From: Candidatus Dojkabacteria bacterium
Lineage (GTDB): Bacteria; Patescibacteriota; Dojkabacteria; JAHIVN01
Direction: 5' to 3'
DNA length: 64,000 nt
Assembly (NCBI GenBank): GCA_016932045.1
Contig: JAFGDO010000023.1
Span: 42,337 to 106,336 of the forward strand
In this document: one piece after another, positions 1-64,000 of the stretch
Layout: every line of letters begins with the position of its first letter
Position numbering within the stretch: position 1 is the first letter of the stretch
Notes under the pieces: model-generated
Told to the model about the DNA's origin: nothing
Database searches by the model: none
The model's input: the letters and a program-made list of their open reading frames with translations, nothing else
Made by a program: the position numbers and the translations under genes

Positions 1-2
1 CG

Positions 3-125
3 GGTCTTGCCGAAGAGGCAGGTCTTGCTTATAAGAATGTAGATCAGGTTTGCGAGTCAGTTGATCTTGCTGGTATTTCAAAAAGAGTTGCAAAATTCTT
101 ACCAATCGGGAATATAAAGGGATAG
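3..125 (+). CDS. 3' end (about 40 aa) of an upstream gene running off the window start; product unknown
   Basis: Frame 3 is open from the window edge to TAG at 123-125; translation GLAEEAGLAYKNVDQVCESVDLAGISKRVAKFLPIGNIKG has coding-like composition. Confidence 0.3.
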   Translation, partial: GLAEEAGLAYKNVDQVCESVDLAGISKRVAKFLPIGNIKG

Positions 126-323
126 CCAAACAGCTTAACAGAAAAACAGTAAACAGATAAACAGCGAGCAGTAAATAGTGAATTTTTGCATTGCTTCATT
201 GTTACATTGTTAATTTTTAATTCTTCATTCACAATTGAATCTTCGTATAATTGGGTAATTGTTATATTGCTATATGGTTGGACTACAGAGAAAGAATGAC
301 CTCTAAATTTATTACATTTCTCG

Positions 324-1682
324 ATGATAATTAAAAGCTTTAGTGAGGCAATTGAATATTTAGATCAACTGAAACCAAAGAAATTTTATAAAAAATTCTC
401 AGGGGAATTAGGGCTCGAGAGATGTAAGTACCTTCTGGAATTATTGGGCAGTCCACAGAATAAGCTAAAAGTTATTCATATAGCAGGAACATCGGGTAAA
501 GGTTCTACTGCCTATTTAATTAGTATCTTATTGAAGGCTCATGGATTTAAAGTCGGGCTGCATATTTCCCCGCACCTTTTTGATATAAGAGAAAGATTCC
601 AGATTAATAACAATATAATCTCCAAGAGCGATTTTATAAAATATTTAAATAGTTTAATTAAATATATCCAGAAAGTTGAGAATTCTAAATTTGGCAAGCC
701 AACTTACTTTGAAGTTCTTGTAGTATTGGCGTTTTACATATTTATGAAGGAGCAAGTTGACTATGCAGTAGTTGAAACTGGGATTGGAGGACTTCTTGAT
801 AATACTAACTGTGTTGATAGAGAGGATAAAATCTCTGTCATTACAAGAATCGGATTGGATCACACGAAGGTTCTAGGGAAAACTTATGAAGATATCGCTT
901 TCCAGAAGGCTGGGATAATAAATAAGAAAAGTAATGCTATTGTTCTTGAAGACAAATTAACTTCAGATACTATTGAGAAATCTGCAAAAAAAATTAGTGC
1001 ACATTTATTTTGGATAAACAGAGGAGATAACTTTAATAAAGTTCGAGTAAGTACGAAATTGACCCGCTTCAATTTCTCCTTTAGAGGATTTGTCATGAGA
1101 GACATCTCTTTAAGCTTGTTAGGAGAATTTCAAGCTGAAAATTGCAGCATGGCACTAGCAACTGTTAAGCTACTTAGTGCAAGAGATAGATTCAAAATGA
1201 AAGAGGATAAAGTAAGAGAATGCTTAGGGAAGGCCCGATTTCCAGGAAGACTCGAAATATTTAAACTAGAAGGAAGGACTGTCATATTGGATGGGGCTCA
1301 TAATAAACAAAAGATGAGTTGTTTGTTAAATAGCCTTCAGAAGATTTTTCCGAGGCAAAAGTTTGATTCTATACTTGCATATAAAAGTAGTCCACAATAC
1401 TTAGATTATCTAACCTTGATTGCTCCTATTGCAGGAAGTATTTATTTTACAAATCCATTTGTGGTAAACCGGACGAAAGAACAGCTTGATGTGATCGAAA
1501 AAAAGTTAGAAAATAAGCTAATGAATTTAGGAGTCTCAAATTATAAGATAACCCACAATCTAAAAGAGGCACTTGAAGATATGTTGAATAGGGGAAAGCA
1601 TATTTTAGTCATCACAGGTTCTTTGTTTCTTGTAGATATATTTTACTCAATAAAAGCTAGCTATGATAAAGATTACAAATAA
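324..1682 (+). CDS. folC: Mur-ligase family folylpolyglutamate synthase / dihydrofolate synthase (FolC-like)
   Basis: P-loop GTSGKGST near the N-terminus; Mur-ligase central and C-terminal architecture; 452 aa. Confidence 0.75.
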   Translation: MIIKSFSEAIEYLDQLKPKKFYKKFSGELGLERCKYLLELLGSPQNKLKVIHIAGTSGKGSTAYLISILLKAHGFKVGLHISPHLFDIRERFQINNNIISKSDFIKYLNSLIKYIQKVENSKFGKPTYFEVLVVLAFYIFMKEQVDYAVVETGIGGLLDNTNCVDREDKISVITRIGLDHTKVLGKTYEDIAFQKAGIINKKSNAIVLEDKLTSDTIEKSAKKISAHLFWINRGDNFNKVRVSTKLTRFNFSFRGFVMRDISLSLLGEFQAENCSMALATVKLLSARDRFKMKEDKVRECLGKARFPGRLEIFKLEGRTVILDGAHNKQKMSCLLNSLQKIFPRQKFDSILAYKSSPQYLDYLTLIAPIAGSIYFTNPFVVNRTKEQLDVIEKKLENKLMNLGVSNYKITHNLKEALEDMLNRGKHILVITGSLFLVDIFYSIKASYDKDYK

Positions 1683-3384
1683 GAGTATTGCTCAAATTCT
1701 TTACGAAATTGCAGATATCCTCGAAATGCAGAATATTGGATTTAAGCCGCGTGCGTATCGTAGGGCTGCTCGAGAAGTTGAAGAATATCCAGAGTTAGTT
1801 GTGGGCATAAAGGACGAAAAACAGTTAGAACAGATACCGGGAGTTGGTGAAAGTATAGCCGAGAAAATCAGGGAGATATCTGAAACAGGAACTTGCGAAT
1901 ATTACGAACAGCTCAAAAAAACAATCCCGGCTGATATTGTAAATCTTATCAGGATTGAGGGCGTTGGACCGAAGACAATTAAAAAATTATATGATGAGCT
2001 GGGAATTAAGACTATTAAAGATTTAGAAAAAGCTGCTAAAGAGAAGAAAATACAGAAATTAGAAGGCTTTAAGGAGAAGAGTGAAGAAAATATTCTAAAA
2101 GGAATAAAATCATTCAGGAAAAGATCTGATAGGTTTAGACTTGATGAGGCGCTTCATTACTCAGAAGCTGTTGTCCAAAAGATGAAAAGGCATTCAGCAA
2201 CCTTGAAGATTCTTTGTGCTGGTTCTTTAAGAAGAAAGAAAGAATCAATAGGGGATCTGGACATTCTAATTGTATCGAAAGATCCTGGAGAATCAATGGA
2301 ATATTTTACGCGTTTACCTGATGTATCAAGAGTGTTAGGCAAGGGAAAAACTAAAGCAACTATTGAATTTGAGACAGGATTACAGGCTGATTTAAGAATT
2401 ATTGACGGGGGAAGCTGGGGATCGGCGCTGCAATATTTCACGGGCGATAAAGCGCATAATATAAAGGTTAGAAAGATAGCTATTAAGAAGGGTTACAAAT
2501 TAAATGAGTATGGTCTATTCACCAAAAAGGATAAATCAATAGCTGGTAGGACTGAGGATGAGATTTATAAAAAACTAGGCATGAGAACGCCTCCTCCTGA
2601 AATGCGCAGAGACTCAGGAGAAGTTGAAGCTGCACAAAGAGGGACTCTCCCGAAATTAGTTTCAATAAAAGATATTAGGGGAGATTTTCATATGCATACG
2701 ACATTTAGTGACGGGATAAATACAGTTGAAGAGATGGCTGAAACTGCTTGGAGATTGGGGTATAAATATGTTGCCATAACTGAACACAATACAGAAGGGT
2801 TGGAGGTGGCTGGAGGTATTGACAGTAAGGATACACCCAAGTATGTTGATGAAGTTAAAAGCAAAAAGTATAAGGTTCATGTTTTAGTTGGCTTAGAGGT
2901 TAATGTTGCCAAAGATGGGTCGTTAACTGTTCCCGATAAATTTCTAAAGATATTGGATTTTGTTGTTATTGGAGTTCACTCTCATTTCAGAATGACTGAA
3001 TCTGATATGACAAAAAGAATTTTGACTGCTTTTGAAAATCCTTATGTAAATGTTTTCGCGCATCCTACGGGTAGGTTACTTCTCAAAAGAGACGAGTATG
3101 ACTTTGATTTTGAAGCTGTATGCAAGAAAGCGAGAGAAAAAAATATATGTCTTGAGCTTAATGCGCATCCCGAAAGATTGGATTTAGACGGAGAGCACTC
3201 TCAGCTTGCTAAGTCACTCGGCTGTAAGTTTGCGATTGGAACAGATTCTCACAGTACAACACAACTTGAAAATATTAAATATGGTGTGTACATGGCAAGA
3301 AGAGGGTGGTTGGAAAAGAGAAATGTGATAAATACAATGCAGTATAACGAACTGGCAAAATTCTTGAAGGATAGAGAACAATGA
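1663..3384 (+). CDS. polX: Family X DNA polymerase (PolX) with C-terminal PHP phosphoesterase domain
   Basis: HhH motifs, Pol-beta-like nucleotidyltransferase motif GSLRRKKESIGDLDILI, C-terminal PHP domain (HMHTTFSDG ... HSH ... AHP ... GTDSH). Confidence 0.8.
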   Translation: MIKITNKSIAQILYEIADILEMQNIGFKPRAYRRAAREVEEYPELVVGIKDEKQLEQIPGVGESIAEKIREISETGTCEYYEQLKKTIPADIVNLIRIEGVGPKTIKKLYDELGIKTIKDLEKAAKEKKIQKLEGFKEKSEENILKGIKSFRKRSDRFRLDEALHYSEAVVQKMKRHSATLKILCAGSLRRKKESIGDLDILIVSKDPGESMEYFTRLPDVSRVLGKGKTKATIEFETGLQADLRIIDGGSWGSALQYFTGDKAHNIKVRKIAIKKGYKLNEYGLFTKKDKSIAGRTEDEIYKKLGMRTPPPEMRRDSGEVEAAQRGTLPKLVSIKDIRGDFHMHTTFSDGINTVEEMAETAWRLGYKYVAITEHNTEGLEVAGGIDSKDTPKYVDEVKSKKYKVHVLVGLEVNVAKDGSLTVPDKFLKILDFVVIGVHSHFRMTESDMTKRILTAFENPYVNVFAHPTGRLLLKRDEYDFDFEAVCKKAREKNICLELNAHPERLDLDGEHSQLAKSLGCKFAIGTDSHSTTQLENIKYGVYMARRGWLEKRNVINTMQYNELAKFLKDREQ

Positions 3385-3409
3385 TATTTTTTAGATTTAA
3401 TCCTTTGCG

Positions 3410-4111
3410 ATGGAAATTTTTGATTTTAAAACTTATCTTTACTTTTGGGGATCACTCTTTGGTTGTCTGCTGTCACTTTTAATTTATGTAAAAAGGAAAG
3501 ATCTTCGCAAGGAAATGTTGATAAATGGGATTCTATTTTCAGTCGTTGGTGTGATTATTGAATATATGTTTTTTAAAGATTATTGGAATCCGCCATTGAT
3601 TATTAAATTCGGAGAATTCGGAGGACTTGAAGATCTAATGTTTGGATTTGCAGCAGGAAGCTTTGGCTCAGTTTTTTACACGGTTTTATTTAAGGAAAGA
3701 TTGATTAGAAGTGAGAATCAACGTTACTGGATTATTCCGACAGTCTTGATAAGTCAATCTCTAAGCTTTCTTGTTTTTACTCATTGGTTTAATATTAATA
3801 GTATCTATGCAAGTTCAATCGGATGGGCTCTACCGACAATTGTTATTATAATTATCAGAAAAGATTTAATTAAAGAGGTGATAATATCTGCTATTTTAGG
3901 GGGATTAATATTAATAATTGGTGAAGCTGTTTTTCTTGTAATCTTTGCTCATGAATATTTAGAGAAATATTTTAGGTTAATTGGTGAAGTACCTGTGTTA
4001 ATTGATGTTTTTCCAATTACAGAATTTATATGGGGAATGAGCTTTGGAGCCTTGATTAGTCCTCTTTATGAATTTTTGACAGGTAAAAGGTTAGTAAAAG
4101 CAAATGGATAA
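3410..4111 (+). CDS. polytopic integral membrane protein, function unknown
   Basis: 233 aa, about 6 hydrophobic helices, no recognisable catalytic motif. Confidence 0.5.
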   Translation: MEIFDFKTYLYFWGSLFGCLLSLLIYVKRKDLRKEMLINGILFSVVGVIIEYMFFKDYWNPPLIIKFGEFGGLEDLMFGFAAGSFGSVFYTVLFKERLIRSENQRYWIIPTVLISQSLSFLVFTHWFNINSIYASSIGWALPTIVIIIIRKDLIKEVIISAILGGLILIIGEAVFLVIFAHEYLEKYFRLIGEVPVLIDVFPITEFIWGMSFGALISPLYEFLTGKRLVKANG

Positions 4112-4148
4112 TCTGATGGAATTAGGGATTCTTATTTTTTTTGGATTT

Positions 4149-4568
4149 CTATTTTTGTTCTTCGTATTTCTCAATAGCATCCCTTAGAGCTTTTATTGCA
4201 AGCTGAGCGCATTCTACTTTATTTTGAGGTAGTGCGCCCAGGTGCTTTATGATATCGTTCTCATCCAGTTTCTTGGCCTCTTCTAAAGTCTTCCCTTTTA
4301 TCATAACCGTAATTGAAGAACCAGAAATGCAGGCTCCTGCACAACCCAAAGCCTCAAAAACCGCATCAGTAATGATTCCGTTATCGTCGACTTTTAGAGA
4401 AACTGACATATAATCGCCACAATGACCAAGTTGTTCCCCCTTTACGTCGGCTGAAGGTAATTCTTTAAAATTTAGCTTTTTCTTAAAGTATTCTATTCCT
4501 TTTTGAGAATATCCTAACTTTTTCATCAGTTCGTCCTGCTTTGTTACTTCCGCCGGTTTTGTTGCCAT
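4149..4568 (-). CDS. IscU/NifU-like Fe-S cluster assembly scaffold
   Basis: Three conserved Cys in IscU spacing (HCGD ... GCAGACISGS ... VECAQLAIKA), 139 aa. Confidence 0.7.
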   Translation of the reverse strand: MATKPAEVTKQDELMKKLGYSQKGIEYFKKKLNFKELPSADVKGEQLGHCGDYMSVSLKVDDNGIITDAVFEALGCAGACISGSSITVMIKGKTLEEAKKLDENDIIKHLGALPQNKVECAQLAIKALRDAIEKYEEQK

Positions 4569-4616
4569 GTTAAAGAAGTTCTTCTATAATTTAAATCTAT
4601 CAGTAATATAATGCTT

Positions 4617-4645
4617 TTGACATTTATAGCATTTCTGAATTAATG
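4617..4645 (+). promoter_or_regulatory. candidate sigma70-like promoter for the HAD gene (TTGACA-N17-TTAATG)
   Basis: Perfect -35 TTGACA at 4617-4622, 17-nt spacer, -10-like TTAATG at 4640-4645, about 35 nt upstream of the ATG at 4685. Confidence 0.3.
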
Positions 4646-4662
4646 TTACAATGCTAAAGTAA

Positions 4663-4691
4663 ATTATAATTTTTAGTATTGCTAATGGCAA
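4663..4691 (-). promoter_or_regulatory. candidate divergent promoter for the minus-strand IscU-like gene (TTGCCA-N17-TATAAT)
   Basis: On the minus strand TTGCCA (4691-4686), 17-nt spacer, TATAAT (4668-4663); overlaps the start of the divergent HAD gene. Confidence 0.3.
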
Positions 4692-5407
4692 CTAAATCTT
4701 CAAAATTCAAAGCAGTTCTTTTTGATCTCGATGATACCTTGTGTAATACGGAAGAGACAAAGGAAAGAGTCTTCACTCAAGTCTATGAGGCGAATGAATC
4801 ATTGAGCAAAATCCCAATTTTTGAATTTATAGAGGTAGCGCTTAAGAAGAGGAGTGACTATTTACTGGATGCCGAGGGGTTACAAACCTATTCAAGACTT
4901 GATATATGGCAGGAAGTTATGGAGAGGTTCAATGTAAATTTTACAACAAAAGAACTTCGGAAACTTATAGATGATTATTGGAAATATTCAATTCTAGAAT
5001 TGAAGCTTTACCCGGATGTACGAGAAGTCTTAGAAAAGCTAAGAGACAACAATATTATTAACAGTATTCTTGCCGGGAGCGATTTTTATTCCAAATCTGC
5101 AAAGCTTATTCATCTAGGAATTGACGAATTATTTACTTATTTTTTTACAGCGGATCTAGTTAGAATTCCGAAGACGGATCCAAAGATATATGAATATGTA
5201 GTTCAATATTTAAAATTAAAGTCCAACGAGGTTATTATGATTGGAAACGACCCTATGCAGGATATAAAACCTGCGAATGAGGCTGGCTTATCGACAGCTC
5301 AGTTTGTCAAAGTCGGGGACTCCAAGGTCAGCGAAAAAGGATCAGAAAGACCCAATTATATCTTGAGAAGCTTGAGGGGGATACTTGAGTTGCTTAATAT
5401 TACTTAA
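4679..5407 (+). CDS. HAD-superfamily hydrolase
   Basis: N-terminal motif I VLFDLDDTL and later MIGND motif IV; 242 aa. Confidence 0.65.
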   Translation: MLMATKSSKFKAVLFDLDDTLCNTEETKERVFTQVYEANESLSKIPIFEFIEVALKKRSDYLLDAEGLQTYSRLDIWQEVMERFNVNFTTKELRKLIDDYWKYSILELKLYPDVREVLEKLRDNNIINSILAGSDFYSKSAKLIHLGIDELFTYFFTADLVRIPKTDPKIYEYVVQYLKLKSNEVIMIGNDPMQDIKPANEAGLSTAQFVKVGDSKVSEKGSERPNYILRSLRGILELLNIT

Positions 5408-5421
5408 TACTTATTAACACT

Positions 5422-6648
5422 ATGCTGGATCCAAAAATCCGCGATGATTTTCCAATTCTGTCACTTGAGGTGAACGGTAAGCCTCTTGTATATTTTGACA
5501 ATGCTGCGACGAGTCAAAAGCCACAAGCTGTCATAGATAAGCTTGTCGAGTACTATGAAACTTCAAATGCGAACATTCACCGAGGTATCCATTACTTAAG
5601 TGAAAAAGCGACAGAAGGATATGAGGAGTCAAAAAAGAAAGTCGCGCGTTTTATAAATGCAAAAAGCTATAAGGAGATTATCTACACGCGTAATGCTACC
5701 GAATCAATCAATTTAGTTGCTTATACTTTGGGACTTAGTTCTCTTTCAAAGGGCGACTTAGTCATCTCAACTGAGATGGAACACCATAGCAATATCATTC
5801 CCTGGCAAATTATTAAAAAGCATAAAAAGATTGATGTAGAATTCGTCCCTGTACGTGATGACTACACTTTAGATATTGACGAATATAAAAAGCTATTGCA
5901 AAGAAAACCCAAGCTTGTAACCTTTGTCCATGCTTCAAATGTATTGGGCACTATTAACCCTGCAAAAGAAATCACAAGACTGGCACATAAAGCTGGTGCT
6001 TTTGTCTTGATAGATGGAGCTCAAAGTGTACCTCACATGAAGATAGATGTGGAAGATATTGACTGTGATTTTCTTGCATTTTCATCACACAAAATGTGTG
6101 GTCCAACCGGTATAGGAGTTTTGTACGGCAAGCAAGAGATACTCGAGGAACTTGATCCATTCATGGGGGGGGGCGACATGATTAATCACGTAACCTATGA
6201 AGAAAGCACCTGGAATAAACTTCCTTGGAAGTTTGAGGCAGGTACTCCAAATATTGCCGATGCAGTTGCGTTTGGGGCAACAGTTGACTATCTGGAAAAA
6301 ATTGGTATGAGGGATATTGAAAAACACGAGAGAGAACTTGTAAGTTATGCTCTTGATAAGATGAAAAAGGTAAAAGGCCTTGAGATCTTTGGACAGGATG
6401 ATAGAGTAGAAAGTCGTGGCGGGATGGTTGCCTTTACTTTGAAATATGCGCATCCCCATGATGTGGCACAACTTCTGGACGAGGAAGGAATTGCTGTACG
6501 ATCCGGGCACCATTGTGCGCAACCTCTGCATGAGAAGTTTAAAAAGTCAACCACAAGTAGAGCAAGTTTCTATCTCTATAATACAAAGGAAGAGGTTGAT
6601 AAAATGATAGCGGCATTAGACAGAGTAGTTGAACTATTCCATTCTTAG
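5422..6648 (+). CDS. sufS: cysteine desulfurase SufS (class V aminotransferase)
   Basis: FPIL ... VYFDNAATSQKP N-terminus, PLP-lysine region SSHKMCGPTGIGVLY, active-site loop RSGHHCAQP; 408 aa. Confidence 0.85.
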   Translation: MLDPKIRDDFPILSLEVNGKPLVYFDNAATSQKPQAVIDKLVEYYETSNANIHRGIHYLSEKATEGYEESKKKVARFINAKSYKEIIYTRNATESINLVAYTLGLSSLSKGDLVISTEMEHHSNIIPWQIIKKHKKIDVEFVPVRDDYTLDIDEYKKLLQRKPKLVTFVHASNVLGTINPAKEITRLAHKAGAFVLIDGAQSVPHMKIDVEDIDCDFLAFSSHKMCGPTGIGVLYGKQEILEELDPFMGGGDMINHVTYEESTWNKLPWKFEAGTPNIADAVAFGATVDYLEKIGMRDIEKHERELVSYALDKMKKVKGLEIFGQDDRVESRGGMVAFTLKYAHPHDVAQLLDEEGIAVRSGHHCAQPLHEKFKKSTTSRASFYLYNTKEEVDKMIAALDRVVELFHS

Positions 6649-6670
6649 TATATAGATTAAAGAAAAAATA

Positions 6671-7048
6671 ATGGATCTATACAAAAAGGAAATTCTAGAT
6701 CACTACAAAAATCCTAGGAACTTCGGAAAGATCAAAACAGAGGCAAAGTCTACACATGGGGAAAACCCCTCTTGTGGCGATAGTATTAATATGGATATTG
6801 TTTTCAAGCAGGGACGGATTGAAAACATTAAGTTTAGTGGAGATGGCTGTGCTATTGCTATTGCAGCAGCTTCTATGCTGACTGAAAAGGTAAAGGGTAT
6901 GAAAATCGTCGATGTTGCTGATATCGGGTTTCAAGATATTCAGAAGTTACTGGGAGTTGAGGTCTCTCACTCAAGGAAGAATTGCGCCATATTAGCTCTT
7001 AATGTATTGAGAAAGATGGTACTTCAGGAATTGAAACAACAGAAATAG
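6671..7048 (+). CDS. sufU: SufU-type Fe-S cluster scaffold
   Basis: HYKNPRN ... SCGD ... GDGCAIA ... HSRKNCAILA motifs; immediately downstream of sufS. Confidence 0.75.
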   Translation: MDLYKKEILDHYKNPRNFGKIKTEAKSTHGENPSCGDSINMDIVFKQGRIENIKFSGDGCAIAIAAASMLTEKVKGMKIVDVADIGFQDIQKLLGVEVSHSRKNCAILALNVLRKMVLQELKQQK

Positions 7049-7237
7049 TCTATGTGAAGACAGTATAATTGGATCAAATACGATCGTCTTTTCTTGAAAT
7101 TTGATTTTGAGATCGTTATATGATATAGATCAGATTGTTCAATTTTGGCTTGCTTTTTTGGAAAAATCTGATATCATCTAAAGGACTTCCCTTTTGATTT
7201 GTTCTTTGCTTGAAAATTAAAATAATATTTTTGGGGT

Positions 7238-9343
7238 ATGGCAGTAAAACTTGATTACAATTCAGTAAAAGATTTAAAGTTATATAGAAATATTGGAATA
7301 ATTGCACATATAGATGCAGGTAAGACGACAACTACAGAGCGTGTGCTTTACTATACAGGAAAAAAGCACAAGGTAGGAGAGGTACATGATGGAGAAGCGG
7401 AGATGGATTGGATGGAACAGGAGCAGGAAAGAGGCATCACTATTCAGTCTGCTGCTACTACGTGTTTTTGGACAGTCGATAAAGTTCTTCACCGCATAAA
7501 CATTATTGATACACCTGGGCATGTTGATTTTACTGCGGAAGTTGAAAGGTCACTCCGTGTTCTTGATGGTGGCGTGGTTGTTTTTGACGGCAAGGAGGGG
7601 GTCGAACCTCAATCTACTAAAGTGTGGTTCCAGGCTGAAAAGTATAATGTACCGCGACTGTGTTATGTGAATAAATTAGATGCTATTGGAGGAGATTTTG
7701 AAAAGAGTTTAAAAAGTATTCAAGATGAGCTTTCTGATGATGCTGTAGCCATTCAGTTACCTCTTGGTAAGGAAAGTGATTTTAATGGAGTCATTGATCT
7801 TATAAAACAAAAAGTTTATGTTTATGAAGATGACATGGGGGAGAAGATTGTGGAGAAAGATGTTCCAGATGAAATGAAGGAAGACGTCAAAAAATATAGG
7901 GAGATACTAATTGAAAAGGTTGCAGATATAGATGATAAAGTTGCAGAAAAGTTTCTCGGAGGTGAAGAGGTCTCAGAAGAGGAACTATATGCAGCAATTC
8001 GCAAAGGGACAATTAAGACAAAATTATTTCCCGTATTTGCTGGATCTTCTTTAAAGAATAGGGGAGTACAGTTGTTACTTGATGGGGTTTGTCGCTATTT
8101 ACCTTCACCGCTAGATCTACCGCCGATCAAGGGAATTCATCCCAAAACAGACGAAGAGGTTGAGAGAAGACTTGAGGAAGACGAACCATTCGCTGCCTTG
8201 GTATTCAAGATTATGATTGATCAGCATGTAGGGACATTGGCTTTTTTTAGGGTTTATTCTGGAAAGTTAAAAACTGGTGATACCGTATACAATAGTACGA
8301 AAGGAAAAAGTGAAAGAATTGGCCGTATCCTTTTGATGCATGCAAATCATAGGGAAGAGGTGAAAGAGGTTAGAGCAGGTGATATAGCAGCTATTGTCGG
8401 ATTGAAATCTACTTTGACAGGAGATACTATTTGTGACCCGGATTATCCACTACTTCTTGAAAGTATAACATTCCCAGAACCGGTTATTTCAATGGCAATA
8501 GAGCCAAAGACAAAGGCTGATCAGGAAAAAATGTCGGTTATTCTAGGAAAACTTTCTCAAGAGGATCCTACTTTTCATGTTAGTGCCGATGAAGAGACAG
8601 GTCAGACAATCATATCTGGAATGGGTGAGCTACATTTAGAGATTAAAGTGGATATTATGAAAAGAGAATACAATATTGAGGCAAGTGTCGGTAAACCACA
8701 AGTCGCCTATAAGGAAACTATTACACAAACAATTGAATCGGAAGGTAAATATATTCGACAATCAGGGGGAAGGGGACAATATGGGCATTGTTTCTTGAGA
8801 CTTGAACCTTTGGAAAGGGGTAAGGGGTTTGAGTTTGTAAATGAGATAAAAGGAGGGTCTGTACCCCGAGAGTACTTTCCTTCAGTCGAAAAGGGGGTAG
8901 AAAAAGCATTGCAAAGCGGTGTGCTTGGAGGTTTTCCGGTTGTTGATGTAAAAGTAGCTTTATTTGATGGTTCTTATCACGAGGTTGATTCTTCAAATGA
9001 AGCATTTATTATAGCAGCAAGTAAAGGTTTTAAAGAAGGTATGAAAAGAGCTGGTCCTGTAGTTCTTGAGCCGATTATGAAGGTTTCCGTTACAGCTCCG
9101 ACTGAATTTGCAGGAGACGTAACGGGAAATATCAGTTCAAAGAGGGGAAAGATTTTAGGAATAGAAGATAAGGGAAAGGTACAAGAGATAAATGCCGAGG
9201 CGCCACTCTCTGAGCTTTTTGGCTGGGTTAGTGAACTAAGGTCGATGACACAGGGGAAGGCTGTTCCAAATATCGAACCAAGTCATTATGAACGTGTTCC
9301 AAGTAATATAGCAGACCAGATACTCGGGAAAAAGGGGGAGTAA
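7238..9343 (+). CDS. fusA: translation elongation factor G
   Basis: G1 [18 protein letters not shown]; 701 aa; canonical EF-G domain order. Confidence 0.95.
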
Positions 9344-9541
9344 AAGCCTGTTTAACGGATTAAGGCCATTGCAAAGTATAAGGGTGTTTGATAAAATCGT
9401 CACGCAATTGATACTTATGTTGTAAAGTTTTTGAATATAAACGTATTGTAGTGGAGAGAAATTTTTGTTAAAATGTCTTGACTTGCTCAATTACAATTGA
9501 GTTTGTTATTTTTAAATAAATTTATTTCTTAAGTTAATAAA

Positions 9542-10726
9542 ATGGCAGACGAAAAAAAATACACTCGTGAAAAACCACATGTGAACATTGGTACACTAGG
9601 TCATGTTGATCATGGAAAAACGACAATGCTCCGTGGTATTTTAAATGTCTTTGGCGGTGAAAGAAAGGAAGAGTGGAAGGGTAAGCTTGATAAATCACCG
9701 GAATCAAAGGCAAAATCAATGACTATTTCTGTTGCTCATGTTGAAGCTGAAACTGATAATAGGCACTATGCTATTGTAGATTGTCCTGGCCATAGGGACT
9801 ATATCAAGAATATGATTACTGGTGCAGCACAGATGGATGGAGCAATTCTTTGCGTAAGCGCATCAGATGGTCCAATGCCTCAGACAAAGGAGCATGTGCT
9901 TCTTGCAAAACAGGTTGGAGTTGTGAACTTTGTTATTTTTATTAATATCTTTGATGAGGGAATGGATGAAGAGTTAGTAGATCTTGTTGAAGAAGAAGTC
10001 AGGGAGCTTTTAAAGAAGTACGAATTTGACGGTGACAAAGTCACAGTTATAAGAGGTAATGCTCTAAAGGCAGAAAAAGGTGAAGAAGAGGGGCTAGAGG
10101 CAATGAAGAAACTTATGGAAGCTGTCGATAAAGATATTCCAGATCCAGATAGACCGGTAGATCAGGACTTTCTGATGGCTGTTGAAGATGTTTTCTCCAT
10201 TGAAGGAAGAGGTACAGTAGCAACAGGAAGAATTGAAAGAGGGAAAGTGAAAGTTAATGATGAGGTTGAGCTGGTCGGTTTATCAGAACACAGCAAGAAG
10301 CTTATTGTTACTGGAGTAGAGATGTTTAATAAATCAATGGATGAGGGGATTGCAGGTGATAACGTTGGAGTTCTGCTTCGAGGGATTAAGAGAGAGGAAG
10401 TACAAAGAGGTCAAGTATTGGCAAAAACAGGAAGTATTAAACCTCATACTGATTTCGAAGCAGAGGTATATGTTTTAACAAAAGAAGAAGGGGGACGACA
10501 TACAGCGTTCTTCTCAGGCTATAAACCACAGTTCTATATAAAGACAACTGATGTTACAGGTGAAGTGGAGTTGCCAAAGGGGACAGAGATGGTTATGCCT
10601 GGAGATAGTGTAAATCTATCTATAAAGTTAACAATGCCTGTTGCAATTGAAGAAAAGATGCGGTTTGCAGTCCGAGAAGGTTCGAAAACAGTTGGGGCGG
10701 GAATTGTTACAAAGATAATAAAGTAA
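9542..10726 (+). CDS. tuf: translation elongation factor Tu
   Basis: [14 protein letters not shown], near-complete colinearity with EF-Tu; G4 motif reads NIFD rather than NKxD (see findings). Confidence 0.95.
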
Positions 10727-10841
10727 AGGGAATTCGGGTAATAAGAAGTGTGATTTTGATTTTACGTTAGCGGAAAGGTGTCGTTCACATGAGCGGCACT
10801 TTTTACGCCAAATTCTAATTAATTGCTCTTTATTAATTATT

Positions 10842-11141
10842 ATGCAGAAGATCAGAATTAAGATAAAAGGATATGACCCCAAGGTTGTTGATAATGCGGC
10901 TTCACAGATTATTGAAACCGCGCTAAGGACAGGGGCGAAAACAGTAGGTCCTATCCCACTACCGACGAGGATTCGGCGTTTTACAGTAAATAGGTCGCCA
11001 CATGTAGATGCGAAGTCTAAGGAACATTTCGAGATGAGGACACATAAAAGATTGGTTGAGATCGTTGACCCAAATAGTAAAACCATTGATTCTTTGACTC
11101 ACCTGCAACTTGCAGCTGGTGTTGGTGTGGAAATAAAATAG
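10842..11141 (+). CDS. rpsJ: 30S ribosomal protein S10
   Basis: [12 protein letters not shown] ... conserved S10 sequence, 99 aa. Confidence 0.95.
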
Positions 11142-11216
11142 ACTCAAAAATAGATGACATATTTTTGGTTAATACTGTTCTTATGATCTGAGGATAAGTT
11201 ACCAAAGTAATTATAC

Positions 11217-11246
11217 TGAGGGGCTTGTCCCCTCATTTTATTTTAT
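11217..11246 (+). terminator. hairpin plus T-tract between rpsJ and rplC (attenuator or terminator candidate)
   Basis: TGAGGGG-cttgt-CCCCTCA stem followed by ATTTTATTTTAT. Confidence 0.4.
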
Positions 11247-11266
11247 AGTAGTAATAATTTTTGACA

Positions 11267-11887
11267 ATGAATATGATTCTTGGGAAGAAAAAGGAGATGA
11301 CACAAATTTTTCTTGATAGCGGTGCTGTGGTCCCATGTACTATCATTGATGTTTCGGGTGTAGCTGTAGTTGGAAAGCGTACAAAAGAAAGGGATGGTTA
11401 TGAAGCGATCATTTTGGGTATGGGGAGGAAACGCAGAGCAAAGAAGGTTGAAGAAGGTGTTTATAAGGATTTAAAATTTGTTCCCAAAGTGGTGTCTGAA
11501 TTTAGGATCTCGAAAGATACAGATAGTGAAGGACTTAAAATTGGAGAGGACGTAAAGATCGAGAATTTCAAGACAGGGGAAAAGGTCGATATTAGCGGAG
11601 TTACAAAGGGAAAAGGTTTTCAAGGTGTTGTAAGAAGATGGGGGTTCAAAGGAGGTTCAAGGACTAGAGGGCAGTCAGATAAGCAAAGACATGGCGGATC
11701 TATAGGTGCAGGTACTGATCCGGGGAGAGTGTTTAAAGGTAAAAAAATGCCTGGTCGCATGGGAGGAGAAGTTATGACAATTAGAAATCTTGAAATAGTT
11801 AAGGTTGATACCGAAAATGCTCTATTGTGTGTCAAGGGTGCAGTGCCAGGTGGGAGACACAGCGTACTCAGGATAACCAAGGCTTAG
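11267..11887 (+). CDS. rplC: 50S ribosomal protein L3
   Basis: ILGKKKEMTQIF N-terminus and C-terminal GKGFQG ... RHGGSIG motifs; start codon uncertain (TTG 11261 / ATG 11267 / ATG 11273). Confidence 0.9.
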   Translation: MNMILGKKKEMTQIFLDSGAVVPCTIIDVSGVAVVGKRTKERDGYEAIILGMGRKRRAKKVEEGVYKDLKFVPKVVSEFRISKDTDSEGLKIGEDVKIENFKTGEKVDISGVTKGKGFQGVVRRWGFKGGSRTRGQSDKQRHGGSIGAGTDPGRVFKGKKMPGRMGGEVMTIRNLEIVKVDTENALLCVKGAVPGGRHSVLRITKA

Positions 11888-11903
11888 TTGTTTTTTTTAT
11901 ATT

Positions 11904-12452
11904 ATGAAAAAGATTATAGCTATTTTTTTGATTATATTGTTCTTTTTGTTGCTTGGTCTTTTAGTCAAAACTTATTTAGATATAGAGGATGCAAAAGTCT
12001 ATATCGAGTTCGTAATGAATTCTGCTAATAATTGTCTTGTAAAGGTCGAGGAAATGAATCGCAATTTAAATGAATTTCAATATAATGAGGAAGAGACCCA
12101 AGATATCGGAGAGTTGGAGAGTAGCTTAGAAGATTTGAAAAGGACCTATGATGATATAAATAGTCAGAAAGAGAATTATGTTATTCCTTATGAGGCCCAA
12201 GGTGTTGATGAGGAGTTGGGGAGATATCTAGAGAATGTTGGGAATGTCATTAGTTCATATGAAGGATTATTAGATGCTATAAATAACCTCGAAGAAAAAG
12301 CTGACTTCGAGGATAAGTTGGAAATATATATAGGAAATTCTAACGAATTACAGCTTGAGGCAGATCAGCTTGAAGGAGAATTAACTGAGTATGTTGACTC
12401 TTACACCAAATTTGATCTTAATAGGGTTATAAATGCAATTAAATCTATATAG
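11904..12452 (+). CDS. hypothetical membrane-anchored acidic coiled-coil protein inserted between rplC and rplD
   Basis: 182 aa; N-terminal hydrophobic helix (IIAIFLIILFFLLLGLLV) then Glu/Asp-rich helical sequence; not a known S10-operon member. Confidence 0.55.
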   Translation: MKKIIAIFLIILFFLLLGLLVKTYLDIEDAKVYIEFVMNSANNCLVKVEEMNRNLNEFQYNEEETQDIGELESSLEDLKRTYDDINSQKENYVIPYEAQGVDEELGRYLENVGNVISSYEGLLDAINNLEEKADFEDKLEIYIGNSNELQLEADQLEGELTEYVDSYTKFDLNRVINAIKSI

Positions 12453-13317
12453 TTCAAAAGGTACAAAATTAAACACGAAGATTCAGCTTGACGAGTCTGT
12501 TTTTAACGTAAAGGTTAACAAGCACCTCCTAGGACTTGCGGTCGATGTTTATCAGAAAGGACAAAGACAGTCAACTGCTCATACAAAAAAGAGGGGAGAG
12601 GTTCGTGGTGGAGGAGTAAAGCCTTGGAGACAAAAAGGTACCGGAAGAGCAAGAGCAGGATCGATTAGGAGTCCGATATGGAAAGGTGGGGGAGTTGTGT
12701 TTGGTCCTAGGACGGAAAGAAACTATAAACAAAAACTTTCAAGGAAGATGAGAAAAGGTGCTATCCGAAGTGCTCTTTCATATTTTACAAAGGAAAAGAA
12801 ATTAATTCTACTTGAAGGAATAGAATTTAAGTCAGATAGGCTAACCAAGCATGTGGTTGAAATGACAGAAAAGTTGCCCGTGGGTGAGAAAGTACTGTAT
12901 ATACAAAAGGGAGACTTAAAAAATTTGTATCTGGGATGTAGAAATCTTAAGAAGGTAAATGTTATTCCTGTGAATGAAATAGATGTCTATACACTGCTTA
13001 ATCATGATTATATAATCATACTCAAAGATGCTTTGGCGGACATGAGTAAATACTGGGGTGAAAAAAAGAGGGGTAAGAAGGAGGAGCAAGTCACTTCGAA
13101 AGTAGAAAAGAAAACAGAAATAAGAAAAGTTGGGAAAAAAGCCAGTGTGTCGGTGGAAGATCTTGGCCTATCGGCAAGAGTAATAGGAGCTCTCAAGAGT
13201 AGTAAAATACTTAGTAAAGATCAGTTAATAAAAGCTATCAAAAATGATGACAAAATAAATGGTGTTGGCAAAAAAAGTTTAGACGAGATAAGGCAAATTT
13301 TAAAAATTAAGAAATAA
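12433..13317 (+). CDS. rplD: 50S ribosomal protein L4 with about 85-aa C-terminal extension ending in an HhH (RNAP alpha-CTD-like) motif
   Basis: L4 core KPWRQKGTGRARAGSIRSPIWKGGGVVFGP; the extra C-terminus LGLSARVIGALKSSKILSKDQL ... INGVGKKSLDEIRQIL resembles the RpoA CTD in the same window. Confidence 0.9.
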   Translation: MQLNLYSSKGTKLNTKIQLDESVFNVKVNKHLLGLAVDVYQKGQRQSTAHTKKRGEVRGGGVKPWRQKGTGRARAGSIRSPIWKGGGVVFGPRTERNYKQKLSRKMRKGAIRSALSYFTKEKKLILLEGIEFKSDRLTKHVVEMTEKLPVGEKVLYIQKGDLKNLYLGCRNLKKVNVIPVNEIDVYTLLNHDYIIILKDALADMSKYWGEKKRGKKEEQVTSKVEKKTEIRKVGKKASVSVEDLGLSARVIGALKSSKILSKDQLIKAIKNDDKINGVGKKSLDEIRQILKIKK

Positions 13318-13319
13318 AT

Positions 13320-13622
13320 ATGGCGACTACTATGAAATTTGACATATTGATAAGACCAGTAATAACTGAAAAAAGTTTAAAACTTGTGGACGAGAAAAAC
13401 CAGTATACATTTGTGGTTAGCTCATTTTCAAATAAGACAGATGTCAAGAAGGCTATTGAAAAGAAATTTAAAGTGAATGTTCTGAAGGTAAGAATAGTAA
13501 GTGTTGAGGGAGGAAGAGTCTTATGGGGGAAAAGAAGGATATCTGGAAGAAAGAAAGACTATAAAAAAGCTATTGTGACGCTAAAGAGTTCTGATTCTAT
13601 TGATCTATTTAAGGTAAAATAA
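13320..13622 (+). CDS. rplW: 50S ribosomal protein L23
   Basis: conserved L23 sequence, operon position. Confidence 0.9.
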   Translation: MATTMKFDILIRPVITEKSLKLVDEKNQYTFVVSSFSNKTDVKKAIEKKFKVNVLKVRIVSVEGGRVLWGKRRISGRKKDYKKAIVTLKSSDSIDLFKVK

Positions 13623-13654
13623 TTTGTAAGTTAAGAAAGAATCTAAGTTCTATT

Positions 13655-14503
13655 ATGGCATTAAAAAAGTATAAACCAAAAACACCGAGTTTAAGGCATA
13701 CTGTACTGGTGGATACGCGGGCATTGGCCAAGAAAAGGCCAATGAAATCTTTAGTACAGGCAGTTGACTACAAGGCTGGTAGAAGAAAGGGCAGGATAAC
13801 TGTAAGGCATAAAGGTGGAAGGGTAAAGAGGTTATACAGAGTTATAGATTTTAAACGTGAGAAAATTGATGTTCCAGCTACTGTGGAATCGATAGAATAC
13901 GATCCAAATAGGTCATCAAACATTGCATTGCTAAAATACAAAGATGGAGAGAGGAGATATATATTGGCACCGGCAGGTTTGAAGGAGGGATCTCAGGTCA
14001 TATCAGGGGAGGATGTACCTGTAAAAGTTGGAAATGCAACTAAACTGAAAAATATACAAAGTGGTATAAAGGTTCATAATGTTGAATTAAAGGCTGGAGG
14101 TGGAGGGAAATTATGCAGATCGGCTGGTAACTCTGCTCTTGTGATGGGAGGCGATAAGAATTATGTCCAACTAAGAATGCCAAGTGGTGAGATTAGGTTA
14201 GTTCACGAGGATTGTTATGCGACAATAGGGGAGGTAGGAAATGTTGATCATGGTAATGTGAAACTTGGCAAGGCCGGTAGAAAAAGAAGACTTGGAATTA
14301 GACCAACAGTAAGAGGGCAGGTCATGGGGGCACAAGAACATCCTCATGGAGGTGGAGAGGCGAAACACAGGGTTGGTGGGCAGAGAAAAAGTATTTATGG
14401 ACATAGGATGGGCGTCAAAACAAGAAAAACTAAGCGTACTAACAAGTATATTATAAAGAGAAGGACTACAAAGAGAAGATCAAAAGTAAAAAAATTAAAG
14501 TAA
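13655..14503 (+). CDS. rplB: 50S ribosomal protein L2
   Basis: conserved L2 motifs (GGGKL ... GNVDHGN ... HPHGGGEAK), 282 aa. Confidence 0.95.
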   Translation: MALKKYKPKTPSLRHTVLVDTRALAKKRPMKSLVQAVDYKAGRRKGRITVRHKGGRVKRLYRVIDFKREKIDVPATVESIEYDPNRSSNIALLKYKDGERRYILAPAGLKEGSQVISGEDVPVKVGNATKLKNIQSGIKVHNVELKAGGGGKLCRSAGNSALVMGGDKNYVQLRMPSGEIRLVHEDCYATIGEVGNVDHGNVKLGKAGRKRRLGIRPTVRGQVMGAQEHPHGGGEAKHRVGGQRKSIYGHRMGVKTRKTKRTNKYIIKRRTTKRRSKVKKLK

Positions 14504-14538
14504 TCTGAGTGAATTCAATAATTTATTAATAGATATAA

Positions 14539-14844
14539 ATGGCTAGATCAAGTAAAAAAGGACCATATATTGATCAGAGGTTGTTGGAAAAGGTACTAAA
14601 AGCGAAAGGCGAAGGAGCGAAGAAGCCTATTAGAACGTGGGCAAGGGCTTCGTCTATCTCTCCTGAGATGGTAGGAGTAACTTTTGATGTGCACAATGGA
14701 AAGACTTTTATACCTGTTTTTGTTACTGAGTCAATGGTGGGTCATAAATTAGGTGAATTTGCTCATACAAGAAGGTTTACCGGACATAGTAAGAAAGGTA
14801 AAATTGCAAAGGTAACAGGCACGGTGGGAAGAATTGAAGAGTAA
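14539..14844 (+). CDS. rpsS: 30S ribosomal protein S19
   Basis: [12 protein letters not shown] ... HNGK motifs. Confidence 0.95.
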
Positions 14845-14921
14845 AATGGAATTATTGAGTTAATAGAATAATTCAGAGTAATGAGTTATTTAGAATTTTT
14901 ATTAAAGTCTTTTTGTAAGAA

Positions 14922-15407
14922 ATGCCGGATAATAAAGCTAAAAGTAAACAAGTGAACAATAAAGAGACAAAGAAAGTCCAGAAAGGACCTTCAAAAAAGA
15001 AGGTTGCAAAAAGAATAAATACGCCCGATAAAAAAAGAGTTAGTAAAACCAAGGAGTCAGGCGGAGATGAGTCAAAAGTAGTATATGCAGTGGAGAAGTA
15101 TTTAAATATATCTGCCCGAAAAGCAAGGCTAGTGGTTGATTTGGTGCGGGGCGGAAATGCTCTTGATGCAGTTAAGAGTTTAGAATTTTTGAATAAGAAA
15201 GCTGCTTTATTTGTAAAGAAGGCAGTTGAATCAGCTGTATCAAATGCAGTAAACAATTTTGAAATGAACAAGGATAAGTTATTTATAGTTGAAGCATTTA
15301 TCGACGAAGCGCCAACATTTAAGCGAGGTAGAGCAGGCTCAAGGGGTAGGTACAAAAAGATTCTAAAAAGGAATTGTCATATAAAAATTGGAGTAGCAGA
15401 GAAATAA
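14922..15407 (+). CDS. rplV: 50S ribosomal protein L22 with Lys-rich N-terminal extension
   Basis: L22 core ARKARLVVDLVRG ... ; about 45 extra N-terminal residues. Confidence 0.9.
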   Translation: MPDNKAKSKQVNNKETKKVQKGPSKKKVAKRINTPDKKRVSKTKESGGDESKVVYAVEKYLNISARKARLVVDLVRGGNALDAVKSLEFLNKKAALFVKKAVESAVSNAVNNFEMNKDKLFIVEAFIDEAPTFKRGRAGSRGRYKKILKRNCHIKIGVAEK

Positions 15408-15480
15408 TTTAAGACTATTGAGTGACTAGAAGATAAAAAGTTTAATTTTAAAAATTACTTTAACAGTATAAATCTTAACT

Positions 15481-16116
15481 ATGGGACAGAAAATAAACGC
15501 AACGGGTTTAAGGGTGGGTATAAAAAAGGACTGGACATCAGTCTGGTATACATCTAAGGATAAATATGGAGAGACTGTTTACCAGGATTATATAATAAGG
15601 AAGTTTATTAGGAAGGAGCTCAGATCAGCTGGAGTTGATAGTATAGAGATAAGGAGATATATGAAAAAGGTAGAGATAGAAATCCGTGTAGCAAGACCTG
15701 GTGTTGTGATTGGAAGAGGGGGGACACAGATAGAGAAACTAAAAGAATCAATCAATAAGCTAGTCGATAATAAGGTTGAACTTAAGATTGTTGAGGTAAA
15801 AGATCCGGAAGTATCAGCACAGTTAATTGCTGATCGGCTTGTAGAACAACTTGAAAGGCGTGTCGTTCCAAAGTTCGTTATGACGAAAGAGCTTGAAAAA
15901 GCAGTTGCTACAGGTAAAGTTAGGGGAATTAGAATATGGGTATCAGGTAGGATAAAGGGAGCTGAAATTGCAAGGACAGAAAAGGTACAATGGGGAACAA
16001 TACCACTGCAGACCTTGGAGGCGGATATTACTTATGCCACATCTGAAGCTCAAGTACCAAACGCCGGTAAGCAGGGAGTAAAGGTTTGGATTTATAAGGG
16101 AAAAGAGAAGAGGTAA
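15481..16116 (+). CDS. rpsC: 30S ribosomal protein S3
   Basis: MGQKINATGLRVGI ... KH domain, 211 aa. Confidence 0.95.
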   Translation: MGQKINATGLRVGIKKDWTSVWYTSKDKYGETVYQDYIIRKFIRKELRSAGVDSIEIRRYMKKVEIEIRVARPGVVIGRGGTQIEKLKESINKLVDNKVELKIVEVKDPEVSAQLIADRLVEQLERRVVPKFVMTKELEKAVATGKVRGIRIWVSGRIKGAEIARTEKVQWGTIPLQTLEADITYATSEAQVPNAGKQGVKVWIYKGKEKR

Positions 16117-16182
16117 AGGGCAAAGGGTGAGAGGTAGAAGGAGTTTTGCCTAATTAGATCAATATTAATAATAGATAAAACT

Positions 16183-16587
16183 ATGTTACAACCTAGAAAA
16201 GAAAAGTATCGGAAAAAATTTAGGGGTAAAATGCGTGGAAAATCGCAAAGAGCTAACAAAGTGACTACAGGAGAGTATGGTCTCAAGGCAGTCACAAGAG
16301 GATGGGTGAGTTCAAATCAGTTGGAATCCGCAAGAAAAAGTATTGCTCACTACACAAAACGTAAAGGTAAGTTATGGGTAAGGATTTTTCCCGATAAGTC
16401 TTATACAACTAAGCCAGCAGAAGTGAAGATGGGAGGAGGAAAGGGTGACATAGCAGGGTATGTTGCTGTTGTGAAGCCAGGGCGTATAATATTTGAGCTC
16501 AGTGGAATTGAAGAATCAGTTGCGAAAGAAGCTCTAAGAAGGGCCGGACACAAGGTAACTATTAAAACAAAGTTTGTAAAGAAATAA
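16183..16587 (+). CDS. rplP: 50S ribosomal protein L16
   Basis: MLQPRKEKYRKKFRG ... conserved L16. Confidence 0.95.
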   Translation: MLQPRKEKYRKKFRGKMRGKSQRANKVTTGEYGLKAVTRGWVSSNQLESARKSIAHYTKRKGKLWVRIFPDKSYTTKPAEVKMGGGKGDIAGYVAVVKPGRIIFELSGIEESVAKEALRRAGHKVTIKTKFVKK

Positions 16588-16589
16588 AG

Positions 16590-16928
16590 ATGAGTTCCAA
16601 AAAATACAAAAAGATGACAATTGAAGAACTGTTAGAAAGTGTCGATAAACAAAGAGAAGATCTTGCTCAGTTGTGTTTTGATGTTGGTATAGGAAGAGAG
16701 AAAGATTATGCACAAGTAAAAACAGAAAAGAGGAAACTAGCTACCATGCTAACTGTGTTGAAAGAAAGACGGGCAGAGAAGTCTATTCCTTCTCCTAATA
16801 AAGAAAAAACGACAAAAAAGGGGTCCAAAGATGATGATAAGACAAAACAAAAGGTAATAGAAAAAGAACATAAATTAGATAAATCAAAAAGAAATGAAAA
16901 AAACAAACAAAAGACAACAAAAAAATAA
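16590..16928 (+). CDS. rpmC: 50S ribosomal protein L29 with Lys-rich C-terminal tail
   Basis: L29 core MTIEELLESVDKQREDLAQL ... plus about 45-aa K/E tail. Confidence 0.85.
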   Translation: MSSKKYKKMTIEELLESVDKQREDLAQLCFDVGIGREKDYAQVKTEKRKLATMLTVLKERRAEKSIPSPNKEKTTKKGSKDDDKTKQKVIEKEHKLDKSKRNEKNKQKTTKK

Positions 16929-17196
16929 AGAATATGAACAAGAAAGTAGGAGTAGGAAGAAGGTTCTACAGGGGGAAGTTGTAAGCAATAAGATGCTAAA
17001 TACTGTCGTAGTGAAGGTTACTAGTCGCAATGCTGATCCATTGTACGGGAAGATTATTACAAGATCAAAGAAATACAAAGCCCATACAAATGAGGATATA
17101 AAGGTTGGCACAATAGTGAGCATAGAGCAGTGTAGGCCAATTTCAAAAGCAAAGAGATGGAGGGTTATTCCCAATATTGACGGAAAAGAAAGTTGA
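16894..17196 (+). CDS. rpsQ: 30S ribosomal protein S17 (start overlaps rpmC; exact start uncertain)
   Basis: VLQGEVVSNKMLNTVVVKV ... CRPISKAKRWRV typical S17. Confidence 0.85.
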   Translation: MKKTNKRQQKNKEYEQESRSRKKVLQGEVVSNKMLNTVVVKVTSRNADPLYGKIITRSKKYKAHTNEDIKVGTIVSIEQCRPISKAKRWRVIPNIDGKES

Positions 17197-17227
17197 TAGT
17201 ATATAATTTTGAATAAATGAATAAAAA

Positions 17228-17611
17228 GTGATACAGTCACAAAGTAAGTTAAAAATAGCTGATAATACGGGGGTGAAGTTTGTTAAAGTGATTTCTATTC
17301 GTGGAAGGCAAAAAGGAGGAGGGTATCAAAGGTTTGGTGGTGTAGGAGATATTGTTAGTGCTTCGGTAATAAAGGCTTTGCCGAATTCAACTATCTCTGA
17401 ACATGAAAAGGTACATGTTGTTATTGTTCGAACCAAAAAGGAATGTCGAAGGAAAGACGGGAGTTATTTACGGTTTGATGATAATGCAGGTGTAATTATT
17501 GATTTAGATAATAGAGCTCCGATTGGGACAAGAGTTCTAGGTCCAGTTGCTCGTGAACTAAAGGTGAAAGGTTTTACCAAAATCATAAGTTTAGCACCAG
17601 AAGTATTATAG
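17228..17611 (+). CDS. rplN: 50S ribosomal protein L14
   Basis: MIQSQSKLKIADNTGVK ... conserved L14. Confidence 0.95.
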   Translation: MIQSQSKLKIADNTGVKFVKVISIRGRQKGGGYQRFGGVGDIVSASVIKALPNSTISEHEKVHVVIVRTKKECRRKDGSYLRFDDNAGVIIDLDNRAPIGTRVLGPVARELKVKGFTKIISLAPEVL

Positions 17612-17636
17612 TGACTTTATTTTTAATAGTTTCAAT

Positions 17637-17951
17637 GTGAAGGTTAAAAAAGGAGACACAGTGAAAGTAATATCTGGAAAGGATCGTGGAAAGATAGGTA
17701 CGGTTTCTATGGTATTAAGGAAAAGTGGGAAGATTGTAGTTGAAAAAGTAAATGTAGTTAAGAAGCATAAGAAGCAGACTGGAGAGCAGAAGGATCAGGG
17801 TGGGATTATTGAGGTTGAGTCTCCAATCCCTCAAGGCAAAGTGATGATTGTTTGCTCAAAATGCAATAAGCCCACTAGGATAGGCTATAAGAAGCAGACA
17901 GATAAAAAGGTCAGAATTTGTAAAAAATGCGATAAGGTTCTAGACGAATAA
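17637..17951 (+). CDS. rplX: 50S ribosomal protein L24 with C-terminal C4 zinc-ribbon-like extension (GTG start)
   Basis: KOW motif KKGDTVKVISGKDRGKIG; C-terminus CSKCNKPTRIGYKK ... ICKKCDK. Confidence 0.9.
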   Translation: MKVKKGDTVKVISGKDRGKIGTVSMVLRKSGKIVVEKVNVVKKHKKQTGEQKDQGGIIEVESPIPQGKVMIVCSKCNKPTRIGYKKQTDKKVRICKKCDKVLDE

Positions 17952-17989
17952 TCTTTATTTATTATTCTGAAAAAAAGAAGTCTATAGTA

Positions 17990-18655
17990 ATGAGCGATTT
18001 GAAAGAGAAATATAAAAAAGAGATACTTCCTGAGCTCAAGAAGGAATTAAAAGTGAAGAACGACTTTGAGGTTCCAACGTTAAAACAAATTGTTGTGAAT
18101 ATCGGATTGGGCGAAGTCGTCAACAATAAGCAGGTTCTAGAGAAAGTATCCGAAGACTTGGCGGTCATAACAGGACAGAAGCCGCTTGTTACAAGAGCTA
18201 AAAAAGCAATTTCTAATTTCAAGATTAGAAAAGGTTTGGAGATTGGTTTGAAAATAGACTTGCGTAGCGATAGAATGTGGGACTTTTTTGAAAAGGTGGT
18301 AAGTATCGTACTACCAAGAATTAAGGATTTCAGAGGAGTTTCAAGAAAAGCTTTTGATGGATTCGGTAACTATTCTTTGGGTATAAGAGATCATACTGTT
18401 TTTCCAGAGATTGACCCGAACAAAGTGGATAAAATTCGTAGTTTTCAAATTAATATTATTACGACGGCTAGGAATGATAAGCAGGGCTTTCGGCTTTTAG
18501 AATTACTAGGAATGCCGTTTGCTAAAGTAGAAGACATGAGAATGATGGAGAAGATGCAGGAAGCTATTAGAAAAGAACGGAAGGAGCAAGAGAAGATGAA
18601 GGCTCAGCGACAGTCAGAGGGAAAAGATATCGAGGAAAGAAGAGTAGAGGAATAA
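17990..18655 (+). CDS. rplE: 50S ribosomal protein L5 with charged C-terminal extension
   Basis: conserved L5 core; about 40 extra K/E/R-rich residues. Confidence 0.9.
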   Translation: MSDLKEKYKKEILPELKKELKVKNDFEVPTLKQIVVNIGLGEVVNNKQVLEKVSEDLAVITGQKPLVTRAKKAISNFKIRKGLEIGLKIDLRSDRMWDFFEKVVSIVLPRIKDFRGVSRKAFDGFGNYSLGIRDHTVFPEIDPNKVDKIRSFQINIITTARNDKQGFRLLELLGMPFAKVEDMRMMEKMQEAIRKERKEQEKMKAQRQSEGKDIEERRVEE

Positions 18656-18684
18656 ACTTAATTATAAATAGTTTAATTTAAATT

Positions 18685-18879
18685 ATGGCAAAGACATCGC
18701 AAGTAGAAAAAGCTAAGAAGCTAGAGAAGAAATCTAAGTATTCAACGCGGGTTTATCACCGCTGTAAGATATGCGGTAGAAGGCGAAGTTACTATAGATA
18801 TTTTAAGATGTGTAGGATTTGTTTCCGGAAGCTAGCTCACAAGGGCCAATTGCCAGGAGTTATGAAATCGAGTTGGTAG
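18685..18879 (+). CDS. rpsZ: 30S ribosomal protein S14, zinc-binding type Z
   Basis: 64 aa with [23 protein letters not shown]4 motif. Confidence 0.9.
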
Positions 18880-18951
18880 CTTTAAATTAGTAGATAACTA
18901 CATAAAATAGAACAATAGTTAGATTTTTAATTAATAGACTCTTTTTAAATT

Positions 18952-19356
18952 ATGGTAACAGATATAATAGGAGATTTTCTAACAAGAATAAGAAATGCAT
19001 ATTTGAGAGGAAAAAAAGAGATAGAAATACCCTCTGCAAAAATGCTTATTTCTATTTCAAAAATCTTAAAAGAAGAGGGTTTTATTGCTGATTTTAAAGA
19101 AGGAAATGAAGGCAAAGACTCTCAACGGAGGATTCTAAAGCTTGAACTTAGATACGGAAATGGCAAAAAGTCTGTAATTCAAGGTATTAAAAGAATATCA
19201 AAGCCTGGTGTTAGAGTTTACACAGGATATAGAGATATACCAAGAGTTTTAAATGGTTTAGGTATTGTTATCCTTACAACACCTAAGGGTATCATGACTG
19301 GTGAAAAGGCGAAAAAAGAAAAAATCGGAGGAGAATTATTGTGTGAAGTCTGGTAG
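18952..19356 (+). CDS. rpsH: 30S ribosomal protein S8
   Basis: DIIGDFLTRIRNA N-terminus and conserved S8 core, operon position. Confidence 0.95.
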   Translation: MVTDIIGDFLTRIRNAYLRGKKEIEIPSAKMLISISKILKEEGFIADFKEGNEGKDSQRRILKLELRYGNGKKSVIQGIKRISKPGVRVYTGYRDIPRVLNGLGIVILTTPKGIMTGEKAKKEKIGGELLCEVW

Positions 19357-19435
19357 ATGTATTAGTTCTTATTTTTATGAGTAGGGAAAGATAATTATCA
19401 CTATATATTTTAATTTTATTAATTGGTAATAGGAA

Positions 19436-20008
19436 ATGTCAAGGATTGGTATACAACCCATTGTGATTCCAGAAGGGGTTGATGTGAAAATTGAAGATAA
19501 CGGTAAGCTCGGAGGTCAAAAAGTAATAGTTAAAGGGCCATTAGGTGAACTTTTGGAAGAATTTAGACAAGGAATAAATTGTAAGGTTGAGAAAGATAAG
19601 ATTGTTTTAGAGAGGAAATCTGAGTCTAAAAAAGTGAGATCTCTTCATGGTCTTTATAGGACTTTGATAGACAATATGATTGTAGGAGTAACAAAAGGTT
19701 ATGAAAAAGATCTGGAGATGGTAGGAATAGGTTTCAGGGCTGAATTAAAAGGGAATTCTCTACATCTGGATGCAGGAGCGACACATCCATTTGTTTTTGA
19801 TCCTCCTCCTGGAATAAGTTTTGAAGTGAATGATAAGGTAAACATAAAAGTAAAAGGTACTGACAAGCAATTAGTTGGACAGCTTGCAGCCAGAATTAGA
19901 TCAGTTCATAAACCCGAGCCTTATCAAGGCAAAGGTATACGATATAAGGGTGAGTATGTTAGAAGGAAAGCCGGAAAAGCAGCTAAAGCCGCAGAAGGAG
20001 CTGAGTAG
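19436..20008 (+). CDS. rplF: 50S ribosomal protein L6
   Basis: MSRIGIQPIVIPEGVDV ... conserved L6. Confidence 0.95.
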   Translation: MSRIGIQPIVIPEGVDVKIEDNGKLGGQKVIVKGPLGELLEEFRQGINCKVEKDKIVLERKSESKKVRSLHGLYRTLIDNMIVGVTKGYEKDLEMVGIGFRAELKGNSLHLDAGATHPFVFDPPPGISFEVNDKVNIKVKGTDKQLVGQLAARIRSVHKPEPYQGKGIRYKGEYVRRKAGKAAKAAEGAE

Positions 20009-20044
20009 AATTCTTTAAATAATAAATTTTAAAAGTAAGGAAAG

Positions 20045-20395
20045 GTGAGTAAAAAAACTCTACGAAAAAAAAGGCAGGAAAGAGTAAGTAGAAAAATAAT
20101 TGGTCTGTCAAAAAGACCTAGACTGGCAGTTTATCGCTCGAATAAGCATATTTATGCCCAAGTAATTGACGACGAAAAGAAGGTTACTCTTGTGAGTTCT
20201 TCTGATAAAAAGTTGTCGCAGGGAGATCAAAAAAAGACAAAGACAGAAAAGGCCTCCCTTGTAGGTATGGATCTTGGGAAAAAGTTAGTTAAGAATAAGA
20301 TTAAAAGTATAGTTTTTGATAGGAGAGGATACAAGTTTCATGGCAGAGTGAAAGCATTAGCTGAGGCTGTCAGGGGAGAGGGAATTATTTTTTAA
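20045..20395 (+). CDS. rplR: 50S ribosomal protein L18
   Basis: RLAVYRSNKHIYAQVIDD motif. Confidence 0.9.
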   Translation: MSKKTLRKKRQERVSRKIIGLSKRPRLAVYRSNKHIYAQVIDDEKKVTLVSSSDKKLSQGDQKKTKTEKASLVGMDLGKKLVKNKIKSIVFDRRGYKFHGRVKALAEAVRGEGIIF

Positions 20396-20409
20396 TAAAT
20401 TTTTGAATA

Positions 20410-21021
20410 ATGGTAAAAGAAAATCAACCCAAAAGTACAGTGCAGAAAGCCAAAGAGAATAAGGTGACAAAAAGAATTGAAGTCGGTAGTAAGGATACCC
20501 TTTCGGGAAGAAAGAGAGATATGATGAGAAGGATCAGCAGGAGGGATACATGGGCTCGAAGAAGGAAAGATAAGGATCGCCCCAAGGAAGAGTTGGATGT
20601 AAGATTAGTTTCAATCCGACGAGTGTCTAAAGTGAAAAAAGGTGGCAAAACTTTGAGGATGAGTGTGATGGCGGTTATTGGAGATAAAGAGGGAAATGTA
20701 GGTGTCGCAGTTGCAAAGGGCAAAGACGTCAGGGATGCTCAGAATAAGGCCATTAATAAAGCAAAAAAGAATCTTATAAAAGTCCCTCTAAAGGGCCAGA
20801 CTATTCCCCATGAGGTCACAAGTAAATTTAAGGCAGCGAAGGTTTTTTTGAGGCCAGCGTCACCTGGTACGGGTGTAATTGCTGGTGGAGCCGTAAGAGC
20901 AGTTGTTGAGGTAGCGGGCATAAAAGATATTCTTTCTAAGAGATTGGGGTCAAATAATACAATTACAAATGTATATGCGACTTTTGAAGCGTTAAAAAGT
21001 TTGAGATTAAAAAGATTGTAA
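20410..21021 (+). CDS. rpsE: 30S ribosomal protein S5
   Basis: S5 dsRBD plus C-terminal domain (GVIAGGAVRAV ...), 203 aa. Confidence 0.95.
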   Translation: MVKENQPKSTVQKAKENKVTKRIEVGSKDTLSGRKRDMMRRISRRDTWARRRKDKDRPKEELDVRLVSIRRVSKVKKGGKTLRMSVMAVIGDKEGNVGVAVAKGKDVRDAQNKAINKAKKNLIKVPLKGQTIPHEVTSKFKAAKVFLRPASPGTGVIAGGAVRAVVEVAGIKDILSKRLGSNNTITNVYATFEALKSLRLKRL

Positions 21022-21024
21022 AAA

Positions 21025-21486
21025 ATGAAACTACATCAACTACCAAAAATCAAAGAAAAAAAATCTAAACGTATTGGAAGAGGCTATGGAAGCGGTAAAG
21101 GTGGTCATACTGTTGGACGTGGTCAAAAGGGGCAAAGAAGTAGAAAAAGCTTTAAGCGTTTGAAGGCTTGGATTAGAGAATCGAAGATAAGATCTATTCC
21201 TAAATTAAAGGGGATAGGAAAAAGGTCTGCAAGAAGAGGTTATGCAAAAGTCAAGATTAAAGACTATGTACTGAATGTTAGTGACTTAGATCGATTTAAA
21301 GACGGAACTGTTGTTGACCTGTCTTTCTTAAAGAAGGAAGGTATTGCTGACATAAGGACTAAAAAGGTAAGTGTGAAGATATTGGGTAGAGGCGATTTGG
21401 CAAGGAAAGTTACATTACGCGGACTAAAGGTTTCGGAAACAGCAAGGAAGAAAATAGAAAAAGCCGGTGGAAAGGTTGTTGGATGA
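21025..21486 (+). CDS. rplO: 50S ribosomal protein L15 (directly follows S5; no L30 gene)
   Basis: KRIGRGYGSGKGGHTVGRGQKGQ motif. Confidence 0.9.
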   Translation: MKLHQLPKIKEKKSKRIGRGYGSGKGGHTVGRGQKGQRSRKSFKRLKAWIRESKIRSIPKLKGIGKRSARRGYAKVKIKDYVLNVSDLDRFKDGTVVDLSFLKKEGIADIRTKKVSVKILGRGDLARKVTLRGLKVSETARKKIEKAGGKVVG

Positions 21487-21518
21487 AATGCTTATTCTTA
21501 TGAATGCTCATTCTTAAG

Positions 21519-21548
21519 GTGGCTTTAAGAATTTTTTCTACATTCTAT
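21519..21548 (+). terminator. hairpin plus T-run between rplO and secY (attenuator candidate)
   Basis: ATTCTTAAGG-tgg-CTTTAAGAAT stem followed by TTTTTTC. Confidence 0.3.
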
Positions 21549-21568
21549 TTTTTATAACATCCGTATTC

Positions 21569-22870
21569 TTGTTTAAGAATTACCTCCAAAAATTAGTGCA
21601 GATTCTGAAGACTCCAGATATTAGGAGGAAATTATATTTCACTCTTCTTATGTTACTAATCTTCCGTTTGTTAGCGGCAATACCTCTCCCTGGTATAAAT
21701 GGAGAAGCCTTTAAAGAATTTTTTGGTGATAATCCTTTCGGAAACGTGTTTACATTGATAACGGGAGGGAGGCTGGATAACCCCTCGATAGTTGCAATAG
21801 GACTTGCGTCATACATCAATGCTTCAGTAATAATTCAATTACTGACAACAGTAATCCCGAAGCTTGATGAATTATCAAAAGAAGGTGAGAGAGGCAGGCA
21901 GATGATCAATCAGTATACTCGGTATCTGACTGTTCCTCTTTCAATTCTACAGTCTCTTGTAATATATACTATACTTAAGAAACAGTTTCCCTTACTTATT
22001 GGAGAACCATCAACACTTGAGATTGCTACTATGGTTATGAGTCTTACTTCGGGAACAGTCCTTTTAATGTGGATTAGCGAACTAATCTCCGAAGAGGGAA
22101 TTGGAAATGGCTCTTCTTTTATAATTTTTGCTGGTATACTTGCTTCTCTTCCAGGCCTGATCAGTCGCGATCTTGAGGTTGTCGGTTATGATAAAGTGCT
22201 TCTAATTTCCGTAATTATTGGTGCCTTAGTTATGATTGGTGGCATTGTTTTTATTACGGAGGCAACGCGTAAGGTGACTATTCAGTATGCTAGGAGGGTG
22301 AGAGGGAGATCAATGGTCGGCGGACAAAGTTCTTATCTGCCTTTAAAAATTAATCAAGCTGGAGTTATGCCTGTTATATTTGCGGCCTCTTTCCTTACAT
22401 TCCCGCAGATGATTACCCAATTTTTTATCAGTGCATCAAATCCCACCTCGTTCTTTTTTAAGGTAAGTGAAAAGGTTGGTTTACTTTATACCAATGAATA
22501 TCAATGGCTCTATAATCTTTTGTATTTCATTCTGATTATTGCATTTACTTTCTTTTATACTTTTGTTGTTCTCAATCCAAATGAACAGGCTGAAAATTTG
22601 AAGAAAGGTGGAGGTTTTATTCCTGGTATAAGACCGGGAAAATCGACTGCTCACTTTATTACTCAAATTATGATCAGACTTACCATTGTAGGGGCAGTTT
22701 TCCTAGCGACTATATCCTTAATACCATCTCTTGCTAGATGGGGCGTTGAGTTAGCCGTTTTATCAGGGATTGGAGGAACAAGTATCTTAATAGTAGTTGG
22801 AGTAATTCTAGACACAATCAGGAGATTAAAATCAATGGTTGTTTCGCGGAGTTATGAAGCTTATAAGTAA
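21569..22870 (+). CDS. secY: preprotein translocase subunit SecY
   Basis: 10-TM topology, conserved SecY motifs, operon position. Confidence 0.95.
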   Translation: MFKNYLQKLVQILKTPDIRRKLYFTLLMLLIFRLLAAIPLPGINGEAFKEFFGDNPFGNVFTLITGGRLDNPSIVAIGLASYINASVIIQLLTTVIPKLDELSKEGERGRQMINQYTRYLTVPLSILQSLVIYTILKKQFPLLIGEPSTLEIATMVMSLTSGTVLLMWISELISEEGIGNGSSFIIFAGILASLPGLISRDLEVVGYDKVLLISVIIGALVMIGGIVFITEATRKVTIQYARRVRGRSMVGGQSSYLPLKINQAGVMPVIFAASFLTFPQMITQFFISASNPTSFFFKVSEKVGLLYTNEYQWLYNLLYFILIIAFTFFYTFVVLNPNEQAENLKKGGGFIPGIRPGKSTAHFITQIMIRLTIVGAVFLATISLIPSLARWGVELAVLSGIGGTSILIVVGVILDTIRRLKSMVVSRSYEAYK

Positions 22871-22923
22871 AATAAATAATTATTAATTTATAGCTATATA
22901 TTTAAGGTTCAGAATTCATTATA

Positions 22924-23502
22924 GTGATAATAATAATAATTGGTCCTCCTGGCTCGGGAAAATCGACTCAAGCAAGGATGCTGGGAAAAGAAATAGGTAT
23001 TCCTTCGATTTCTATGGGACAAATATTAAGGGATGCTGAGGAAGCCAAAACAGTACTTGGAACAGAGGCTGCTAAGTTTACAAAAGAAGGCAAGCTTATA
23101 CCATCTAAGCTGATAAAGGCTTTTACAAGATTTCGACTTGAAGAAAATGACTGTAAAGATGGATTCATACTTGATGGTGCACCAAGAAGAGTTGAGGAAG
23201 CAGTAGTTCTGGATGAGTATTTATCCAGAAAGGGGGAGCAAATAGATAAGGTAATATCGCTTGAAGTATCAGATGGGGAAGTAATAGAGAGATTATTAGC
23301 AAGGGCAAAACTTCCTGAAGAAGAGGGGGGAGGCAGGGAAGATGATAATATTGAGGATATAAAGGTTCGTCTACGGGAATTTTATGATAATTATGATGCA
23401 ATAAAAGTTTATTATGACCAAAAGGATGTACTAGTAAGAATTGACGGAAGTGGGGCGATTGAGGATATACATAAACGAATGCGTGCCTTATTTAAGCTAT
23501 AG
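22924..23502 (+). CDS. adk: adenylate kinase
   Basis: IIIIGPPGSGKSTQ P-loop, 192 aa. Confidence 0.9.
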   Translation: MIIIIIGPPGSGKSTQARMLGKEIGIPSISMGQILRDAEEAKTVLGTEAAKFTKEGKLIPSKLIKAFTRFRLEENDCKDGFILDGAPRRVEEAVVLDEYLSRKGEQIDKVISLEVSDGEVIERLLARAKLPEEEGGGREDDNIEDIKVRLREFYDNYDAIKVYYDQKDVLVRIDGSGAIEDIHKRMRALFKL

Positions 23503-23533
23503 AGTACAAAGACATTTTTGAAATCAGGGTATT

Positions 23534-24289
23534 ATGGTAAATGTGATCCTTAAAACGGAACGTGAGATCAGAATAATGCGGGAGGCAGGTAAGATACTTG
23601 CTCAGATCATTAAAAAGTTAAGCAACGGAGTAAAAAGAGGAATTTCAACTTATGATATAAATGGAGAAGCAAAAGATCTGTGTAAATATTACAAAGTAAA
23701 TCCTGCTTTTTTGGGTTATAAAGGGTATCCTGCGGCAACTTGTTTGGGGGTCAATGATACTGTAGTTCATGGGATTCCTTCAAAAGAGGAGATTCTAAAG
23801 GAAGGCGATATTATTAGCATTGATATGGGTATTATTTATAAAGGTTATTATTCCGATTGTGCAGTTACTGTTGGTGTTGGAAGCGTTCCTGAAAATGCCC
23901 AAAGATTAATTAGTGCGACAAGGGATAGTCTAGAGGCTGCAATTAATCAGGCGAAAAAGGGTAAGACGGTTGGTGATATTGGATATGCGATCCAATCTAT
24001 AACCGAACTGGCAGGTTTTAGTGTTGTCAAACAGATGGTGGGTCACGGTATAGGTAAAGCTTTGCATGAAGACCCACAGATTCCAGGTTTTGGTAAGCAA
24101 AATACTGGTGTAGAACTGAAAGAAGGCATGGTGTTTGCCATAGAAGCAATAGTTAATGAAGGAAGCGAGAGAATAAAATTCTTAAAAGATGGTTGGACAA
24201 CAAAGACGGAGGACGGTAAACTATCTGCTCTTTTTGAACATTCGGTTGCGATAACAAGGCAAGGTACAGTAGTATTGACTGCTGAATAA
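23534..24289 (+). CDS. map: type I methionine aminopeptidase
   Basis: pita-bread fold motifs (VHGIP ... DMGI ... GHGIG ... FAIEA). Confidence 0.9.
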   Translation: MVNVILKTEREIRIMREAGKILAQIIKKLSNGVKRGISTYDINGEAKDLCKYYKVNPAFLGYKGYPAATCLGVNDTVVHGIPSKEEILKEGDIISIDMGIIYKGYYSDCAVTVGVGSVPENAQRLISATRDSLEAAINQAKKGKTVGDIGYAIQSITELAGFSVVKQMVGHGIGKALHEDPQIPGFGKQNTGVELKEGMVFAIEAIVNEGSERIKFLKDGWTTKTEDGKLSALFEHSVAITRQGTVVLTAE

Positions 24290-24347
24290 TCTTATAATTT
24301 GGACTTGTTTCATAGGGATAGCTTTGCTATAATAAAGTTCAGCCGCT

Positions 24348-24611
24348 TTGTGGCGGCATTTTATAGGCATTATTATGGGAGAAATATTAGATCCAAAAAA
24401 GAAAATAGAGGTTGACGGCGTGGTAATTGAGAATTTACCAGGGACTAAATTCCGTGTTGAGGTTGAGATTAAAGGCGAAAAACATGAGATTTTAGGCCAT
24501 TTATCAGGTAAGATGCGCATGAACTATATAAAGTTAAATGTAGGAGACACAGTTAAGGTGGAAATACCACTTTACGACCCAAGTAAGGGAAGGATTGTTT
24601 ATAGGTATTAA
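24348..24611 (+). CDS. infA: translation initiation factor IF-1
   Basis: S1-like fold; [15 protein letters not shown] ... [10 protein letters not shown]. Confidence 0.9.
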
Positions 24612-24649
24612 TTGAAGTATAATTAAACATTTTTACGACTTTAGTAGTT

Positions 24650-24775
24650 ATGAAAGTAAAGACTAGTGTGAAGAAAAGATGTGAGTATTGTTATATCGTT
24701 CGTAGAAAGGGACGGGTTTATATCTATTGTAGAAGAAACCCTAAACATAAACAGAAACAAGGAAAAACTACATAA
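24650..24775 (+). CDS. rpmJ: 50S ribosomal protein L36 (below the ORF-track length cutoff)
   Basis: Hand translation [41 protein letters not shown], the canonical L36 zinc-ribbon sequence, between infA and rpsM. Confidence 0.85.
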
Positions 24776-24807
24776 TTAGTAATATTTATTTAATTTTTGG
24801 TTTAATT

Positions 24808-25203
24808 ATGGCATTACAAAGAGCAAGAATTTCGGGTGTAGATATTCCCCTTGAAAAAAGGATTGAGGTTTCGCTTACATATATATATGGTATAGGAAGA
24901 AAAAAATCTCTTGATATTTTAAAACAAGCAAAGATTAGTCCAGATACGCGCACGAAAGATTTAGCCGATACAGATATAAAGAATCTTGTGGCAATAATTG
25001 ATAAAAATTATGAGGTAGAAGGAACATTAAGACAAAGTGTATTTAGAGATGTTAAACGTTTGAAGGACATCCGTTGTTATAGAGGGATCAGGCATAAATT
25101 AGGGTTACCTGTGAGGGGACAGAGAACTCGTACAAATGCTGTTACAAGAAAAGGTAGAAATATTGCTGTAGGTGGCTTGAAAAGAAAGCTTGAAAAGACC
25201 TAA
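24808..25203 (+). CDS. rpsM: 30S ribosomal protein S13
   Basis: [15 protein letters not shown]-terminus, conserved S13 sequence, operon position between rpmJ and rpsK. Confidence 0.95.
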
Positions 25204-25256
25204 GACAGGTAGTATTAAAAATTTCGAGTTTATAATTATTTACAACAATTTTATAT

Positions 25257-25718
25257 ATGGGAAAGAAAAAAGTACTAGATAAATCAGAGCAGCCTGAAAG
25301 TGTAAGTAAGGAAACCTCAAAAGATAAAAAGGCGACAACAAAAGCTTCCAAATCTAAGAAGAGGAAAGATATTCCTAAGGCACGTGTTTATGTGAACTGT
25401 AGTTATAATAGTACAGTAATTACCTTTACAGATTATTCAGGGAATGTATTTGCATGGAGTAGTAGTGGATGTTCGGGTTTTAGGGGATCAAAGAAGGGTA
25501 CCGCTTTTGCTGCGACAAAGGCTGCTTATGATGCTTACGACAAAGCTTCGAAATATGGTGTAAAGGAAGCAAGTGTCATTGTAAAAGGAGTAGGTATGGG
25601 TAGAAGGGCAGCTGTTAAGGGTTTGAGAACTGCTGGGTTAATAATCACATCTCTTTCTGATCGAACTCCAATTCCTCATAACGGATGCAGACCAAGGAAG
25701 AAACCTAGAGGGAGTTAA
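25257..25718 (+). CDS. rpsK: 30S ribosomal protein S11 with Lys-rich N-terminal extension
   Basis: S11 core VYVNCSYNSTVITFTD ... ; about 30 extra N-terminal residues. Confidence 0.9.
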   Translation: MGKKKVLDKSEQPESVSKETSKDKKATTKASKSKKRKDIPKARVYVNCSYNSTVITFTDYSGNVFAWSSSGCSGFRGSKKGTAFAATKAAYDAYDKASKYGVKEASVIVKGVGMGRRAAVKGLRTAGLIITSLSDRTPIPHNGCRPRKKPRGS

Positions 25719-25742
25719 TTTTAGTTTAAATTTATAAGTTTA

Positions 25743-26339
25743 ATGGCAAGAGATTTATCTCCAAAATGGAAAAGAAGTCGAAGAGAAAAATATTCTTTGT
25801 TTGAAGATGATAAGTGGAAAAGAAGGCCAACATTGCCTGGTGAACACCCGTTAAGCACATCAAGGCCATCAGCCTATGCACTCCGTTTCCGAGAGAAGCA
25901 AAAAGCGAAAAGGATTTATGGTTTACTGGAGAAGCAATTTAAACGTTTCTTTAAAATGGCTGAAAAAGCTAAGGGTAACACGGGTGTAAAGTTACTGCAG
26001 CTTTTAGAGATGAGACTGGATAATGTTGTTTATAGATTAGGAGTCGCTCCAACACGCAATGCTGCTCGACAACTTGTGAATCATGGGAATATTACTGTCA
26101 ATGACAAGAAAATAAGCATACCTTCATATGTTGTGTCGGTTGGAGATGAAGTCGGGTTAAAGCCGAGTGCCCAGAAGAAAGAATTTGTAAAAATATTTAC
26201 TGAACAAGCTAAGAAAATTAAAACTCCGAAATGGCTACAGAAGCTTACACATGGCGGCAAAGTTGCTTCTGAACCAAGTCGAGAAATGATAGATAAAGGG
26301 ATTAATGAACAGTTGATAGTGGAGTTTTATTCAAGATAG
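25743..26339 (+). CDS. rpsD: 30S ribosomal protein S4
   Basis: S4 N-terminal and S4-domain motifs. Confidence 0.95.
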   Translation: MARDLSPKWKRSRREKYSLFEDDKWKRRPTLPGEHPLSTSRPSAYALRFREKQKAKRIYGLLEKQFKRFFKMAEKAKGNTGVKLLQLLEMRLDNVVYRLGVAPTRNAARQLVNHGNITVNDKKISIPSYVVSVGDEVGLKPSAQKKEFVKIFTEQAKKIKTPKWLQKLTHGGKVASEPSREMIDKGINEQLIVEFYSR

Positions 26340-26398
26340 TGTCGGTTTTAGATTGAAATTCAGTTTTTTGTTTTAATTTTAGATTTTAGTTTTTTATT

Positions 26399-27337
26399 AT
26401 GATAGCTTTAGATAAATTTAGATTTAATGTAGCTAAGGAGAAGGGAAATATTGGAGTGTACCAACTGGGACCACTTCCTAAGGGATATGGTGTTACTGTT
26501 GGGAATGCCCTTAGAAGAATCTTACTTTCAAGTATTGAGGGGGCTGCTATCACTAGTGTTAGGATAGCAGGAATTAAGCACGAATATTCAATGATTCCAG
26601 GAGTACTAGATGATATGCTGAGTATTCTTTTGAAGTTGAAAAAACTTGCACTTCGTTGTTATAGTGATAAACCGCAGACGATTGAGTTAGATGTAAAGGG
26701 GAAAAAGAAGGTTAAAGCAAAGGATATTAAGCTTACCTCAGATGTCGAAATTGCAAATCCAGAACTTGCTATTACTGAACTGACAGATAGTAAGGCAAAG
26801 CTTAATATCAAAATGACTGTTGAAAAAGGGGCAGGTTATGTACCAAGTGACGAGGAGAAACGTAGCCAAGTGGGAGTTATTCCTCTAGATGCCGACTTTT
26901 CTCCTGTAAAGCGCGTTGTGCTTAAAGTTACAAAGACAAGAGTAGGCCAGCAGACTGATTTAGATCAAGTAGATTTAGAAGTTTATACAAATGATGCTTT
27001 ATCTCCTCGTGATGCGTTTGTACAGGCAGCCGATATTTATAAATCAATAACGCAACGACTAATAGCAGTTATCAAGGGTGAGGCTGAGGATGAAGGTGAG
27101 GAGGTAAAGGAAAAAAAGGAAAAAGATGAAGGTTCGACTAGTTCGGATTTAGATATAGACAAAATAAATTTGTCACCAAGACTCACAAACAGTTTGATTA
27201 AAGCAGGCTATAAAAACTTAACAGAGCTCGAAGGAAAAACGCTTGAAGAAATTATGGAGATACGAGGTCTTGGTAAAAGAAGTGCTGAAGAACTTGTTGA
27301 CATTATGAAAAGCTATAAGTTAAAGGTTGAGGATTAG
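26399..27337 (+). CDS. rpoA: DNA-directed RNA polymerase alpha subunit
   Basis: NTD motifs plus acidic linker and HhH CTD. Confidence 0.95.
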   Translation: MIALDKFRFNVAKEKGNIGVYQLGPLPKGYGVTVGNALRRILLSSIEGAAITSVRIAGIKHEYSMIPGVLDDMLSILLKLKKLALRCYSDKPQTIELDVKGKKKVKAKDIKLTSDVEIANPELAITELTDSKAKLNIKMTVEKGAGYVPSDEEKRSQVGVIPLDADFSPVKRVVLKVTKTRVGQQTDLDQVDLEVYTNDALSPRDAFVQAADIYKSITQRLIAVIKGEAEDEGEEVKEKKEKDEGSTSSDLDIDKINLSPRLTNSLIKAGYKNLTELEGKTLEEIMEIRGLGKRSAEELVDIMKSYKLKVED

Positions 27338-27381
27338 AATATTATTTTCATTTCAGAGGACTTTTAGATTATTAAAACATT

Positions 27382-27951
27382 ATGAGGCATAGAAAAAAGG
27401 GTAAACAACTAGGTCGAACTGCTTCTCATAGAAAGGCAATGATAGCAAATTTGTCCTCATTCTTGATTCTAAATGAGTATATAGTAACTACTAAGGCTAA
27501 AGCAAAGGAGTGCAAATCTTTTACTGATAAAGTAATTTCAATAGCAAAGAAGAAGGATTTATATTCAAAAAGGCGAGTTAAAAGTCTTCTTAAAGACAAA
27601 ATTGCATCCGGGAAGTTAGTAGATGTTTTAGTTGATAGATATGCTGATCGAGAAGGTGGTTATGTCAGTATGGTCAAGCTTGGAAAGCGGGTGGGTGATG
27701 ATGCCGATATGGCGAAACTTTATCTAGTTGGATCTGAGCCAGTAAGAGTTAAAAAGAAGGTTAAGACAAAGAAGAAAGTCAAAAAACAAAAGGAGAAGAA
27801 ACAGGAGGTAGAAAAGAAGGAGAAAAAGGGTATATTTGAGAAGGTAAAAAGTTTAAGGCAGAGTATTTTTGACAGGAGACAAGGAAGCGGGAAAGGGCAA
27901 CAGGATGTCGGTGCAAAAAGAATAGAAACTAAATCCAGATCGGGCATTTAA
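27382..27951 (+). CDS. rplQ: 50S ribosomal protein L17 with about 70-aa Lys/Glu-rich C-terminal extension
   Basis: MRHRKKGKQLGRTASHRKAM ... conserved L17 N-terminal region. Confidence 0.9.
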   Translation: MRHRKKGKQLGRTASHRKAMIANLSSFLILNEYIVTTKAKAKECKSFTDKVISIAKKKDLYSKRRVKSLLKDKIASGKLVDVLVDRYADREGGYVSMVKLGKRVGDDADMAKLYLVGSEPVRVKKKVKTKKKVKKQKEKKQEVEKKEKKGIFEKVKSLRQSIFDRRQGSGKGQQDVGAKRIETKSRSGI

Positions 27952-27984
27952 TCTTTTGTACTATATTACGGAATCACTTGAGAA

Positions 27985-28419
27985 ATGGAAAGAACAAAAG
28001 TTATTAGCAAAAAAGATATAAAAAGAGAGTGGTATTTAGTGGATGCGACGGGAGTAAGGCTTGGTCGCCTTGCAAGTTTTGTTGCTAAACTACTCCAAGG
28101 TAAAGACAAGCCTATTTACTCGCAGAATATTGATTGCGGTGACAATGTTATTGTTATAAATTCGAAAAGTATTGAAGTGCATCCTAAGAAATATGCTAGT
28201 AAAATGTATTGGCGTCACTCGGGTTATATTGGTTCTCTAAAACAGGATACACTTGCAGAGATGTTGAAAAAGAGACCCAATGAGGTAATCAAAAAAGCTG
28301 TGTGGGGAATGATTCCAAAGACCAAGTTGGGAGGGAGAATGATAAAGAAATTATATATATATGAAGGAGAAGATCATAAACATTCTGTAAATAAACCTAA
28401 AATCATAAAAGTAACATAA
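27985..28419 (+). CDS. rplM: 50S ribosomal protein L13
   Basis: REWYLVDATGVRLGRLAS motif. Confidence 0.95.
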   Translation: MERTKVISKKDIKREWYLVDATGVRLGRLASFVAKLLQGKDKPIYSQNIDCGDNVIVINSKSIEVHPKKYASKMYWRHSGYIGSLKQDTLAEMLKKRPNEVIKKAVWGMIPKTKLGGRMIKKLYIYEGEDHKHSVNKPKIIKVT

Positions 28420-28420
28420 T

Positions 28421-28861
28421 ATGGCTAAAAAGGAAGAAAAGAGAGAAAAAGTCAACAAGGATAGCAAAAAGGTTGGTAAATACTTTTTTGCTTTTGGACG
28501 AAGAAAAACTTCTGTTTCAACTGTCAGGATATTTGAAGGAAAGGGAGAGGATACTATAAATGGTAAGAAAGTAAAAGAAGTATATTCTTCGGCAAGAGAG
28601 CTAGAAGAGTTATATTCACCATTTAAGGTAGCAGATAATCTTGGTAAGTACTATTTTACTGCTAAGGTTATGGGGGGTGGCAAATCGGGTCAGCTTGATA
28701 GCATAAAGTTAGCTCTCGCAAGGGCTCTTACTAATTCCGATGAGAAGCTCAGGAAATTATTAAAAGTTAGAAAGCTACTTACTGTTGATGGACGCGTTAA
28801 AGAGAGAAAGAAGCCTGGACTCAAGAAGGCAAGAAAACAGGAACAGTATTCAAAGAGATAA
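28421..28861 (+). CDS. rpsI: 30S ribosomal protein S9 with N-terminal extension
   Basis: C-terminal S9 signature ... RKQEQYSKR. Confidence 0.9.
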   Translation: MAKKEEKREKVNKDSKKVGKYFFAFGRRKTSVSTVRIFEGKGEDTINGKKVKEVYSSARELEELYSPFKVADNLGKYYFTAKVMGGGKSGQLDSIKLALARALTNSDEKLRKLLKVRKLLTVDGRVKERKKPGLKKARKQEQYSKR

Positions 28862-28902
28862 AATTCGTTCACTTAATTATTGTCTTCCATCAATTCTAAT
28901 TG

Positions 28903-29352
28903 TTATATCCTGCTTACTCTTTTTGCAAAGTTTTTCAAAGCACCGCTTTTTATCACTATTAAATCCATATCAAATACTCTTGCGTACATATCAAGTAGGG
29001 ATACAACATCCAATAGCGAGCGGTATCCAGACAGACCTGAGACGTCGATGTACATTTTATTAAAATTTATCTTAAAGCTTAATGCTTTCTTAATGTCATA
29101 AACATCGAGTGTCTCAAAGTGTATATAAGGTCGCTTTCTTCTTGCTCTTTCTATACATTTATTACTAATATCAGTAGCAATTAGATTTTGGCACTCGTTG
29201 TAAAGAAGTTCGGAAGTAGTACCCCATTCACAACCTATTTCTAATAGCCGGTCATTTGGTTGTACATAGTTGGCTATAGAAGATCTATATTCTTTAACAC
29301 CCCGTGTTGCCAAATAGAGTGTCTTGAGCTTGTACTGTTGCTCGTTTGCCAT
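28903..29352 (-). CDS. small class-I SAM-dependent methyltransferase (start trimmed to the internal ATG, MANEQQ ...)
   Basis: LLEIGCEWGTTS (motif I-like) and LIATDIS (acidic post-I) motifs; the track ORF extends to 29412 but its extra N-terminus reads through a hairpin/T-run terminator. Confidence 0.55.
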   Translation of the reverse strand: MANEQQYKLKTLYLATRGVKEYRSSIANYVQPNDRLLEIGCEWGTTSELLYNECQNLIATDISNKCIERARRKRPYIHFETLDVYDIKKALSFKINFNKMYIDVSGLSGYRSLLDVVSLLDMYARVFDMDLIVIKSGALKNFAKRVSRI

Positions 29353-29396
29353 GTCCCTAAAATAAAAAGTTAAATTAAACCTGATTACTTTGGGAC

Positions 29397-29452
29397 AAAA
29401 AAAAGCGCCCAATCCCGTAAAAGACGTATTACGTCTCTACGGGATCAGGCGC
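29397..29452 (-). terminator. Rho-independent terminator on the minus strand
   Basis: Multi-segment GC-rich hairpin (GCGCC / CCCGTA / ACGT arms) followed by T8 on the minus strand (A8 on plus at 29397-29404). Confidence 0.55.
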
Positions 29453-29568
29453 TCTAAGATTCACATCCTACTTGGTTTACACCTTATAGACATTTCTTAC
29501 CTGAGCTAACCCATGAAGTATGAATATTTACTTCATGGTTGACCTCCTGAAGCATCAAGTGTTTTATT
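29397..29568 (-). ncRNA. about 175-nt structured transcript: candidate leader/attenuator of the downstream methyltransferase, or an independent sRNA
   Basis: Bounded by a minus-strand TTGAAC-N17-TATAAT promoter and an intrinsic terminator; contains a perfect 10-bp hairpin (CCATGAAGTA/TACTTCATGG) overlapping an AGGAGG-N6-ATG-AAG-TAA mini-ORF. Confidence 0.35.
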
Positions 29569-29574
29569 AGACCG

Positions 29575-29603
29575 ATTATACCATTATCAAAGGTGTTGTT
29601 CAA
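29575..29603 (-). promoter_or_regulatory. sigma70-like promoter on the minus strand (TTGAAC-N17-TATAAT)
   Basis: Minus-strand -35 TTGAAC (29603-29598), 17-nt spacer, perfect -10 TATAAT (29580-29575). Confidence 0.4.
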
Positions 29604-29698
29604 TAATTGCCGTAGTTTAAACATAACTCAGGGCACGAATTTCATACAAGTAGATGGTAAAATTTTAATCAATAGGACTATTTCGAAATAATTGCTAT

Positions 29699-29726
29699 TT
29701 GCGAAAACTTTTTCTTATTGTATAAT
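29699..29726 (+). promoter_or_regulatory. candidate promoter for the PEGA-domain gene (TTGCGA-N16-TGTATAAT)
   Basis: Extended -10-like TGTATAAT at 29719-29726 with -35-like TTGCGA; about 40 nt upstream of the ATG at 29768. Confidence 0.3.
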
Positions 29727-29767
29727 AAACTCATACTTCAATTTATCTTAAAAATCTGCTCAATTCC

Positions 29768-30433
29768 ATGAAGAAAGTTGGGTTGTGTCTAATTCTATGC
29801 ATTATTGCTATTGTCGCAGCTATATTTGTTCCCTGGGAAAATGTTGGGAACATCAAAGATCGTCTTTTGGGAACAAGTCGAAGTGTTGCTTCCTTAAAAG
29901 TTTATTCTTTAGGAGGTAATATGAAAGTAATACTTGATGGAGAAGAAAAAGGTACTGTAAGAAGTGAGGATCCTTACTTAGAGATATTTCCAGTTGAGGT
30001 CGGTAATCACACTGTTGAGCTTGAACGCGAGTCTGAGGCTGGGGGATTTTACGTTGATTTTAAGCGCGAAATACGATTTGAGAAAGGTTTTGATACTGTG
30101 ATTAGTTGGGAGATTGGTCCAACCGAAGATTCTTCTTCTGGATGGATTTTATATGCTCAGAAGACAACAGGAGAGGATGGTAAAATACTCGTCAACCTAA
30201 CATGTGATCCTGGAAATTGTGAAGTACAAATAGATGATCAAGAAAAACGCCAGGCTCCATTATCAGATCAAGAATTATCAATAGATAGCCAGCACACGAT
30301 CAAGGCTAGTAGATATGGGTATCAGGATCTGGAATTCCAGGTTCTCCCTGAGGAGGATTCGGCAAGAGCGCAGCTTGCCGGTTATGTTTTATTCCTAGAA
30401 GTGAATCTATACAAGATACCTGTGTACAATTAA
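29768..30433 (+). CDS. membrane-anchored / secreted protein with two PEGA-like domains
   Basis: N-terminal signal/TM helix; two about 60-aa beta-rich segments matching the PEGA pattern (... DG.EKG ... GNHTVELER ... GY). Confidence 0.55.
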   Translation: MKKVGLCLILCIIAIVAAIFVPWENVGNIKDRLLGTSRSVASLKVYSLGGNMKVILDGEEKGTVRSEDPYLEIFPVEVGNHTVELERESEAGGFYVDFKREIRFEKGFDTVISWEIGPTEDSSSGWILYAQKTTGEDGKILVNLTCDPGNCEVQIDDQEKRQAPLSDQELSIDSQHTIKASRYGYQDLEFQVLPEEDSARAQLAGYVLFLEVNLYKIPVYN

Positions 30434-30472
30434 CCGATTTGATAATTCAAAAAGGTTTTTTAGTTTAACTGA

Positions 30473-33400
30473 TTGCGTTTGATACTAATGCCTATTTTAG
30501 AGAAACTTACAAAGCATAAAAATGCTCCTGTCACGTTGATTTTTAAGGGGGCAAACGTTCTAGGTATTGAGGTTGCGAAGCTCCTTATAGAACAAGGAGC
30601 TTTCGTTGTGCTTATTGATGAATATACGCAGCAGAAGAAGAACATGGCTAGTAGTGTATTAAATGAAGAATTATTTAGCTTTGTTGATATTTCTGGTATC
30701 AGTTCACTTGTCGAAACAGTTGAACATGTCGATTATATATTTTTCCTGAATCATGAAAATTATGACTCGAAAGAGAATATATCAACCTCGGAATTTTTGG
30801 ATAAATCGAATACGCTTGACAGATTGCTTCAGTTGGCCACGGAAAAGAAGAGTAAGTTTCTGTTAACTTCGTCAATAAAACTGCATCAAATAATTCAAGG
30901 TAAAAAAGATGTTGTCTCAGATTTTGATTTAGATGATGACAGCTTAAGCTATACAAATCTTGAAGTTCAAAGATACGCAGAAAACCTGACATGGGAGTAT
31001 TATAAAAGAGGTGGTCTTAATGCCCGAATTGTAAGAATAGGAGAAATTCTTGGGGAGGGTATAGATTTTAATAAGGATGCCTTGGTTGTGAGATATATAA
31101 AGGACGCAATTTCAGGGCAAAAATTGTCAGTAGAGGGAGACGGTCTTGAGAATTTGTATTTTGTGCATGTTTTAGATGCAGCATATGGGCTGATAAAAGC
31201 ACAGTTTACCGAAAAAACATCTGGGCAGGTTTATTCCCTTGTGATTCCTCGTGATATCACTATCTTGAATCTTGCCTATAAAATACTTGATCTCGAACCT
31301 AGGGCAGGTGGGATAGATTTCATAGACCAGAAAGAGAAGGATGAGTTACATGTGTATAAACCGGCAAAGAACTTGAAAAGTATTGGCTGGAAACCAAAGG
31401 TTTCTTTTGAAAGAGCTTTAGCATCGACTATTGATTATGCTTACAAAGTATTAGGGAAAAAGAAGGCTCCGGTTCAAGAGACTCAGGCTCGTGTTCAGCC
31501 GCCAGTTCCCCCTAAACAGGATATAAAAAAGGATGAGGAGGGGAAAGAAAAGAAGAAAAGAAAATCACTTAAAGACTTTTTCGTTAATTTCTTTTTTGAA
31601 GTCAAGGAAGAGAAAAAAGCTCGTTCAGTTCTAGATAGTGTCCAATATAAACCAACACAAAAGCCTCAAACAGAGAAACCAGAAAAAGGTAAAATAGCAG
31701 AAAGGGTATCTCTTAGTCAAAAGAAAGAGATAAGAAAAGCGGAACCAAAAAGCAATAAGTTGAAATCTTTTGCACTTAAATTCACCGGATTGTTTAGTAA
31801 TCTTAGGAACACGGTTAGGACTTTTACACTTGCTCAGTTCTTTGGATATTTTACTGCTGCGATTATAGTACTCCTATTATATTTCGCATTTTTTGTTCCT
31901 GTCTCAAAAATAGTTTATAAGGGATCAGTGGCCTTTCTATATACAAACTCTGCAGCTAAAGCCATGGGAAATTGGCAGTTTTCAAAGGCAAGTAGTGATT
32001 TGGAATCTGCAAACCTTGCCTTGACAGAGGTAAACTCTAATCTTGATAAGTTATCATTTCTTGCAAGTATAAAACAATTTGATAGTTTAGGAAGACTTCA
32101 AAACAAAGTGTCTGAATCCTCAAGGGTACTGACTGCTGCTCAAATGCTTACAGAGTCAGCTGGACCTTTTGAGAGCTATCTAAATGAGTATCAGTCAAAT
32201 GTGTTGCTCGACGGAAAGGAAGATTTGAAAGTACAACCTGGAAACATATATGAGTTGGACGGCCTTTTAGACGTTGATGTTGCAAGGTGGGGTCAAATGT
32301 TGGAAGGTGCCGATACTGTATTTGATGAGTCAGAATTTAATCTGACACTAATCGGGGGTCGCATAAAAGGATTTCAGGAGGCTTTGACCTCGATAAAGCA
32401 GACGAGTGATGTAACCCTTGATCTTGTAAGTGTTATGCCGACTTTACTTGGTGTAGAAGATGAACAAACATTCGCTGTTTTACTAGTGAATGAGGAAAAG
32501 ATGAACACAAGGGGTGGAGAGATTGAGGCTGTTTGTGTATTTTCATACTTTAAAGGGCAGCTTTCTAATACTCGCATTTATGGAAGTTCAGATATAAATC
32601 TTAAACTTACATCTCAACAAGAGAGATTTGTTAGAAATGATCTTAAAGCATTATATCCTGAGGATGGGTTAACTTTTAGAGAACTGACTATTATATTTGA
32701 TGATGGAACTTTCGAATCACTTATAAAGTCCTCAATCGAAACTATCTATGAGGAGAGTCCCGATCATATTGTTACTTTAAACTTTGAAGCCCTAGGAGAT
32801 CTTATATCACTTATAGGGGGTGTTGAACTTGAAGGTTTAGGCATCGTAAATTCTTCAAACTATGAGGAGAGTATTCAAAAGTCTGATATTTCATACAGAG
32901 AACTAATGGCGAAGATTTTTGAAAGAGTTTTTCAGTATAAAAAAGAAGATTTATTAGCTTTCGGTACGCTTATAGGGAACCATATAAAATCATCAAATAT
33001 GGTTCTTTATTCTCAGAGTTCAATACTAGATAAGTTTCTAGCAGATAAAGGAATTACAAAAACTCCCCCAATGGACTCATATGATTGGTTTAGTGTTCAT
33101 GCTGTAACTGATTCACAGAATATGCCGAGTATCAAAGTCGAGACAAGAATTGAATTAAAAGATGCGGATAGTGAAGCAGAGCACAAGCTAAGTTTTGAGA
33201 AAAATATAGAAGGAGACTTTCTTGGAACTGTCATCCTTGAATTTGGACCTGATTTTGACATCTCTGAAATTACTACATCATCAGATAAGGTTCAAGTGTT
33301 ACAAGAATATAGAAATAAAGTATTCCTACAGCTAAACCTTGTAAAAGATGATAAAGAAAATGCAGTTGTCAAGGGGAAAAGTACTGGAGTTGTAATCCAA

Positions 33401-33601
33401 AAAGAGAATGAGTATAATTACTTCTTGCAACTAGAGAAACCGGCAGGTTTTTTTTACTATTATGATATTCTGCTAGACTACGGGAAGGATTATCAATTGA
33501 TGTCTGTATCTCCGGAAAGTGTAACTGTTGATTCAGCGGTGAAGATACTAGGCAGTATAAATGAAGATATGCTATGGAGACTAAATCTTTCTCAACCATA
33601 G
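30473..33601 (+). CDS. 1042-aa fusion protein: cytoplasmic NAD-dependent epimerase/dehydratase-like Rossmann domain, single TM helix, large extracytoplasmic domain (possibly LCP/LytR-CpsA-Psr-like)
   Basis: Residues 1-330 have an SDR/epimerase-like fold (GANVLG glycine-rich loop; YTNLE in place of YxxxK); Lys-rich linker; TM helix FTLAQFFGYFTAAIIVLLLYFAFFV; C-terminal about 600 aa with an LCP-like block FAVLLVNEEKMNTRGGEIEAVCVFSY. Confidence 0.7.
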   Translation: MRLILMPILEKLTKHKNAPVTLIFKGANVLGIEVAKLLIEQGAFVVLIDEYTQQKKNMASSVLNEELFSFVDISGISSLVETVEHVDYIFFLNHENYDSKENISTSEFLDKSNTLDRLLQLATEKKSKFLLTSSIKLHQIIQGKKDVVSDFDLDDDSLSYTNLEVQRYAENLTWEYYKRGGLNARIVRIGEILGEGIDFNKDALVVRYIKDAISGQKLSVEGDGLENLYFVHVLDAAYGLIKAQFTEKTSGQVYSLVIPRDITILNLAYKILDLEPRAGGIDFIDQKEKDELHVYKPAKNLKSIGWKPKVSFERALASTIDYAYKVLGKKKAPVQETQARVQPPVPPKQDIKKDEEGKEKKKRKSLKDFFVNFFFEVKEEKKARSVLDSVQYKPTQKPQTEKPEKGKIAERVSLSQKKEIRKAEPKSNKLKSFALKFTGLFSNLRNTVRTFTLAQFFGYFTAAIIVLLLYFAFFVPVSKIVYKGSVAFLYTNSAAKAMGNWQFSKASSDLESANLALTEVNSNLDKLSFLASIKQFDSLGRLQNKVSESSRVLTAAQMLTESAGPFESYLNEYQSNVLLDGKEDLKVQPGNIYELDGLLDVDVARWGQMLEGADTVFDESEFNLTLIGGRIKGFQEALTSIKQTSDVTLDLVSVMPTLLGVEDEQTFAVLLVNEEKMNTRGGEIEAVCVFSYFKGQLSNTRIYGSSDINLKLTSQQERFVRNDLKALYPEDGLTFRELTIIFDDGTFESLIKSSIETIYEESPDHIVTLNFEALGDLISLIGGVELEGLGIVNSSNYEESIQKSDISYRELMAKIFERVFQYKKEDLLAFGTLIGNHIKSSNMVLYSQSSILDKFLADKGITKTPPMDSYDWFSVHAVTDSQNMPSIKVETRIELKDADSEAEHKLSFEKNIEGDFLGTVILEFGPDFDISEITTSSDKVQVLQEYRNKVFLQLNLVKDDKENAVVKGKSTGVVIQKENEYNYFLQLEKPAGFFYYYDILLDYGKDYQLMSVSPESVTVDSAVKILGSINEDMLWRLNLSQP

Positions 33602-33644
33602 AGTTTAAATTGATTAATGAAATATTCTTTTATTATTCTAATTT

Positions 33645-34121
33645 ATGAGTGGTAAAAAACTAATAACAAAAAGGGGATTGAAAAAACTTGAGGATGAACT
33701 CAAAATGCGTACTGATAAAATGCGCGATGAAATTGCTGACAGACTGGATGAAGCAAAAGCGATTGGAGATCTTTCTGAGAATTCGGCATATCATGCTGCT
33801 TTGGAGGAATATCAGTTTAATGAGGCCAGAATAAATGAACTTAAGGATTTGATAAGTAAGATTGAGGTTGCTCCTGACGAAAGTCGCGATACTGATATTG
33901 ACATTGGTGATACAGTCAAGGTTAAGGATTTAAGTACTGGGAGGATCATAACGTATGATATTGTTGGTCTGGGAGAAGGAGACCCTCTAAAGGGACAGGT
34001 AAGTTCTGATTCAGCTGTAGGTGGAGCCATAATTGGAAAGAAGGTAGGAGATAAGGTAAAGGTAAGTCTTCCGCGTGGAGAGCAAGAACTCGAAATAATT
34101 AAGATAGGTCAGTCAGTTTGA
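33645..34121 (+). CDS. greA: transcription elongation factor GreA
   Basis: coiled-coil NTD with DLSENSAYHAALEEYQFNEARI and FKBP-like CTD. Confidence 0.9.
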   Translation: MSGKKLITKRGLKKLEDELKMRTDKMRDEIADRLDEAKAIGDLSENSAYHAALEEYQFNEARINELKDLISKIEVAPDESRDTDIDIGDTVKVKDLSTGRIITYDIVGLGEGDPLKGQVSSDSAVGGAIIGKKVGDKVKVSLPRGEQELEIIKIGQSV

Positions 34122-34320
34122 TTCCCTCCTTTTATAAAACCTCTACATTCCTAGCAGCCTAAAGTTTTATTCTTTATACAACACTTTTTTATCTTGCAAA
34201 AGGATGGCCGTTCCCTTCTCTATATGCTTTCCCGCATTGCATTTTTACTAGTAAGCTTAATACTTTATAGCATTGTTCATAATTTTTAAACTTTCTGAAA
34301 AAGAAGATTTTAGATAAAAA

Positions 34321-34452
34321 TTATGCATTTCTATCAAATTCGCTACCGCGACACTCTTTTCTAGGATCTCTAGTCATATCAGCTGTTTGTCCTGAATAAT
34401 TGGGACAATCTTTGCAGCACAAGCCGCAGTATGCAGTCATATTTTTACTCAT
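34321..34452 (-). CDS. small (43 aa) Cys-rich hypothetical ORF in a 620-nt intergenic region
   Basis: Hand translation MSKNMTAYCGLCCKDCPNYSGQTADMTRDPRKECRGSEFDRNA; five Cys in 35 residues; no obvious SD. Confidence 0.3.
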   Translation of the reverse strand: MSKNMTAYCGLCCKDCPNYSGQTADMTRDPRKECRGSEFDRNA

Positions 34453-34742
34453 TTTATAACAATTTCAAAATTAATTATTATTATTAACACTATTATGTTT
34501 TTAGTTTAAAAAAGTTGTACCTTTTGTACTTTAATAATAGTTTTTCTTGCTATAGATAATAGTATGGTATACTTCCAAAAAATGATTATCCATGTTAAAC
34601 TATAAAAATAATAGCAAGATATAATAAACAGTGCTAATTTATAATTTGTGAAATTGAATAGTTAAAGCAAGGATTTTTTAGCTTACAAGGTATTCAATTT
34701 CTTCACAACTTCATTAAGTAATAATGCTAAAAGGCATGGCGC

Positions 34743-36473
34743 TTGCGAAGCAAGCTTAATTTGAAGTCCTTATGTAAAATGAAGCAACACGCAGTTCCAG
34801 AAAATATAATGGACGTGGAGTTTAAGCTATTTGGTAGTCTAACGGCTAAACAGTTTGGTTATATTATTGGTGGTGGGTGTATAGCTTTGCTTATGTACTA
34901 TACATTTAAGACTCTTAACTCTACCCTATTAGGATGGATCTTTGCTTTTTTGTGTGTAATCCTGGGGTTATCTCTTGCACTTATAAGAGTAAATGATCAG
35001 CCGTTTGAAGTTTGGCTGGGCAATTTTCTCTCAGCTATGTTTTCGTCTCAAAAAAGAGTATGGAAAAAGGGGAAAAAAACACCAGAAGTTCTTACTCAAC
35101 AAGGAGTTGAACAGAAGAAAGAGATTGTTCGTGCACAACAGTCAGCTCCTCTGCAGGTAGCTACTCAAGCACAGCAGGAAAAGAAGATTCTTCCCCCAAA
35201 ACCTTCACTACAGCCGGGTCCTAGTATACCTGAGCATCCTTTTAAAGATATTCAGACAGAAAATCAACAAAAGCAGGTTATACAAGCTCCAGGAAAAGTG
35301 CAGGCAGGTGGTGTTGCGCCACGCGGGCCGGTTGTACAGTCGCAACTTGCTGGAACAGCCGTTCAGGGCGATACATACTATATACCAGGGAGTGCCCAAA
35401 AATATATAAAAATGTCTACTAATCAGTCTCCTAACCGTCCCTTGACAGTATCAACTCAATCGGGGACTTTAGATCAGAGAATAAAATCAGATATGATACA
35501 ACCACAGAAAGTTCAAACACAGAAGTCCGATCAAGTCCAACAAACACCTTCTACTCTTTTAAATGAAGGTAATGGGGTGAGTGCAACTACAAGTTCTCCT
35601 CCACCGCATGACGAACCAGCAGAAAACGTTGGAAATAAGCAGGAACCTAAAAGCGACACGCAAGCTGTATCAGCCGCTCCTGTTGTAAGTCAGCAATCAG
35701 GACAGGTTGGTACTGGAAATGTCTCGGATCAGACACAACAAGCTTCCATCGAGGGGGCAGCGCCAGTACTGCAACAACCAGTACAAGCTCCACAGGTTGC
35801 TCAAACAAATGAGGGGAAAACGTATACGAACAAAGGGTTACAATATGGTGATCTGATTCCCGAAAAAGGTGAATCTACAACAGATCATGCAAATGATGAT
35901 AGTTCAGGTGCTATATCTTCTGATGATCAGCTTGCAGAGGAGAATAAAGCTTTAAGGCAAAAGGTGGCTGAATATTCTGAGGAAAAAGCAAAGTTAGAGG
36001 AAGCACTTACTCAGACTAAGAGGATGCACGATGAGTTACAGAGTCAAAATCTAGGTTTAAGTGAGAAGCTAGGAGGTCTTCAAAGGGAGCTAGAGGCACT
36101 TAAGGTTAAGGAAGAGGAGCCTAAGCCGGCAGCACCGACGAAGCAAATTCCGAAAGAACAAGAGGATAGTGGACTTATGTCGCCAGGTGTTTATAGCGGC
36201 CCGTCACTTAGTAAAAAACCTAATGTCATTAGCGGAATAGTAAAGACTAAAGATGGAAAGCTATTGCCGGGTGTTATAGTGATAGTGAAAAATGATAAGG
36301 GTCGACCTGTACGCGCTATGAAGACAAATAGTCTTGGTCAATTTGTGACGACGACAGCACTAGATAATGGAGTTTATCTTTTAGAACTTGCAAGGGATAG
36401 CTACTCTTTTGCGCGTTATGAGATACGTCTGACAGGTGACTTGTTGCCGACATATGAAATTGAGTCGTCTTGA
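34743..36473 (+). CDS. membrane protein: N-terminal 2-TM VirB3/PrgI-like region (inferred), long Gln/Pro-rich low-complexity linker, coiled coil, C-terminal CarboxypepD_reg-like beta-sandwich domain
   Basis: FGSLTAKQFGYIIGGGCIALLMYY ... LGWIFAFLCVILGLSLALI hydrophobic pair; QxQ/PxP-rich middle; LEELKxK coiled coil; C-terminus ISGIVKTKDGKLLPGVIVIVKNDKGRPV ... GVYLLELARDSY. Confidence 0.6.
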   Translation: MRSKLNLKSLCKMKQHAVPENIMDVEFKLFGSLTAKQFGYIIGGGCIALLMYYTFKTLNSTLLGWIFAFLCVILGLSLALIRVNDQPFEVWLGNFLSAMFSSQKRVWKKGKKTPEVLTQQGVEQKKEIVRAQQSAPLQVATQAQQEKKILPPKPSLQPGPSIPEHPFKDIQTENQQKQVIQAPGKVQAGGVAPRGPVVQSQLAGTAVQGDTYYIPGSAQKYIKMSTNQSPNRPLTVSTQSGTLDQRIKSDMIQPQKVQTQKSDQVQQTPSTLLNEGNGVSATTSSPPPHDEPAENVGNKQEPKSDTQAVSAAPVVSQQSGQVGTGNVSDQTQQASIEGAAPVLQQPVQAPQVAQTNEGKTYTNKGLQYGDLIPEKGESTTDHANDDSSGAISSDDQLAEENKALRQKVAEYSEEKAKLEEALTQTKRMHDELQSQNLGLSEKLGGLQRELEALKVKEEEPKPAAPTKQIPKEQEDSGLMSPGVYSGPSLSKKPNVISGIVKTKDGKLLPGVIVIVKNDKGRPVRAMKTNSLGQFVTTTALDNGVYLLELARDSYSFARYEIRLTGDLLPTYEIESS

Positions 36474-36517
36474 TGTAATTTTCTTTAATTTTATTATTTT
36501 AATCTTTTATTTATATT

Positions 36518-37204
36518 ATGGCTCTTTTGCCGAAGGGGATACCCTCGACACAACAACATCTTGATATTGCTGAGATAAAGAATGATCTTGTGGTCCTTAA
36601 AAATGGTGTTGTAGCACTTGTGTTAGAAACCACATCCCTGAACTTTGATTTGTTATCAGAACGGGAGCAGGACACAAAGATTCTTGCTTTTGCTGGGCTT
36701 CTGAATTCACTTTCATTTCATGTTCAGATCGTAATCCGCACTCATAGGACAGATTTAAGTGACTATGTTGAGCTTCTAGAAAACCAAAAAAATAGACAAA
36801 TTTCTAATGGACTTCGCAATCAAATGGGAATTTATATTGAATTCATAAAAAACCTGACAGTTACAAATGAAGTTCTTGAGAAGCGATTCTTTATAATTAT
36901 CCCTAGTAGTAGTGGAATTTCACTAAAGCCGGGAATATTTAAAAAGTTATTTGGGAGCAAGGAAGATGTGGTCAATGTTGATGAAGCTATAGATAGAGCG
37001 ACAACAAAGTTGTATCCAAGAAGGGATCACATCATCAAACAGTTGAAAAGGATGAGCTTGTTTGCACGACAACTTTCCTCTTCGGAGCTAGTAAAGTTGT
37101 ATTATGGTGTATATAACCCCGAGCGAGGTGGGATCGAAAAACTACAGCTAACTAGAACTGATGTTGATGCTCCTGTTGTAGGAGCAAAGACACAGGAGAG
37201 TTAG
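36518..37204 (+). CDS. protein resembling the N-terminal (CagE/TrbE/VirB4 N-domain) region of VirB4 ATPases, encoded separately from the ATPase
   Basis: Pattern DIAEIKNDLVVLKNGVVALVLETTSLNFDLLSEREQDTKILAFAGLLNSLSFHVQIVIRTHR mirrors the conserved VirB4/TrbE N-terminal block; 228 aa, no Walker motifs. Confidence 0.5.
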   Translation: MALLPKGIPSTQQHLDIAEIKNDLVVLKNGVVALVLETTSLNFDLLSEREQDTKILAFAGLLNSLSFHVQIVIRTHRTDLSDYVELLENQKNRQISNGLRNQMGIYIEFIKNLTVTNEVLEKRFFIIIPSSSGISLKPGIFKKLFGSKEDVVNVDEAIDRATTKLYPRRDHIIKQLKRMSLFARQLSSSELVKLYYGVYNPERGGIEKLQLTRTDVDAPVVGAKTQES

Positions 37205-37239
37205 TGTGTTAGAAATTATTAAATGAAACGCACAGAAAG

Positions 37240-37773
37240 ATGGAGGATACAAAGTTACATTATATTGTGGTTACGGGAATTATTATTAAGGATGAAAAAT
37301 TCCTTATTGCTCGAAGAAGTTTAAAAGAAGCAGCTTTTCCAGGCTTGTGGACAGTACCTGGGGGGAAATTACGTACCGATGATTATACTACTTCAAAAAA
37401 GGATACGTCAGATAGCTGGTACAATGTTCTTGAAAAATTATTACAAAGAGAAATAAAGGAGGAAGTGGGGGTAAATGTAAAAGATATAAGATACCTTTTG
37501 AGCTTGACGTATATTCGCTCAGATGGGAAGCCGACCTTGATATTGAGCTTTTATTGTTATTATGATTCGGGGAGTATTCAGTTATCGAAGGAATTAACGG
37601 AATATAAGTGGGTAGATAGAAATGGTCTGGAGAACTATGCGTTAGTGCCGGGGCTTAGAGAAGAGATAGAGATGGTAGATGATATACTCAAAGGAGGCGG
37701 AGTTGAAAGCTGGAGCGGACAATATGATAGTTGCGATGATGAGAGTGTTCGAGATGGGGAATCAAAGAAATAA
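37240..37773 (+). CDS. NUDIX hydrolase
   Basis: Nudix box GGKL ... REIKEEVGV (with insertion); 177 aa. Confidence 0.7.
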   Translation: MEDTKLHYIVVTGIIIKDEKFLIARRSLKEAAFPGLWTVPGGKLRTDDYTTSKKDTSDSWYNVLEKLLQREIKEEVGVNVKDIRYLLSLTYIRSDGKPTLILSFYCYYDSGSIQLSKELTEYKWVDRNGLENYALVPGLREEIEMVDDILKGGGVESWSGQYDSCDDESVRDGESKK

Positions 37774-37855
37774 ATGGGCAATCAAGATATTTTTATAATC
37801 TATTTGTAATCAATTAAATAGAGTTTAAGTTACTTTTTTATTTCAATGTTTATTT

Positions 37856-39883
37856 ATGGCCAATTTACTTTCATTTCTGAAGAAAAAAGATAAAAAGGAT
37901 GTTGCTAGTGCTCAAACCCAAACTCAAGCAGGCGGTCAGCTTGAAGGACAGATAACTTCATCAATTCCTGGTCAAGTTATGCCAACAAGTACTGTTGGCA
38001 CGAGCAGGTATTTAAAGACAAGTACAGAACAAAAAGAGCTTACTAAAGCTTATCAACAGAAAGGACAATTCTTAGCAAGATCCGGTGTAGATATAAAAGA
38101 TGAGGATGAGGCAGTGAATAAATTTGTCGGAGGGATGCTGGATGTGAAGGATATTATCGCGCCTCCAGCTATAGAGGTAGATTTTAATCATATTCTTGTA
38201 GGAACGAAGTATTTTCGAACCCTTTTTTCTTCGGGTTATCCTAAATTTGTGGGTGCAAACTGGTTGTCACCTTTGATAAATTTCGAATTCCCTGTTGATA
38301 TAAGCACCTTTTATTATCCTGTTGATTCCAGGCTTGTAATGCAGAGGTTAAAAAGAAAAATTGGAGAGATGGAAGCGACTATAAATATAGATCTGGAAGC
38401 AGGTAAAGTGGTTGATCCAAGGGTTAAGGTTGCGCTTGCAGATGCTAAAGAACTTCAGGAGTCTCTGGCGAAAGGTACTGAAAAATTTTTTCATTTCGCA
38501 CTATATGTAACTATTAACGCATCCTCTCTTGCCGAATTGGAGAAGACCTATAAGAATCTTGAACAGTCTCTGGGAGCAATAGGAGTTGTTATTAAACCAG
38601 CAACTTTGCAGCAAGAGCAAGGCTATCAAAGTGTAGTGCCGGTGGGACTGGATAAACTGTATTATACGAGGAATATGGATACTACCTCACTAGCCACTAC
38701 ATTCCCGTTTGTCAGTTCGAATCTCACTATGAACAGGGGAGTTTTGTATGGTGTAAACAAGCATAATAAGAGTCTGGTGATCTTTGATAGATTTGAGCTT
38801 GAAAATGCCAATGCTGTGATTTTTGCGACATCAGGAGCTGGAAAGAGTTACCTTGTCAAGCTTGAGGCTTTAAGAGGTCTTATGTTTGGCATAGAAAGTA
38901 TTATTATCGATCCTGAAAAAGAGTATCAAAAGTTATGTAGAACAATAGGAGGCGAATACATATCCTTTGCACAAGATGGTGATAAGAAGCTAAACCCTTT
39001 CGAACTTTCAGGTATTCAAGAGGAGGGTGAAGATGAATTGAGAATGAAAATACAATCTCTTCACGGCCTTTTAAAGATAATGCTTGGAGGACAGGTAACT
39101 CCACAGGAGAGTGCTGTCCTAGATAGGGCTCTAATTCTGACCTATAAAGAGAAAGGGATAAGTCCTGATATCGTAACCCATAAAAACCAGCCTCCTTTGA
39201 TGGAAGATTTATACAAAGTGCTCCAAGCGATGGCTGAGCCGGAAGCCCATTCTATAGCTATACGGTTGGAAAAGTATATAAGAGGAAGTGCAGCAGGTAT
39301 TTTTGATCGACAAAGTACAGTTGACATTCGAAATACTTTTACTGTTTTTAGCATAAGAGAATTAAGTGATGACCTTCGCCCTATAGCTATGTATATGATG
39401 CTTGATTTTATTTGGAACAAAGTAAAAACAGATAGACGCAAAAGGCTTCTCATAATTGACGAAGCTTGGTGGATGATGCAGTTTGAAGACGCAGCCAAAT
39501 TTATACATTCTATTGCAAAAAGAGCAAGAAAGTATTGGTTAGGTCTGACAACCATTACTCAAGATGTTGAAGATTTTCTGGAAACTGATTATGGTAAGGC
39601 AATCATTACAAACTCGGCTATTCAAATTCTTCTAAAACAGAGCCCTGCTGCTGTTGATAGAATCCAAAAGGTATTTTATTTATCTGACGGAGAAAAGAAC
39701 TTTTTACTTTCTTCGGGAATTGGAGAAGGTATATTTTTTGCAGGACCAAGTCACGTTGCTATTCAGGTAATTGCTTCGGAAAATGAGCATCAGTTAATTA
39801 CTGCTCATCCTGAAGAACTGGCAAAACAAGCTCGTGAAGAGCAAGAGAGGGAAAGACAATTAAGAGAAAGTCAGGGCGGGTGA
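37856..39883 (+). CDS. VirB4/TrbE/TraC-family type IV secretion / conjugation ATPase
   Basis: Walker A VIFATSGAGKSY, Walker B LLIIDEAWWMM, LTTITQ motif, TraC-like N-region; 675 aa. Confidence 0.8.
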   Translation: MANLLSFLKKKDKKDVASAQTQTQAGGQLEGQITSSIPGQVMPTSTVGTSRYLKTSTEQKELTKAYQQKGQFLARSGVDIKDEDEAVNKFVGGMLDVKDIIAPPAIEVDFNHILVGTKYFRTLFSSGYPKFVGANWLSPLINFEFPVDISTFYYPVDSRLVMQRLKRKIGEMEATINIDLEAGKVVDPRVKVALADAKELQESLAKGTEKFFHFALYVTINASSLAELEKTYKNLEQSLGAIGVVIKPATLQQEQGYQSVVPVGLDKLYYTRNMDTTSLATTFPFVSSNLTMNRGVLYGVNKHNKSLVIFDRFELENANAVIFATSGAGKSYLVKLEALRGLMFGIESIIIDPEKEYQKLCRTIGGEYISFAQDGDKKLNPFELSGIQEEGEDELRMKIQSLHGLLKIMLGGQVTPQESAVLDRALILTYKEKGISPDIVTHKNQPPLMEDLYKVLQAMAEPEAHSIAIRLEKYIRGSAAGIFDRQSTVDIRNTFTVFSIRELSDDLRPIAMYMMLDFIWNKVKTDRRKRLLIIDEAWWMMQFEDAAKFIHSIAKRARKYWLGLTTITQDVEDFLETDYGKAIITNSAIQILLKQSPAAVDRIQKVFYLSDGEKNFLLSSGIGEGIFFAGPSHVAIQVIASENEHQLITAHPEELAKQAREEQERERQLRESQGG

Positions 39884-39934
39884 CGAACTTATCATTAAGG
39901 CCCACGTAATTCTTAACTAAATAAGATTAATCTA

Positions 39935-40498
39935 ATGGGAGAGGTAGCAAGTTTGGGTACTGTAAATACAATAAATATTCCTTCCTTTGTCCTAGTGGTT
40001 GGTGGAGTATTGTTATTCGGGATAATTGTTTTTTTAGTAAGCATTATTGTATACCTTTCCAAAAAGATTAGATTTTTGACTAAGATGCGCTTTGGTTTCG
40101 GGGGCAGGCCTATCTTTTCTATTCTAGCAATTCTTGCGATTGCACTTGCGATACCCCTAACATACTATGCATCAAGCAGATCTATAGAGATAGTAAATTT
40201 AGCTCGTGCCGAAAGGGATGTGACGATTGAGGTCCAAAAGATAGAAGTATATGAGGGGTTGTATGATGTTTCTTTTATGGCTATTCCAACTGTTGATGGT
40301 GAAGCTTGGGGAGAGAAATCTTATGAAATCACATGGATGGTCGAGGGTCCATTGACATTTGAAAAGAAGGAAAGTGAGAGAAGTATAAAAGCACCTAGTT
40401 ATTTTCGGAAGGAACTGCCTAGTGGTACGTATGAGTTAAAAGTAGTAGTTGAAAGCGAGGGATTCAAAGTGGTAAAAACTCAGTACCTTGATTTTTAG
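39935..40498 (+). CDS. small membrane protein (2 TM plus about 110-aa extracytoplasmic domain), unknown function
   Basis: two hydrophobic helices at the N-terminus; part of the VirB4 island. Confidence 0.5.
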   Translation: MGEVASLGTVNTINIPSFVLVVGGVLLFGIIVFLVSIIVYLSKKIRFLTKMRFGFGGRPIFSILAILAIALAIPLTYYASSRSIEIVNLARAERDVTIEVQKIEVYEGLYDVSFMAIPTVDGEAWGEKSYEITWMVEGPLTFEKKESERSIKAPSYFRKELPSGTYELKVVVESEGFKVVKTQYLDF

Positions 40499-40514
40499 TT
40501 AATTACTATCATTT

Positions 40515-41936
40515 TTGTTAATTATTTCCGTGGATAAAAAGTATAGAAGAAGCTTACTCAAACCTAGATTTCTAACTGTTTTTTTAGCAGTTGTAGTACT
40601 CTTTAACTTCTTCAGCACTAAGATACTTCCTAAAGAAGTATTCTTAGCATATGCTGCAGATATAAATATCCAAGAGCTCGTTGATCTTGCAAATTCAGAG
40701 AGGCAGGCTCGGGGGGTTCAACTTTTATCTGTTGATTCCCGGTTAGTGGAGGCAGCAAAGGCAAAGGGCGAGGATATGTTGGCTAAAGATTACTGGTCAC
40801 ACTATGGTCCGAATGGAGAGTCGCCTTGGGATTTTATCTTATCGAGTGGGTATGAGTATATGTACGCTGGTGAGAATCTTGCCAAGGATTTTTCATCGAC
40901 TGCTCCTATACATAGTGCGTGGATGGCAAGTCAATCACATAGAAGTAATATACTCAACGTAAATTTTAAAAATGTCGGTATTGCTGCGGTTACTGGAGAA
41001 TTTCAAGGCGAAGAAACGACAATTGTAGTTCAAATGTTTGGTGCCGGAGAAGTAGATTATAATGAGTCTAGTGTAAACGATAGTGATAGTCTTCCTGTAA
41101 CAGGGTCAGAAGGCTCTCTTGAATCTCCTGTAATTATATACCCTCATGATGGAGATATCTTTGATAATGGAGCGTTTGATATAAGGGGAAATTCAAATGA
41201 GGGAACGAAGATAGAGATATTTGACAACCATAACATATCTGGAGAGGTAGCTCCTTTCGATTCTGCATTTGTTTATACAAATGCGGCCGGTTATAGTGAT
41301 GGATTGCACATTATATATGCGAAGGCTATAAACGAAGCCTTTGAGAGTAGTGGTATATCAAATATTATCAATGTAAATGTTGACACTATCGACCCGAATA
41401 TTGTTCGAGAATCGGCTAAATTTGAATATGTCGAGGTAGGATACGACTTTAGAAACTTTGTCTTTTCTATTGAGATTGAAGATAACCCTATTTATGTAAG
41501 TGGCGAGTACAAAGGGGAAGACGTGGATTGTAATTATATAAATGAGAGATGGCAGTGTGTTGTCAATGAAAAAATGGAAGTATTTGAAGAATTAAAGATA
41601 TACGCAAAAGATGCAGCGGGGAATGAGACTATGGAACTCTTCAAAACCGAAGAATTGAATAGTTTAGCAGAGTTTCATCTTGGAGATATGAATCTCGGAT
41701 CCGAGATTCATACATGGTTTATAGAAAATTTTATATCGCGAATCTTTACTAGAAGTCTGAGAGGTAAGGTAAATTTCCTTTTTGCAGTAATAATAGTCAT
41801 TATACTTGGTGCTCAATATTTAGTGCTAGCCAAAACAGGCTTGACAAAGGAATACTCATTTTCACTCCTGCACCTGCCTGTTTTTGCCATTCTGTTATTT
41901 GTTGGGCTTCTTGGAAGCGGGGGAGAAATACTGTAA
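40515..41936 (+). CDS. CAP/SCP (PR-1-like) domain protein with extracellular middle region and C-terminal TM helices (TTG/GTG start)
   Basis: CAP motifs ANSERQARGV ... DMLAKDYWSHYGPNG ... YEYMYAGENLAK ... HRSNILNVNFKNVGIAAV; N-terminal signal/TM and C-terminal hydrophobic helices. Confidence 0.7.
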   Translation: MLIISVDKKYRRSLLKPRFLTVFLAVVVLFNFFSTKILPKEVFLAYAADINIQELVDLANSERQARGVQLLSVDSRLVEAAKAKGEDMLAKDYWSHYGPNGESPWDFILSSGYEYMYAGENLAKDFSSTAPIHSAWMASQSHRSNILNVNFKNVGIAAVTGEFQGEETTIVVQMFGAGEVDYNESSVNDSDSLPVTGSEGSLESPVIIYPHDGDIFDNGAFDIRGNSNEGTKIEIFDNHNISGEVAPFDSAFVYTNAAGYSDGLHIIYAKAINEAFESSGISNIINVNVDTIDPNIVRESAKFEYVEVGYDFRNFVFSIEIEDNPIYVSGEYKGEDVDCNYINERWQCVVNEKMEVFEELKIYAKDAAGNETMELFKTEELNSLAEFHLGDMNLGSEIHTWFIENFISRIFTRSLRGKVNFLFAVIIVIILGAQYLVLAKTGLTKEYSFSLLHLPVFAILLFVGLLGSGGEIL

Positions 41937-41997
41937 TCAAATTAAAAGCTTACTTGATAGGTTTTTACAAAAAGGGTTTAATAATTAAGGATATTTT

Positions 41998-42825
41998 ATG
42001 ACTCAGTTCATAAGTTTTCTAGGAAAAAATAAACGTAGCATTTTTTACGCATTTTCAACTGGATTTGGCCTTACCTTTGCATTGGAACTTCTGAAAGATT
42101 ATGGAGGAGATGAGTTTTGGATGGGAGTTTCACTTACCAGTGTCGTGTTAATTTTGGAGATTTACTTAAATTGGAGATTTGCGACAAGAATTTTGCGTCA
42201 AATCGACTTGCCTAGTATTAATACTTATAATTTATGGGGTCACTTTCTCAATCATATTACCCTTCCCCTCTTATTATTTTTTTCATTAGCTGGTTTTATA
42301 TACTTTAATAGCGATGATTTGGTTAGACTTATAGCTATCATAGCTTTAGTGTTTATCAATATTATCCTTTTCATAAATATTCGCTCATACTACCAGGATG
42401 AGTTCAAGATTGATGTCAGTACACGATATATTTACGATGTTATAAAACTTATTATCTCCTTTTTCGGGATAAATTTGATTCTTCATGTGAAGGTCTTACT
42501 GCAATTGGACTTATGGCTTATGGCATGCTGTGTATGTTTTTTGCTATTAATACTCGGGGGACTACTGATCTATAGAAAGGCTCAGGTAAACATTTATACA
42601 ATTGCATATGTGATTATTTCCTCATTCTTAATAGCTGTTGTATTTATGCTTTTAAATGTTTTCGGTTTTATACTCTTGGGAATAAATGTTATTTCTTTTT
42701 TGCTTTTTTATTTCTCTCTTTCTATACTTCATCATAGGATTGAAAGGTCATTAACTCTCAATGTATTTCTTGAGTACGTTATGTTTTTTATTATTGCATT
42801 ACTTTTATTTGCAGGTCTTAGCTAG
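41998..42825 (+). CDS. polytopic membrane protein (about 7 TM); VirB6-like role possible by context only
   Basis: 275 aa, highly hydrophobic, multiple predicted helices. Confidence 0.5.
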   Translation: MTQFISFLGKNKRSIFYAFSTGFGLTFALELLKDYGGDEFWMGVSLTSVVLILEIYLNWRFATRILRQIDLPSINTYNLWGHFLNHITLPLLLFFSLAGFIYFNSDDLVRLIAIIALVFINIILFINIRSYYQDEFKIDVSTRYIYDVIKLIISFFGINLILHVKVLLQLDLWLMACCVCFLLLILGGLLIYRKAQVNIYTIAYVIISSFLIAVVFMLLNVFGFILLGINVISFLLFYFSLSILHHRIERSLTLNVFLEYVMFFIIALLLFAGLS

Positions 42826-42898
42826 ATAAGTAAATCTTTGTGCGATATGGCTATTTAATAGATATTGAAGGATATTTTAAATATTATTTATAGCTCAA

Positions 42899-43486
42899 AT
42901 GAATATCATAATCACAGGTAGAGGTGTAGAGGTAACGGAGGCGATAAAGGCGAAGGTTCACGATATGTTAGAAAAACACGAAAAGCTTCTCGAAAAGGCA
43001 AATAAAATAGAGGTTGAAGTTAAGCAGAATATGTCTCACGGTGGTGTAAAAAATGATCTTAGTGTAGAGATTATTGTTACAATGCTCAAGGTATTTATAA
43101 GAGTAGAAGAGAGTGGGAATGATGTTTATGCAATTATCGACGAGATGGATCCAATACTTAGAAGGAGACTAGTGAGGTTTAGGGACCGTATAAAAGAATG
43201 GGAGAGAGATAAATCCTGGAAAATTATAGAGAGAAAAAGACTTGAAGAGGAGATAGAAAATATGAAGGAGGATAGGTATGCAGATCAAAGTTTTGTTCCT
43301 CCTACAATAACTCGTTATAAACAATTTAGACAGAACTCTCCGATGCATGTTGCGGAGGCTATTGAGAGAATGGAGCTTTTAGGACATGAGGCTTTTTTGT
43401 TCAAGAATATCGAAACAAATAAATATTCAGTTGTGTATCAAAGAAGAGATGGGACATATGGTCTTATCGAACCAAAGGAAGGATAA
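42899..43486 (+). CDS. hpf: ribosome hibernation promoting factor, long form
   Basis: N-terminal S30EA/RaiA fold MNIIITGRGVEVTEAIKAKV ... ; C-terminal dimerisation domain MHVAEAIERMELLGHEAFLFKN ... YGLIEP. Confidence 0.85.
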   Translation: MNIIITGRGVEVTEAIKAKVHDMLEKHEKLLEKANKIEVEVKQNMSHGGVKNDLSVEIIVTMLKVFIRVEESGNDVYAIIDEMDPILRRRLVRFRDRIKEWERDKSWKIIERKRLEEEIENMKEDRYADQSFVPPTITRYKQFRQNSPMHVAEAIERMELLGHEAFLFKNIETNKYSVVYQRRDGTYGLIEPKEG

Positions 43487-43559
43487 ATTTCCATATTCCG
43501 ATTTAAGGGTTCCAATTGTTAGATAAAAGAGTTCATAACTAAGCTATGTATCTTTTTAA

Positions 43560-44759
43560 ATGAAGATTGCACAGGTTTGCCCTTATAATATCTTTAGATC
43601 AGGAGGTGTCCAAAGCCACATTCTTTTCCTTTCAGATGAATTAAGGAAGAGGGGTCATGAAGTAAAGATTATTGCACCAGGTGTTCGTGGAGCTCGTGAA
43701 GATCAGAATATAATATTGATAGGCAGTAGTAACGAGGTATATTTTAATAAGACGCAAATAGAAGTGAGTATTGCAGTTGGGAAAAGTAGGGAATTACTCA
43801 AGGATACTCTTGAAAAAGAAAAGTTTGATGTTATTCATTTCCACGAACCGTGGGTGCCAGTACTCCCGATGCAGATATTGTACGAATCTGATGTTACAAA
43901 TGTAGGTACATTCCATGCTGCTACAACAAATACACTTGTAAGTCAGTCTTTTGAGACATTACTTATGCCGGTTGCAAGCACAATTGTGAATACTCTAGAT
44001 GCTACTGTTGCGGTCTCTGAAGTTCCTGCAAGTTATCTACGTCAAATTTCACGCAGGAATATTAATATTGTTCCAAATGGAATTGACCTTGAAACATTTA
44101 ATACTGGAAACAAACCATTTAAGAAATATAGTAGCGGAAAAGTTATCATACTTTTTCTTGGTCGCTTGGATAAAAGGAAGGGCGTAATATATTTACTAAG
44201 GGCTTATAGGCGTCTAAGGAAAAAATTTCAAAACATCAAACTTCTAATAGGTGGAAAAGGGGAAGAGCTTAAGAAGTTAGTGAAGTATGTAAGAAAATAC
44301 AAACTAAAAGACGTTGAATTTCTGGGCTATGTTGAGGAGGAGGACAAACCACGATTGTATGCTAGCTGTGATATATTTTGTTCCCCGGCTCTTTATGGTG
44401 AAAGTTTTGGTATAGTTCTATTAGAAGCTATGGCAACTGGTAAACCCGTCGTAGCCTTTTCAAATCCTGGATATGAGACTGTACTCAAAGGGAGAGGATC
44501 TTTACTTCTTGTTAAACCTCGAGATACTGAAGGATTAGGAGAGAAGTTAGCAGTTCTTTGTAATGATAGGGATCTGCGGAATTTTTTAGGTACCTGGGGA
44601 GAGCGAGAGGCTGCCAAATATGCATGGCCAAATATCTGTGATCAGATATTGGAAGTATACAGGACAGCGATTGAAAGAAGAAGGGAGATAGATGTTAAAA
44701 GTAAGAGAAATGGTCTTTATAAGTTGCTAGATAAATGGTTTAAACGATTTGAAAAATGA
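43560..44759 (+). CDS. GT4-family glycosyltransferase
   Basis: GT-B fold; C-terminal GRLDKRKG ... EGFGIVLLEAMA (E-x7-E region). Confidence 0.8.
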   Translation: MKIAQVCPYNIFRSGGVQSHILFLSDELRKRGHEVKIIAPGVRGAREDQNIILIGSSNEVYFNKTQIEVSIAVGKSRELLKDTLEKEKFDVIHFHEPWVPVLPMQILYESDVTNVGTFHAATTNTLVSQSFETLLMPVASTIVNTLDATVAVSEVPASYLRQISRRNINIVPNGIDLETFNTGNKPFKKYSSGKVIILFLGRLDKRKGVIYLLRAYRRLRKKFQNIKLLIGGKGEELKKLVKYVRKYKLKDVEFLGYVEEEDKPRLYASCDIFCSPALYGESFGIVLLEAMATGKPVVAFSNPGYETVLKGRGSLLLVKPRDTEGLGEKLAVLCNDRDLRNFLGTWGEREAAKYAWPNICDQILEVYRTAIERRREIDVKSKRNGLYKLLDKWFKRFEK

Positions 44760-45874
44760 AGATTGGCTTGGTTTTTGATACAACTTTTGATAGTGATGCC
44801 GGAGTACAACAATATTTTAAAGGTTTAGCAAAGTACTTGCTTGTACATGGTCACGATATCCGATTTCTTGTTCCGAAATCGAGTAGGGAAGGTGAATTTA
44901 AAGGAAAGATAATTCAGTTTGGCAGTAGTATAAACCCCGTCGGCAACGTTACAAGTGTTCCGATTAGTTTCTTTGTTGGTGGAAGGAAAAGAATTAAGGA
45001 AGTTTTGAGAAAGGAAAGATTCGATATCATTCATATTGGTGCACCATTTTCACCTTTTCTGGGAGCAAAAATTGTAGAGCTTTGTAATTGTCCAGTAGTA
45101 TCAACGTATCTTGTTCACACAAAAAATTCTATCTATAAACTGGGTGCAAAAATACTTGGGGTGTTTTTGCTGAAGGCATACAGGAAAATTGATGCGCACC
45201 TAGCCATATCAGAAGTTTCTAAAGCTGAAGCTTGCGTTGTGATCCCGGGCGATTACAACGTTATTCCAATTGGAGTAGATACTGCTAAGTACTCATCAAA
45301 AGCCAAGCCAATTAAAAAGTTTTCAGATGGTAAAAGCAACATTTTATTTTTAGGTAGGCTTGAAGAAAGAAAGGGCTGTGAATATCTGATCCGTGCATTT
45401 AATAAAGTAAGGAGTAAGGTTAGAAACTCTCGTCTAATCATTGCGGGCGATGGGCCACTGAGGAAACAATTGGAGGCTTTGGTTAAGAAACTTAAACTTG
45501 AAGGTGTTGTTTTCGAGGGATATATTGATGAAAAGTTAAAACATAGATACTATGCAAGTGCAGACCTTTGTGTTTTTCCTGCTATACATGGTGAAAGTTT
45601 TGGTGTAGTTTTGATAGAGGCTATGGCCTCAGGTAAAGTGACACTTGCGTTTGCAAACGAAGGTTATAAGTTTGTATTGAGAAATATTTCTCAGTTAATT
45701 GTACCAAATAGAAATACAGGTGAACTTGCAAAGAGAATAGAAGAATTTCTTTTAGATAAGAAATTAAGAAGGAAATATGAAGCCAAGTGTTTACGTGAAG
45801 CGAAAAAATATGGATGGGAAGCAGTTGGTCTCGAGATTCTTAAAATTTACGAAGATTTACTTGTTAGAGCATAA
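44756..45874 (+). CDS. GT4-family glycosyltransferase (tandem paralogue, 4-nt overlap)
   Basis: GRLEERKG ... ESFGVVLIEAMA motifs; colinear with the preceding gene. Confidence 0.8.
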   Translation: MKIGLVFDTTFDSDAGVQQYFKGLAKYLLVHGHDIRFLVPKSSREGEFKGKIIQFGSSINPVGNVTSVPISFFVGGRKRIKEVLRKERFDIIHIGAPFSPFLGAKIVELCNCPVVSTYLVHTKNSIYKLGAKILGVFLLKAYRKIDAHLAISEVSKAEACVVIPGDYNVIPIGVDTAKYSSKAKPIKKFSDGKSNILFLGRLEERKGCEYLIRAFNKVRSKVRNSRLIIAGDGPLRKQLEALVKKLKLEGVVFEGYIDEKLKHRYYASADLCVFPAIHGESFGVVLIEAMASGKVTLAFANEGYKFVLRNISQLIVPNRNTGELAKRIEEFLLDKKLRRKYEAKCLREAKKYGWEAVGLEILKIYEDLLVRA

Positions 45875-45940
45875 TTGTTTAGGCTTGCAGTTTATTATTC
45901 AAAAAAAAAGGCAAACTGAAACGATTATGACTAAGAATAA

Positions 45941-46522
45941 ATGCGTCTATTCCTTGCTATATTCCCTCCAGAGGAGGTTCTAGAGTTCTTAAAGGGAATT
46001 CAGAGAGATTTAAATCAATTTAATAAATTTCTTAAATTTACCGAACCTGAACTTATTCACATTACCCTTAAGTTTTTAGGTAGTGATGTAAGTAGGGACT
46101 GTTTGGAAGAATTTTTACCGCTTTTAAAGCAAAAGGTCTCATGCTTTGAACAGTTCAATGTAAGGATACATGAGGCTAGATTTGGTTTTCCAGATCAGCG
46201 TTGGCCTAGAATTCTTTATGTTTCAGTTAAGAACAATGAAAGAATAGACAAGCTGTCCAGTACTATTAATGCAGCTATAGAAGGACTTGATCTTCCCGAT
46301 ATCTTGAGTGAGAAATGGTTGGATAAGCCGACATTTCATTTTACCATTGCGAGGACCAAAAGCAGGATTACTGAGAGTGTAATTTTTGATATCAGACGGA
46401 AACTGAAACAAATAGAACTGTGGGAAGGATTTCTCGTTAAAAAAATTAAGCTTGTTGAAAGTAGCCTCTACAAAGAGGGACCAAAATATGAAGTAATAGA
46501 GGAACTAGAGTTGGGGAAATAG
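45941..46522 (+). CDS. thpR: 2H-phosphoesterase family RNA 2',3'-cyclic phosphodiesterase (ThpR/LigT-like)
   Basis: Two H-x-T-x motifs (HITLKFLG and FHFTIAR) about 80 aa apart; 193 aa. Confidence 0.75.
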   Translation: MRLFLAIFPPEEVLEFLKGIQRDLNQFNKFLKFTEPELIHITLKFLGSDVSRDCLEEFLPLLKQKVSCFEQFNVRIHEARFGFPDQRWPRILYVSVKNNERIDKLSSTINAAIEGLDLPDILSEKWLDKPTFHFTIARTKSRITESVIFDIRRKLKQIELWEGFLVKKIKLVESSLYKEGPKYEVIEELELGK

Positions 46523-46639
46523 GGTCAAATTTTAAGAATAACATTTTTTGCCTACTCCAAAGGCGGACCAGTCTATGGCTGGTTTAACCTTTAGGCTTTA
46601 TTATGATAAGATTAATAGCTAATTTTATAAAATTTATAC

Positions 46640-49561
46640 ATGCTAGGTTTCTTAAAGAGATTCTTTGATAACAACGAGAAACAATTGAGAAGCGGGATGG
46701 AAGTTGTAGAGAGCATAAATGCCTTAGAGAAAAGTGTTAGTAAGATGAGTATTGAAGACATTCGAAAACGAATTGACGATATGAAGGTTGAACTAAAATC
46801 CTTACTAAAAAAGGTACCAAGCGAAGCAAAATCTTCTGTCAAATCTAGGGATTTCACAAAAGGACTACCTCAGTATGAATTGGATATAATAGCGAAACTA
46901 CAAGGGTATGTTCCCGAGGTGTTTGCTTTTATAAGAGAGTTGATGACAAGAAAGACGGGGGGGAAAAGAAGGCACTTTGATGTTCAGTTACTTGCCGGAG
47001 TGATTCTTGCTCAGGGAAATAAATTAACAGAGTTAAAAACAGGTGAAGGAAAAACACAGGTTTTCCATCTTCCCTTAGCTTTGTATGCTCTTACAGGAAG
47101 AGGGGCGCATCTTGTTACGGTAAACGACTATCTTACTCGTAGAGATGGTGAATATGCAGGGCATATAATGTCTGAACTAGGTTTCTCAGTGGGTGTAATT
47201 GTCCCTAGAAAGGCATTTAAATTTGTTCCTGATAGCGAACTAAAGAAGGTTAAGGGAGAAGAAGTATATAACGAACGGATGGAAGTTGACATCATAAACC
47301 CCGGAGATGTGCGCGGGTGGAACTTAGTAGAATGTACTAAAAATGAGGCTTATGAATGTGATATAGTTTACGCTACTAACAACGAGATAGGATTTGATTA
47401 TCTTAGAGACAATATGGCTTCCAACCTTGATCGTATAGTTCAGCGCGAACTATATTTTTGTATTGTAGATGAGGTCGACTCAATTCTAATTGATGAAGCC
47501 AGGACTCCACTTATCATTTCAGCCCCTGCCGAAAAATCAAATGAGCTGTATACAAAATTCGCAAGAATTATTCCGCAGCTTGAGGCGACTGATGATTATA
47601 CTGTTGACGAAAAGGCACATAGCGCAGTTTTGACAGACAAAGGAATTGAAAGGGTAGAGAAAATTCTTGGTGTGAAGAACCTTTGGGAAGATTATCAACT
47701 AGCTCATCACCTTGAGAATGCATTAAAAGCATATACATTATATAAGAGGGATGATGAATATATTGTTAAAGACAATCAGGTTCTAATTGTTGATCAATTT
47801 ACCGGGAGAGTTCTCCCAGGAAGAAGATATAGCGAAGGGTTACATCAGGCTATAGAAGCAAAGGAGGGTACAGATATAAAGCAAGAATCAAAAACTTTGG
47901 CAACAATCACTTTTCAGAATTTCTTTAGGTTATACAAAGTACTTTGTGGGGGTTCTGGAACTGTTATGACAGAAGCTGAAGAGTTCTACAAGATTTATTA
48001 TCTTGATTCGGTTGAGGTACCAACCAACGTGCCTGTTATCAGAAAAGATATGACTGATAGGGTTTATAAGAACCAGGAAGCAAAATTTGAAGCAGTTGTA
48101 AATGAAATCCAAGAGAGGCATGAAAAAGGCCAGCCAATTCTTGTTGGCACTACCTCTGTTGAAAAGAGTGAATATTTATCAAGAAAATTGGATAAAATAG
48201 GCGTTGAACATGAGGTCTTAAATGCTAAGCAGCATGAAAGGGAAGCTCAAATTGTAGCAAAGGCTGGACAAGAGAAAGCTGTTACAATTGCTACAAATAT
48301 GGCTGGAAGGGGTACTGATATTAGATTGGGAGAAGGTGTGAAAGAAAAAGGCGGACTAAGTGTAATTGGAACTGAGAGGCATGATGCAAGAAGAATTGAT
48401 AATCAGTTAAGAGGTAGGAGCGGAAGGCAAGGTGATCCAGGGGCTAGCAGGTTTTATGTAGCATTGGATGATGAGATTATGAGAATTCAAGGTGGGAGTA
48501 TCATTCAAAGTCTTATGGAGAGGACAAATATCCCTGATGACATGCCTATTGAATCTGGTCTAGTTGGTGGAGCTATTGAAAGGGCGCAAAAGAGGATGGA
48601 AGGTTATCACTTTGATATCAGGAACAATGTAGTAAAGTACGACGATGTGATGAATCAACAAAGAGAAATATTTTATACTAGAAGACGAAACCTACTTAAA
48701 CTTACAAGTGAAGTGAGGAAAGGTGATGATCAGGAAAAGGTAAAGAGATCCAGAGAGGAATTGGAGAATCGCTTTAGACAGGAGATATTTGATGAGGTCG
48801 AGGCAGTTATTGCGAGTCACTTTGCGGAAGGGGAGGAAGCACAAGTTGGTCAGTTAGTTGAAGATTTTCTTGATTTCTCGGACGATCGTGCTATCCTTGC
48901 TGCTTTTGTAGCGTTATCAAAAGAGGAGCCAGAGTTAAAAATAAAATTTAAAGAATTAGATAAATTCTCTCCAAAAGAGCAGTTGACAAAAGCCTTAGAA
49001 GGAAGGAGCAGGCAGGAGATACAAGGACTTCTTGAGAAAATCACAGAGGAGATGCTTAAAGCAAAAAGGAGAGAGCTGGGAGAAAGTGAATTCCTACATG
49101 TTTCTACTTTAGTAATACTTGAGGTCATGGATCAGCTTTGGACAGACCACTTAGATGCGATACAAGATTTGCGAGAAGGAATAGGCCTTAGGGGGGTAGC
49201 TCAAAGAGATCCCTTAGTAGAATACAAGAATGAAGCATTTATGTATTTTGATGAATTTATGAGTTCTGTTAGACAGCGCTTTTCAAGAAGGATATTTAAG
49301 GTACATAGAGTTGAGGAGAAAGGTCCAAGAGTGAATTTGAGGACAAATATAGATGAGATCCAGGATATCATGACAGGAAGTAGAGAAATGACCGAGGTTG
49401 TTCAGAAATATCTACAAGGCAAAAGGGGATCTTCTCAAGGTAAGGCTCAACAGGCAAAGAAACCAAAAGTGAAAACAGTAATTAAAGGGCAGAAGATCGG
49501 AAGGAACGATCCCTGTCCATGTGGAAGTGGTAAAAAATATAAGAAGTGTTGCGGTAGGTGA
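46640..49561 (+). CDS. secA: preprotein translocase ATPase SecA
   Basis: DEAD-like motor motifs, 973 aa, C-terminal zinc-binding CPCGSGKKYKKCCG. Confidence 0.95.
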   Translation: MLGFLKRFFDNNEKQLRSGMEVVESINALEKSVSKMSIEDIRKRIDDMKVELKSLLKKVPSEAKSSVKSRDFTKGLPQYELDIIAKLQGYVPEVFAFIRELMTRKTGGKRRHFDVQLLAGVILAQGNKLTELKTGEGKTQVFHLPLALYALTGRGAHLVTVNDYLTRRDGEYAGHIMSELGFSVGVIVPRKAFKFVPDSELKKVKGEEVYNERMEVDIINPGDVRGWNLVECTKNEAYECDIVYATNNEIGFDYLRDNMASNLDRIVQRELYFCIVDEVDSILIDEARTPLIISAPAEKSNELYTKFARIIPQLEATDDYTVDEKAHSAVLTDKGIERVEKILGVKNLWEDYQLAHHLENALKAYTLYKRDDEYIVKDNQVLIVDQFTGRVLPGRRYSEGLHQAIEAKEGTDIKQESKTLATITFQNFFRLYKVLCGGSGTVMTEAEEFYKIYYLDSVEVPTNVPVIRKDMTDRVYKNQEAKFEAVVNEIQERHEKGQPILVGTTSVEKSEYLSRKLDKIGVEHEVLNAKQHEREAQIVAKAGQEKAVTIATNMAGRGTDIRLGEGVKEKGGLSVIGTERHDARRIDNQLRGRSGRQGDPGASRFYVALDDEIMRIQGGSIIQSLMERTNIPDDMPIESGLVGGAIERAQKRMEGYHFDIRNNVVKYDDVMNQQREIFYTRRRNLLKLTSEVRKGDDQEKVKRSREELENRFRQEIFDEVEAVIASHFAEGEEAQVGQLVEDFLDFSDDRAILAAFVALSKEEPELKIKFKELDKFSPKEQLTKALEGRSRQEIQGLLEKITEEMLKAKRRELGESEFLHVSTLVILEVMDQLWTDHLDAIQDLREGIGLRGVAQRDPLVEYKNEAFMYFDEFMSSVRQRFSRRIFKVHRVEEKGPRVNLRTNIDEIQDIMTGSREMTEVVQKYLQGKRGSSQGKAQQAKKPKVKTVIKGQKIGRNDPCPCGSGKKYKKCCGR

Positions 49562-49577
49562 GAATGCCACCTTTTTT
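49557..49577 (+). terminator. weak hairpin plus T6 just after the secA stop
   Basis: AGGTG-agaatgc-CACCT followed by TTTTTT. Confidence 0.3.
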
Positions 49578-49662
49578 ACTATCATTGGGATAAAATGAAT
49601 GCTTGGTGAATATGCAATTTTAGTTTATTGTATCAAGTCTTCTATTCAAGCTAAATTCCAAT

Positions 49663-51738
49663 TTGAAAATATTTCTCTTAATTTGTATTATAGTAAGTAG
49701 TTATTTATTCTTTTTTGCGGAGTTTTTGAAGAAAAGAAACATTTTAGACAAAATATATAAGTACTATTCTTTAGTGATTTTGCTGGTGACCTCCCTATCT
49801 GTCCTTTGTGTAAGCCTCCTTGGTTACGCGATAATAATGTATCCTGTATCAATCAGCAAAGTGGAAGAGATAAAGAGGCATGTTATAGAGTTGCCGTTAA
49901 CAGGTGAGGGAGATCTATACCGTGCTTTTGTTACCTCACAGGAATATACAGCTAATTTAGGGGGTTTGTCAGGGGCTGATCAGAAGTGTAATGATCGGGC
50001 ACATAGTGAGAATTTATGCGGAGATTATCGTGCGTGGCTGAGTACAAGTAATGCTGATGCCAGAAATAGAGTAAGAGATACAGCATACTACACTGTGGGT
50101 GGCAGGGGCTATGAGTACAAGATTTGTGATGGCATAGCAGATCTTACAGATGGTACACTCGATAACACTCTAGCTATTGATGAAAGTGGGGAGCCTAAGC
50201 CGGTGTCCGGTCCTGGTCCATATGAGTGGTTATTTACTTGGACTGGTACAGTCCCAGATGGGACTAAGTTTGGAACTTCACCGGTTGATTTCTGTAATGA
50301 TTGGAGTGGCATAGTAGACAATGCTCTGGTAGGGTACGCTCTTTCACAGTCCGTTGAATGGACAAATGATGAGGTTCATATTTGTGAAAGAGAACATGCT
50401 CTTTACTGCTTTGAGTATAGGAAAGATGGTGATTGTGATGGCTATTTCAGGGAGGATAATGACTGCAATGATACAAATTCAACGATATATCCAGGTGCTC
50501 CAGAGCTATGTGACGGCTTTGATAATAATTGCGACGGGGCTATCCCTTCAAATGAAAATGATGGTGATGGTGATGGGTATAGGATATGTGCAGGCGATTG
50601 TAACGATAATGATTTATACATCCATCCTGGAGCTTCGGAGAGATGTAATGGTGTAGATGACAACTGTGATGGAAATATTCCTGCGAGTGAAGCAGATAAT
50701 GATGGGGATGCATGTAGGGTATGTGATGGTGATTGTGATGATAATGATGTAACTGTAAGTACTACGGCATCTGAGGTTTGTGATAATAAGGATAATGATT
50801 GTGATGGAGTAAAGGATGACAATCTGATAAGGAACTGTGGGAGCGAAACTGGTATATGTACAATAGGAAGTGAAAAGTGTGTAAACGGTGTTTGGGGCAA
50901 TTGTGATGGCGTTCAGCCTCAGCAGGAGATTTGTGATGGGCTTGATAATGATTGTGATGGTAGAACTGATGAAGGATGTACTTGTACTCCGGGAAATGCT
51001 CAGTCATGTGGAAGTAGTACAGGGGCATGTAAAAGCGGTACTCAGGTCTGTGAAAGCGGAGGGGTATGGGGTAAATGTACGGGTGCCCAAGGACCAAGTA
51101 CAGAAATTTGCGATGGTATTGATAATGATTGTGATGGAAGTACAGATGAGAATTTAAGTAGGACATGCGGGGCGAATATTGGTCTATGTAAACAGGGCGT
51201 TCAGTACTGTGAAAATGGCAGCTGGGGCGAGTGTAAAGGAGGTGTAGAACCAGAGGATGAAAAGTGTGATAATGAAGATAATGACTGTGATGGTACTGTC
51301 GATGAGGGTTGTGAATGTCCGGCAAATGAACAGAGAAGCTGCGGCGTTGATATGGGAGAGTGTGGCAAGGGGTTGCAGAAGTGCGTTGAAGGTATCTGGA
51401 GCAAATGTATTGGAGCACAAGAGCCAACTGATGAGGTTTGTGATGATCTTGATAATGATTGTGATGGTGAAGTTGACGAAGGATATGTTTGTGAAGAGGA
51501 AGAGGCTCAACAAGAAGTATCAGAAGGTATTCAGGATCAAGAAGGTGAAAGTAAGGAGGAACAGGGTGTCGGCTCTGAGTTAATAATCGTTGCACTCATT
51601 GTTGTACTAATGGTTCCCCTTGCTATATTTGTTTTTTATCAGTATATGAAGGCAAGAAGAAAAGGTGCTGTAAGCAAACCGAGGAGAAAGGTTAAGGAAC
51701 CCAGGATCCCAGAATCTTTAAGAAGTCCTCTTGGATAA
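49663..51738 (+). CDS. surface protein: N-terminal TM/signal, DUF1554-like domain, about 10 tandem MopE-type Cys-rich repeats (C-D-G-x-D-N-D-C-D-G), acidic stretch, C-terminal TM anchor
   Basis: FVTSQEYTANLGGLSGADQKCN ... YRAWLSTS ... DLTDGTL matches the DUF1554 pattern; repeats CDGFDNNCDG / CDGLDNDCDGRTDEGC and similar; C-terminal helix IIVALIVVLMVPLAIFVFYQY followed by a basic tail. Confidence 0.7.
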   Translation: MKIFLLICIIVSSYLFFFAEFLKKRNILDKIYKYYSLVILLVTSLSVLCVSLLGYAIIMYPVSISKVEEIKRHVIELPLTGEGDLYRAFVTSQEYTANLGGLSGADQKCNDRAHSENLCGDYRAWLSTSNADARNRVRDTAYYTVGGRGYEYKICDGIADLTDGTLDNTLAIDESGEPKPVSGPGPYEWLFTWTGTVPDGTKFGTSPVDFCNDWSGIVDNALVGYALSQSVEWTNDEVHICEREHALYCFEYRKDGDCDGYFREDNDCNDTNSTIYPGAPELCDGFDNNCDGAIPSNENDGDGDGYRICAGDCNDNDLYIHPGASERCNGVDDNCDGNIPASEADNDGDACRVCDGDCDDNDVTVSTTASEVCDNKDNDCDGVKDDNLIRNCGSETGICTIGSEKCVNGVWGNCDGVQPQQEICDGLDNDCDGRTDEGCTCTPGNAQSCGSSTGACKSGTQVCESGGVWGKCTGAQGPSTEICDGIDNDCDGSTDENLSRTCGANIGLCKQGVQYCENGSWGECKGGVEPEDEKCDNEDNDCDGTVDEGCECPANEQRSCGVDMGECGKGLQKCVEGIWSKCIGAQEPTDEVCDDLDNDCDGEVDEGYVCEEEEAQQEVSEGIQDQEGESKEEQGVGSELIIVALIVVLMVPLAIFVFYQYMKARRKGAVSKPRRKVKEPRIPESLRSPLG
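50440..51490 (+). repeat. degenerate tandem DNA repeats encoding the Cys-rich motif array
   Basis: Recurrent TGTGATGG ... GATAATGATTGTGATGG units; the repeats leave several alternative frames open on both strands as artefacts. Confidence 0.5.
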
Positions 51739-52299
51739 GTGTTTTTCCTATTTAGCTTAGTTATATAAGTACTTCGAATGCATTTTCTAGAAGGTTTTAT
51801 CTTATGGTATTTATGGCAGATAGAAGTATATTCATTTCATAGGTCATCAAGACTGATTTTTGAAAATTTGTGCATTCTATACTCATTTTCAGCAAGGCTA
51901 ATGAGATTTTTCATACTGTTCTTGGGTATGTAATTGATATAATATTTAGAGAGGAAGCCTCTCGGCCTTCAAGGTTAAAATATACATACTTCCACGAATA
52001 GTAGTAGATATCTGTTGTGGGATGAGGGTATAAGTGATTATAAAATTTCTACGAGTAATGATTATGTACAATGTGAATGTTACCTTCCTGGTACGTTAAT
52101 AGAATCGGAATAATAAAAACATATCAAAATAAGTGATGCATATTATGAAATTTGCCTAACAAAAAATATTGATAATTAATAGTGATGCTATTTCCTCTTA
52201 TATTTTGTTAATTATTCGCTTATGATTAACGCAAAGTTCACTAAAGATATATACAGGCAATATTGATGATATACAGATATGTAGATTGTTTTCGTATCT

Positions 52300-53037
52300 T
52301 TGTGTGATATAATTAAAAAACTTAAGTTTATAATGTTATTTGAATCTATGTTTTATATTGATCCTTTGTACATATTACTTGCTTTACCAGCTTTACTAGT
52401 AGGCTTGTGTGCTCAGATCCTTGTAAGGTATTTCTATTCTAAATACTCAAATGTTGGAAACAGTGCAAATATTAGTGGAGTTGAAGTAGTCGAAAGACTG
52501 GCAAGAGAGCATGGTTTGAATATTAAACTAAACGTATCAATTGCGGAACTTTCCGATCATTATAATCCGCTACGAAGCGAGCTAACCCTTTCTGATAAAG
52601 TAGCACGCTTCCCTAGTGTCGCTTCTGTTGGCATTGCAGCTCATGAGATGGGGCATGCTTTGCAGCATCAAAAAAGTGCTATCCTCATGACTGTCCGCAA
52701 CTTCATGATCCCAGTCGTAAATATAGGTTCAACATTGGGTTACATCATATTTATATTAGGACTAACTCTTCAATTTTTTGAAGTTGCTATGATTGGTATA
52801 GCTATCTTTTCACTTTCGACTTTATTTACAATCATTACTCTACCTATTGAAATCGATGCCAGTATAAAAGCTTTGCGTATGATAAGGAAGATGGAGTTGT
52901 TTTCAGAGTATGATATTGCCGGTATAAAGAATGTCCTTATTGCTGCAGCATTAACCTATGTAGCTGCTGTAATGCAGTCCTTGTCGATATTATTCTACTA
53001 CATTCTTAGAGCTTTTGGGATGAGGAAGAGAAGGTAG
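52300..53037 (+). CDS. membrane-associated zinc metallopeptidase (YugP / Zn_peptidase_2-like); real start probably at an internal Met near 52333
   Basis: HExxH motif AAHEMGHALQH with flanking hydrophobic helices; 245 aa. Confidence 0.75.
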   Translation: MCDIIKKLKFIMLFESMFYIDPLYILLALPALLVGLCAQILVRYFYSKYSNVGNSANISGVEVVERLAREHGLNIKLNVSIAELSDHYNPLRSELTLSDKVARFPSVASVGIAAHEMGHALQHQKSAILMTVRNFMIPVVNIGSTLGYIIFILGLTLQFFEVAMIGIAIFSLSTLFTIITLPIEIDASIKALRMIRKMELFSEYDIAGIKNVLIAAALTYVAAVMQSLSILFYYILRAFGMRKRR

Positions 53038-53083
53038 GAAAAAGGTAGAAAGTAGAAGGTATCAGGTAGGAAATTGCTTTTAT

Positions 53084-53117
53084 GCAAAAAAATCCGCCAG
53101 AGGCGGATTTTTTTTAT
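53084..53117. terminator. bidirectional Rho-independent terminator shared by the peptidase gene (+) and rnpB (-)
   Basis: A7-ATCCGCC-aga-GGCGGAT-T8; U-tract on both strands. Confidence 0.6.
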
Positions 53118-53728
53118 ACTAACCAATCAATAAGCCGGATTCTGTTCCTTCGACAAGCTCAGGACAAGTCCCTTGCAAGTCTTGGGTGATAACCATTTCT
53201 CTATGCAAAAATTATCTCCATGAATTACGTAAATTCGAGGAAATAATCTACATTTCTATTATCCTTAGGTAGACTTAGGACAAGTCCTTCGACTACGCTC
53301 AGGATCTTCGAATGCGGTGAATTTTTCCACCTTGCTGCAGACAGGGGTTACCTAGCACCCTTCAATTACTCTCAGGGCCGGTGGGCTCTTACCCCGTGAG
53401 AACATGACAAGTCATGTTCCTACCTTTTCACCCTTACCCTTCTACACTTCGACTACGCTCAGTGCTCAGGGCGGTTTGTTTCTGTGGCCCGACCTCGCTA
53501 AAGCTACGTTGGGCAAGCCCAATAAGCTTTAACAAAATCCTCAGTTCAGTTCTCAAAGAACTAAATCTAGAGTTTTATCCCAGAGATCGCTCCCTGCCAG
53601 CTCTCGCTGGTGTCACTTTCTGTCTCAGAGCGAGTCCTTCGACAGGCTCAGGACAGGCAGTCCGGACTTTCCTCCACGTAAAATCACGTTTTGCGTGATC
53701 ACGTGGTAGTTATCTAGATTGGTTAGCA
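53118..53728 (-). ncRNA. rnpB: RNase P RNA (bacterial type, unusually long, about 610 nt)
   Basis: On the minus strand, in canonical order: P4 5' strand GGAGGAAAGTCCGGACT; ACAGAAACAAACCGCC (P8/P9 block); AGGGTAAGGGTGAAAAGG ... GGTAAGAGCCCACCGG (P10-12 block); CAGCAAGG; P4 3' strand ACAGAATCCGGCTTA. The 10-bp terminal helix CTAACCAATC / GATTGGTTAG is P1. The locus is GC-rich and has no credible ORF. Confidence 0.8.
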
Positions 53729-53733
53729 GTTTA

Positions 53734-53739
53734 ATTATA
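53734..53739 (-). promoter_or_regulatory. -10 element (TATAAT) positioned about 8 nt upstream of the rnpB 5' end
   Basis: Minus-strand TATAAT, with a weak -35-like TAGAAA 17-18 nt further upstream. Confidence 0.3.
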
Positions 53740-53779
53740 TCATATTAAATAGGCTGTTTTCTACGAAAGCGAAGAGAGT

Positions 53780-54046
53780 TTACATATAGGAAGTAACAAG
53801 TTGATTAAACAACTGTGCTGCTGATGGCCATTCACCGGTGTTAGAGTAAGTGTCCATAGCGATTTTTGCTGCAGCAATATCATGTTCATTAGCATTGGTT
53901 CTTGAAACTACCTGTTGGTAGATTTCCGGAAGTTCAGTATCAGGACTCTTGGATTGTACCAATGCATCGGCTAGTTGTTCTGCAACTACAAGTCCATTTT
54001 GTGCAGCTGCCATTACTGTTGTTATTTCTACGGCTTCTTGTTCCAT
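53780..54046 (-). CDS. small acidic hypothetical protein (start at MEQEAV)
   Basis: 88 aa, Ala/Gln-rich helical sequence, no recognisable motif; track ORF extends to 54085. Confidence 0.4.
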   Translation of the reverse strand: MEQEAVEITTVMAAAQNGLVVAEQLADALVQSKSPDTELPEIYQQVVSRTNANEHDIAAAKIAMDTYSNTGEWPSAAQLFNQLVTSYM

Positions 54047-54367
54047 TGTATTACCTGTAATTACATCTAAACTTATACAGCACAAAGATTATATCACCGG
54101 TATATAGTATCTTCAAGTCAAATTTGTTATTATCTACCTTATATTATTAGTTGACAATAGCAGCAAGACCCCTACGTTGTGGACTTAATTAGAACATTTA
54201 AAAATAGTTACATATCCTATAACGCATAAATTATTTAAAAGTTACAATTAAAATATGCTGTTTTACAAATACCTGGTACTCTTGTAAAATCAAATAAGGC
54301 TAAGGGTTAAAAGCGAGAATTGAACCTTCTGCTTTATCCTTTACTTTATACTTTTTACCTTTAGTTC

Positions 54368-55831
54368 ATGGTTAGAACACGTTTTGCACCAAGTCCAACG
54401 GGATTTTTGCATATCGGAGGTGTTCGCACAGCTTTGTACAGCTACGCTCTTGCCAGAAAGCATAAAGGTGCATTTGTTCTGCGTATTGAGGATACAGATA
54501 AAAAGCGTGAGATAGAAGGTGGAATAAAGAATATTGTTGATGGACTAAAGGTCTTTGGTATGAAGTTTGATGAAGGACCTGGAATAGAAGGACCTTACAA
54601 GCCATATATTCAATCAAAAAGGCTTAAAATATACCAAGAAAAAGCCCAAGAGCTTATTGATAAAGGAAAAGCTTATTACTGTTTCTGTAGTGAGGAGAGG
54701 CTAAAGAAACTCCGAGAAAGTCAGCAAAAAGCCAAAAAACAGCCTAAATATGATGGCAAATGCAGAGAGATCAAAAAGGCAGAAGCTGAAAAGAGAATTA
54801 AGAATGGAGAGAAGTTTGTTATTCGATTAAAAGTTCCAAGAGGTGAGAAATTAATTCTTGAAGATGTACTTCTTGGTAAGGTAAGCTGGAACAGTAATGA
54901 TGTTGATGATCAGGTTTTGCTTAAAAGCGACAGTTTTCCTACATATCATCTTGCTGTTGTAGTCGATGATGTTCTTATGAAAATCAGCCATATAACAAGG
55001 GGTATTGAATGGTTGGCAAGTGTTCCCAAGCACATTCTTTTATACAAGGCATTTGATTATAAATTCCCAGTAACAGCACATATGCCTGTAATTCTTGATC
55101 CAGATGGAGGAAAATTATCAAAGAGAAAAGGTGCTGTTGCAGTTAATGAATTCCTTGAGCAAGGGTATCTTCCGGAAGCGACATTAAATTTTCTTATGCT
55201 ACTTGGTTGGGCACCGAAAGATGATAGAGAATTCTTTTCGCTTTCTGAATTTGTGAAAGAATTCAGCATGGAAAGGCTCAATAAAGCGAGCCCGGTTTTT
55301 GATCGCCAGAAATTGCTTTGGTTCAATGGTGAATATATTCGAAAGCTATCCAAAAAAGGATTTGAAGTGAAATTCCTAACTTGGGCAAAGAAATATCTTA
55401 AAGACAAGAAGTTATTAAAACAACTCACCGATGATGAAGAACTAGTCAAAAAGTTGGAGCTTATTCAGGAACGTGTTTCCGTTCTTAGTGAGATTCCAAA
55501 TCAACTAGAATTCTTCTATGAGAATATGCATGCTCCAAATCCTAAAGAGATCAAAGGAGTAAAGCGGTATGAAAAAGAAGATTACGTGAAGGTTGTATCC
55601 GAATATGCTGAGATTATTCGATCGTATGAAGAAGATTCTTCTAAATGGAAACATGAAAAGTGGGAGGAAGATATCCGTTCACTTGCTGACAAATACAGCT
55701 GGAAACATGGCGATATGTTTATGATGATACGTCTTGTAATTTGCGGAAGCCCTGTTTCTCCTCCCCTTTTTGAAAGCATGGTGATACTTGGAAAAGATGA
55801 GATTATTCGTAGATTAGGAGAGTATAAGTAG
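54368..55831 (+). CDS. gltX: glutamyl-tRNA synthetase
   Basis: HIGH motif PSPTGFLHIGG, KMSKS-equivalent KLSKRKG, class I catalytic core, 487 aa. Confidence 0.9.
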   Translation: MVRTRFAPSPTGFLHIGGVRTALYSYALARKHKGAFVLRIEDTDKKREIEGGIKNIVDGLKVFGMKFDEGPGIEGPYKPYIQSKRLKIYQEKAQELIDKGKAYYCFCSEERLKKLRESQQKAKKQPKYDGKCREIKKAEAEKRIKNGEKFVIRLKVPRGEKLILEDVLLGKVSWNSNDVDDQVLLKSDSFPTYHLAVVVDDVLMKISHITRGIEWLASVPKHILLYKAFDYKFPVTAHMPVILDPDGGKLSKRKGAVAVNEFLEQGYLPEATLNFLMLLGWAPKDDREFFSLSEFVKEFSMERLNKASPVFDRQKLLWFNGEYIRKLSKKGFEVKFLTWAKKYLKDKKLLKQLTDDEELVKKLELIQERVSVLSEIPNQLEFFYENMHAPNPKEIKGVKRYEKEDYVKVVSEYAEIIRSYEEDSSKWKHEKWEEDIRSLADKYSWKHGDMFMMIRLVICGSPVSPPLFESMVILGKDEIIRRLGEYK

Positions 55832-55854
55832 TTTTACTTTTATATGGCTATATT

Positions 55855-57879
55855 GTGATATGGTTGTATGTTTTGTGGAATATACGAGTTGAATTTATTA
55901 GTTTGATTGCTTCTATGAACCGTTTTTCTTTTCTTCTAAAAATCGCCGTTTTCATTACACTATTGTATTGCTTTATTTTTATAGGGCCTTCTAGAATTAA
56001 TGCTAATTTGGCAGCAGAAAGCGTTTATGACGTGAACATAAATGTTTCTGGAGAAGGAGAAATGGAATTTGAGTATTTTATACATCTGATAAATAAAAGT
56101 GATGGCTTTTTCATCCGTGACTATTCGCTTATTATTGATCAGAAAGAAGTAATTGACTTAAAAGTTATGGAAAATGGGCAGGGGGTTGATTTTAGAAAAG
56201 AGCATTTCAATGGAAATATTCGTGTTAAAATTCATCTAAACAAACAATTAGTTTATAAAGAAGAGAGTACCGATATCTATGTAAGATACAAAACACGTGA
56301 TCTTTATAAGAAAGACGGACTTGTTTCTAAAATTTATATCCCTCAAATAAAAACAGAAGAATCGCTACAGGATGCTAACTTTACTGTGACAATTCCAGAC
56401 TCTCTTGGTGAAATAAGCTATGTTTCAATGCAAGAAATATCCTTAGAATCTCAAGGTGAACAGAAAGTAATGAAATACCCTCAGAAGGAAGCTCCACAGG
56501 GGTTACTTTTGATGTTCGGCCAGGTCCAACAATTTGAATTTATATATTCGTATAAACTGCAAAATAATAAAGGTGCTATGAGAAGGTATACAATTACACT
56601 TCCACCTGATAGCTCCTTTCAGACGAGTTATTTTATTGACGCCTCTATACTTCCCGAAAGAACTTTTAGTGACAAAGACGGGAATATAATAGTTGAATAT
56701 TTGTTAAACTCTGGAGAAGAGAAGGATGTAAGAATTGTTGGCTTTACTCGATTTACTCCGTTAAGTGAAACACAAACGATAGAGGATGAGGTTTTAGATA
56801 AATATTTGACCGAAACTGGAACCTGGGATTTCTCAAAGCAAAGTATTGATGAACTGTTAAATAAAATTACACGAAGTGATTATCTTCCAAAGGAGAACGC
56901 AAGGTTTATATATGACTATTTAGTTACAAATTATAAGTATCTACCAGAGGATGGGAGTAGAAAGAAAGTATCGGATCTGATAGTTAATGATGATGGACTA
57001 ACGTGTGAAAATTTCTCAGATGTATTTGTAGCTTTATCAAGAGGGGCAGGGATCCCTTCAAGAAGTGTAGTCGGTTTTTCTATGTTAAAAGAAAATCTTT
57101 CGTCTCTTCATTATTGGGCTGAGTTCTATGATTCAAGGAGCAAGAGATGGATTGGAGTTGATCCTTGTTTTGCTGCAAAGTTGAACTATTCGTACTTTGA
57201 TACCTTGGACGCGAACCGTGTGGTTCTGGCCTATAGAGGACTCAGCGATTCTAGTCCTGAAGTAATTGTCCCTTTTTCTGATTTTCAAGGATTAAATGGA
57301 GATCAACTTGAAATTACAGCATCTTCATATAATTATTTAGGGAAGGATAACTGGGTTGATTTTTCTTTTGTAGTTGGAAAGCCGGATTTGTTTTTCCAAC
57401 AGATACCTCTTACGTTAAAGCTTAGAAATAATTCAATGAACATACTAAGAATTGATGAAATATTGGTTGACCATGACCAAGTAAAGCTTGTAACAAGACA
57501 CACTGAAGATGATTTTCAGGAGGCTGTATTTCCTGATCAAGAGACAGATTTTCTAGTATATCTCTCAAATCTTTCAGGGATTCCTGTAGAAAGAATAGAG
57601 AATCATGAACTTGAAGTACTTGCAGACTATGGAGGATTAAAGTTCGATGAAAAAAGAGAATTTGAGATAAATCGTCCTTTTACTTATCTACATGCTTTAT
57701 CGTGGTTTATGGCTTTAGCTATGGCCTGTATAACCTTAGCTGTCTTTTTTCTAGCCTTGAAAAAGATACGCGACAGCAACATTCCATATGGAGACAAGGT
57801 TAAAAGTTTAAAACAAAGATTGGGTTTAAAGAAATTTAAGATAAAAAAGTATAAGAATGTGCCCGTGGATTTGAGGTGA
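55855..57879 (+). CDS. transglutaminase-like (cysteine protease fold) membrane protein
   Basis: N-terminal and C-terminal TM helices; transglutaminase-core Cys motif DGLTCENFSDVFVALSRGAGIPSR with downstream His/Asp context. Confidence 0.75.
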   Translation: MIWLYVLWNIRVEFISLIASMNRFSFLLKIAVFITLLYCFIFIGPSRINANLAAESVYDVNINVSGEGEMEFEYFIHLINKSDGFFIRDYSLIIDQKEVIDLKVMENGQGVDFRKEHFNGNIRVKIHLNKQLVYKEESTDIYVRYKTRDLYKKDGLVSKIYIPQIKTEESLQDANFTVTIPDSLGEISYVSMQEISLESQGEQKVMKYPQKEAPQGLLLMFGQVQQFEFIYSYKLQNNKGAMRRYTITLPPDSSFQTSYFIDASILPERTFSDKDGNIIVEYLLNSGEEKDVRIVGFTRFTPLSETQTIEDEVLDKYLTETGTWDFSKQSIDELLNKITRSDYLPKENARFIYDYLVTNYKYLPEDGSRKKVSDLIVNDDGLTCENFSDVFVALSRGAGIPSRSVVGFSMLKENLSSLHYWAEFYDSRSKRWIGVDPCFAAKLNYSYFDTLDANRVVLAYRGLSDSSPEVIVPFSDFQGLNGDQLEITASSYNYLGKDNWVDFSFVVGKPDLFFQQIPLTLKLRNNSMNILRIDEILVDHDQVKLVTRHTEDDFQEAVFPDQETDFLVYLSNLSGIPVERIENHELEVLADYGGLKFDEKREFEINRPFTYLHALSWFMALAMACITLAVFFLALKKIRDSNIPYGDKVKSLKQRLGLKKFKIKKYKNVPVDLR

Positions 57880-57944
57880 GTAGTGATATTGTTGTATTGG
57901 CGTACTGCTATATTGTCGGATGGCTGGATGGTTGTATGGCTTTA

Positions 57945-57988
57945 AGCAGTCAGCTGAGAACTGGTGGCTGACTGCTACAGTATTTTCT
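57945..57988 (+). terminator. Rho-independent terminator after the transglutaminase-like gene
   Basis: Perfect 10-bp stem AGCAGTCAGC / GCTGACTGCT, 12-nt loop, then ACAGTATTTTCTTG. Confidence 0.5.
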
Positions 57989-58045
57989 TGAATCTTTAGG
58001 GAATTCTTGTTTTAATTAGAGTAGGTAAATTATAATTAGCAGAAT

Positions 58046-59800
58046 TTGGAACAAGAGATTGTAAAAGAAATAATTGTCATGTTTATGGTTGCTCTAGTTG
58101 GAGGTTTTATCGCTATTCGACTTAAGCAGCCAGCTCTTATTGGTTATCTTATAGGGGGTGTTGTCTTGTCATTGTTCTTTTCCAGTTTCATAAATGTTGA
58201 TATTTCCCGTGGTGTGGCGCAAATTGGAATTGCTCTGCTTCTTTTTACAACAGGGTTAGAATTCCCAATTTCAAAACTTCTTACAATTCGAAAAACAATA
58301 CTATTTGGGGCATTCCTCCAACTTTTATTTTTTGTGGGTTTGTCTACCTTTGTGTTCTCAAAGTTTAACTTTAGTAATTTTGAAGCACTATTTCTTTCAG
58401 CAGCATTCTCAAATAGTGCTACGGTTGTTGTATTAAAACTTCTTGAAAACGAAAAAATTGACATAAAAATCTCAGATAATATTGTAAGCTGGCTGATCCT
58501 TCAAGATATTGCTATGGTTGTCATTGCAGTAGTTATGCAGGCTCTTGTAGGAAATGGCAGCTTCTCTTCGTATGACATTCTTGAATCTATTGCCAAAAGT
58601 CTTGTGCTTATAATACTTGCCATTGTACTAGGTAGAACTTTAATTCCTCGAGTCTTTGAAGCTGTATCAAAACTTAATTCATTTGAGCTACTTCTAATTA
58701 TTTCTTTCGTCTTTTGTATGGGAGTTGCTTATTTTGCTGACATAATAGGCCTGTCATATACTCTTGGGGCTTTTCTTGCAGGAGTTATGATATCTGAAAG
58801 TTTTGTAAACCATGAAATATTTTCTGAGGTTCGACCTTTAAGAGATCTCTTTTCTGTTGTTTTTTATGTAACTCTTGGTACATTGCTTTCCCCCTCATTT
58901 CTTCTTGCAAATATTTTCAAAATAATTCTAGTTCTTGTTGGGTTATTTTTACTTAAATTTATAACAAGTTTTATAGTCATAGTTCTTCTTGAAAAACAAT
59001 CAAGGACGGCTTTTGTGGTCAGTATGATTCTAAATCAAGGAGGAGAGTTTACATTTATTCTTGCACAAATAGGATTTAATAACGGCTGGATAAGTGAAGA
59101 ATTTTATTCACTTAATTTAATTGTAAGTATTCTATCGCTACTTTTAACACCAGTTATCATTAAAAGGTCCTCAGACTGGTACGTTTGGATAAGAGAGTAT
59201 GTTCGTGCTAAAAGTCCTAAGTTATATAGGCTATTCTTTATCAGACTAGATCGAATTGTTGATATAGATCAGCCGGATATTTCGGATCATGTGGTAATTT
59301 GCGGCTTTGGAAGGGTGGGAACATATATTGGTCGGGCTCTTGAAAGGTCCAATGTACCATTTATAGTTATTGATTCAAATACTGAAACGATTGATTATTG
59401 CAAACAAAGAGGTATAAAAGTAGTTTTTGGAGACGCTTCAAATATAGATGTACTTGAAAAGGCAGATGTAGAGAGAGCAAAGGCCATAGTAATAGCTCTC
59501 CCGGAAGAAGGGGCGGTCGAGATTATTGCTTCTAATGCCCGTAGCCTAAATTCTTCTATAAAAATCATAGCACGAAGTCACACACCAATTGAAGATGGAA
59601 GGTTAAAATCAAAGGGCGTTACGATAACAGTTGAGCCTGAGTTTGAGGCAGCTGTATCGATATCAAAGAAAATATTGAACTTCTTTGGTAAGGGAGAATT
59701 GAATGTGGCGCAATATCTGAAAAAATCAAGGAGAAGGCAGAGGAGTAAGATTTATAATTCGAATATCAAAAAGGTTGAGGTAAAGCAAGTCAAGCCCTGA
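58046..59800 (+). CDS. CPA2-family (Kef-type) K+/H+ antiporter with C-terminal RCK/TrkA-N domain
   Basis: about 12 TM helices followed by Rossmann motif VVICGFGRVGTYIG. Confidence 0.85.
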   Translation: MEQEIVKEIIVMFMVALVGGFIAIRLKQPALIGYLIGGVVLSLFFSSFINVDISRGVAQIGIALLLFTTGLEFPISKLLTIRKTILFGAFLQLLFFVGLSTFVFSKFNFSNFEALFLSAAFSNSATVVVLKLLENEKIDIKISDNIVSWLILQDIAMVVIAVVMQALVGNGSFSSYDILESIAKSLVLIILAIVLGRTLIPRVFEAVSKLNSFELLLIISFVFCMGVAYFADIIGLSYTLGAFLAGVMISESFVNHEIFSEVRPLRDLFSVVFYVTLGTLLSPSFLLANIFKIILVLVGLFLLKFITSFIVIVLLEKQSRTAFVVSMILNQGGEFTFILAQIGFNNGWISEEFYSLNLIVSILSLLLTPVIIKRSSDWYVWIREYVRAKSPKLYRLFFIRLDRIVDIDQPDISDHVVICGFGRVGTYIGRALERSNVPFIVIDSNTETIDYCKQRGIKVVFGDASNIDVLEKADVERAKAIVIALPEEGAVEIIASNARSLNSSIKIIARSHTPIEDGRLKSKGVTITVEPEFEAAVSISKKILNFFGKGELNVAQYLKKSRRRQRSKIYNSNIKKVEVKQVKP

Positions 59801-60073
59801 ATTAGAAGCCTCATGTTTGCTAAATGTTTAGCTTTTGACTGGAGTAAGTGGATTGACAGCTAGAGGAATTTTTTCTATTATAAGAGTGTGATAATGAAAC
59901 AATTATCACGGGGCAACTTATTGCCTTGAGAGGATCTTATGAAGCGGCTTGGTGTAAACTGCTTCTTGAGTAAGTCTCTGCAGATAGACTTACTTGAAAG
60001 GTACTTATTGATAAAAACTCGAGAATAAGTACTACAAAACACAAAAAGCACTGCCTAATATTTTTACGTCTTT

Positions 60074-62566
60074 TTGCAGAACTGCCCTATGAGAGGATCA
60101 AATAGTGATATGTTTGTAGTTCCCCTTTTAAAGTTAGGGGAGGTGGGTATAGAGTCAATTGGTACAAAAGCCTACAATTTAGGGCGGCTTTTATCTTTGC
60201 GGCTTCCTGTGCCTAATGGTTTCGTTATCACAACGTCGGCTTTAGGTCAGATATTTTCTAATCAAAAACTTGATGAACTAATTTCTCGAGAGCTTGTTGG
60301 TGTTGATCTTTCTGATAGCATAAGGCTTGAGAATGCCTCAAAGAAAATTCGAAGCAGTATCTTGAAGGTGAAGATCGGAAAGGATTTAGAAAGTGAGATA
60401 AAACGTGCCTATGCTTCACTATCAGGTTTCGCTGATGCGTTTGTAGCTGTTAGAAGTTCATTCCCATTTTCTGATCCCAAAAAGGATGCTTTTGCTGGGC
60501 AGTATTCTGCATTCTTGAATGTAAAAGGGAAGAATGATCTGATTGAGAAGGTTAAGTATTGTTGGGCTTCCCTATATTCACCTCAAAATATATTTTATGC
60601 TGCGAATCGCAGTTTAGATATTTCTTCACTTCGAATTGCCGTTGTGGTTCAAAAGATGGTTCAGGCTGAAGCCAGTGGTGTGATGTTTACTTTAAATCCT
60701 ATTGATAATGACGAAAGCAAGATCGTAATAGAATGTGTTTTGGGCCTAGGGGAAGCTCTAGCAAATGGACAGCTTTCACCGGATAACTATGTCGTTGAAA
60801 AGGAGACAGAAGAGATACTAGAGAAGAAGATTGTTCCACAAGAGTGGATGTTAGTACGCAAAGGAAAAACTAAAAGGGGTGAGGATCCAAATGTAAAAGT
60901 AAAGATGGGTGGTGTATGGAAAGTAAGGCAGAAGTTAGAAAATAAATATATTAGAAAACTTGTAAAGATCGGAAAGCTAGTTGAAGAAACTTTTGGTGTG
61001 CCCCAAGATGTTGAGTGGGCATATGAGGGGGGTGGAGTTTGGATTGTTCAGACGAGGCCGGTACCTACTTTATCCATAGAGGAGGATTCATGGAAAAAAA
61101 CGCCTACTTATTCGGCTCTGAGGGCGAAAGTAGAAAGTGGTAAATCTGTAAAGGAGGATGTAGTTCTAGAGCAACAGGTCGTTGATGATGGCGTGAGTTC
61201 GTCTCCAAAAGACTTGCGTGTTCTTATTAATGGAAGGGTTACGAACGGTGGAATGGTAAGCGGTGTTGTAAAAATCATTAACTCTCCAGCTGATCTATCT
61301 TCAGTTCAGGATGGTAATGTCATAGTGACGACACGGATTTCACCTGAGTTTGAAGGTAAACTAAAAAAAGTTGTGGCCATAATTACTGACGAACCAAGCA
61401 GTGATTCGTATGAGACAATTATGGCAAGAGGACTGGGAGTCCCTTGTATAGTTGAGACGCAGATTGCGACAAAAATTTTGCGTAACGGCGAGTACGTAAC
61501 TGTAAATGGTGACACAGGGGAGGTATTTGCAGGTGCATCTGATAAAGGACTGATCGAAGCCGAAAGAGTTATCCAAAAGAGAAAGAGTATTGAAGCTGCA
61601 AAAGTTGTTCCTGTAAAGGGGCAAGAAGCTACAAAATCTAATAGTGGTGAAACTAAATACAAAACTGCCACTAAAATTATGGTGTACTTAAATGATCCCA
61701 ATCTTTCTCCAAGTCTAGCGGAACAACAAGTGGATGGAGTAGGCATTTTTGATCCTAAAGAGATAATAAAAAATTTTGGTGTACATCCACGATTAACCTT
61801 GGAAAAGAAGAAAGCTAAAGGCCAGATTATGAATGCCTTGACTTTAGGGCTCTTTCGGGTCGCAAGATCTTTTGAACCAAGGCCTGTAATCTATAAAATA
61901 TCAGATTTGAGTCCAAATAATTATTACAGCCTAAAAGGGGGAAATGAACTAGAAACAACCGAGATAAATCCGATATTGGGTTTCAGGGGAGCTAGCAGAT
62001 TTATAGTACATCAAGATGAGCTTGAACTTGAGCTTGAAGCAGTTCGGACTATAAGAAATAAGGAAAGTATACGTAATGTTTGGGTAACTATTCCGTATGT
62101 TCGAACATTAGAAGAATTTAGAGAAATGAAAAGTACGATCTCAGCAAAGGGTATTAAGAGGTCATCGACTTTTAAGCTATTTTTACTTGTTCAGATCCCT
62201 TCTACTGTAATTCGGTTAGACCAGATTATTGACCAGGGATTAGATGGAGTAATTATCGATCTTGATATGATGACGCAGCTATTTTTAGGATTTGATAAAT
62301 ACAACCCTAAAATCGGTTCAAATTATAAGGATACACATCCCGCAGTTTTATGGGCAATCGAAAGAGTAATAAAGGAATGCAATAAGGCAAAGATACAGTC
62401 TCTCATTTATGGACGAGCTATTGCATCATCCCAGAAACTAATAGACAACCTCGTTAATTGGGGTGTAAATGCGATTGTCGTCGATGCCGAGGGAGTTGAG
62501 CAAGTACGAAAGAGTGTGTATGATGCTGAAAAGAGCCTTATACTTCAAAGGAAAAGAAATAGATAG
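60074..62566 (+). CDS. PEP-utilising enzyme of the PEP synthase / pyruvate, water dikinase type (three-domain: PPDK_N nucleotide-binding, mobile phospho-carrier, TIM-barrel); phospho-His position reads Tyr
   Basis: N-domain GTKAYNLGRL ... FVITT; mobile domain VVAIITDEPSSDSYETIMARGLGVPCIV, which aligns to the canonical GGRTSHAAIIARELGIP; C-domain RPVIYKISDLS ... ILGFRGASRF; real start may be the Met at 60110. Confidence 0.8.
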   Translation: MQNCPMRGSNSDMFVVPLLKLGEVGIESIGTKAYNLGRLLSLRLPVPNGFVITTSALGQIFSNQKLDELISRELVGVDLSDSIRLENASKKIRSSILKVKIGKDLESEIKRAYASLSGFADAFVAVRSSFPFSDPKKDAFAGQYSAFLNVKGKNDLIEKVKYCWASLYSPQNIFYAANRSLDISSLRIAVVVQKMVQAEASGVMFTLNPIDNDESKIVIECVLGLGEALANGQLSPDNYVVEKETEEILEKKIVPQEWMLVRKGKTKRGEDPNVKVKMGGVWKVRQKLENKYIRKLVKIGKLVEETFGVPQDVEWAYEGGGVWIVQTRPVPTLSIEEDSWKKTPTYSALRAKVESGKSVKEDVVLEQQVVDDGVSSSPKDLRVLINGRVTNGGMVSGVVKIINSPADLSSVQDGNVIVTTRISPEFEGKLKKVVAIITDEPSSDSYETIMARGLGVPCIVETQIATKILRNGEYVTVNGDTGEVFAGASDKGLIEAERVIQKRKSIEAAKVVPVKGQEATKSNSGETKYKTATKIMVYLNDPNLSPSLAEQQVDGVGIFDPKEIIKNFGVHPRLTLEKKKAKGQIMNALTLGLFRVARSFEPRPVIYKISDLSPNNYYSLKGGNELETTEINPILGFRGASRFIVHQDELELELEAVRTIRNKESIRNVWVTIPYVRTLEEFREMKSTISAKGIKRSSTFKLFLLVQIPSTVIRLDQIIDQGLDGVIIDLDMMTQLFLGFDKYNPKIGSNYKDTHPAVLWAIERVIKECNKAKIQSLIYGRAIASSQKLIDNLVNWGVNAIVVDAEGVEQVRKSVYDAEKSLILQRKRNR

Positions 62567-62722
62567 TTCTCCTTCTAACAGAGCTAGTTTCATTACTAAT
62601 CCTCTTGTTTAATATTACCTAGCAATTATTATCTTGTGCTCATGCTTTCAATGATTTTCTAATCACTATAAAATTATGATAATATTAAATAAGTAAGGGT
62701 TATTACAAAAGTATCTTGTCAT

Positions 62723-63205
62723 ATGTCTAGCATCAAAAATACTTTGAAGGAAGTTGCAAACTTTGGACTCACATCGGGAGTTATGACGTGTCTTGGATTG
62801 ATGGTAGGAATTAATGCGGGCGTTCAGTCAAAGGTGCTCGTGATTGGCAGTGTACTAACAGTTGCTGTTGCTGACTCTTTATCAGATGCTTTGGGTATGC
62901 ATATTTCAGAGGAGGCAGAAAATATCAAGCCTGGAAAAGAACTGTGGAGTGCAACTCTTGTCACATTTATCACCAAATTTTCCATGGGAATTACTTTTCT
63001 TTTCCCGCTTTTGATACTTGAACTTTCTGTAGCAATTATTGTAAATGTAGTCTGGGGGTTTCTTGTTATTCTTGTCTTAAGTTATAGAATTTCAAAAGAC
63101 CAGAAAAGAAGAAGTATGTCAGTAATATTTGAACATTTAGCTATCGCGATACTTGTTTTAGTTATAGCACAGCTTATAGGTAGTTGGATAAATAGTGAGC
63201 TGTGA
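62723..63205 (+). CDS. small membrane protein, VIT1/CCC1-like (tentative)
   Basis: 160 aa, 4-5 hydrophobic helices, FGLTSGVMTCLGLMVGI resembles the VIT-family G-rich helix. Confidence 0.45.
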   Translation: MSSIKNTLKEVANFGLTSGVMTCLGLMVGINAGVQSKVLVIGSVLTVAVADSLSDALGMHISEEAENIKPGKELWSATLVTFITKFSMGITFLFPLLILELSVAIIVNVVWGFLVILVLSYRISKDQKRRSMSVIFEHLAIAILVLVIAQLIGSWINSEL

Positions 63206-63509
63206 TAATAATTTTAAATCTAGTGAGTATAGTTATGACGGAAAATCTAACAGAGGGTCTCCAAGTTGAAGTTGCAATGTTTAAGGGGGCACTTGAGTCA
63301 ATGATGAGGCGATAAGTTAGTTTTTCGGAAGTGTCGGCCTCATATGCCTCGTTGGTAGAACAATATGGTCAAAGTGTGGTGGATGCAGAGTTACAAGCTC
63401 AGGGGGTTCAAATTGGAGGTTTAAATCTCCATTCATAATAATTTGAAGTATAGCCCTGTCGCACAACAAAAGTTTATTAAATAAAGATTGTTAAATATTT
63501 AGAAAGTTA

Positions 63510-63971
63510 CTAGATGATTAAGTATTTCTCATAATCCTTCACAACGGGTCCCTTTTTCGTCCCACTTGGAACTATTTTAAAGCCTTCTTCTTTTAGATAC
63601 TTATCCTGTGGGAATATATTTCCTAAGTATTTATCATAAAGAAAACCTTTTGGGGGTTTTACGACTCTCCAGTAAGGTGCAACATCCTTCTTCCCTTTTC
63701 CCATCTCCATTTGTTCTTCAGCAACATTCGCTACAATGGAAGTGAAGATACCTGTTGTTAAAGGACAGGTAAAGTCGACTTTGTACTTTTTGGAAAGTTT
63801 ATCTGCGATTTGTTTAGTTGTCATCAACTTCCCTTTTGGAATTCTTCTGATGATCTTTTCTATTTCCTTTGGTGTTGAGATATACATCATACCTTTAGGG
63901 GTTCGCTTCCTTATGCACCCCTTAGAATTTGCCTCTTCTGCTTTTTGAGCCCAGGATTTTTTAGTTGCCAT
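63510..63971 (-). CDS. hypothetical basic protein; possible MGMT-fold (alkyltransferase-like) DNA-binding domain lacking the Cys acceptor
   Basis: 153 aa; TTKQIADKLSKKY ... TTGIFTSIVANVA ... APYWRVV loosely parallels the Ogt/ATL HTH plus PCHRV region, with Y-W in place of C-H. Confidence 0.45.
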   Translation of the reverse strand: MATKKSWAQKAEEANSKGCIRKRTPKGMMYISTPKEIEKIIRRIPKGKLMTTKQIADKLSKKYKVDFTCPLTTGIFTSIVANVAEEQMEMGKGKKDVAPYWRVVKPPKGFLYDKYLGNIFPQDKYLKEEGFKIVPSGTKKGPVVKDYEKYLII

Positions 63972-64000
63972 GAAAGAAAGGTAAAAAGTATAAAGTATTA

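Follow-up and report, generated by a model that had tools for sequence, protein, structure and literature searches.

Conjugative type IV secretion systems (T4SSs) of the pGO1/pSK41-type MPF_FATA group, found in Gram-positive bacteria, have the gene order trsC-trsD-trsE. In Patescibacteria, a VirB4 clade of 2,425 proteins is nested in MPF_FATA, and within this clade TrsD adjoins virB4 in 1,664 cases, VirB3/PrgI does so in 880, and relaxases are rare (Quiñonero-Coronel et al. 2025, PMC12102498). Furthermore, the same study found TrsD to be confined to the pGO1 subclass and VirB6 and VirB8 to be undetectably divergent in several CPR classes. In S. epibionticum, the T4SS cluster SEML1_0006-0019 is essential, and neither a relaxase nor a coupling protein can be recognized in it (Wang et al. 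2023, PMC10633639). This patescibacterial machine is the first T4SS reported to be essential for the growth of its bearer. Here, we describe a locus from a 64,000-nucleotide stretch of a Candidatus Dojkabacteria contig (the window). Rather than a conjugation module, it is a chromosomal, relaxase-less T4SS-related apparatus of Patescibacteria, and the first-pass annotation was right to liken it to the type essential in Saccharibacteria (PMC10633639). With a probability of about 75%, we read it as a three-gene T4SS-like core, an inserted NUDIX gene, and a separate downstream envelope pair.

Results

Gene content and chromosomal setting

Seven co-directional open reading frames (g1 to g7), not the eight of the first-pass annotation, fill positions 34743 to 42825 of the window, with intergenic gaps of 16 to 82 nt and no convincing terminator found between g1 and g7. 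Their features are as follows.

34779-36473, + strand: g1, VirB3/PrgI-like membrane hairpin (Pfam PrgI, CarboxypepD_reg)
34794-35060, + strand: PrgI region of g1
35070-35894, + strand: Q/P-rich linker of g1
35895-36122, + strand: coiled coil of g1
36228-36434, + strand: C-terminal CarboxypepD_reg-like beta domain of g1
36518-37204, + strand: g2, TrsD-like, stand-alone VirB4 N-terminal domain (NCBIfam)
37240-37773, + strand: g3, MutT-like NUDIX hydrolase (Pfam NUDIX, E=1.7e-11)
37856-39883, + strand: g4, VirB4-family ATPase without the first ~180 residues of full-length VirB4 (NCBIfam)
38825-38848, + strand: Walker A of g4, ATSGAGKS, amino acids 324-331
39446-39463, + strand: Walker B of g4, LLIIDE, amino acids 531-536
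39545-39562, + strand: LTTITQ motif of g4, amino acids 564-569
39935-40498, + strand: g5, two-TM protein with an Ig/FnIII-like C-terminal beta sandwich
40515-41936, + strand: g6, membrane-anchored CAP/YkwD-domain protein (Pfam CAP, NCBIfam YkwD)
40683-41039, + strand: CAP domain of g6
41998-42825, + strand: g7, polytopic membrane protein, partner of g6

The neighborhood is housekeeping chromosome, with a ribosomal operon and GreA on one side and HPF and SecA on the other. GC and GC3 of g1 to g7 match those of the flanking DNA, and related genomes keep the entire region as syntenic chromosome, so the earlier label of an island is not borne out. No compositional shift, repeat boundary, or integrase was detected at the locus, and there is no tRNA gene in the window.

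PrgI, TrsD, and VirB4 form the unit proper

The unit proper is the PrgI/VirB3-like gene, then TrsD, then VirB4 (g1, g2, and g4). The ATPase g4 matches the NCBIfam family conju_CD1110 (NF045971) above cutoff (E=2e-112, model positions 180-734) and the VirB4 C-terminal domain of PDB 4ag5 (E=5e-48); its Walker A, Walker B, and LTTITQ motifs, noted in the first pass, are confirmed. For g2 there was no Pfam match, and the NCBIfam matches to VirB4_plasma (E=1e-9, model positions 109-241) and TrsD/TraD (E=1.7e-6) both fall under the curated full-length cutoff. Pfam PF26593 (TraC-like) is found on g2 orthologues. The two proteins cover complementary parts of a full-length VirB4 model (positions 109-241 for g2 versus 292-893 for g4), and in two related loci (L044 and L068) TrsD and VirB4 are joined in one open reading frame. 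The mechanical start of g1 is a TTG at 34743; because homologues align from residue 13, the likely start is the ATG at 34779. Its PrgI match (E=8e-11, amino acids 18-106) is above the gathering score. The VirB3-like, stand-alone VirB4-N, and VirB4 assignments of the first pass all hold.

Genome contigs contain at least 580 VirB4 relatives of g4. Among the best 80 of these, each named record is CPR, at 51 to 72% identity, and the placement of g4 in this clade is by similarity only. Conservation was counted over these 80 VirB4-anchored related CPR loci: a PrgI-like gene lies upstream of VirB4 in 73 and a TrsD-like gene directly upstream in 75. TrsD-VirB4 spacing in the other loci ranges, with one exception, from -32 to +169 nt, with a median of ~3 nt and a 4-nt overlap in many pairs. 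Moreover, the trio occupies one and the same chromosomal position in the two Dojkabacteria lineages recovered. Compared with the orthologues in L081, VirB4 and TrsD are each 81% identical, GreA 63%, SecA 69%, and HPF 60%. VirB4 and TrsD thus appear to be under purifying selection, being better conserved than these three housekeeping proteins.

The C terminus of g1 had been considered a noncanonical oddity. After a linker rich in Q (16%) and P (10%) and a coiled coil, it carries a CarboxypepD_reg match (E=1.3e-6) that, at 29 bits, is under the 32.3-bit cutoff. Among the CPR homologues upstream of VirB4, the PrgI N-terminal module is kept in 70 of 75 and the CarboxypepD_reg-like C-terminal module in 72 of 75. 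These counts indicate that the domain is the normal C terminus of CPR PrgI homologues, clade-wide. By the positive-inside rule, and so from charge distribution only, the long C-terminal extension is predicted to be cytoplasmic.

Secretion and conjugation parts around the core

VirD4, relaxase, VirB1, VirB11, and integrase genes were not found in the window, as the first-pass annotation had said of the first four, or in the 10 kb upstream and ~5 kb downstream. Relaxase, integrase, and T4CP families gave no match in window open reading frames of at least 450 amino acids or in the flanks, and a hydropathy scan of those of at least 50 amino acids yielded no credible VirB2-like pilin (two hydrophobic helices) in the window. 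No lysozyme, SLT, CHAP, NlpC/P60, or M23 domain was found in g1 to g7. With VirB6, hydrolase, pilin, and T4CP lacking in the window and ~15 kb around it, the machine may be incomplete or may be completed by genes elsewhere in the genome.

One could read these absences from ~80 kb (relaxase, T4CP, VirB6, hydrolase, and pilin genes), together with a foreign NUDIX gene that splits trsD-virB4, as signs of a decaying integrated conjugative element in which VirB4 is a lone, functionless relic. However, every open reading frame is intact, the catalytic motifs are present, and neither an integrase nor a repeat boundary nor a shift in composition was detected. Between genomes, GreA, SecA, and HPF are less conserved than VirB4 and TrsD, the trio keeps its place in both Dojkabacteria lineages and recurs around VirB4 in most of the 80 CPR loci, and the homologous genes of S. 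epibionticum are essential (PMC10633639). We find this explanation scarcely credible.

The NUDIX gene is seen at this locus in one genome only

The gene g3 splits a TrsD-VirB4 pair that is otherwise tightly coupled. No NUDIX gene separates TrsD from VirB4 in any of the 80 VirB4-anchored CPR loci, and all close Dojkabacteria relatives recovered likewise lack it there. Its GC3 is the same as that of the neighbor genes. From this distribution, we judge g3 to be an insertion seen in this genome only and probably not a member of the apparatus, in which it had been counted as a partner.

The CAP protein and its polytopic partner

The g6 protein matches Pfam CAP (E=9.5e-16) and NCBIfam YkwD (E=8e-32). 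A single TM helix lies at its N terminus and two lie at its C terminus. The sole clue to the role of the pair is a subthreshold NCBIfam match to DalA, a lipoprotein associated with the divisome. Short g6 homologues of ~295 amino acids have the same TM layout, 39 to 50% identity in the CAP part, and, in the three members read (L095, L102, and L109), a similar G-x-I-L C terminus. They occur on metagenomic contigs (L093-L109) where the CAP gene and its partner adjoin FtsX, a coiled-coil M23/C39 peptidase, LTD, VanZ, and RmlA. As far as each contig extends, up to 8 kb away, no VirB4 is present. The partner there is a ~92-amino-acid HH-EY membrane protein that has a C-terminal motif in common with g7 (hhalign, 92.8%). 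Compared with this short-form pair, g6 has an extra middle region of ~200 residues (amino acids ~190-400), an insert missing in the short forms, and g7 has ~6 more helices; the pair in the window stands after VirB4/g5 and before HPF, whereas the short-form pair stands beside ftsX/rmlA.

Apart from their number, the genes exist as the first-pass annotation had them; the seven TM segments given for g7 do not hold, since its AF2 model has 9 to 10 helices, of which ~8 to 9 count as membrane spanning (a crude hydropathy scan gives 6). Many of its polar residues are invariant. As a candidate VirB6, g7 gave no signal by fold or by profile: the AF2 model matches no VirB6 structure, the Pfam/NCBIfam search for VirB6, TrbL, and PrgH gave no match, and against the polytopic protein that follows VirB4 in L007, g7 has an hhalign probability of 0.3%. 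With membrane proteins as divergent as these, such negatives weigh little.

Could all seven genes nevertheless encode one apparatus, with the CAP protein in the role of VirB1, the polytopic protein in that of VirB6, the two-TM protein in that of VirB8, and NUDIX as an added enzyme? The genes are co-directional and tightly spaced, and g5, g6, and g7 follow VirB4 in all relatives of their own sub-clade. Synteny at such divergence covers unrelated housekeeping genes too and therefore argues neither way. In related Microgenomates loci, a membrane-anchored wall hydrolase (CHAP or M23) comes after VirB4, and in one scanned locus (L045) the gene following the hydrolase encodes a one-TM Big_5 Ig-like protein, so an extracytoplasmic enzyme and an Ig-like protein would be expected in that slot. 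We found no report in the literature of wall-hydrolase activity for bacterial CAP domains. The divergence of VirB6 and VirB8 beyond detection in several CPR classes (PMC12102498) also favors this view. However, NUDIX is missing in all relatives, the CAP and polytopic genes adjoin VirB4 in 0 of the 80 loci, and the operon of a sister Dojkabacteria lineage stops after g5, without the pair. In addition, the CAP/HH-EY pair occurs beside FtsX, peptidase, and RmlA genes away from VirB4; in L092 an Ogt-like gene, not VirB4, precedes g5-CAP-polytopic; and neither the g7 model (unlike VirB6 structures) nor the g5 ectodomain (Ig-like, not NTF2-like) has the expected fold. Across the 80 loci, then, PrgI and TrsD co-occur with VirB4, and NUDIX, CAP, and polytopic genes do not, which makes the single apparatus of the first-pass annotation improbable. 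We judge g6-g7 to be most likely a separate envelope gene pair outside the T4SS-like core. Given the tight packing and the sub-clade conservation, co-transcription of g5 to g7 with VirB4, and their functional recruitment, are conceivable.

The two-TM Ig-like protein g5

The loop between the two helices of g5 is conserved and positively charged (RFGFGG[KR]P). The g5 family comprises 189 clusters and was recovered in Dojkabacteria-type loci only, linked to VirB4 in some and to the CAP pair in others. Because its ectodomain is Ig-like rather than NTF2-like, g5 was rejected as VirB8. In the sister (OLB20-like) lineage and in L114, g5 comes directly after VirB4, its start codon overlapping the VirB4 stop codon, and the CAP pair is missing. 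In L092, the order is Ogt-like, g5-like, CAP, polytopic, HPF, and the ~520 bp of contig that precede the g5-like gene contain no VirB4. In L110, a g5-like gene is followed by CAP.

These last two loci, and a g5-g6 gap of 16 nt versus 51 nt between VirB4 and g5 (g6-g7, 61 nt), would fit a three-gene envelope module, g5-g6-g7, apart from a T4SS-like unit of g1, g2, and g4 only. That grouping is quite improbable in view of the overlap of g5 with the VirB4 stop codon in genomes that have no CAP pair and of the short-form CAP pairs near ftsX, which no g5-family gene adjoins. The assignment of g5 is ambiguous: it is possibly a T4SS accessory, and it could serve either the T4SS-like core or the g6-g7 pair as an accessory specific to Dojkabacteria.

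Discussion

In the reading that we prefer, g1-g2-g4 would be the vertically inherited chromosomal core of the Patescibacteria MPF_FATA-related machine. The PrgI/VirB3-like hairpin would sit in the cytoplasmic membrane and dock the ATPase, and TrsD would be the VirB4 N-terminal domain made as a polypeptide of its own. VirB4 itself, truncated at the N terminus and presumably hexameric like its counterparts in other T4SSs, would use ATP to power assembly and/or transport. Because neither a relaxase nor a coupling protein lies nearby, we infer host interaction rather than conjugation. Candidate roles, along the lines suggested for Saccharibacteria, are pilus biogenesis and the transfer of proteins or other macromolecules. 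More speculatively, the PrgI C-terminal extension could act as an oligomerizing adaptor. The insertion of the MutT-like NUDIX gene between trsD and virB4 would be particular to this genome, and the CAP/polytopic pair, which in other genomes stands beside cell division and cell wall genes, would be separate.

A more elaborate proposal starts from the conserved coiled coil and transthyretin-like beta-sandwich module that CPR PrgI proteins, in the loci sampled, appear to have gained at the C terminus. If cytoplasmic, this module could serve as a substrate or partner adaptor in place of a coupling protein. In Dojkabacteria, the lineage-specific g5, possibly with the CAP/polytopic pair, could supply extracytoplasmic parts of the machine. 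The two together, a coupling-protein stand-in and a source of the missing extracytoplasmic parts, make an unlikely combination; the second part, if true, would be a previously undescribed T4SS architecture.

Under the preferred three-part reading, the locus is in effect a pared-down Dojkabacteria example, PrgI-TrsD-VirB4 plus one lineage-specific protein, that helps to define the minimal conserved core. The conserved C-terminal domain of CPR PrgI deserves structural work; the main text of PMC12102498 makes no mention of this beta domain. The NUDIX gene and the CAP pair are also a warning that tight co-directional packing in streamlined CPR genomes need not mean shared function.

On homology and gene order, the locus is a member of the Patescibacteria-clade MPF_FATA-like T4SS already published, and that picture is unchanged by it. 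Like those systems, it is chromosomal, relaxase-less, and set among housekeeping genes, with TrsD and PrgI/VirB3 immediately upstream of a CPR-type VirB4. Unlike them, it is without a VirB2-like pilin array (a frequent but not universal feature of the clade), a VirB1-like hydrolase, or VirB6 in or near the window, and it has a NUDIX gene between trsD and virB4 and a g5-family gene after VirB4; its context is GreA/HPF/SecA and a ribosomal operon rather than dnaA/dnaN. With the pGO1/pSK41 module it shares a VirB3-like small membrane protein, a stand-alone TrsD, and a VirB4 ATPase in the same order, although it is carried by neither a plasmid nor an ICE and is without TrsK/VirD4, relaxase, oriT context, TrsG hydrolase, and surface adhesin. 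Its PrgI homologue is ~5 times the length of the ~90-residue PrgI domain and has an extra coiled coil and beta sandwich, which the pGO1 type does not. The best family and structure matches to g4 are the CD1110-family VirB4 of a Clostridioides CTn2-type ICE and the T. pseudethanolicus VirB4 (PDB 4ag5); compared with the CD1110 family, g4 begins at model position ~180, and the N-terminal segment that it is missing is encoded by g2.

Results

The locus at 34743-42825 consists of seven co-directional ORFs separated by intergenic gaps of 16 to 82 nt. The first-pass annotation had described one type IV secretion system (T4SS)-like island of eight genes; only seven were listed there, and seven is the number that we counted.

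Genes of the locus, in order
g1, PrgI family (VirB3-like; E=8e-11), with a coiled coil, a linker of 16% Q and 10% P and a sub-threshold C-terminal CarboxypepD_reg match
g2, TrsD, with NCBIfam matches to the N-terminal part of the VirB4 model (positions 109-241; E=1e-9) and to TrsD/TraD (E=1.7e-6), and no Pfam match
g3, 37240-37773, NUDIX family
g4, VirB4, CD1110 family (E=2e-112; model positions 180-734), with Walker A ATSGAGKS, Walker B LLIIDE and LTTITQ
g5, two transmembrane (TM) helices; an identical protein from a Candidatus Dojkabacteria bacterium is deposited as hypothetical
g6, CAP/YkwD domain; three TM helices, one N-terminal and two C-terminal
g7, polytopic membrane protein with no family match; an identical protein from a Candidatus Dojkabacteria bacterium is deposited as hypothetical

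The ATPase core

The assignment of g4 as a VirB4-family ATPase held, in that the protein matches the CD1110 family, its Walker A, Walker B and LTTITQ motifs were verified, and PDB entry 4ag5 matches its C-terminal domain (E=5e-48). The stand-alone VirB4-N-domain-like protein was likewise recovered as g2, for which a sequence search against the PDB gave no significant match. The stretches of full-length VirB4 models that g2 and g4 match complement each other, so the best reading of g2 is the VirB4 N-domain carried on its own chain. Across 65 loci the TrsD-VirB4 spacing ranged from -32 to +169 nt (median, ~3 nt), with 4-nt overlaps common, and in L044 (834 aa) and L068 (814 aa) the two are fused in a single ORF. 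Only L072 among the spaced comparison loci has an insert between them. This insert (L072:4406-7699) codes for 1,097 aa; its product is predicted to have 13 TM helices, has no Pfam match and is a candidate extended VirB6-like protein.

To place the core among its relatives, VirB4 relatives were scanned with one genome per species; at least 580 were returned, and the best 80 were examined. These 80 showed 51 to 72% identity, and all records among them with a taxon-level name were from the CPR (Dojkabacteria/WS6, Microgenomates lineages, WWE3 and Pacebacteria). Directly upstream of VirB4, a g1 homologue was found in 73/80 of these loci and a g2 homologue in 75/80. At the corresponding positions g5 was present in 2/80 loci and the NUDIX, CAP and polytopic proteins in none of the 80. 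When every ORF of the 80 VirB4-anchored loci was searched locally with iterative HMMs of g5, g6 and g7, no match beyond Dojkabacteria was obtained. Compared with the close relative L081, VirB4 and TrsD were each 81% identical, against 63% for GreA, 69% for SecA and 60% for HPF. Constraint on the core thus exceeds that on the adjacent housekeeping genes, and the core is not a remnant. Its family membership, synteny and conservation are all direct observations.

The PrgI C-terminal module

All of the parts previously ascribed to the first protein (VirB3-like region, Q/P-rich linker, coiled coil and CarboxypepD_reg-like domain) were seen in g1, which probably starts at ATG 34779 and not at TTG 34743 because homologues align from residue 13. 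Immediately 5' of this likely start is a perfect hairpin, GCTTGCGAAGCAAGC, at 34741-34755. When g1 was compared by phmmer with PrgI-like ORFs of related loci, the N-terminal PrgI region aligned in 70/75 and the C-terminal ~90 residues in 72/75; linker length varies between these conserved ends, giving full proteins of 241 to 622 aa. Dojkabacteria orthologues of g1 have precomputed Pfam assignments of PrgI plus CarboxypepD_reg. Thus, the C-terminal domain, which had been considered foreign to any described T4SS, belongs to the usual make-up of CPR PrgI homologues and is not a local peculiarity. Its conservation across the sampled CPR loci is a modestly new finding. The main text of the recent survey of Patescibacteria VirB4 proteins (PMC12102498) does not mention the domain. 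A sequence search with it against the PDB gave insignificant matches only. Seven residues of the segment following the second TM helix of g1 are basic (KRVWKKGKK plus the R before it), which under the positive-inside rule makes the C-terminal extension probably cytoplasmic.

The NUDIX gene and the position after VirB4

A NUDIX gene between TrsD and VirB4 is absent from every relative, including the close Dojkabacteria contigs L081 to L084 and L088 to L091 (several of them duplicate records of one contig), in which TrsD abuts VirB4. Its absence from this junction argues against NUDIX as a component of the apparatus. The composition of g3 is native, and its best matches are to generic MutT-like models, all under cutoffs; we take it for a housekeeping gene inserted in this genome alone. 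The Nudix box core REIKEEVGV is kept, with an insertion of ~17 to 20 residues between GGK and the helix, and the Pfam match falls in two stretches.

In the scanned Microgenomates-type loci, a large membrane protein follows VirB4. In L045 (11706-14703), L014 (11875-15045), L047 and L057 this protein has 500 to 1,280 aa, with a long N-terminal region and a Gly/Ala-rich multi-TM segment. Its C terminus in L045 and L014 is a CHAP or M23 hydrolase domain, and in L045 the next gene encodes a one-TM Big_5 Ig-like protein (all Pfam confirmed). A CHAP/M23 protein after VirB4 is the Gram-positive VirB1-like arrangement; by this comparison, the Dojkabacteria locus is locally without such a hydrolase.

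The CAP pair and g5

The CAP and multipass proteins had been proposed as T4SS partners. Both their absence beside VirB4 in the 80 loci and the recurrence of the pair with no VirB4 nearby speak against this. Homologues of g7 formed 20 clusters, and both of those with a source name were Candidatus Dojkabacteria. Relatives within the sub-clade share the order Epimerase, GreA, PrgI, TrsD, VirB4, g5, CAP, g7, HPF, GT4, GT4, (LigT,) SecA, with LigT missing from L084. This synteny says little about function because unrelated housekeeping genes hold the same order. In the sister OLB20-like lineage (L001, L086 and L087), the operon is PrgI, TrsD, VirB4 and g5, and the next gene is on the opposite strand.

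A metagenome scan with the g6 profile recovered shorter CAP membrane proteins of ~295 aa, 39 to 50% identical in the CAP part, with the same TM layout and a similar G-x-I-L end in all three that were read (L095, L102 and L109). At 11/11 loci with readable context, the gene after that for the short CAP protein encodes 84 to 113 aa (mostly ~92), and two or three TM helices are predicted in its product. The motif of this HH-EY protein, WG-x-x-HH...LEY, matches the C terminus of g7 (hhalign probability, 92.8%; E=3.9e-7). Neighbors in the clearest loci are FtsX, a coiled-coil M23 or C39-like peptidase, a lamin-tail-domain protein, VanZ and RmlA. The recurrent order in L093 to L109 (e.g., L102:4195-9868) is FtsX, peptidase, lamin-tail-domain protein, VanZ, CAP, HH-EY and RmlA, Pfam confirmed in L102 and partly in L095. 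No VirB4 was found within 8 kb of the short-CAP loci, where the contig extends so far. Recognition of this recurrent CAP/HH-EY membrane-protein pair is modestly new; its function is undescribed, and a literature search on the function of bacterial CAP/YkwD or DalA proteins found nothing usable.

A full-library profile search with g5 gave 189 representative clusters, very uniform in length, and an HMM built from them detected the family solely in Dojkabacteria-type loci among all loci retrieved. The g5 family is modestly new as well. In L086, L087 and L114 it comes directly after VirB4, the stop codon of one gene overlapping the start codon of the next, and in L001 too it comes after VirB4. In L092 the order is an Ogt-like gene, g5, CAP, polytopic protein and HPF, and in L110 g5 is followed by CAP. 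The linkage of g5 is therefore divided between the ATPase core and the CAP pair, either of which it may serve.

Chromosomal setting

The window is ordinary CPR chromosome, with EF-G/EF-Tu, the S10-spc-alpha ribosomal operon, GreA, HPF, two GT4 glycosyltransferases, LigT, SecA and GltX, nearly all on one strand. GC and GC3 of g1 to g7 match those of neighboring genes; in view of this native composition and the synteny in relatives, the idea of a horizontal-transfer island was rejected. As reported earlier, the window has no VirD4, relaxase, VirB11 or VirB1-type wall hydrolase, and an integrase is also absent. The proposed search beyond the window found none of these in the flanks (10 kb upstream and ~5 kb downstream). 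A hydropathy scan of every window ORF of at least 50 aa gave no credible VirB2-like small two-helix candidate. Across the 64 kb there were no tRNA genes or Rfam families, and promoter-like and terminator-like sites were no more frequent than chance.

Over 1-64000, GC skew is positive, cumulative skew climbs monotonically and genes are almost all on the plus strand, consistent with the leading strand of one replichore. The AT-rich GreA-g1 gap (34122-34778) is unusually long (~620 to 650 nt, versus 14 to 455 nt in relatives). It holds a 43-aa minus-strand ORF (34321-34452; MSKNMTAYCGLCCKDCPNY...) whose Cys-rich motif resembles a zinc ribbon; this ORF may be a small gene or what is left of a gene. 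At 29768-33601, a PEGA-domain protein precedes a 1,042-aa fusion of an N-terminal NAD-epimerase and DUF4012 with a faint LytR_cpsA_psr match. In all Dojkabacteria-type loci with the upstream region recovered, GreA and the T4SS core come directly after the fusion, and the PEGA gene precedes the fusion in L086 and L087 also. At 49663-51738, a 691-aa protein that carries five Cu-binding_MopE repeats falls within the part of the window with the highest GC (0.416); multiple long ORFs overlap there on both strands, as is typical of repetitive coding sequence. In L084 this region is fragmented, as is SecA.

Discussion

In the mechanism that we propose, PrgI would be the membrane anchor of the complex, and TrsD and the truncated VirB4 would together form the ATPase. 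Its energy could drive assembly or transfer across a single membrane, for host interaction and not conjugation. The absent channel, hydrolase and pilin parts might be encoded elsewhere or substituted by unrecognized proteins. We infer the topology, the stoichiometry, the substrate and what the PrgI extension does from knowledge of the R388 and Gram-positive T4SSs and from two published studies (PMC12102498 and PMC10633639).

The Patescibacteria VirB4 clade is monophyletic, comprises 2,425 proteins and is nested in MPF_FATA (PMC12102498, 2025). TrsD is its commonest accessory, adjoining virB4 in 1,664 cases, and VirB3/PrgI homologues adjoin virB4 in 880. These systems are chromosomal, relaxases are almost absent, VirB6 is scarce and VirB8 is nearly undetectable (PMC12102498). 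VirB2-like pilin arrays are frequent in that clade, in contrast to the window studied here. In S. epibionticum, a T4SS cluster in which neither a relaxase nor a coupling protein is recognizable is reported to be essential for epibiotic growth (PMC10633639), as a 2025 review restates. The observations of the first-pass annotation were thus largely confirmed, and its reading, a nonconjugative T4SS-related apparatus of the Saccharibacteria kind, was wrong for most of the noncanonical partners but right for g1, g2 and g4, since these match the published Patescibacteria and Saccharibacteria system. Taken together, the comparisons identify the g1-g2-g4 core as that already published system.

Follow-up and report, generated by a model that had tools for sequence, protein, structure and literature searches.

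The window, as we call the whole 64-kb stretch of DNA that was analysed, carries on its minus strand a genuine class-A RNase P RNA gene (rnpB) that measures 608 nt from one strand of P1 to the other. Its 10-bp P1 helix (CTAACCAATC/GATTGGTTAG; 53119-53128 and 53717-53726) is exact; the initial annotation had it enclose roughly 610 nt, and the 608 nt of the RNA compare with the 367 positions of the Rfam model. Within P1, the universal P4 strands (5' strand at 53674-53662, 3' strand at 53145-53131) and the conserved junctions follow each other in canonical order, as had been noticed before, and the specificity domain has the P13 and P14 of class A with a GNRA-type L14. P15 is a simple 6-bp hairpin without an internal loop carrying the GGU motif, and P16 and P17 are absent together with the P16/P17/P6 pseudoknot. 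The gene, its catalytic core strands, and its flanks lie as follows:

53734..53763, minus strand: promoter-like site (TAGAAA, 18-nt spacer, TG-extended TATAAT; 10/12 matches, TG present)
53119..53726, minus strand: rnpB, bacterial class A (RF00010 match, exact P1, and length)
53662..53674, minus strand: P4 5' strand block GAGGAAAGUCCGG, universal catalytic core (RF00010 alignment)
53131..53145, minus strand: P4 3' strand block ACAGAAUCCGGCUUA (RF00010 alignment)
53086..53114, minus strand: terminator-type hairpin (perfect 13-bp inverted repeat, 3-nt loop, A and U runs on the flanks)

A search of the whole window against Rfam at gathering thresholds yielded no match, and the gene surfaces only with permissive filters, under which RF00010 covers it end to end (model positions 1-367; E=5.6e-18) at 61.3 bits and thus below the gathering threshold of 100 bits. 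This low score results from ~240 nt of insertions at peripheral sites and from the absence of P16/P17. The insertions in the alignment (144, 15, 33, 107, and 26 nt) expand both the specificity and the catalytic domain, in agreement with the initial annotation, and all of them are internal to core helices. Its caveat that the covariance model might align with a shorter core only therefore falls away, and the model spans the whole ~600 nt. The -10 element of the promoter-like site ends 7 nt upstream of the first P1 base and the terminator-type hairpin begins 5 nt past P1; we predict that the locus is a functional Dojkabacteria gene forming its own transcription unit of ~610-640 nt.

Expansion segments and the repeat unit

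The surplus of ~240 nt is made up of hairpins inserted into the gene, among them four copies of a small palindromic repeat. We read the RNA as a canonical catalytic core (P1-P5, P7-P15, P18, and J18/2) to which helical expansion segments would have been added at sites that vary throughout the lineage, namely the P5/P7 and P9/P11 intervals, the tip of P12, the P13 5' strand, the P15/P18 interval, and the P19 site. These segments, together with P14 and the extended hairpin at the P18 position, lie as follows:

53615..53656, minus strand: P5/P7 insertion at the site of P5.1 in class-B RNAs, holding repeat copy A
53492..53572, minus strand: two hairpins (34 and 47 nt) inserted between P9 and P10/P11
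53432..53474, minus strand: P12, basal stem with tandem G·A and repeat copy B as its tip
53399..53420, minus strand: hairpin in the P13 5' strand, GGAACAUGA-CUUG-UCAUGUUCU (33-nt insertion in the RF00010 alignment)
53357..53378, minus strand: P14 with GUAA loop
53254..53312, minus strand: 59-nt window-specific element between P15 and P18, holding copy C and a degenerate fifth copy
53203..53253, minus strand: extended hairpin at the P18 position, 51 nt compared to ~26 nt in relatives
53146..53187, minus strand: P19-site insertion (P2 3' strand to P4 3' strand), a composite hairpin with GGGA-CUUG-UCC tip and copy D as its 3' arm (26-nt insertion)

All Dojkabacteria and two further CPR RNAs have a hairpin at the P5/P7 site, and the hairpins between P9 and P10/P11 are partly common to the relatives L025, L027, L037, and L039. 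The 59-nt element stands in the place of a hairpin of 13-16 nt in relatives. P14 of the window RNA forms a tandem G·A (CCCUGAGA/UUGAAGGG) where relatives have Watson-Crick pairs, and this helix covaries strongly across 10 sequences (96.7% paired, 7/9 pairs compensatory, with none of 500 shuffles reaching the score). Besides those of the repeat copies, tandem G·A motifs of the type CCCUGA/GAAGGG are found in P14 and at the base of P12.

The repeat follows the pattern (N)CCUGAGC-N3-4-UCGAAGG(N), or more explicitly UCCU-GAGC-YUG-UCGA-AGGA with GUAG as an alternative to YUG, and is self-complementary. Its copies are direct and dispersed, 116-373 nt apart and 19-22 nt long:

53634..53654, minus strand: copy A, GUCCUGAGCCUGUCGAAGGAC
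53444..53465, minus strand: copy B, GCACUGAGCGUAGUCGAAGUGU, capping P12
53284..53305, minus strand: copy C, AUCCUGAGCGUAGUCGAAGGAC
53145..53165, minus strand: copy D, GUCCUGAGCUUGUCGAAGGAA, abutting the P4 3' strand
53261..53281, minus strand: degenerate fifth copy, GUCCUAAGUCUACCUAAGGAU (71%)

The degenerate copy is connected to copy C by CUUG, and copy B is flanked by CACU/AGUG in contrast to the UCCU/AGGA of the other copies. The pattern CTTCGA-N3-8-CTCAG occurs four times in the 64-kb window (53148, 53287, 53447, and 53637), always within rnpB, compared to an expectation of 0.13, and none of 100 shuffles reaches four. The initial annotation had thus counted its four motif copies correctly, but the constant 3-nt spacer that it assigned to them does not hold, since by its own partition copies A and D have a spacer of 2 nt and only B and C one of 3 nt. 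Its placement of two copies directly beside the P4 strands is right for copy D, whereas P5 separates copy A from the P4 5' strand.

As a hairpin, the unit can form a stem of eight positions, two of them G·A/A·G in tandem, around a loop of 5-6 nt. Across 11 copies, this fold is 92% paired with 3 compensatory pairs, a score reached by none of 500 shuffles; the motif CU-GA-G...C-GA-AG is invariant or nearly so, with L039 as the one exception, while the outer stem covaries. Copy B is the only one with an unambiguous hairpin fold. For copies A, C, and D, a longer extended fold is predicted to be favoured by 7-10 kcal/mol, with the unit lying in three registers, and these copies are most likely arms of longer imperfect hairpins. 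Because of these ambiguous folds and the preference for the extended one, copies A to D may be structurally inequivalent. The G-to-A change in L039 abolishes the closing G-C pair of the hairpin and perfects the extended fold.

Outside rnpB, no unit was found in 166 kb of Dojkabacteria DNA, and the strict core with a paired stem occurs 8 times, all of them in rnpB; of the window's own genome, with an assumed size of roughly 1 Mb, ~6% was covered. There is hence no direct sign in these 166 kb of a present or past genome-wide mobile element in Dojkabacteria, and we rejected a genome-wide MITE on present data.

The rnpB genes of Dojkabacteria and other CPR bacteria

The window's GltX is identical to one that NCBI lists under Candidatus Dojkabacteria. 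Seven relatives carry rnpB in the same neighbourhood with a conserved order of Zn-peptidase, rnpB, and gltX, while three further contigs found through gltX (L031, L033, and L034) stop before rnpB and a fourth (L032) has lost the synteny. The P1-to-P1 lengths of the window RNA and these relatives are 406, 408, 470, 471, 498, 508, 605, and 608 nt; two other CPR RNAs have 351 and 381 nt, measured as Rfam match spans. The whole lineage is therefore expanded, with the window RNA as its extreme, and the repeats lie in lineage-specific helical insertions, one of the two possibilities that the initial annotation had raised. The RNA is no isolated oddity, given that L025 reaches 605 nt, and extended CPR RNAs below the Rfam threshold had already been reported (PMC8172020).

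Individual hairpins differ in presence and position between these genes. The closest relative, L040, has neither the window's insertion between P15 and P18 nor the unit at the window's sites, which suggests that this insertion is a recent gain. A composite hairpin of CUUG plus repeat is found in P3 of L029, whereas the window and L039 have it at the P19 site. Similarly, CCUGAACCCAACGUGGUUCAGG lies after P5 in L039 and between P9 and P11 in L025, and AUCCCGCUCUGCGGGAA occupies the P19 site in L026 and a place between P15 and P18 in L040. Beyond Dojkabacteria (window and L026), a CUGAG...CGAAG hairpin directly 3' of P5 is also present in Saccharibacteria (L003) and Kaiserbacteria (L022). A scan of a genome collection for P4 coupled to the unit gave 23 matches, of which 21 were chance occurrences in unrelated genes and 2 true CPR rnpB genes; a Treponema match (L021) that looked identical was discarded because it lies inside an ABC-transporter gene. 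A metagenome scan with the lineage-specific P8-P10 block returned only 5 loci.

The divergence of CPR RNase P RNAs as such is already published (Lui, Nielsen and Arkin 2021, PMC8172020), and they are described there as class-A RNAs with large helix extensions that score below the Rfam threshold, require manual refolding, and often lack P16/P17 and the UGG motif of L15. The window RNA fits this description; as a point of difference, it retains P12, P13, and P14 in its 608 nt. In the text consulted, that study mentions neither repeats within the RNA nor a shared hairpin module nor a change of site by hairpins between species. Searches of the literature with sequence and peptide strings, with Patescibacteria and RNase P, and for palindromic elements likewise found no account of modular repeat content in RNase P RNA.

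Similar elements in other bacteria and other RNAs

Comamonas, Sphingobium, and many metagenomic contigs carry the hairpin of the rnpB unit (GUCCUGAGCUUGUCGAAGGAC), with identical loop variants, as a multi-copy palindrome between genes. Among 127 matches, the loop spectrum is dominated by CTG (42) and TTG (27), followed by GAAG (11) and GTAG (4), compared to a flat spectrum for a control palindrome, and the same loci hold 39 further copies of the core with other complementary stems versus ~1.6 expected by our own estimate. Each replicon carries the element in 20-25 places in Comamonas and 5-12 in Sphingobium, with almost no annotated features beneath the copies among the matches listed; those of Comamonas are all intergenic and arranged in inverted pairs. 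The 5' flank has the consensus C-T-C-R with TGTC and CGTC variants, and rnpB copies A and D show UGUC directly 5' of CUGAG. A second module (CCUGAACC...GGUUCAGG) was rejected as a widespread family given its flat loop spectrum. We found no strand asymmetry (G·U versus A·C) in the widespread family and consequently no evidence that it acts as an RNA in one sense, and its native copies matched no Rfam family. The element was not found in isolated phage genomes, so that matches on viral contigs probably represent bacterial or prophage DNA. Judged by its sequence, the rnpB unit is a member of a REP-like palindromic hairpin family dispersed in other bacteria, which supports the second possibility of the initial annotation, an invading repeat element, insofar as the unit belongs to such a family; the likeness could also reflect convergence on an intrinsically favourable hairpin.

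The closest described counterparts of this family are, among REP elements, the CGTC-tagged palindromes of Di Nocera et al. (2013, PMC3733652). They carry a terminal CGTC, TGTC, or CCTC tag on an 8-9-bp stem with A-T first pairs, a 4-5-nt loop, and a CCA tail, form inverted dimers in several phyla without a dedicated transposase, and include the RPE-4 and RPE-6 of Rickettsia; reduced genomes tolerate them inside functional genes. The rnpB unit fits this stem-loop format (8-9-bp stem, 4-5-nt loop), and its widespread relatives share the CGTC-like layout, the intergenic location, and the arrangement in pairs. By our own inference, the CGTC-2 peptide RHSELVSGS back-translates to nearly the 5' arm and loop of the unit, although neither the unit sequence nor its peptides are listed in the text and supplements of that work. 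In place of the pairs of CGTC stems, the unit has a tandem G·A mismatch, and its host is an RNA gene instead of a protein-coding one. Many dispersed intergenic copies, as expected of REP elements, are seen in Comamonas and Sphingobium but not in Dojkabacteria (8 copies in 166 kb, all in rnpB), and the copies in rnpB do not form the inverted, head-to-head dimers that Comamonas has.

Short tandemly repeated repetitive (STRR) sequences, reportedly described by Vioque in 1997 within P12 of rnpB in heterocyst-forming cyanobacteria, are tandem heptamers that are confined to P12 in this gene and abundant elsewhere in the same genome. The window RNA resembles them in that a functional RNase P RNA gene harbours members of a repeat family in a peripheral helix. 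Unlike STRRs, its repeats are 19-22-nt palindromes dispersed over four or five sites, with a single copy in P12 where STRRs have tandem heptanucleotides, and they were not seen elsewhere in the 166 kb of Dojkabacteria DNA. The P5.1, P15.1, and P19 of class-B RNase P RNAs and the expansion segments of rRNA are more general examples of extra helices at tolerant positions around a conserved core. The window RNA uses the same positions as class B (after P5, near P15, and between P2 and P4), but its core is class A with P13 and P14, and unlike in class B or rRNA its added helices differ between close relatives and are in part one repeated sequence. The peripheral helices of RNase P RNA are tabulated in PMC2858038.

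Tandem G·A pairs in P12 also recall archaeal RNase P RNA, where P12 K-turns bound by L7Ae are reported (PMC4245976, PMC5499556); the window P12 has two such tandems stacked. The sequence CU-GA...GA-AG is compatible with tandem sheared G·A pairs, and a G-C pair directly follows the G·A pairs. We nevertheless rejected a K-turn, because the 3-nt bulge with its flanking canonical stem is missing, the bulge in P12 being at most 1 nt, and no L7Ae-type partner is known here. A hammerhead-like reading, weighed on the sequence alone, was dismissed since CUGANGA is absent.

Origin and role of the repeat unit

The explanation that we favour, and hold to be reasonably probable, is that a REP-like palindrome seeded the surplus as lineage-specific expansion segments and spread within rnpB by duplication. 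As part of a REP-like hairpin family, the unit would have entered rnpB long ago, as suggested by the copy after P5 in three CPR classes, and then multiplied and moved within the gene through short-homology duplication or recombination. Copies would have been retained where an additional hairpin leaves the core undisturbed, with copy B capping P12 as a tandem-G·A hairpin and the others most likely serving as arms of longer imperfect hairpins. The copies probably act as peripheral struts, tolerated or of slight benefit to stability, and not in catalysis.

The position after P5 in Saccharibacteria, Kaiserbacteria, and Dojkabacteria looks old and conserved, and it could also be read as the mark of an endogenous RNA module. 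Such a tandem-G·A hairpin would have been favoured by selection time and again in the RNase P RNA of CPR bacteria for a tertiary contact or for protein binding, for example to replace the missing P6/P16/P17 in the way of P5.1-P15.1 in class B; its likeness to intergenic palindromes would in that case have come about by convergence, the fold being very stable. The near-invariance of CU-GA-G...C-GA-AG in 11 copies (L039 excepted) above a covarying outer stem, the additional tandem G·A motifs of P14 and the P12 base, and the absence of the unit outside rnpB in 166 kb of the lineage's DNA are in line with such selection. However, three of the four window copies have an alternative, longer hairpin that is more stable by 7-10 kcal/mol and comes in three registers, and the G-to-A change of L039 sacrifices the closing G-C pair of the short hairpin to the extended fold. 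A single specific contact is also hard to reconcile with the non-equivalent sites that the unit occupies across species (P3, P12, the P19 site, after P5, and P15-P18) and with its absence from the window's sites in the closest relative, and intergenic repeats of unrelated bacteria have the identical CUG, UUG, and GUAG loops. We therefore regard such a module as possible though rather unlikely. Further out still, and as a speculation to which we give little credence, the tandem-G·A hairpin with its conserved loop GAGC-YUG-UCGA might be a previously unnamed functional nucleic-acid module that is recognised by a widespread factor or copies itself into structured RNA genes. The RNase P RNA of CPR bacteria would have taken it up on several occasions, either to dock an additional subunit or as a strut that associates with itself.

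Long near-perfect hairpins that replace short capped helices are the architecture of the intervening sequences of 23S rRNA, and the 51-nt P18 hairpin and the 47-nt hairpin at 53492-53538 have this appearance. RNase III, for instance, might cut the insertions out of the transcript and leave the ends unjoined, so that the RNA would consist of fragments adding up to a normal size. However, insertion sizes vary continuously among relatives, many insertions are short, and a bacterial RNase P RNA that is fragmented in vivo is without precedent to our knowledge, which makes excision very improbable in our view. We find it scarcely credible that misassembly produced the length and repeats or that the locus is a decaying pseudogene: the source is a metagenome-assembled genome and the gene scores below the Rfam gathering threshold, yet relatives from other samples share the expansion sites and modules, every core block is intact and in its proper place, core helices covary strongly, and both a promoter-like site and a terminator hairpin are present. 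A second assembly (Logan SRR13394437), possibly built from the same reads, is 100% identical across 640 nt.

RNase P RNA is among the best-studied ribozymes, and its bacterial versions usually measure 330-450 nt. In Dojkabacteria, the gene of this ribozyme has grown by up to 50% as whole hairpins were gained, lost, or moved among close relatives, while its core was left untouched. Expanded rnpB genes of this kind are missed at default Rfam thresholds, so that completeness checks and annotations of CPR genomes under-report rnpB, and gene callers may place spurious ORFs over them. Should the unit be a functional module, bacterial RNase P would have lineage-specific accessory modules comparable to those of the archaeal and eukaryotic enzymes. 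If it instead derives from a REP-like palindrome as we favour, selfish or repeat DNA would here have colonised a catalytic RNA, much as palindromic elements have settled in protein genes of Rickettsia, and this would point to a concrete way for expansion segments of RNA to originate.

The RNase P RNA gene and its borders

All universal rnpB blocks lie in canonical order on the minus strand (GAGGAAAGUCCGG, ACAGAAA, GGGUGAAAAGG, GUAAGAG, AGCAAGG, AGAGAAAUGG and ACAGAAUCCGGCUUA), as the initial annotation had stated, and its figure of about 610 nt enclosed by P1 agrees with the borders found:

53726-53717 and 53128-53119, minus strand: P1 helix, perfect 10 bp (CUAACCAAUC / GAUUGGUUAG), an inverted repeat enclosing 608 nt
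ending at 53734, minus strand: promoter-like site, sigma-70-type with TG-extended TATAAT, 7 nt upstream of P1
53114-53086, minus strand: perfect 13-bp hairpin with A and U runs on its flanks, starting 5 nt past P1

Rfam at gathering thresholds reported no family for the whole 64-kb window, and thus no tRNA, rRNA, riboswitch or other known RNA. With permissive filters only, RF00010 (bacterial class-A RNase P; otherwise sub-threshold) aligned end to end, model positions 1-367, over 53713-53115 (61.3 bits, E = 5.6e-18), so that the covariance model covers more than a shorter core and the insertions of 144, 15, 33, 107 and 26 nt are internal. These insertions, together with the absence of P16/P17, account for the low score. 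Given the promoter-like site before P1 and the hairpin after it, the ~610-nt RNA looks like one self-contained transcription unit; judged from its sequence, the gene is most likely a working class-A RNase P RNA with an enlarged periphery.

P15 (53316-53331, minus strand) is a simple hairpin of 6 bp, GGUGGA-AAAA-UUCACC; it lacks an internal loop and the GGU motif to which the tRNA 3'-CCA pairs, a loss that PMC8172020 reports for two-thirds of CPR (Candidate Phyla Radiation) RNase P RNAs. On the opposite strand, a 94-aa ORF (53414-53698, plus strand) overlies rnpB, as does a called 155-aa gene in the related locus L040 (2-469, plus strand); both are probably spurious, and ORF calls of this kind may cause rnpB to be overlooked when these genomes are annotated. 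On the rnpB strand itself, a 101-aa ORF (53780-54085, minus), for which no NCBIfam match was found, ends 17 nt upstream of the promoter-like site, and its counterpart among relatives varies (142, 378 or 403+458 aa) or is absent.

Expansion sites across Dojkabacteria

The protein encoded by the adjacent gltX has the same sequence as one that NCBI names from a Candidatus Dojkabacteria bacterium, and the organism is therefore a CPR member. Relatives gathered via contigs of gltX relatives and contigs matching a lineage-specific rnpB block contributed 7 more complete rnpB genes, most of them likewise set between a Zn-peptidase gene and gltX, and two partial ones truncated where their contigs stop (5' side in L039, 3' side in L040); of the window's own genome, the share inspected is ~6%, assuming a size of ~1 Mb. 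P1-to-P1 lengths of the 8 complete Dojkabacteria genes are 406, 408, 470, 471, 498, 508, 605 and, in the window, 608 nt, and the Rfam match spans of two other CPR RNAs are 351 and 381 nt (Saccharibacteria and Kaiserbacteria). In ten sequences the gap-free P14 helix is 96.7% paired, 7 of its 9 pairs show compensatory changes, and its score is reached by 0 of 500 shuffles; structural selection clearly acts on the rnpB core.

When the RNAs were divided at conserved anchors, expansions appeared throughout the lineage at P5-P7, P9-P10/11, P12, the 5' strand of P13, P15-P18 and the P19 site. On the question of whether the insertions are conserved in sister genomes, the sites thus hold lineage-wide, but their content and length differ from species to species. 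The window RNA thus stands at the upper end of a continuous range of lengths. What it has to itself is mainly a 59-nt element placed between P15 and P18, plus a P18 doubled in size; the closest relative, L040, has neither. Another relative, L025 (3262-2658, minus strand), attains 605 nt through expansion of other sites than the window's; there and in L026 (3712-3215, minus strand), the P1-to-P4 stretch measures 114-116 nt versus 54 nt in the window and holds extra hairpins, with symmetric CGAAG/CGAAG internal loops in P3. Divergence of CPR RNase P RNAs is already known, and PMC8172020 describes scores below Rfam cut-offs and large helix extensions.

Repeat copies and hairpins inside rnpB

The four internal motif copies of the initial annotation were recovered as CTTCGA-N3-8-CTCAG, which occurs 4 times in the 64-kb window (0.13 expected), always inside rnpB, and a direct-repeat search added a fifth:

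53654-53634, minus strand: copy A, GUCCUGAGCCUGUCGAAGGAC, after P5
53465-53444, minus strand: copy B, GCACUGAGCGUAGUCGAAGUGU, at the P12 tip
53305-53284, minus strand: copy C, AUCCUGAGCGUAGUCGAAGGAC, between P15 and P18
53165-53145, minus strand: copy D, GUCCUGAGCUUGUCGAAGGAA, abutting the P4 3' strand
53281-53261, minus strand: fifth copy, degenerate, after copy C

The unit is self-complementary and could form a hairpin with a 4-5-bp stem, U-A, tandem G·A/A·G, G-C and a 5-6-nt loop. Aligned as this hairpin, 11 copies from 7 genomes show 92% pairing, three compensatory pairs and a covariation score reached by 0 of 500 shuffles, the covariation stemming from structurally unambiguous copies; shifted registers bring pairing down to 32-61%. 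In copies A, C and D, even the best fold that keeps the unit as a hairpin of its own is 7-10 kcal/mol less stable than a longer, imperfect hairpin in which it serves as one arm, whereas copy B alone is essentially unambiguous (forced module hairpin within 0.3 kcal/mol of the MFE), and the four copies are therefore one sequence with more than one structural use. Copies A and D are 95% identical and B and C 100% over 16 nt, which fits a recent duplication. A CUUG tetraloop hairpin also recurs four times in the window RNA (53171-53162, 53287-53278, 53411-53402 and 53520-53511, minus strand), twice as GGACUUGUCC, which is likewise found in rnpB of L025 and L039, and otherwise as UGACUUGUCA and GGGCUUGCCC; 2 of the 4 lie directly beside a repeat copy.

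Three distinct hairpins occur with near-identical sequence at different rnpB sites in different Dojkabacteria species. A ~36-nt composite, UUCAGGUAA(A/G)GG(A)CUUGUCCUGA(G/A)C(U/C)UGUCGAAGGA, makes up P3 in L029, but in L039 and the window it is found at the P19 site; CCUGAACCCAACGUGGUUCAGG comes after P5 in L039 and between P9 and P11 in L025; and AUCCCGCUCUGCGGGAA occupies the P19 site in L026 and the interval between P15 and P18 in L040, with ACAGAA at most 1 nt downstream in both places, which hints at recombination via short repeats within rnpB. In the composite, the 5' arm varies (GACUUGC versus CAGGU) with complementarity to the unit kept, and a G-to-A change in L039 breaks the small hairpin's closing pair and makes the long helix perfect, so that the window, L039 and L029, taken together, speak for the extended fold.

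A widespread hairpin and a proposed origin of the copies

Within 166 kb of Dojkabacteria DNA, the strict core with a paired stem occurs 8 times, always inside rnpB and never outside. In a viral-contig collection, UCCUGAGC-N2-4-UCGAAGGA matched at least 120 loci (L042-L161) on contigs of 32 to 73% GC. Chance alone would give a 16-base pattern about as many raw hits, but not such a spectrum of spacers: of the 127 hits among the matches listed, 42 have CUG, 27 UUG, 11 GAAG and 4 GUAG, the spacers that window copies A, D, B and C also carry, and the spectrum was flat for the 85 hits of a control palindrome matched in information content. In the same loci, 39 more copies combine the core GAGC-YUG/GNAG-UCGA with a different stem that is still complementary (~1.6 expected by our estimate). 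One locus, L106, carries a tandem array of at least three units with a 23-nt period (GGTCCCTGAGCTTGTCGAAGGGC; ~1879-1925, minus strand) and an additional copy 800 nt away (2723, minus strand). Elsewhere the module tops 15-29-bp stems (L064 at 3991, plus, and 4087, minus; L068; L115), perfect in L064 with 23 and 26 bp of perfect extension; stem sequences vary between copies and the tip CCGUUCG-UCCUGAGCYUGUCGAAGGA-UGAACGG is conserved.

In a collection of annotated plasmids, Comamonas replicons carry the element 20-25 times each and Sphingobium replicons 5-12 times each, and hardly any of the matches listed lies over an annotated feature. On a 40-kb stretch of Comamonas endophytica plasmid NZ_CP106882.1 (141776-181808; L162), 6 of 6 copies are intergenic and form inverted pairs inside CCGTTCG...CGAACGG units, which is the behaviour of REP/BIME-type extragenic palindromes. 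With its conserved GAGC-YUG/GNAG-UCGA and covarying stem, the hairpin is multi-copy, intergenic and often in inverted pairs on replicons of Comamonas, Sphingobium, Novosphingobium, Moraxella and Methylobacterium. An Rfam search returned no family covering it, isolated phage genomes yielded no copy, and a test for stem G·U versus A·C asymmetry gave no sign of action as RNA in one sense. A 42-nt mimic of P4 block plus module (GGAAAGTCCGG...TCCTGAGCCTGTCGAAGG; L021, Treponema sp. UBA2869, 2677-2718) was rejected as part of an ABC-transporter ATPase gene and shows that the module sequence can occur in coding DNA too.

The CGTC-tagged REP superfamily, which includes Rickettsia RPE-4 and RPE-6 inside functional genes (PMC3733652), has in common with this element an eight-position stem, the five-nt loop CYUGU, inverted dimers and what may be a short C/T-G/C-T-C tag. 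Back-translation of the CGTC-2 peptide RHSELVSGS (PMC3733652 supplement) nearly gives the unit's 5' arm and loop, with Watson-Crick pairs at the positions of its G·A. The element's sequence and peptides are not listed in the text or supplements of PMC3733652, and we therefore speak of resemblance to CGTC REPs, not membership. The literature searched contained neither modular, repeat-built, site-shuffling expansions of CPR RNase P RNA nor their link to a widespread REP-like hairpin.

The main rival is an RNase P-specific functional module whose likeness to intergenic repeats is convergent, which we consider possible though rather unlikely. Post-transcriptional excision of the long hairpins seems very improbable, and an artefact or pseudogene is scarcely credible in view of an identical second assembly, relatives from other samples and an intact, covarying core.

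The window insertions occupy places where RNase P RNAs of other classes accommodate or carry additional helices, namely the P5.1 position, P12 tip, P15-P18 region and P19 (helix table in PMC2858038). The initial observation of internal repeats is confirmed, and its reading as helical insertions or an invading element supported. As we picture it, a REP-like palindrome would have entered rnpB long ago, because a copy after P5 is present in three CPR classes, and would then have been copied and relocated inside the gene, with copies kept where an extra hairpin may do no harm or may lend slight stability to an RNA that has lost P6, P16 and P17.
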